From: Magallana gigas
Taxonomy: Eukaryota
Direction of reading: 5' to 3'
Assembly (NCBI RefSeq): GCF_963853765.1
Contig: NC_088861.1
Coordinates: 25,854,001 to 25,918,000 of the forward strand
DNA: 64,000 nt
The position numbers and the translations under genes are program-made. This document shows, piece after piece, positions 1 through 64,000 of the stretch (its first letter is position 1; every line of letters begins with the position of its first letter). The notes under the pieces are model-generated. The model had not been told where the DNA came from. It worked only from the letters and a program-made list of their open reading frames with translations, and ran no database searches.

Positions 1-12013: not shown

Positions 12014-12190
12014 TGTTTTCTTAGTATTGATGGTGGAACGATGGTTACTGATGCGCCTGCGGAGGTCTCCTGTTTCCCCTACGTATTGTTTCTGACAAAA
12101 TCTACAATTGATGAGGTATATTGAATTGTCAGTACGACAAGGAGTATTTGCGAAAATTTTGTAAGTACGGCCAGTAATGGGGCTAGAAAA
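12014..12190 (-). pseudogene. Penelope-like element GIY-YIG endonuclease fragment
   Basis: FSSPITGRTYKIFANTPCRTDNSIYLINCRFCQKQYVGETGDLRRRISNHRSTI: C..N.IYLI.C..C..QYVGET..LR.R...HRS pattern; no RT nearby. Confidence 0.75.
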
Positions 12191-12536
12191 GTCTTCTGCA
12201 TAAGACAAATGAATATATATATGCAAATTTAATCTCCATTAAGATCATCCAATATTGTATTGGTCACTTTCCTTTATGATTTCCACCCATAAACTTAAGT
12301 ATAAAGGGAAATATCTTTTCAAACTGTACGTGCATATTACGATAAAGTCTAGTTCGTGTTAAGAACCTAAAATGTTTATCCTCAAAATGTCTTCTCCAAA
12401 CATTTGTGTATCTTTTGCAAAGTATAAAAGTCATACAAAACACTATTCTTAAGTAGCTTTCCATGAGAAAAAACTATTAATAAGCTATGGAAAAAATATT
12501 TTTAAAAAAGTGTATTCTTGTAAAAATGAAATGATT

Positions 12537-13876
12537 AAATAAGAGGCCCATGAGCCACATTGCTCACCTGAACAACAAAAGACATAATAAAATCAGCATT
12601 ACGAAGTCATATACAAAAAATATGGACAATGTAGTCTAACAGTTCCTGTATTTGTTCAGAATTTTCTGTTTTTCATTGATACCTTTTTGTCACTGTATGG
12701 TCATTTCATATATTGAGCATTACAGTTCTCAATAAGATCTAAATCAAATGGTATATAAACTTACACCAATTGTTCCGGGAACAAAGTGTAAACAATTTTA
12801 AAGAATCAACAATATGTCAAAATGCTCGCATATAAATAGAACCATATATTATAACCTATCAGTTTTGTTGAACTTGCAATGTTTTCCTTTGTGAACTTGG
12901 ACTACCCCCCCCCCCCCCCATTTTTGGCTCCACCCTTCTCCTGAAAAATATAATTTTGATGAAGTTGAATCTACACTATCTAAGCTTGCTTTCACTAATG
13001 TTGCACCTTTTCTAAGGAATGTTTTTTTTTTAAAGATTTCTCTCCAAATACTTCTTTGTAAAGATTTAACCCCTCCTCATTGTCCCCCTATCCAACCCCG
13101 AGGATCATAATTTGACCAAACTTGAATCTACCATACCTGATATTTCACTCAAGTTAAAATCTTTTCTGGCCAGTTGTGTTCTGAGTAGAAAATTTAAAAT
13201 AAAATTTCTTCATATTTTCCTTTGTAAATATTTTATCCCCTATTATGGCCCAACCTAACCCACGTGACCGTGATTTGAACAAACTTGAATCTACACTATT
13301 TAAGGATGCTTCCACACAAGTTTCAGTTTTTCTGGGATAATGGTATGTGACCAGATGATTTTTAAAGATTAACTCTATATATTCCTACGTAACATTTCGA
13401 CCCCCCCCCCCCAAATTGTCACCCAACCCTACCCCCAGGAACCATGATTTTATCAAATTTGAATCCACACTATCTGTGTATGCCTTCATAGAAGTTTCAA
13501 CTTTTTGACTAAATGGTTTTTGAATAGATGCTTTTTAAAGTTTAACCTTATATACTTCTGTGTAAAAATTCCACCTCCCCCCCCCCCCCCCCCCCCCGAT
13601 CATGGCCCCATCTTACCTACACCTTGTATGCTTCTAAACTTTCACAGAATTATACAAACCGGTAAGGAACGTATATTGCTTATGCAATACTCTCAGACTG
13701 CTTGTTTTAACAAACTTGACTTCCATTTACCCAATGATGCGTTGTGCCATGTTTGGTTGGAACTGGCCCAGTGGTTCAGAAGAAGTCGAAAATGTACAAA
13801 GTTTACAGACAGACAAACGGACGCCGGACAAAAACTGGCCAGAAAAATTCTCTTGAGCTTTCAGCTCAGGTGGGCT
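12537..13876 (+). mobile_element. Helentron-type non-autonomous element with ~165-bp satellite core (Cg170-like)
   Basis: Start AAGAGGCCCATGAGCCACATTGCTCACCTGA; about 4 diverged units marked by AACTTGAATCTACACT at ~12963, 13119, 13282, 13456; (CAGA)n then terminal TGAGCTTTCAGCTCAGGTG hairpin. Recognised from recollection of oyster Cg170/Helitron-N2 elements. Confidence 0.75.
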
Positions 13877-14511
13877 TGTAAAGAATCTGAAACAAAATTG
13901 TACTTTTAGCGTAAAAAAAAAAAAACCTTACTCCTTGGTTTAAAATATCAATTTTAACTGAGAAAAGTACAATATTCATGAGACGCTTTACAAACAACAA
14001 TCCGGTCAAATATTTGAATAAGCAATATGCATATGGGCGAAAGCAATTTTAAAGCAATATCAGCTGCAAGTTTGAATGTTTTATTTTATTTACATAACGT
14101 TAAAGATGATAAAATTTCACGATAACTGGTGATAAATTGTCAAAAAAGTAATGCAACACTTCATTTATTTTATCATGTCATACTTAATATTAAGCAATTT
14201 GCCAAAAAAAAAACGGTTGACATTTGTTTAAGATATATGTCAAATAATTTCAGATTGTGACACGCTTTTATTAAGAAAGGTACCAACCATTATATCCCGA
14301 ACAAAGGGCAAGATCCGGGGGGCTGTCAGTTTATTAAATAGATAAATTGGTATTCCGTCCTTGTACATTTAAATGATTTATTTTCTATAGTTAGCGCAAT
14401 AGCCAGACAATCCGACAATAAAGACAGCAAATTATCTGTGTCTGTCCTTGGTCAACTAAAGTATTAGGAGTTCTGGCCAAAAAAAAGTATGGAATTGAAT
14501 TATAAAGGTAC

Positions 14512-15021
14512 TTAATGGCATTCCTCTTTACAGTTTATTTTAGCATATATAAGACTACATAGTGTCTGATTGTCCATGGAAGCTCTTTGTTCTGTCTGTA
14601 TTTTTCTCACAAGGGCGAAGTTACACCCTCTCACAATCTGCATTGCTGATTGGGTTACAGCACATAGACTAAGCAACTTGGGAATCTTGGTGTTCCACAG
14701 ACTTTGTTGATTTTCCCCATCTCTCCCCAAAATGAGTCTATTCTTGTCTGCCCCTTCTCAAAGTTTGGAAGGTCACAGTCAGGAGAAACACTGAAATCTA
14801 GAAACGCTTCTTCCAAATTTGGGAAGTCCTTTTCCTGAACTATGGCAGGGAATCTTCTGGCAATCTCCACTATAGACTATAGACTGTAAGGTTGTCTCTT
14901 CCCTTCTGTGAGGATTCAAGAATCCTTTATTGTTGACAACTGGGTCCTTGAATGGAAAGTGCTTTAGCATTTTCTTTGTGATGGCACAGTAGAAGCCCCT
15001 TACATTCCTAGAATTAGACAA
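14512..15021 (-). pseudogene. hAT transposase C-terminal (dimerisation domain) remnant, frameshifted
   Basis: Pieces FLNPHRRE..ARRFP..FLDF..RIDSFWGEMGK..GTPRFP / LSLCAVTQS..LVRKIQTEQRASMDNQTLCSLIYAKIN resemble the hATC 'RFP.L..HSNA.CER.FS..RKI.T..R..M...TL..L...K.N' pattern. Confidence 0.6.
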
Positions 15022-15659
15022 AAACTAAAGAGGTATAATATCAAAATGAGTTTTTGTATATTAATACAACATTTCTTAATATATGATAAACACTGCATAC
15101 CACAAATATTTGAAGGAAGTTTTTTAGCAACTTATTTATTTACTTTCTACACTTCGCGGAGGAGCTGTGTGTGTCGGTCAGATTGAGGTCCCGTGAGAAT
15201 TTTTGTCCTTCTTCTATACTGATTTCAAAGAATGTTACTATAAACACATATAATTATAATTTCTCACATTGCAATACAATAAAAGTTAACAGTTAAATAT
15301 GAATAGCTGATTATGAAAATTTATACACATGTTCCACCACATTCAACATAACTTAAAACCTTTATTTAATATTATAAATAAAACTACTTGTTTGCAAAAG
15401 CATTCAAAAACATAAATAAAACATATGTAAGTTTAAAAATTTATCACTATTATCACATATGTATCAATAATGATTTGCATTGCTAACCGTTCCTATCGTA
15501 TTAAACACGACGCCCTACCAGGACCCAGACTCAGTTTACAATTACAAATATAATTGACAAGGGAAACAATTCATGTCTATTTTTCCGAAAACTATTAAAG
15601 TCTACATGCAGTTTTTGGAAGGTTCTAATTTCACTCGCAGGTGATAAAAACGGTGTCAT

Positions 15660-16694
15660 TTACGCGTCATTTATTCGGTCCCAAAGGCGGCTTGGTCCAA
15701 ATGTTTTCGCGATTTCGCGGAGGAGTTGGATGTCCGTGAGGTGTCCTTCCTCGAATTGTCCCCAGAGGACCGCATACTGTCTTTGGCGGTCTCTTACGTT
15801 TCTCCGCTGTAAGCGTTGTAATGACCCGTCCTCTACCATTGGTTTCTGGAGTTGCAATTTCTCTGCTTCACTAAATATGATGGGAACGAGATAATACATC
15901 GGCTGGTCTATCTCATATCCATGGCACAATGATTAGTTCTTCGGTGCCAGCCTTTACAATCGTTGTTGGTCCGAGTCTCCTTTCGGTATACATTCCTTTG
16001 CCTACAAATGTGCGGTGGCAGGTTTGCATCACCCATCGAATACAGAGCCCTTTTTGCGATGGTACCGACACTTTCAAAAACATTGCTGACGGAATTTTCC
16101 TTCACAGTGGCCGTTATTTTTTGACAACGCCGACTTCAGGAGAACCTTTATGACCATGGCGATGTTTACCCATGAAAAGTTGTTTCCCCTTCCTTTACTG
16201 AAGCCTTGCAATATAAGTCTTTATGGCGAACGGCACACTGCCAGTCACGGCCATAGGCTACATTCCTTTAAAGGTTGTGTGAGTAACCCCTGTTGTCAGT
16301 TACTAGTTACATGTCCTTGTTGCTCCGAGATGTCTTTTTGAGAACTTCTAAAGTCACTTCATCGTCAGGAATGGCACGACAGCGATTTTGCGGCACTTGT
16401 TAAGAAACCGGCGATGACACTTTAAAGGCAGGACGGCGTTGTTGGGGCACTGGAGAGGAGACGGTCTCTTTGATTATTCCGCGAAGCACATGTTTCGGGT
16501 TAGACACGGGTGGTGACAAATTCGGAACGGGGGTGACAAACTGGTTGCTGAACTGGTTTCGGGAGTTTTCGAGGCGTGGGTTTTGGTCGGAACATAGGTG
16601 GCTACAAGGTCGGAACGAAAGCAAAACATTTGGAGAAAGTTGGACACTGCATTTTTTTATTGGAGAAACAGGCGGTGATGTTGACGAAACTTAA
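15660..16694 (-). pseudogene. Mutator-like (MULE) transposase remnant with FLYWCH-like N-terminus; central DDE region missing
   Basis: Broken frame LVTDNRGYS..WQCAVRHKDLYCKASVKE..ITATVKE..VFESVGTIAK..NLPPH joined directly to RKETRTNNDCKGWHRR, then LQRLQRRNVRDRQ..LWGQFEEG. Confidence 0.6.
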
Positions 16695-17117
16695 AGAAGA
16701 GAATTTTGATAATTTAAAATTCTATTGATTGATCTTAGGTGAATTTTAATTTATTTAAAATTACTCAATATACATTCTTTTGAGTGATGAGAAGGAAAAC
16801 AGACATAATTGCATTAAAGTTTATTTTAAATATAGTCAACAACAAACTCTGTTTAGCATTTATAACATATTTTGAAAATCATATACATGTACATAAATAT
16901 TTAGCATGCAAGTTTTATATAATAACTTAAGTACTTTAATAAATACATTCATTTTGAAATATGCTTTTATTATGCACATCAATTATAAACCTATATACAT
17001 AGCAGATAAATGCAATCGTTACATGCCACTGATCTGATATTTCACTTGAACATCTGTTAAAATCCGACATAAATCCAGATGACGATGTGAAACATAACAC
17101 ACATTTCACAAGACACA

Positions 17118-17690
17118 TTACTCCAGATGAAGGAGATGGGAGGCTGTCTCCGCATACTCCATCAGCTGAATGGTGCCCTGTCGTAGTCGGTCCTTCAGAT
17201 GTCGGATTCGGCTGTCAAGTTACCTGTACTTCTTTAGATACACAACACCACCTATAACATCTTGGTTTCATTCGCATCTTGCTCCATCTGGATTAGCTGG
17301 ATGAACATGAAGATGTTGGGGTGGGGTCGCCGATACATCCTAGTGAATTTGTGGTTCCAGCCCTCTACTGCATTTGCTGTGCGGGATCCATCGTTGTCAT
17401 AATGATTCCAGTGGGTGAGATGCCCTTTTACCCATGTTTCCGTCACGTAGTCAACGGTCACTCGAGGTTGATGTCTTCCTTGGATGTGGTAGACCGGTTC
17501 CTGTAGAGTAAGGACTTGAAGGCCTGGAAAGTAGGAATGTTCCTTATCATGTCCTCCATGGAGTTGTCACACTTCGAGTTACCTAGTCCTTCTACTTCTT
17601 CATCGTAGATGGTGGGGATGGGTGTTGCTTCCGCTCTGCACCTCTTCTTCACCAATATAGTCATCTTCATGGTTACGCTCTACGGTCTTC
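17118..17690 (-). pseudogene. Second MULE transposase remnant; central DDE region missing
   Basis: KKRCRAEATPIPTIYDEE..IPTFQAFKSLLYRNR joined to DYVTETWVKG..WNHY..RTANAVEGWNHKF..HPNIFMFIQLIQMEQ and LDSRIRHLKDRLRQG..EYAETASHLLHLE*. Confidence 0.7.
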
Positions 17691-18261
17691 CAAAGGCCAC
17701 CACGATGCATAAAAAACACACAAAACTGCCAATGATAGTTACTGGATAAGATACATTAAAAATAGATAAACAATGACATAAACTGTTAAATATAATTGAA
17801 GAATATTACTAAATGATTGAAGCATAACGAAATCCAACATTATCATTCAAACACTGAACTGAAAATCATTCTTTACATTCATTATCTTCAAGATCTGTTA
17901 GATCTAACACCCCAACACCCCCCTCCCCCGAATGTGAATCAAACCTGTTTTATCGTTTATACTAACCGATGTTTTGAACACCTTGTTCGGAAATATTGGA
18001 AATCTGTAGAGACTGACGACTTGTCCCTTACGGTTTTCCCCCTAAAATTTCAACATATGAAATAATACTTCCTTGAACGGTATCCCGAAACAGAGTTCCT
18101 CGTTCGTACGTCTGTTATGACAGTTGTCAAGAACGCTCACGGAAGTAGACGTATATTTTAGCGCATGCGCAGTTTTTTCAATAGGAGAGTTCAAACTAGG
18201 GGAAATAGCTCACTTTCTTTATATGGGGAAAACCTAATCTAGTTAAGACAGACACTGCTAC

Positions 18262-18410
18262 ACAAGAGATGTGACCGGTCAACAGAGGATGCTCACTCCT
18301 CCATGGCACATGCTCCTACCTCTATATTTTTGAAAGTCCGTGTTGCTCTGCTTTGAATTTGTATTTCTTTTTATGGATTGTTGAGATGTTTGACTGTTTG
18401 TTATTGTCAG
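18262..18410 (+). mobile_element. Fragment of an abundant bivalve retroposon 3' tail
   Basis: GTGACCGGTCAACAGAGGATGCTCACTCCTCC..GCAC.TG.TCCTACCTCT..GTCCGTGTTGC motif recognised from recollection only; family not assigned. Confidence 0.35.
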
Positions 18411-18461
18411 TTTTTCATTGCACCAGTGTCGACCAAATTTCATTGCTAACAGTATTTTTAA

Positions 18462-18845
18462 CCGGGTTTTCCAACGGAAAAATCCGGTTATTGAAATGGT
18501 GAAAATGGCGGGCGGGCGGCTGCCAAAAGGGTACCCTAGTTATCCGTACAATGGGAAGTTGTTCTTTTGCAGATCAATTGTACATATATCAGAGGTGTGT
18601 ATATTGCTAGAATTTTGATTTCTGATAATTAATGACAAAATGTCAGCTTTTGAACTTAGTCATTTTTTGACAAAATACTGCATATAGGGTGCTCCATTTC
18701 ACTGGATATAGCAGGTGGTGTTTTATCAATTCAGGGTTAACATGGATTATGGATACAGTTCACATAAAAGAAAACCCGGTTTGCTGTCACATGACAGCAT
18801 TTTACTTGTTCATAATAGGCATGGTCTAATTGATATTGCTGAATG
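18462..18845. mobile_element. HINE-like end with hairpin and (GGCG)n
   Basis: AACCGGGTTTTCC-aac-GGAAAAATCCGGTT hairpin followed by GGCGGGCGGGCGG. Confidence 0.45.
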
Positions 18846-18849
18846 ATTT

Positions 18850-21001
18850 CCTACGTTTTGTTTTGATTTTGGGGTAGGTTTTGGGTTAGATCTTGGGGAA
18901 TGGTTAGGTTTTGAATTATAAGAATGGGTATTCGAAGCATGCTTAGTATGAGCTGTTAGCAGGGATGAGGCGTTGTTAGCTTGGTGCCTATCCTTAAGAA
19001 GGATAGGCGCATGTGCCTAGCATGTTGAGTTTTGGATGGTGGGCTTGTTATAGTGGTTGTTTGATTGTTGGTGGTTAGTTGTTACTTGTTGAGATGCATG
19101 TACTGGTGTTGTATTTGTGCGACAGACTGAGGCGAAATGACACCAATTCCCGCAGTCGGAACATTTAACATTAAATACAGGGCAAGCTGATCTGGAAAGA
19201 CAGAACTTACCGCATCTGTTCCACGTCATTCTCCCTCTCCTATTCATTGGTTGGTTCATCGGTTGAAACCATTACTGCTGGGGCCAAGGTGATGGTAGTA
19301 CCATCCATTGGTAGGGTTGACCGGATTCGCTGAAGGACTGACCGGGTTGGTTGAAGGACTGACCGGGTTTGCTGAAGGTCTGGCTGGGTTGGTCCCAAGA
19401 TGCCTGGGCCAGGCCTCGGGGCCATAAAACTTAGACCAGCTCAGTTTTAGTCTCATTCTCACTTTTCCACTATTTATTCCTTGTGGAAAAGTGAGACTGA
19501 GATCAAAATAAAGCTCGTCTAAGTTTTATGGCCCCGGGGCCTGGTGTGTTTGAGAGAAGGATTCATGTCTAGGCGTTGTGGTGTTTCCTCTTTTGGTTTT
19601 AGAATGACATATCTTGCGTGGCTGATAGAGCACTAATTTCACTCTTAAGTGTCTCCCATATTTGTGATGTGAGTGACTGAATATCAAGGTCCTGTTTCAA
19701 GTTCTTGTTTTGCTTGGTCGACAGCGTGACGCAATTCCTGAAACGTTTTAGGTTCTGTGGAGATGACACCTTTCTTTATGCTATGTATTAATCCATTTGT
19801 TGTTAATTGAACTTTGTAAATTTCTGGGAGGTCATGTCCCAAAGATATTTTTTCTGCTCTTGATAAATAGTCGCTGGTTGCTTCTCCAGTGTACTGTTTG
19901 AGTCGTAACAGCGAATTTGTTTCTATATTCGCGAAGCGACTTTTCAAGCAGTCCTTAAATGTTGTTAGATTGTTTTTCTAGGTTGATGATAGGGTTTGGA
20001 GCCATATGGCTGCTTGGCATTCGAAATTACACCTTATGGCAAGGAGGGCTTCTGCATCAGAAACATTGTGGAATTCTTGCCAGTTTTCAAGTACGGGTAT
20101 CCACAGATGTATATTTTCACTGCCATCAAATTTCTTCAAATTAATTCCTGTGGCCATAATTGGTTTTTGTGTATTCCTACTTCTAATCTGTTGTTTTTCT
20201 AGTGATTGATGGGTTGATGAAGATTGTGATATGTGATCCTCAGAGATTTGCTCCTTATCTGAAGATTCAATTCCTTGATCCTCTGATTCAGATGCTGGTG
20301 TTGACTGAAGTGCTGTTCCTCCGATTCAGATGCTGGTGCTTCGGTTGTTGATTGTGAATGTTGTTCCTCTGGATTGGATGCTGCTATTTCTTATAGTGTT
20401 GAGTGGGAATGATGATCCTCTGAATCAGATGCTAGAAATGCTGGTGTTGATTGGAAGACTTGTTTATTTGACTCAAAGGTTGGTAATTGTGGCGGTAAAG
20501 TATCGTCTTGGTGCTGGTTCTCTATTGATCGTAGGCAATAGTTGATTGGCTTTGTCTTCATGTGGGATCTTGAGCCTTTCTGCACCAACTTGTCACCAGG
20601 GATTTTCTGTACTTATCCGGTGACAACTGAAATAATGACCAAGGCTTCTCTAATAAAGTTAACGTCGTTTATTCTTGAGTGTCCAGCAAAATTTAAAGTG
20701 ACGCGCTGTGCACTTGATACGAAAACCAGCCTGGTCGAGGTATGGTTCAACAAAGGGGTAATTATCAAAACAACGAAAACATATACAGATACATATACCC
20801 AAATTACCTCTCGGGAGCCTCTCACAGAAAAGATACCTAAAGCAGATCTATTAAGAAACTTAATCCGATGACCTGACACTAATTGAGTCAGGAGGAAATC
20901 AAAAGAATTTGTTAATCGCATTGCGTGGATTCGCGTAAAGGGTGTTTGTTGATAAATAAATACTATATAGCATACTTCTTTCATTCATTCTGGTTTTAAC
21001 A
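18850..21001 (-). mobile_element. 5' half of a degenerate Ty3/Gypsy-like element: putative short LTR, PBS-like site, gag only
   Basis: From ATG 20157: MATGINLKKFDGSENIHLW..AAIWLQTL..FKDCLKSRF..LRLKQYTGEATSDYLSR (gag capsid-like, stop near 19980); Cys/His knuckles CNRCG..CP..KCSDCGNWCHFASVC near 19130-19220. TG start at 21001 and TAGTGTCAGG PBS-like site near 20870-20880. No pol. Confidence 0.65.
19409..19544. mobile_element. 136-bp foldback MITE inserted in the gag remnant
   Basis: CCAGGCC.CGGGGCCATAAAACTTAGAC..CTCACTTTTCCAC mirrored by GTGGAAAAGTGAG..GTCTAAGTTTTATGGCCCCGGGGCCTGG; TSD not evident. Confidence 0.75.
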
Positions 21002-21025
21002 CTGTGGGGTTTTTTTTCATTTAAG

Positions 21026-21807
21026 GTACACAGAGCTGTTTCCTCTGCAATGAAAGCATTAATGGCAGACTTCGTGCCGCGTAACCTACGATTTGGGGAC
21101 ATTTCTCGGGACGAAGTTATTACTAACCTCACCCGACCTTTGGCACAAGAATTATTCTTAAACGGGCTATAGCTGAATCTTCTTAAGCATCACTTGTATT
21201 AGACGGAACTTACATGTACATTATTAAAAAATCAAGCAACTTTAGCTTTTCGAGAAGATCGTACAGCCTTCATAAACACAGACCCCTGATTTAGCAGATG
21301 ATGGTTATAACGACCACCGGGTAATCTTGTTTCCGTTTTTGGGCCATATCTCGCTGACTCAAAGAACAATGATGCTAGTATCCTCAACCATATTATACAA
21401 AGTACTGTCGAGGAAATGACAAATTGGCTAAAAGAAGAAGACACTCTTTTCATGGATCGTGGTTTCCGAGACACCTCAGATGTTCTTGCTGATTAAGGAA
21501 TCAGGATGGAGATGCCATGTTTTTTTGCGAGAGGTTGTAAACAGCATAGCACGGAAGAATCAAAGAGCTCCAGACTAGTAACTAAGGTATGAAATAGCTA
21601 AATATTTCTGAAGTAATAGTTTTTTAAAATATGACTAATAATATGATCAAATACTTGCAGGTGCGCTGGGTGGTAGAATCAGCGAATGGCAGGTTGAAAA
21701 GATGGCGTTACCTTGACAGAATGGTCCCAAATACACAGAAACCCGATGTTGGCGACTATGTTAGGATCATATCCGCAATATGTAATAAGTACATATTGCT
21801 GAGTTGA
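21026..21807 (+). pseudogene. ISL2EU/Harbinger-type (DDE_Tnp_4-like) transposase remnant, two exons
   Basis: [73 protein letters not shown] | intron 21587-21660 | [20 protein letters not shown]; several frameshifts and stops. Confidence 0.75.
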
Positions 21808-21821
21808 GTATGACATATCGG

Positions 21822-22353
21822 TCACTCTGTCAAATATTTATGTTTACTTCAAATTAACAAGTACCTTTATTCTTATTTCGATGTAAACGAAAACACGTGT
21901 AAAGGATTCAAATATATTTAATAATAAGCATGAAATGAGACACAAAATTGATATTCACAATGAAAAAATATAGGTATACTAACATTGAAATCACCGTCCT
22001 AACCAAATAGATTAATTACTAAGCCTACCTTATAGTTAATATTAAATCCAAGTATCCCGAACAAATTTAGTACCACCCCGCACGGACTGAATGAAATACA
22101 CAACTAACCTAACAGGTTTCCCAAGTTAAATTTAGAACAATAGATAGGGCCCACCTATCTACCCAGGGAAGTGAGTTGACTTGAACCTTAGAGAAGATTC
22201 CACGTCAACTTCTGGACTAAGGCAAAGCCTGACTTTAAATACGCGGCTCTGGGTGTGTTTCTCTTAGCCATTAAAAATGACTGAATGTAAATATAGCTCG
22301 GACTGGTGTTTTCCAAATGGTTATATAAAACTACGAAACTTTCCGAATGTAAA
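21822..22353 (+). repeat. Dispersed repeat, copy 1 (copy 2 at 42932-43503)
   Basis: Colinear match from TCACTCTGTCAAATATTTA to CTACGAAACTTTCCGAATGTAAA. Confidence 0.9.
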
Positions 22354-22597
22354 ATACATACTTGCCAACCTCCAACATGAGAAAATCTGGTCATGACAAG
22401 ATTTGGAAAGTACAAAAAATCTGGTCATAGCGCGTTACGACATTCACGACATATTTACCCTGCATTTCATAGGTATATCCGATAGAAATAAGTGTTAAAA
22501 CTTATGTGAATTACTTTATTGCAAAGAAGCATTTTAACTAACAGTTGCTTATATGAATTTTGTAAAGTGATCTGACACAGAAAATGGTATGTTGTGT

Positions 22598-35439: not shown

Positions 35440-37140
35440 TTACCATGACTCCTTTCCTCTTCCACCTCCTCCAATTCTTCCTGGCGCGTACTTCAGAAAT
35501 CGGCTCATTTCATCAAAGATGTTTGCTTCCGTTGCATTTGGATGGCTTTGAATTACTCCGTCTAAAATATAATTCTTTATAGTACACCATTTAATATATT
35601 TTTGTTTTGTTGTAAAGAACAATTTGGTAAAAACAATATTTCATTATCTTTGTTTCGTTTGTGCTTCATTTAAACTAATCATACCTTTGATAATTCTGCA
35701 GATGTTTGTGTTTCCAAAAGCATATTTCCCTTTCTTCCCTTTCAGATTCATCTTCGCCATTAGACCGTTTGTCATGCATCTGTTGTGTATATGATAGTAA
35801 AATCGAGTAAGTAGGTGGTGAAAATGGTCGATCAATTTTAACTCCAGTAATTTTTATTCTACTTTTTCAAGCAATTATTTCTTATCTTTTCATGGCATTT
35901 TTGACATGGTCTCCAAGACTGGTGCCCCCAATTAATCTCATCTTTGTTTTCTTTAATAAAAAAACGAGTGAAAGGTTTTGCACAGTGATAGAAATTATAT
36001 ATGTTATGTTTTTAAGACAAGATTGATTGATTTTCATTACTGTAAATGTGGATATTTACGTTTTGGGGAAATTTACACTAGTTACGTGGTAAGCTTACAA
36101 CCTTGTAATATACCCCTGCACGGATGGTTAAAAACTGACAACTTTAATACGCGAATTTACACATCCATGTATTTAATACCAATGCATATTGTTTGACCAT
36201 AGAAGACCTGTACTTAACCAACAGCATAAAAAACCCCTTTAACAGCATATCAATATTTGATGCAGTAACTTAAATGCAATGGTTGTGATCATTTTTAAAG
36301 GTAACATTTTAAAAAATCCATCTTTTTTGTAGTTCCCTATCATCTAGAGAATTGTCGAACTCCTCAAACTCAGGTATCTGATCACACTCAGGGATCTCAA
36401 ACTCTCCTTGTTCCTCCTCCACCCTCCGTCCATGGTCTCCTTTCCTAAGGTTATCTCTAATTTCAACCAACAGCTGTATGACTCGACGCTGAAATCCTTA
36501 ATATTTCAAAAAAATTTTTTTATAAGTTTGAAGCAAACCCGTACACTTAAAAAACTTGATTCATGTTTGTATCATCTTTTATCATTAACAGCAGAAAATT
36601 AAGAACTTCACTACTAAAAACTCACTTTCTGTTGGCATTGGATAGCCAGAAGCAGTTGGGGTGCTGGGGCTTCTCCTATCAACTGGTCGCTCAGAGTCAT
36701 CAGACTCCAGAGGGGGAAGTGCTGTCATCCGCCTTCTTTGAGTTGGTGAAGAATTTCTTTGAGTAGGCGAAGAATCCTTTGGTCTCGAATCTTTGTGCTT
36801 CCTGGGAGACCTTCTTGGAATTGATTCAGTCTCGTTTTCTTCTTCATCTGAAGACAAATCTTCATAAATCTGGCTTGGTCTTGAAACAGCTAGAAGTAAA
36901 ACATATAGTATACATGTTTGATGAGTGGTAACTATTTTCTTTCTGATTATGTTAAAACTAAGATATACGAAAAGCTGTTGAAAAAAAACCTTATTTATAG
37001 AGGAATTAAAACTGCTTAAAAAAATAATTACCTGCACTTAATTCATTTGTTTTTGCTCGCTTTTTGGGAGGTAACTGAATTTGAGATTGTTCCCGTCCCT
37101 GTGGCTTCCTTGGAGACTTTCTTACTGGTGGGGGACTTGT
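35440..37140 (-). pseudogene. 3' exons of the accessory gene of CMC element 2
   Basis: ..RRSPRKHKDSRPKDSSPTQRNSSPTQRRR..YPMPTE | FQRRVIQLLVEIRD..FEEFDNSLDDRELQKKM | MRLIGGTSLGDHVKNAMKR | CMTNGLMAKMNLKGKKGKYAFGNTNICRIIK | DGVIQSHPNATEANIFDEMSRFLKYAPGRIGGGGRGKESW*; exon layout matches element 1. Confidence 0.75.
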
Positions 37141-37343
37141 CCCGTGTAAAGCAAAAATTGTCTAAATTCTGTGGCTTTCCACTTATCCAAATAATCCAAA
37201 GACCTTGGCTGCCTGGCAAATTCTCTTGGCATCTTGCCATTTAAATTCATCATTTTTTCTGAGAGGATGGTCAACTGCTGATGAGACAATCTGCATTCTC
37301 TTGGTCCTTGTTTCAAAAATGTCAATATTCTTTTGGTGACACC
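37140..37343 (-). pseudogene. CMC element 2 transposase, part downstream of the Gypsy insertion (truncated after YTG)
   Basis: GVTKRILTFLKQGPRECRLS..MPREFARQPRSLDYLDKWKATEFRQFLLYTG continues exactly from LVCLGV across the insertion. Confidence 0.85.
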
Positions 37344-37482
37344 TGTTACATATTCGCCCTAGCACTATAACACATGGATCACAACAGAGGCTGCCATCTT
37401 GGAACTACTTTATTATTATGTATTAATGCGCATGACATAAACAACATATAGAACCGAGCATGTAAACATTCCGGATATAACA
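37344..37482 (-). repeat. 3' LTR (139 bp)
   Basis: TGTTACATATTCGCCC..GGATATAACA; polypurine tract AGGAGGGAGAAGA (minus strand, 37495-37483) abuts it. Confidence 0.95.
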
Positions 37483-37824
37483 TCTTCTCCCTCCTTAAGA
37501 ATGATGTACATACATGTTTCATTATACAATATTACTTATGCTAACTGTCAGATATTGTTGGTTGTCTGTGTTTATTGTTATTGCATAGCAAGTTCTCAAG
37601 AATTTTCCTTTTTATATATATAAACAAAGGTTTACTATAATACACATGCATTACGACCTTAGCATGTAAATAAAGATACATACAAAATACAAACATTCTT
37701 GACTAGGATTAATTGCAATGAAACCTCTTGGTTCCTGTAAGTTGCACAGGGGATTATTATGCCCCAAAACACAGTACAACTGAAAACTTAAACTAGATAA
37801 CAAATTGGTTGGGGTTTCGCAGAG

Positions 37825-40800
37825 TTACTTGGAGTATACATAATCTTCCAGGATTTTTGGTTGACGGGTACGTAACGGGTAACGTCTCTCGGACTGGATG
37901 GGTGCTGTTGATTTCAGCGGTGTAGACAGACTAGACTCCATGTTTTTCGCAATAGTAGGTTTAACCAACGGAGTTGATCTCCTCGCACTGTCCGATAAAA
38001 CCGACGGTAAAGATCTGCTGTTCGGCGTCTTTAACTTCTCTGCCCAATTGTCCATTGAAACTGAACTTGAAACACTCGGCTCAGGTATCTCGACATCTGG
38101 TAACATGATTGGAATCTGTGATGTTACAATCTGATCTGCATGCCTCCTCCACTGTGTTGAAGGGTCCACTTGCACACGATAGGAAACAGGTCCAGTTCTT
38201 TGAGCAATCATTCCCGGAATCCATTTATCCTTCCCACGATAATCACGCATCATTACCGACTGTCCTGGTTCAAATTCTCTGTTCTGTGTAGTTCTCTGTA
38301 AACACATTTCTTCTTGCTTCTGCTTGACATGTAACTCTGTGTTTGGCCTCAAAAGATCCATTTTCGTTCTCAACTCCCTCCCCATCATGAGCTTTGCTGG
38401 TGTTTCATTTGTTGTTGCATGTGCAGTATTTCTATACGCCAACAAGAAATTTGCCAGTTTTCTTTCAATGCTCCCTGCATCATTCTTACTGCATTTCATG
38501 GCTTGCTTGAAAGTTTGGACAAAACGCTCTGCAAGTCCATTACTAGATGGGTGGTACGGTGATGTCTTGATGTGCTTTATGCCGTTAGCATTCAAGAACT
38601 CTTCAAATTCTCTTGAGGTAAATTGTGGGCCATTGTCACTCACAATTGTTACTGGAAGTCTATTTCTGGAGAAAATGGTTCTCAGAACATCAATAGTACG
38701 TGTTGATGTGGTTGTGCTCATTTTCACCACCTCTGGCCACTTTGAATTTGAATCCACCATTATAAGAAACATATATCCTAAAAACGGTCCTGCAAAATCT
38801 ATGTGAATTCGCTCCCATGGCTTGGTTGGCCACTCCCAAGCATTCAATGGTGCTCCCTTAGGCGAATTCTGGTTTTGTTGACATCCATTACATCTTTTGG
38901 CGATAGTTTCAATGTCCTGGTCAATTCCTGGCCACCAACAGAAACTCCTAGCAAGTGTTTTCATTTTGACCACTCCTAGATGTCCTTCATGTATCTGTGA
39001 AATCACCAAGTTGCGGAGTTTGGTAGGTATAATGACTCTTACTCCCCACATGATACAGCCATGGTGAATAGATAGTTCACTTCGTCGTGAGTAGTATGGT
39101 GCTAACTCTCCATCTTTGTCAGTAGAAGTCCAATCACTGTTAATGCACGACATGACACGACCTAGAACTAAGTCTTTACGAGTTTCGTTTTGAATGTTTT
39201 TGCTAGAAACTGGTAGAGTTTCAATCTGTCCAAGATAAAAAGCGTCCACCATATCTATGGTTACATCAGACTCTGTGCTTTTCAGTGGTAAGCGTGACAT
39301 GGAATCTGCATTCGCATGCTTAGAAGTTTTACGGAATCCAATTTCGTAGTCATAAGCAGACAAGAAGAGAGAATAGCGCTGTAATCTTGAAGATGCTGTA
39401 ACTGGGACTCCTCTCTGAGGACTGAAAATGTGTATCAAGGGCTGATGGTCGGTGATCAACTTGAATTTCCTACCAAACAAGTACGAATGGAATTTCTTGA
39501 TCCCCCATATGATTCCCAAGGCTTCTTTATCAATCTGAGAATAGTTTTTCTCCGCTGGTGCTAATGTGCGAGAGGCGAATGCGATTGGTCTCTCTGTTCC
39601 ATCAGGTAGCTCATGAGAAATAACTGCACCGAGTCCATAAGGTGATGCATCACATGCCAGGGAAATAGGCAATTCAGGGCTATAATGTGTAAGTACCAGA
39701 TCTGATGCTACTAAGTCCTTCACCTTGTTGAATGATTCTTCACAGGATTCTGTCCAATTCCAATGGCTGTCTTTTCGCAACAAGTTATGCAACGGTCCAA
39801 GCACTGTTGCCAGGTCAGGTAAGAATTTACCATAATAGTTCACTAAACCTAAGAACGATCTTAGTTGAGAGACATTACATGGGGAAGGTGCTTTAACTAT
39901 GGCATCAATCTTCTCTGGTGTCTTGTGTAGACCATTTCTATCAATCACATGTCCACAAAAGGTAATGCTTTCCTTGAAGAATTCGCACTTCTCTAGATTT
40001 GCTCTCAGTCCATATTGGCTCAATCGCTTCAGTACCATGTCCAAATTCTTGAGATGTTCTTCATTACTCTTGCCGGTTATAACCATGTCGTCTAACATAC
40101 ACTGAGTTCCAGGGACTCCTTGTAATACTTGCTCAATGGTCCTCTGCCAAATAGCAGGCGCTGACGCTATGCCAAAGGCCATGCGATTATAACGATATAA
40201 TCCCTTATGTGTGCTAATGGTAAGTAGCTCCTTGCACGATTCATCCACTGGAAGTTGCAAGTATGCTTGCTTCAAATCGATCTTGGAGAAATGCATTCCA
40301 CCATTTAGGTTGGCGAAGATGTCATCAATTTTAGGTAATGGATACTGATCAACATTGAGTAGTGGGTTAAGCGTAACCTTAAAATCGCCACATATTCTGA
40401 TGCTTCCATTCTTCTTTAGAACAGGCACAATTGGAGTTGCCCAATCACTATGCTGTACTTTGGTCAGAGTTCCTTCCGCTTCTAATCTCTGGAGTTCTTC
40501 TTCCACCTTTGTTCGTAAGGAAAAAGGAACAGTCCTGGCCTTGACATATTTTGGTTTGTTTTCTCTGAGTGTCAGTTTTGCTGTAATGCCCTTCACAGTT
40601 CCAACTTCATCAACGAAGACATCTTTATATTTGTCTATAATTTCACTTACGCTGGTAGGCTTCACAGTGCTAATAGCATGCGTGTCCTTAATCAATCTCC
40701 AGTCAAGTTGAATTTTTCTCAGCCAATCCCTGCCAAGAAGAGCTGGTCCTCCCTTTTCAACTATGTATAATGGCAATGTCTGTTTAGTGCCACCGTATTC

Positions 40801-41919
40801 CACTTCCACGTCCATATAACCCACTGGCTTGATGTGTTCTCCCGAGTACGTGCGTAGAGTGATGTCTGCAGTTTTTAACTTCAGATCTCTGAACTTCCTC
40901 CTGAATTCTTCCTCCGCCATGACCGAAATAGCTGAACCAGTGTCCAATTCCATTTTCATCCTCATTCCATTTATTTTCAGATGGATCCATATGATGTCCG
41001 CACTTGTTAAATTGTTTAGTTCTAAACTAGCTATATAGTTGTCATCACTCACATCCTGAGGGTCATTTTCAACATAATGAACAGGTTTTCTTCTTTCATG
41101 TTTTCCAGATGTAGGCATTTGAGGTTTTGAAGTTTTACACGCTTTCTTTATGTGTCCCGTATTATGACAGTTGTGGCACTCAGCATTCCTGAATTTACAG
41201 TCCTTTGCTACGTGGCCACTTCCATTACAACGATAACACCGTGCTCCTCCTGACCGACAGTCTTTCGCTATATGTCCTTTCTCACCACACCGATAACACT
41301 GTACTTCATTTTTCCTGTCGTTTCCTCTGGAACGTCTATTCTTCACATGCAGTCTGTTCACGGCTCCTGTATCTGTCCGATTCCTAGCCTGTACTAATTC
41401 TGTTGCATCCTTAGCTGCCGCCTCCATTGCCACACTGATCTCCATAGCTTTTTCAAATGTCAAGTCTTTCTCTGACAGCAAGCGCTTTTGAATGTGAGGG
41501 TGTCTTATACCACATACCACTCTATCCCTCAACTTTTCATTTAGCGAAGCATTAAAATCACAATAAATCGAGAGTTTCTTTAACTGAGCTACATACTCCG
41601 TTATTGTTTCTCCTTCCTTCTGGTCTCTTTTATCGAAACGGAAGCGTTCTGCTGTTTTGATGGGCTTAGGGGACAAATGGCTGTTGAGTAATGTCACCAA
41701 GTCCTGATAAGTCTTCTCAGCTGGTTTATCAGGAAAAGTCAAGTCCCGCAGGAGAGAATATAATCGTCCACCGATGAGACATAATAAAGACGGTACCTTT
41801 TTTCCAGGATCTATCTCATTCACTGTAAAGTACTGCTCAAATCGTTCGACGTACGATTCCCACGGTTCGATAGTCTCGTCAAATGGGTCAATCTTTCCAA
41901 TTAAACCAAACGCCGCCAT
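37825..41919 (-). CDS. Gag-Pol polyprotein (~1364 aa): gag, 3 CCHC knuckles, aspartic protease, RT, RNase H, integrase
   Basis: LDTGSA (PR); WATPIVPV..RICGDFK..PLP..FSKIDLKQAY..FGIASAPAIWQ..MLDD (RT); LACDASPYG..ERPIAFAS..YSQIDKEAL..TDHQPL (RH); H..H..C..C, RIHIDF, SDNGPQF, SNGLAERFVQ (IN). Confidence 0.97.
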   Translation of the reverse strand: MAAFGLIGKIDPFDETIEPWESYVERFEQYFTVNEIDPGKKVPSLLCLIGGRLYSLLRDLTFPDKPAEKTYQDLVTLLNSHLSPKPIKTAERFRFDKRDQKEGETITEYVAQLKKLSIYCDFNASLNEKLRDRVVCGIRHPHIQKRLLSEKDLTFEKAMEISVAMEAAAKDATELVQARNRTDTGAVNRLHVKNRRSRGNDRKNEVQCYRCGEKGHIAKDCRSGGARCYRCNGSGHVAKDCKFRNAECHNCHNTGHIKKACKTSKPQMPTSGKHERRKPVHYVENDPQDVSDDNYIASLELNNLTSADIIWIHLKINGMRMKMELDTGSAISVMAEEEFRRKFRDLKLKTADITLRTYSGEHIKPVGYMDVEVEYGGTKQTLPLYIVEKGGPALLGRDWLRKIQLDWRLIKDTHAISTVKPTSVSEIIDKYKDVFVDEVGTVKGITAKLTLRENKPKYVKARTVPFSLRTKVEEELQRLEAEGTLTKVQHSDWATPIVPVLKKNGSIRICGDFKVTLNPLLNVDQYPLPKIDDIFANLNGGMHFSKIDLKQAYLQLPVDESCKELLTISTHKGLYRYNRMAFGIASAPAIWQRTIEQVLQGVPGTQCMLDDMVITGKSNEEHLKNLDMVLKRLSQYGLRANLEKCEFFKESITFCGHVIDRNGLHKTPEKIDAIVKAPSPCNVSQLRSFLGLVNYYGKFLPDLATVLGPLHNLLRKDSHWNWTESCEESFNKVKDLVASDLVLTHYSPELPISLACDASPYGLGAVISHELPDGTERPIAFASRTLAPAEKNYSQIDKEALGIIWGIKKFHSYLFGRKFKLITDHQPLIHIFSPQRGVPVTASSRLQRYSLFLSAYDYEIGFRKTSKHANADSMSRLPLKSTESDVTIDMVDAFYLGQIETLPVSSKNIQNETRKDLVLGRVMSCINSDWTSTDKDGELAPYYSRRSELSIHHGCIMWGVRVIIPTKLRNLVISQIHEGHLGVVKMKTLARSFCWWPGIDQDIETIAKRCNGCQQNQNSPKGAPLNAWEWPTKPWERIHIDFAGPFLGYMFLIMVDSNSKWPEVVKMSTTTSTRTIDVLRTIFSRNRLPVTIVSDNGPQFTSREFEEFLNANGIKHIKTSPYHPSSNGLAERFVQTFKQAMKCSKNDAGSIERKLANFLLAYRNTAHATTNETPAKLMMGRELRTKMDLLRPNTELHVKQKQEEMCLQRTTQNREFEPGQSVMMRDYRGKDKWIPGMIAQRTGPVSYRVQVDPSTQWRRHADQIVTSQIPIMLPDVEIPEPSVSSSVSMDNWAEKLKTPNSRSLPSVLSDSARRSTPLVKPTIAKNMESSLSTPLKSTAPIQSERRYPLRTRQPKILEDYVYSK

Positions 41920-41992
41920 TACCACAGATCCAAAATATAATGGGACGGGTTAGAAACAGACAATTTGGAATAATTTGAGGTTACCGGAGTTT

Positions 41993-42005
41993 ATCCTCGT
42001 CGCCA
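41993..42005 (-). promoter_or_regulatory. Primer-binding site TGGCGACGAGGAT, complementary to the 3' end of tRNA-Ser(GCU)
   Basis: 3 nt inside the 5' LTR; tRNA assignment from recollection of the conserved ..ATCCTCGTCGCCA 3' end. Confidence 0.8.
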
Positions 42006-42008
42006 ATA

Positions 42009-42147
42009 TGTTACATATTCGCCCTAGCACTATAACACATGGATCACAACAGAGGCTGCCATCTTGGAACTACTTTATTATTATGTATTAATGCGCATGA
42101 CATAAACAACATATAGAACCGAGCATGTAAACATTCCGGATATAACA
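42009..42147 (-). repeat. 5' LTR (139 bp)
   Basis: Same sequence as 37344-37482. Confidence 0.95.
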
Positions 42148-42612
42148 ACACCCAAGCATACAAGATGCATATAGTCCAGGGAGAACGAAGTGACACATGG
42201 AAACCCAATGTCAATTAGAGGGGACCTTTTGGTTTGATGAATATCATATTCAAGGTTTTGGAATCTTTCATTTGTACGTGGAGATGCAACAGTATCAGAA
42301 TTAAACACAACACGTCCATTCAATGTCCCTTTGATTATACATCTTTCACAACTATAATAAGCCGTGTGTCCTTTAATACATTTTAGGAATGCTCTAGCAG
42401 GTGCGTCACAAACAAAAGCAAAAATACTGACTCGGTACCATTTTTCAATAACATACAACCCATTCTGCATCAAGTCTTTGAGCTCAGACAAAAGATCATC
42501 CAAGTATTCTTCCACAGGATCTGGTTTTCGATTACCACAAAATACTGCAACAATAAAGGGTTCAAAATTTTGTACATTACATAAAATGGGCCAAAGCTGG
42601 ACATTTGTAGAA
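42148..42612 (-). pseudogene. CMC element 2 transposase, part upstream of the Gypsy insertion
   Basis: STNVQLWPILC..FEPFIVAVFCG..FVCDAPARAFLKCIKGH..CERC..GRVVF..SLDYMHLVCLGV. Confidence 0.85.
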
Positions 42613-42931
42613 TACAACACATAAAATATGCCCAAAAAAATTCAATAAATTACTACCAGGTTCTATTATCGTTCTCTGGCAGGAACTTGCCTGTCGGTTC
42701 AAGAGTTAAGTCACTGCACCAATGTAATCGTATAGTGGTTATTGTAACGTCACGGCACTATTGTAATCGTATAGTGGTTATTAATAACTTTTATTTATAC
42801 TAAGAGTTCCATGATATTCTTACGTCTCTAGTCGCTAGAGTATGGTCAGTCACAAATCTGTCAGTTTTCTTAGTGTAAATCCAAAACTCCGTTATCATGT
42901 GAATGATCTAGAAATTTATATCAACGCTCAA

Positions 42932-43503
42932 TCACTCTGTCAAATATTTACGTTTACTTCAAATTAACAAGTACCTTTATTCCTATTTCAATGTAAACGT
43001 AAACACGTGTAAAGGATTCAAATATATTTAAAATTAAGCATGAAATGAGACACAAAATTATTCACAATGAAAAATATAGGTATGCTAACATTGAAATCAT
43101 TGTCCTAACCAAATAGTTTAATTACTAAGCCTACCTTATTATTTATATTAAATCTAAGTATCCTGGACAAATTTAGTACCACCCTTCACGGACTGAATGA
43201 AATACACAACTAACCTAACAGGTTTCCGAAGTTAAATTTAAAACAATAGAAACGGAAGCGAGAATCTAGCTATAAATGAGACTATGAACGAAACGATGAA
43301 CGAGACAGGAAACGGAGACTGGGGCCCACCTATCTACCCATGGAAGTGAGTTGACTCGAACCTTAGAGGAGATTCCACGTCTACTGCCGGACTAAGGCAA
43401 AGCCTGACCTTAAATACGCCGCTCTGGGGTGTGTTTCTCTTAGCCAATCAAAATGATGTTTTCCAAATGATTATGTAAAACTACGAAACTTTCCGAATGT
43501 AAA
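42932..43503 (+). repeat. Dispersed repeat, copy 2 (has an extra ~60-bp purine-rich segment at ~43250-43320)
   Basis: Colinear with 21822-22353 apart from indels. Confidence 0.9.
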
Positions 43504-44600
43504 TTAATTGATTACAACCAATCAGAATACTGTAGTCGTTACGTTTTGCTTATTGCGTGGAGGTCCACGCAGAAAATATATAAGCGAGGTTAAACCGGAT
43601 GCTATGGGGAAAATTCAGCCTGCGCGTGAGCTAGCCTGGTTCCTGTGCGTAATGGGTAGCTCAGGGAACCAGGCTAGCACACGTTTATCTGAATCGGGAT
43701 CGGGATTCCGTGCCATATGCACACATAAGTTCAAAGGCGCTGTAATTGTAAAGTTGTCGGTAAACAGTTCAGAAACAAAGGATTCCTTTAAAAAAATGAT
43801 TGGCATGTGATATGAACTATCAGTATTATGAAATAAGTTAATGTTATGCCGAAACTACAACATGCATCAAATAGCATAGTTTGCAATGTTTTGTTGTTTT
43901 CCGAATACACAAGTAACTTAAATTTACTTTTATAGTAGGCGAGGCTAGAGAACTTCCCGATTAAATTTTTTAAGCATTTAAGTATGATTGAATAATTATG
44001 TCACTGTAATTTAAATTCAAGAAAAATGCATCATATGAATATGAAATTTTTAATTTACACAAAGCTGTCACTGCATAGTTAACAAAGTAGTGCGAATCGT
44101 AATGTGTGCGCAAATAGAAGAATTCATCGAATGCCTGATACTGTACATGCAAACTTCATTCATAGATAGATCATAATTATTTTAGAAGTATGAATCAATT
44201 AAATTCTGAGATAAAAAGTTACGGCTATACATACATGTATACGTAATACAACGTACAAATTTAGTGGTTAAAAGCAGAGGGTTAGAGTCGGTGGAATCTC
44301 TGATAATCTTAAGGCTATCACTTTTTCGTTGGAAACACATACAAATGGTCCACGTATTGTAGTCCTTTTTTAAAGGACAGCAACTTGTGCTATATATAAA
44401 CGTAAAAGTGCCTGACAGGAAAGCGGGAGACTATAATCGAAGAAAACATTGCTAAAAATCTACCCGTATATCTGATCATCGACAATAAAAGTAAGTAATA
44501 ATAATATGACTGAAAGTTAAGTAATGTATAAATGCAATCATATCACAGATTATTAAACAGTGATTACATGTGTTTTACATAAATATGTCTTAACTTTAAG

Positions 44601-44602
<2 letters not shown>

Positions 44603-44659
<57 letters not shown>
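44603..44659. repeat. (CT)n microsatellite
   Basis: About 28 dinucleotides with one interruption. Confidence 0.97.
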
Positions 44660-44956
44660 CAAGTAAAAACGTTATATAATTTTCACCTTGTTGAGGTCTT
44701 CTGTTTCAAACGGAAGACCTTGGGAAACGGAAGACCTTATTGTTATAGCTTTGTTTCTTTTTTCCCTTTTATTATTTTTTTTTCTTACGCTTTTTTGTAC
44801 AAGCGATTTCTTAAAAACGACTCGACCGATTATCGTGAAAATTTCAGATCTTGTAGATATTGATAAAACCTTATATATAATTTTTTATTTTAATACGTCA
44901 TTTCCATTCGGGAGATATTGACGTTTTAGCGATTTTTAGAGGATCTGCTTGCCCTG

Positions 44957-45424
44957 CATCTTCCCAAGTCAAGGGATTCTGATCCGCCCTGCTCTACATA
45001 AACCCTTGACCGAAATGGCAGAGTTTGACGGGGTTAGAAACCTCGCACGCTGGTTGGTGTCATACAAGTTTGCATGATCCAATTAGAAACGTTGTTTCAA
45101 TAATGATGTTAATTGTGAATTGATCAATGTTGAACCGTTGTCAAATGAATTTGAGACGGAATAGTAAGTATTTGACTTACTGATATCGGTTTTTAGTCCG
45201 AGTGAATCCATATTTTCTACGAATTTGTTCATGGGAGCAGCCATATTGCTATACTGTTTCTGTTTTTAAAGCATTCTCTGATTGGTCAGAACATGAGGTC
45301 ACAAAGGTTTAAAAATGAGAACTCTCACTAGATGGCGTAATCGTTAACCCGCATATGTGTTGTCTTTTCGGTCAAGGGTTTATGTAGAGCGGAGCGGATC
45401 AGAAACCTTTGACTTGGGAAGATG
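44957..45424. mobile_element. 468-bp MITE with ~60-bp TIRs and 9-bp TSD nested in HINE copy C
   Basis: TIR CATCTTCCCAAGTCAA..CTGATCCG..GCTCTACATAAACCCTTGACCGAAA; TSD CTTGCCCTG at 44948-56 and 45425-33. Confidence 0.9.
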
Positions 45425-45617
45425 CTTGCCCTGTTATCTCCTTCTACACGAAAAGAGATATTGAGTTTAAATTTTCAGGGATTGTAGACGAAAGATTGTA
45501 AATATGTCTAAAGGCATTTATAATTGTCGTTCTTCATTTCATTTCTTGAAAATATTTTAACATGACATATAGAGCAAATAAAGTTTATATTTGCAAGTGC
45601 TTTCGTTTGATATCAGG

Positions 45618-58045: not shown

Positions 58046-59284
58046 GAACACATAATTTACATATTAAACTATGATATGACTGATTAATTTCATTTGAAAA
58101 CGTTCATTTTTTGGAATGCTTCTACTTAATTACGTTGATGGAAAGTTAGTGTGTTGTGATTAGTTTTGTGGTTTACTCAAAGAATAATTCATTTTAACTC
58201 AACGGGTCTTTAAGACTTAATTACAGTGTGAAATATTCATAAGAAGTAAACATCTAAATCTAATAGGCAAAATAAAACCATTTTGGAAAAAATGGTTTTT
58301 TGATTTTTAAAACATTAAAAGTCAGTAAATATGACCAACAAATCAGGCGGATTTGAACTCAGGACCTGCAGTTTGATTCAGATACACCTGATCTTATTGC
58401 GCTGTAATGATGTTATTCAAGCGTACTGACATCTGCGCTATAGCCAACAATGACGAACCATGGTGTTTCTCTTTTCACTCTTTAATAGATAAACACCGTG
58501 GATCGCCACCCCTGACGAGCGAAGATAATAATTATATTGAATAATGCTTACAATTTTACAACGCATTATTAAAATTTAAACCCATCGTCTTGTAACGTGT
58601 AATAAAGTATAAACTTTCATGTAGTGGGCTACCTTAGAGTAGATCCCATTTCTTTAATGTAACTGGTCCTAACTTCACCAAACTTGCATAGATGGTGCAT
58701 CTGGGAATACTTGAGGACAAAACAGACTTGGATGCCGAATCTGAGTAATACATGTATAAATTTCAGATATTGGAGGAGGATAAGGTTTTATCGAACCTAT
58801 AGTTAAAATCGTGAAATACTGCCCTTTGTTGTCCATCCCAAGATTTCCCCCTTCGAAACGCCCCATCTAGCCTGTCGGATTTCAATACACGGCTAAAAAT
58901 TAAAAAAAAAAAGACTACGGGGATTATTTATTGGAAAAGAGATGGAAGTTCCCGGGTGATAACGTTGAAAATGTTTTTGCGAGGTATTCCAAGTGACTTC
59001 CGAATGGAGAAAATATGTAAGCATTCCCCATTATACATCTCCATAATTACTAAGAAATCGGTTTAATTTCGTTCCTGTGAACGTTTCCGAGTGGAAAATT
59101 CCTTTTCATCAATTTCTATTGCACTCCTTCCACAGGTATGTTTATTTTTTATTACATATCGTCTAAATGTGCGGAAAAAATATATCTTGGGACAATACAG
59201 GCCTATTCGATACAAAAACTGCGTTCCGCAAATTCTTTTAAAAGTATTTGTATATGTACACTTTGTATGTCTTACTGTTTTTAA

Positions 59285-62200
59285 GATCAGTTCAATGTAA
59301 GAATCAGAATTCAGTGGCCACGCATAGTCACGGGTTTTCTTCATACTTGACAATTTGATAGACTTTGGTGAGTAAAAAATCCTAACACCATTTGTTTGTT
59401 GCTATGTGGTCCCGTTGCCATGGTAACCAAGGGTAAAGATGTAAAAATGTCATATTAATGCTTATTTGAGAACATATTGTGAGTAATGTGCAGAACCTGG
59501 GGTTTCCAGGGTAGAATAATATATTATTAAAAATAGTTGTCATTTTTCAAAAGAAAGAAAAAAATTTATGGAGAAACGCATATTTTTAGAGCGTTTCCAT
59601 GGTTACTAAACAGAAATTTTAAAATCTGTTTTCGTCATTTAATTTGAATAAAAAGTGCAAATGTTGGTTTTTTTGGTAAACACTTACTGATTGTGCAATT
59701 AAGAATTTAAATATGAAAATTGAGAACTGTTGCTGTGGTACATGTAACAAGCTTAAATATAAGGAAAATTATAATATTTGTAGGCATCACTGTCGTGTAT
59801 CCGCGCCGGTAGTGACATGTTTGGATAACGTGAAAATGGCGTATCCATTGCAAAAACAATGAGTGTTGTGTTCTTTTTTCAATCGACAATGAGGTAAATA
59901 TTAATTAAAACATCGTAATAGTCGTTCATATTTTTCTTACGGTTTTGCAGTTTAAAAAAGTGAGTGTTTTTTTGTTCATCGTAAATAAAAACGACTTATT
60001 TGTAGGAATATCAATCGTTAACGTGTCATTTTAATGCTAAAACCAAGATCTATTTCGAGATAACATAGATAATATAACACATACCAGAAATCTGAAGCAG
60101 CCAAAATTAATTGAAAGATTACTCTAACCAAATGAAATCATTTCAATATATTTTTAATACACTAATATGTATAAAAATAGCAGTAACTTTATGCACCTGC
60201 TAAATAAAAAGTACGGTTTGGATTAACGAATTATTCCGGTTTGGATGCTGAAATATAAATTGTGCAAATGGTACGGTTTGAACAATTTTAAGATAAAGCA
60301 TTTTTGATATTTTAGACAAAAATGGAACAGTTTGCCTTTTATCGGTGTGCAACTGTGTGTCTGCTATAAATATAAGTCATATTTACTCTGTTGTTAAAAA
60401 TAGTTGGTCAAAAAGTGATGACAAGACCTGAGTAAACGTCGCCATTTTACATGTACATTTATATGTTAATCATAATTCTCACCAGAAAACCAAAACGATA
60501 AATATGTATCTTTGTATATTACTGATCAAGAGGTTTTGTTGATTTTTTCAATTAATAAACTAAAATAATAAAATTGATTACACAATATACCGGTATTTCA
60601 CATTGCTCTGGTTTCATCCAATGAATATTGCAATTCTGTTCATAATTTGGTACATATAAAATAAAACAATGAACATGTAAGTTAAAATCCATAACCAATA
60701 TTTAGTTCTTTTGTACTGCAATGACAAAATTATGGAAGTTAATGCTTACGAAAAGGACATATGCACCTAAGTACAGTGCATGCACAGAAAGTGAACGTAT
60801 AATATAATTTACAACATCATAATTGAGTTCATTGAAAAGTAAAATGCTTTCTTTGGTGACCCATGCGGGAAATAAAGGTGGCGATACTGCAGAAAAATAC
60901 AAAACCCGCGTTAGGATTAAACATGAAAGTATAATAATAAAAATTTCATATTTAAAAATTTGCCAAAGCGCAGTTTTATGGCTGTTGCAAATCTAAAAAG
61001 TTGTTTGGAAACGTTTCAATTATTAATTTAAACAATTAGACAAGTGTATATGATGTTTTGTAAATTAGATACTCTTTATTACATTTGTTCAAGTTCATTT
61101 TTAAAATAGAATTATTACTTAGTATGTAATAAATGTAATAATAGATACCCTTTTTCCATATCACAGCCCGTATCAGCCCTTGACCAATATCATCCCTCGG
61201 GCCTACGGCCCTCGGGCTGATATTGGAGTTGGTATAATTCTGTCTTTTGACTGATCTCTTGATTTTTTCCCGACATCGTTTAAAGCCGAAAACATTAGAC
61301 TCATAACTTGATCAAAACTGTCGTAAACACATGTTCATATTTGTGTCGTAAAGATTTTGGTAAGGCTGAACCTTTCTAAATTAATATCGATTGATTGATT
61401 ATACAACAGACTAAACATATCTATAAAAAAAAATTCTGCATGCAATTTTTTTATAATTAAGCCAATTTATTTGGAGCTTTTTTAAAATTGAAATTCAAAT
61501 TACGGTATATAAAGTTTTGTTGACTTATTGAAAAGTCTTTCAACGTGTATGTTTATTTCTTAAACAATGTGACTTCAAATGTCTATCACATGACGATCTC
61601 CATAATATTGAAAGCATGCTTTGCAGTGAGGGCATGTATATCGCACAGTGGCGATGCTATATCCCCTTCACGAGGGAATAATTAATAGAACTGTTTAAAC
61701 TTATATACTAACCACATCCAAACCGTATCAGATGCGTATCCAAACCGATCCTATTTGGAAAAACAAGGTCATCCAAACCTGTTCCGTTGTTCAAAATTAA
61801 TCGACATAAACTGCTTATTTACATGATTTTCACATAAACTTCGTAGAAAATTAAAGACTTATATGTTTTTAAATGAATATGACGATCTCTTTAATGTTAA
61901 AGTAAACAATGTTAGCGTTAAATAACAAGAAAAATTATCAAGAAACAAACGGTGCCGCCATTTTCACTTTATCCAAACACGTCACTACCGGCGCGGATAC
62001 ACGACAGTGGGCATCTTTGAATGGATATTATTCACTTATAATGTATAAACTATAAAATCAAATGGTGAGAAAAAATAAAGTAGATCCATAACTTTAATGA
62101 TCCTAGAAAAAAATCTGAAATTTTCTAAAAATAACTGCCGTTGCTATGAACTTTTCAAAAAGTAAGAATTTCTGTGTGATTTTTTACGCAACTTAATTTT

Positions 62201-62840
62201 CCATAGCAACAACACTTCTCTGTTGCAGACCAAAGCTTTTTGTGGTATATAATGAAAATTTTCATATATTTTTACAAGTTCCAACTAAAACAATTGCTAA
62301 AAAATTCTAGAATTAAAGCATATCAAAATCATCCTCCATTTCTCAGTTTTTCCAATTTTTTGGCCTTGTTGCCATAGCAACGGATGTCAATTTTTATAAT
62401 AAAATATATATAGCATGGACATTGATATGGATGTAAAAATTTAACATTTTCTCATTTCGGCTTATTAAAAAACCGCAAAAAAATGATTTCAAAAAATTTG
62501 TAACGGTTTCCATGGTAAATTTTTAAAAGTGTTGGTTTCTCCATTAATTTTCTGATATAATTTGATAATTGAAAATAGGATAAAGGCTGTTTTATGTCTT
62601 TGATAGTTTAAAGTAGTGGGCAAAACCTTCTTATATGGCTTCAAAGTAGGTACTAAGTTTTGCTATTTTTCCATCTTAAGCCTCGATTACTATGGCAACG
62701 GTTACTCCTAGCAACCAACTTTTAGTGGGTTTTTTTGCGTTTTACATCCAGGTGTGTCCATGTATGAAATATAAGGCAAATTGGTGACTATGCGTGGCCA
62801 GACCCTTTTATAAATCTTTGATTCTTACATAGAATTGATC
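59285..62840. mobile_element. Non-autonomous TTAA-targeting element (Kolobok-like), 3.56 kb
   Basis: TTAA at 59281-84 and 62841-44; TIR GATCAGTTCAATGTAAGAATCA vs GATCAATTCTATGTAAGAATCA (20/22), then shared TGGCCACGCATAGTCAC; purine-purine termini; internal GTTGCCATGGTAAC-like inverted motifs. Confidence 0.75.
59788..62009. mobile_element. 2.22-kb non-autonomous element with CAC termini and 5-bp TSD (Transib/RAG-like signature)
   Basis: 54-bp TIR CACTGTCGTGTATCCGCGCCGGTAGTGAC(A/G)TGTTTGGATAA(C/A)GTGAAAATGGCG (2 mismatches); GGCAT at 59783-87 and 62010-14; internal ATCCAAAC repeats; no coding remnant recognised. Confidence 0.8.
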
Positions 62841-63934
62841 TTAATATGTTTATGTTAACATGTAAAAACCTATGAGATATTTGTCTCTTGGAATAAAGAA
62901 CTTGAACTTGAAAAAAAAGCATTCGGAGAAGTTGCCCATTGAAATTACTCTAAAATTAGAGTAGTTTCCTTTTAATAGAAAACGTTTAAAATTATTGAGC
63001 ATCAAAACATAGTAAGAGAACAATAGTAAAACAGAGATTTTCAAAGACAATTCATGAATTTGAAAGGCGAGAATGCCAATGGGAATTCTAAAGAGATCGG
63101 ACCTGTGTTATAAATAAGACGAGATATATAAGGCCACTTTTTAGATAAATGGATTTTTCAAGAATTAGATCATCGTTTTTTGTGGAATGAATGTCCCACT
63201 TGATAGACCTTGACTTTGTCTCACATGAAAAAGTGTCTATACTCTTAGGGGGGGATATTTGCGTTTGCCCGGGGGGGGGGGGGGGGGGTGGTGAGGCATA
63301 TTTTTGGTTATTTTATAATGAAATGAACTTGCAATGGGAGGGATCCAGACCCCCTATGACCCCCCTCTATAGCTAGATCCGCGCATGTTTTATCAACTTC
63401 AAGCACGGTTTTTACAATGACTTTGACAATTGACAAATTAAATGTTGTTAAATCTACTAAAAACATATTAACTGATCCATCAAATTCGGGAGTCCATAAA
63501 AACTCTGATAGAACCAATCACATCTGAGCCAACAGAAACTGCCGATGAAAAACTCGATCAAAAGTTGTCAACAGAGCCTGAACCCTTGACCAAGAGGCCA
63601 TGAATTTCACAATTTAGGTTAAGTGTTTCATGGACATCATAACCATGTTTGTTTTCCCTTGGACTGAAATGTCACATTTTCATTGGTTTAAACATAGCAC
63701 GTGATTGCCTCATATATCTCTATATTTGTTCTGTGAGAAATAATATTAGGCAATATGGCCGTCATTGGTCGACGCTTCGCTTACTCATTTCGACATTTCA
63801 TAGTATTTTATACATAAACTGCATGCTGTAAGTTCTTAAAGTATTTGGAGTTGTTGCCCTTTGAAATTCTTTAAAATTAGAGTAGTTGCCCTTAGAATAT
63901 TGACGTCACATTGTTTTGTCTGGAGCAGAACAAA

Positions 63935-64000
63935 ATGGCAGCGTCGAAATTTGCTCAAATCTCTGCAGAAGAAAGGGAGAAAACATTTGAAATTGAATAG
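63935..64000 (+). mobile_element. Possible start of a Crypton-like remnant
   Basis: AACAAAATGGCAGCGTCG.. MAASKFAQISAEEREKTFEIE* resembles Crypton N-termini (recollection only); cut by the window edge. Confidence 0.25.

What the first reader, a model, noticed from the sequence alone, without database searches (positions are those of the whole stretch)
59788..62009. CAC-ended element with a 5-bp GC-rich TSD: candidate Transib/RAG-like non-autonomous transposon
Seen: 54-bp TIRs starting CACTGTC, with an exact GGCAT duplication; 2-, 3- and 4-bp TSD readings do not fit. Established: CAC termini plus a 5-bp TSD characterise Transib and ProtoRAG/RAG-like transposons, whereas CACTA and Chapaev make 2-4-bp TSDs. 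RAG-like transposons have been reported in oysters. Inference: a recently mobile derivative that implies an autonomous Transib/RAGL partner with these ends. The heptamer differs from CACAGTG at two positions and no 12/23-spaced nonamer is seen.
Basis: partly seen in the sequence, partly recalled or inferred. Interest (0 to 1): 0.7.

Follow-up and report, generated by a model that had tools for sequence, protein, structure and literature searches.

The report
Orphan oyster transposon, 5-6-bp footprint
This is a real, protein-less jumping gene with about 55 copies in an oyster-type genome, but its copies duplicate 5 or 6 target bases at AT-rich sites and no RAG/Transib-type enzyme is linked to it, so the proposed RAG-like ancestry is unproven and the element is fairly ordinary.

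Summary
Window 59788-62009 is a 2,222-bp element with 54-nt inverted ends (52/54) starting CAC and flanked by GGCAT on both sides. An uninterrupted paralogue of the host repeat carries one GGCAT, so exactly 5 bp were duplicated.

It belongs to a non-coding family of about 55 copies (109 ends), mostly 2.5-3.3 kb. The outer ~80 nt are near-identical, interiors differ by up to 15%, and the closest copies are 98-99.3% alike.

The Transib/RAG-like reading is not supported.
- Of 17 independent insertions, 10 have 5-bp, 6 have exact 6-bp and 1 has a 4-bp duplication.
- Targets are AT-rich (32% GC), with T/G at position 2 and A/C at the penultimate position.
- There is no A-rich nonamer. A 9-nt motif (GGTTTGGAT) sits in each end and in subterminal clusters.
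- The published oyster RAGL end consensus does not fit.
- None of the genome's five RAG1-domain loci lies near a copy.
- No copy I examined codes for a protein, and no other family shares the terminal 12 nt.

The moving enzyme is unidentified. I rate a CMCT-type enzyme at about 0.4, hAT5/hAT6-type at about 0.3 and true Transib/RAGL at about 0.15.

The scan noted similar elements before (s1-375871, probably this same family, and s1-382416), also without finding the enzyme.

The parts
59783..59787 (.). Left copy of the 5-bp target-site duplication (GGCAT)
   Evidence: The paralogous empty site has a single GGCAT.
59788..62009 (+). Whole non-autonomous element, 2,222 bp and 30-32% GC. It is a deletion derivative of the 2.5-3.3-kb family copies.
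   Evidence: It has no ORF above 66 aa, no Rfam family and no tRNA.
59788..59841 (+). Left terminal inverted repeat, 54 nt, starting CACTGTC
   Evidence: The first 29 nt are exact in 85 of 109 genomic ends. The outer 80 nt are 99-100% conserved across 17 copies.
59818..59826 (+). Motif copy TGTTTGGAT inside the left repeat, 23 nt after the heptamer
60215..60246 (+). Left subterminal cluster: two GGTTTGGAT copies (60215-60223 and 60238-60246), with a third degenerate copy in many family members
   Evidence: 7 motif hits in the element; shuffles give a mean of 0.46. The positions are kept in 7 other copies.
61716..61779 (-). Right subterminal cluster: three ATCCAAACC copies (61716-61724, 61738-61746, 61771-61779), inverted relative to the left cluster
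61971..61979 (-). Motif copy inside the right repeat (ATCCAAACA)
61956..62009 (-). Right terminal inverted repeat, 54 nt, 2 mismatches to the left one
62010..62014 (.). Right copy of the target-site duplication (GGCAT)

Best explanation
The element is one copy of an 'orphan' family of non-coding cut-and-paste DNA transposons, with about 55 copies in this genome.

Shown:
- It has sharp CAC...GTG ends, 54-nt inverted repeats and target duplications.
- An empty paralogous site proves insertion with a 5-bp duplication.
- The family makes 5-bp duplications and, less often, 6-bp ones.
- Insertion sites are AT-rich and weakly palindromic, with T/G at position 2 and A/C at the penultimate position.
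- The outer ~80 nt and a 9-nt motif (one copy per end repeat, plus clusters 230-490 bp inside) are kept while interiors drift.

Inferred:
- A DDE transposase supplied in trans binds the motif and the end repeats, cuts at CAC/GTG, and joins the ends to target strands staggered by 5 or 6 bp.
- From the CA..TG-type termini, the enzyme most likely belongs to the broad CACTA/Mirage/Chapaev/Transib (CMCT) group.
- It is not a canonical Transib or an oyster RAGL. Those give strict 5-bp duplications at GC-rich or CAxTG sites and have heptamer-spacer-A-rich-nonamer ends.
- No copy of the enzyme gene carrying these ends was found in the copies examined. It may be lost, absent from this individual, hidden in an unread copy, or carried by an element with different ends that cross-mobilises this family.
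For: Family size and ends: 109 end matches with up to 3 mismatches in 29 nt, against 0 for the control, and more than 40 near-identical left ends.

Duplications: 10 x 5 bp, 6 x 6 bp and 1 x 4 bp in 17 independent paired copies. Empty paralogous sites confirm 5 bp in 3 cases. For one 6-bp case, four paralogues align without a gap across the rebuilt site.

Target pattern: among 29 left flanks, position -2 is A in 19, -1 is never G, and -4 is T in 17 and never C. Duplications are 32% GC.

Motif map.

Conservation: the ends are better conserved than the interior.

No coding capacity in the 20 fetched copies. The extra length of the long copies comes from nested repeats.

CA..TG termini are described as the CMCT hallmark (PMC12730594). 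Transposase_21-type (CACTA-like) genes are common here, with 35 hits and many long open frames.
Against: - No transposase was found, so the enzyme class rests on DNA features only.
- 6-bp duplications lie outside the 2-5 bp range reported for CMCT (PMC12730594).
- The T...A target pattern and the subterminal repeats fit hAT at least as well.
- None of the 35 Transposase_21 hits lies inside or next to a copy.
Confidence: 0.4

Rival explanations
1. The family is moved by a hAT transposase of the hAT5/hAT6 kind. These are animal hAT lineages that make 5-bp or 6-bp instead of 8-bp duplications. Their BED fingers would bind the repeated 9-nt motif.
For: - 5- and 6-bp duplications are exactly what defines hAT5 and hAT6, which group together among animal hATs (PMC12730594, citing Repbase Rep. 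2007).
- T near the start and A at the penultimate position of the duplication mirrors the hAT nTnnnnAn preference (PMC10368747).
- Subterminal repeats and a need for about 200 bp of each end are typical of hAT (PMC10368747).
- hAT is one of the richest superfamilies in bivalves (PMC10294476). This genome has at least 123 hAT dimerisation-domain hits.
Against: - The third terminal base is C. In 22 hAT families it is reported as always G (PMC1131882, legend of Fig. S7).
- None of the 123 hAT hits lies inside a copy. Only 150 of 254 candidates were scored.
- A single hAT family that mixes 5 and 6 bp is not described in what I read.
Confidence: 0.3
2. One reading: a non-autonomous derivative of a Transib or RAG-like (RAGL) transposon, moved by a RAG1-core transposase that recognises these ends.
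For: - CAC termini are invariant.
- 5 bp is the commonest duplication (10/17) and the only one in the five youngest copies.
- The first seven bases match the RSS heptamer at 5 of 7 and the protostome RAGL consensus at 5 of 7.
- The genome holds two RAG1-domain open frames of 1,021 aa without stops.
- A recent preprint shows that duplication length and ends vary within Transib (bioRxiv 10.64898/2026.08.26.747230).
Against: - 6 of 17 duplications are 6 bp, whereas RAGL duplications are 'invariably 5 bp' (PMC7204232).
- Target sites are AT-rich with T/G at position 2 and A/C at the penultimate position, not GC-rich or CAxTG (PMC1131882).
- Where an A-rich nonamer is expected, the sequence is TGTTTGGAT.
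- The AAA at positions 8-10 of the protostome RAGL consensus is absent.
- All five RAG1-domain loci are more than 90 kb from any end.
- Only one Transib ORF was found among 14,275 mollusc DDE elements (PMC10294476).
Confidence: 0.15
3. The family belongs to another or an undescribed superfamily whose enzyme makes flexible 5-6-bp staggered cuts. One possibility is an unusual P-, MULE- or Kolobok-type lineage, since duplication lengths in this genome often depart from the textbook values.
For: - No described superfamily combines CAC ends, mixed 5/6-bp duplications and this target pattern.
- Earlier notes of this scan describe oyster elements with atypical duplication lengths. These are unchecked leads only.
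- No other family in the genome shares even the terminal 12 nt.
Against: There is no positive evidence. IS3EU/GingerRoot (6 bp) is excluded by its TA..TA termini (PMC10045372). Integrase-type elements end TG..CA, not CA..TG.
Confidence: 0.15

Closest known systems
Transib and non-autonomous Transib-N families (Kapitonov & Jurka 2005, PMC1131882)
   Same: CAC...GTG termini, 5 bp as the commonest duplication, and inverted ends of a few tens of bases.
   Different: A third of the insertions duplicate 6 bp. Targets are AT-rich, with T/G at position 2 and A/C at the penultimate position. There is no A-rich nonamer at the 23-nt spacing. Subterminal motif clusters are present. No RAG1-core gene is linked.
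Protostome RAGL transposons of oysters (Martin et al. 2020, PMC7204232)
   Same: The ends start CACT with C at position 7. That paper reports non-autonomous TIR-only derivatives for a pearl oyster.
   Different: The published consensus CACTWMCAAACKTYKBB is not matched beyond 5 of the first 7 bases. RAGL duplications are invariably 5 bp. The genome's RAG1-domain loci are unlinked.
hAT5 / hAT6 groups of hAT (Repbase Rep. 2007, cited in PMC12730594)
   Same: Duplications of 5 or 6 bp, T...A target symmetry like hAT, and subterminal repeats.
   Different: The third terminal base is C, not G. Both lengths are mixed within one family. No hAT gene lies inside any copy.
CACTA/EnSpm and the wider CMCT clade (PMC12730594)
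   Same: CA..TG-type termini (CACTG against CACTA) and repeated subterminal binding motifs.
   Different: CMCT duplications are 2-5 bp, and 3 bp for CACTA. None of the 35 Transposase_21 loci lies in a copy.

Membership tests
Transib | Termini beginning 5'-CAC (heptamer positions 1-3 invariant) | tested here: met
   CAC in 105 of the 109 ends found
Transib | Precise 5-bp target-site duplication | tested here: not met
   10 x 5 bp, 6 x 6 bp, 1 x 4 bp in 17 insertions. One 6-bp case is confirmed by the spacing in four paralogous empty sites.
Transib | 38-bp end made of a CACAATG-like heptamer, a 23-bp spacer and an A-rich nonamer with AA at nonamer positions 5-6 (PMC1131882) | tested here: not met
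   positions 31-39 read TGTTTGGAT. The heptamer CACTGTC matches CACAATG at 4 of 7.
Transib | Preference for GC-rich targets | tested here: not met
   duplications 32% GC, sites with flanks 40%, window 35%. A at -2, T at -4.
Transib | Autonomous partner encoding a ~700-aa RAG1-core-like transposase between the same ends | tested here: inconclusive
   No coding copy among the 20 read. The five PF12940 loci are unlinked to any end. About ten longer or solo copies were not readable.
RAGL / ProtoRAG | Ends fitting the protostome consensus CACTWMCAAACKTYKBB (PMC7204232) | tested here: not met
   only CACT and C7 agree, and AAA at 8-10 is absent. The consensus is not enriched in the genome (19 hits against 34 for the control).
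RAGL / ProtoRAG | Convergent RAG1L-RAG2L genes between the ends in full copies | tested here: inconclusive
   the RAG1-domain loci are at least 90 kb from any end. RAG2L was not searched.
CMCT clade (CACTA/Mirage/Chapaev/Transib) | 5'-CA..TG-3' termini | tested here: met
CMCT clade (CACTA/Mirage/Chapaev/Transib) | 2-5-bp duplications (PMC12730594) | tested here: not met
   6 of 17 are 6 bp
CMCT clade (CACTA/Mirage/Chapaev/Transib) | [quoted passage not shown] | not testable with these tools
   No transposase found. The Transposase_21 loci are not in any copy.
hAT5 / hAT6 | 5-bp (hAT5) or 6-bp (hAT6) duplications | tested here: met
   However, both lengths occur within one family, which is not described.
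hAT5 / hAT6 | hAT-type termini with G as the third base (PMC1131882, Fig. S7 legend) | tested here: not met
   the third base is C in all copies
hAT5 / hAT6 | Target preference with T at position 2 and A at the penultimate position (nTnnnnAn in 8-bp hATs) | tested here: inconclusive
   A at -2 in 19 of 29 and T at -4 in 17 of 29. In the duplications, position 2 is T or G.
hAT5 / hAT6 | Partner encoding BED and hAT dimerisation domains | tested here: inconclusive
   none of the 123 hits lies in a copy (150 of 254 candidates scored)
IS3EU / GingerRoot | TA..TA termini with 6-bp duplications (PMC10045372) | tested here: not met
   the termini are CAC..GTG

The most novel reading that the evidence does not exclude
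The family is the natural substrate of a RAG1-fold (CMCT) transposase with a flexible 5/6-bp strand-transfer spacing. That enzyme could be one of the genome's two intact RAG1-domain genes acting in trans, even though those genes do not carry these ends. If so, this would be a mollusc RAG-like enzyme with a live, many-copy DNA substrate, recognised through a repeated 9-nt motif in place of an A-rich nonamer.
Probability: 0.08. Interest if true: 0.7.

Novelty: new member of a known kind. Interest (0 to 1): 0.3.

Why it matters
If the ends really belonged to a RAG-like enzyme, the family would offer a many-copy natural substrate for studying how RAG-type recombinases recognise DNA outside vertebrates. 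As it stands, the value is more modest.

First, it is a clean case showing that 'CAC ends plus a 5-bp duplication' seen at one copy does not identify Transib. The family-wide table shows mixed 5/6-bp duplications and a hAT-like target pattern.

Second, it documents an orphan non-autonomous family whose termini are kept nearly invariant while its interiors drift.

Tried and rejected
1. Autonomous partner among longer copies:
   - L050 (4.4 kb), L036 (9.2 kb) and L034 (first 9.8 kb of a 17.9-kb pair) have no transposase ORFs.
   - Their extra DNA is nested repeats: a ~725-bp fold-back MITE with thousands of copies, and an ~8-copy element carrying a HECT-like gene piece.
   - L028, the start of the 5.9-kb copy, is non-coding.
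2. Recurrent stop-free frames in the right third of copies are AT-rich, differ in frame between copies, and have no Pfam hits. I rejected them as exon remnants.
3. Genome scans for RAG1 (PF12940), Transposase_21 (PF02992), KDZ (PF18758) and hAT dimerisation (PF05699) gave no hit inside or beside any copy.
4. Sister families were sought three ways. All found only this family or chance-level hits.
   - Heptamer + 23-25 nt + motif.
   - The diverged end variant on C5.
   - The terminal 12-mer with a non-family 13th base (15 hits against 26 for the control).
5. The published RAGL end consensus is not enriched and does not lie near the RAG1 loci.
6. A metagenome scan for the end pattern gave 0 hits.
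I did not try to get those letters another way.
8. IS3EU, Ginger, Polinton and Dada were considered for the 6-bp duplications and rejected on their termini (PMC10045372).
9. No RNA gene lies in the element.

Full report
**Observation.** The stretch 59788-62009 is bounded by a 54-nt inverted repeat (59788-59841 and 61956-62009, 52 of 54 complementary). Both arms start CACTGTC, and the flanks read GGCAT on each side. A 22-nt end pattern occurs at exactly these two places in the 64-kb window, while 100 shuffles gave none. Only the 5-bp reading gives an exact direct repeat.

Independent proof comes from the host sequence. The element sits inside another repeat, and an uninterrupted paralogue of that repeat (L032:5912-6222, 85% identical) contains one GGCAT. 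The alignment of the left flank ends there and that of the right flank begins there, overlapping by exactly five bases.

**Family.** The window lies on contig 9 of a 564-Mb genome with ten large contigs. Earlier notes of this scan call it Pacific-oyster-type; I did not verify the species. The left 83 nt have at least 40 near-identical matches genome-wide. A 29-nt end pattern with up to 3 mismatches has 109 matches against 0 for the reversed control, and 85 of those matches are exact. They pair into about 45 elements of 1.9-3.7 kb, a few longer pairs and about a dozen solo ends.

I fetched 20 copies with 10 kb each.

Among the copies read:
- The window copy is a deletion derivative. It shares its first ~566 bp and last ~780 bp with all copies (84-90% identity) and lacks about 0.3-1 kb of interior.
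- Its nearest relative is a damaged copy, L040, at 98.6%.
- The youngest subfamily (2.66 kb) has copies 98.1-99.3% identical at different sites with different duplications.
- The outer 80 nt on the left and 40 nt on the right are 99-100% conserved across 17 copies, against 90-97% further in.

This is what repeated selection by a transposase for intact ends would produce.

**No coding capacity.** No copy has a stop-free frame above 134 aa. The recurrent ones are AT-rich, in different frames in different copies, and without Pfam hits. No Rfam family or tRNA lies in the window copy.

The longer copies are long because other repeats are nested in them:
- L050 holds a ~725-bp fold-back MITE with thousands of copies.
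- The left end in L034 is followed by an unrelated element present in about 8 copies at 99% identity, which carries a HECT-like gene piece, plus another MITE.
- L036 holds 6.7 kb of low-complexity and repeat sequence.

**Target-site duplications.** In 17 independent paired copies the exact direct repeat is 5 bp in 10, 6 bp in 6 and 4 bp in 1.

A 6-bp repeat cannot be read as a 5-bp one unless it is a homopolymer, so these are not chance extensions. Empty paralogous sites confirm 5 bp for the window copy, L039 and L037. For the 6-bp case L045, the site rebuilt with one copy of the hexamer aligns without any gap across the junction to four paralogues of its host repeat.

The five youngest copies all have 5 bp, while the older groups mix 5 and 6. 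My own hand calculation, not a tool result, gives a one-sided exact p of about 0.04, which is suggestive only.

The duplications average 32% GC against 35% for the window. Over 29 distinct left flanks, position -2 is A in 19, position -1 is never G, and position -4 is T in 17 and never C. The right flanks mirror this. The preferred site is therefore weakly palindromic, n[T/G]n(n)[A/C]n.

**Ends and internal motifs.** After the heptamer comes a 23-nt spacer and then TGTTTGGAT, on both ends. The same 9-mer (GGTTTGGAT) recurs two or three times 430-490 bp from the left end and three times 230-295 bp from the right end, in inverted orientation. The element has 7 motif hits against a mean of 0.46 in shuffles, and the positions are kept in seven other copies.

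Genome-wide, heptamer + 23-25 nt + motif gives 94 hits against 5 for the control, and all belong to this family. So there is a second conserved block at RSS23-like spacing, but it is symmetric on both ends, not A-rich, and repeated subterminally. That makes it a transposase-binding repeat of the kind seen in CACTA and hAT elements, not an RSS-like nonamer.

**Search for the enzyme.**
- The RAG1 core family (PF12940) hits five loci. Two have 1,021-aa open frames without stops (C2:53473763, C9:44605801). None is within 90 kb of any of the 109 ends.
- None of the 35 Transposase_21 hits, 2 KDZ hits or 123 hAT-dimerisation hits lies inside or beside a copy. The hAT scan scored only 150 of 254 candidates.
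- The published protostome RAGL end consensus is not enriched in this genome (19 hits against 34 for the control) and does not lie near the RAG1 loci.
- No other family shares even the terminal 12 nt (15 hits against 26 for the control, no inverted pairs).
- The only diverged ends are three same-strand copies on C5.
- A metagenome scan found nothing.
I could therefore not look for empty alleles in other individuals.

**Comparison with known kinds.**

*Transib* is defined by a RAG1-core transposase, precise 5-bp duplications, GC-rich targets (or CASTG/CAWTG), and a CACAATG heptamer, 23-bp spacer and A-rich nonamer (PMC1131882). Only the CAC start is met here.

*Oyster RAGL* elements have ends fitting CACTWMCAAACKTYKBB and 'invariably' 5-bp duplications (PMC7204232). 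Neither is met.

*Other literature that bears on this:*
- A 2026 preprint shows that duplication length and ends vary inside the Transib lineage. It argues that such DNA traits must not override transposase homology (bioRxiv 10.64898/2026.08.26.747230). This keeps Transib possible, but it also means the DNA signature proves little.
- The wider CMCT clade shares CA..TG termini and makes 2-5-bp duplications (PMC12730594). The termini fit; the 6-bp cases do not.
- The same paper records that hAT5 and hAT6, two related animal hAT groups, make 5- and 6-bp duplications.
- hAT also shows a T...A target preference and depends on subterminal repeats bound by BED fingers (PMC10368747). Both resemble what is seen here.
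- Against hAT, the third terminal base is C, where 22 hAT families have G (PMC1131882, Fig. S7 legend).
- IS3EU/GingerRoot (6 bp) has TA..TA termini (PMC10045372) and is excluded.
- In a survey of mollusc genomes only one Transib ORF was found among 14,275 DDE elements, while hAT was among the richest (PMC10294476).

**Verdict.** The element is real, non-autonomous and part of a moderately young family that needs an enzyme in trans. It is not excluded.

My ranking rests on DNA features only:

| Enzyme class | Probability |
|---|---|
| CMCT-type, not canonical Transib/RAGL | about 0.4 |
| hAT5/hAT6-type | about 0.3 |
| True Transib/RAGL | about 0.15 |
| Another or undescribed kind | about 0.15 |

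**Earlier notes of this scan.** Two earlier findings on other DNA of this genome describe protein-less elements with CAC ends and 5-bp duplications whose enzyme could not be identified (s1-382416, s1-375871). The second is 3,518 letters long, the same length as the copy at C1:52999464-53002981, so it is probably this family. I could not check that. Other notes report RAG1-fold transposons nested in a MITE. I looked for such a gene in the 9.2-kb copy L036 and found none.

Noticed in passing
window 37825-41925 (-): Open frame of 1,366 aa with zinc knuckle, aspartic protease, reverse transcriptase, RNase H and integrase domains. It is an apparently intact Gypsy-type LTR retrotransposon pol/gag-pol.
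   Followed up: no
window 22598-23017 (-): A 139-aa ORF with a strong DUF7869 match (E 8.5e-25). Its function is unknown and its context was not examined.
   Followed up: no
window 59470-59787 and 62010-62130; L032:5912-6222: The element is inserted into another repeat. An 85%-identical uninterrupted paralogue of that repeat lies in L032. The host repeat was not classified.
   Followed up: partly
window 13000-13600; also L044:5560-6400, L048:5330-5670, L010:940-1230: A tandemly structured repeat of about 170 bp per unit, in many copies at 72-78% identity. It is the host of the 6-bp-duplication insertion in L045.
   Followed up: partly
G000 C2:53473763-53475607 (+) and C9:44605801-44607645 (-): Two RAG1-core matches (276-286 bits, profile positions 21-632) inside 1,021-aa open frames without stops. 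There are also broken copies at C6:37214366-37215755 and C10:22204296-22204736. None is linked to this family. The flanks and any RAG2-like neighbour were not read.
   Followed up: partly
G000 C5:48159332, 48166848, 48174848 (+): Three diverged copies of the end sequence, all on the same strand, spaced 7,516 and exactly 8,000 bp apart, with no inverted partner. This could be a tandem duplication or an assembly artefact. It could not be fetched.
   Followed up: no
L034:3915-6250 (G000 C8:38573963-38576298): A HECT-like gene piece (a 410-aa stop-free frame followed by a HECT-type exon) lies just inside a left end of the family. It sits next to an element with about 8 copies at 99% identity. Pfam found nothing in the first frame.
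   Followed up: partly
L050:1598-2320; L034:1921-2643: Two different ~725-bp fold-back MITE families, each with thousands of first-look candidates in the genome, are nested in family copies.
   Followed up: no
L043 and L044 (G000 C1:58309177-58312048 and 58321162-58324031): Two copies 99.86% identical with the same TGTAC duplication and the same flanks, 12 kb apart. This is a segmental duplication after insertion, counted once in the table.
   Followed up: yes
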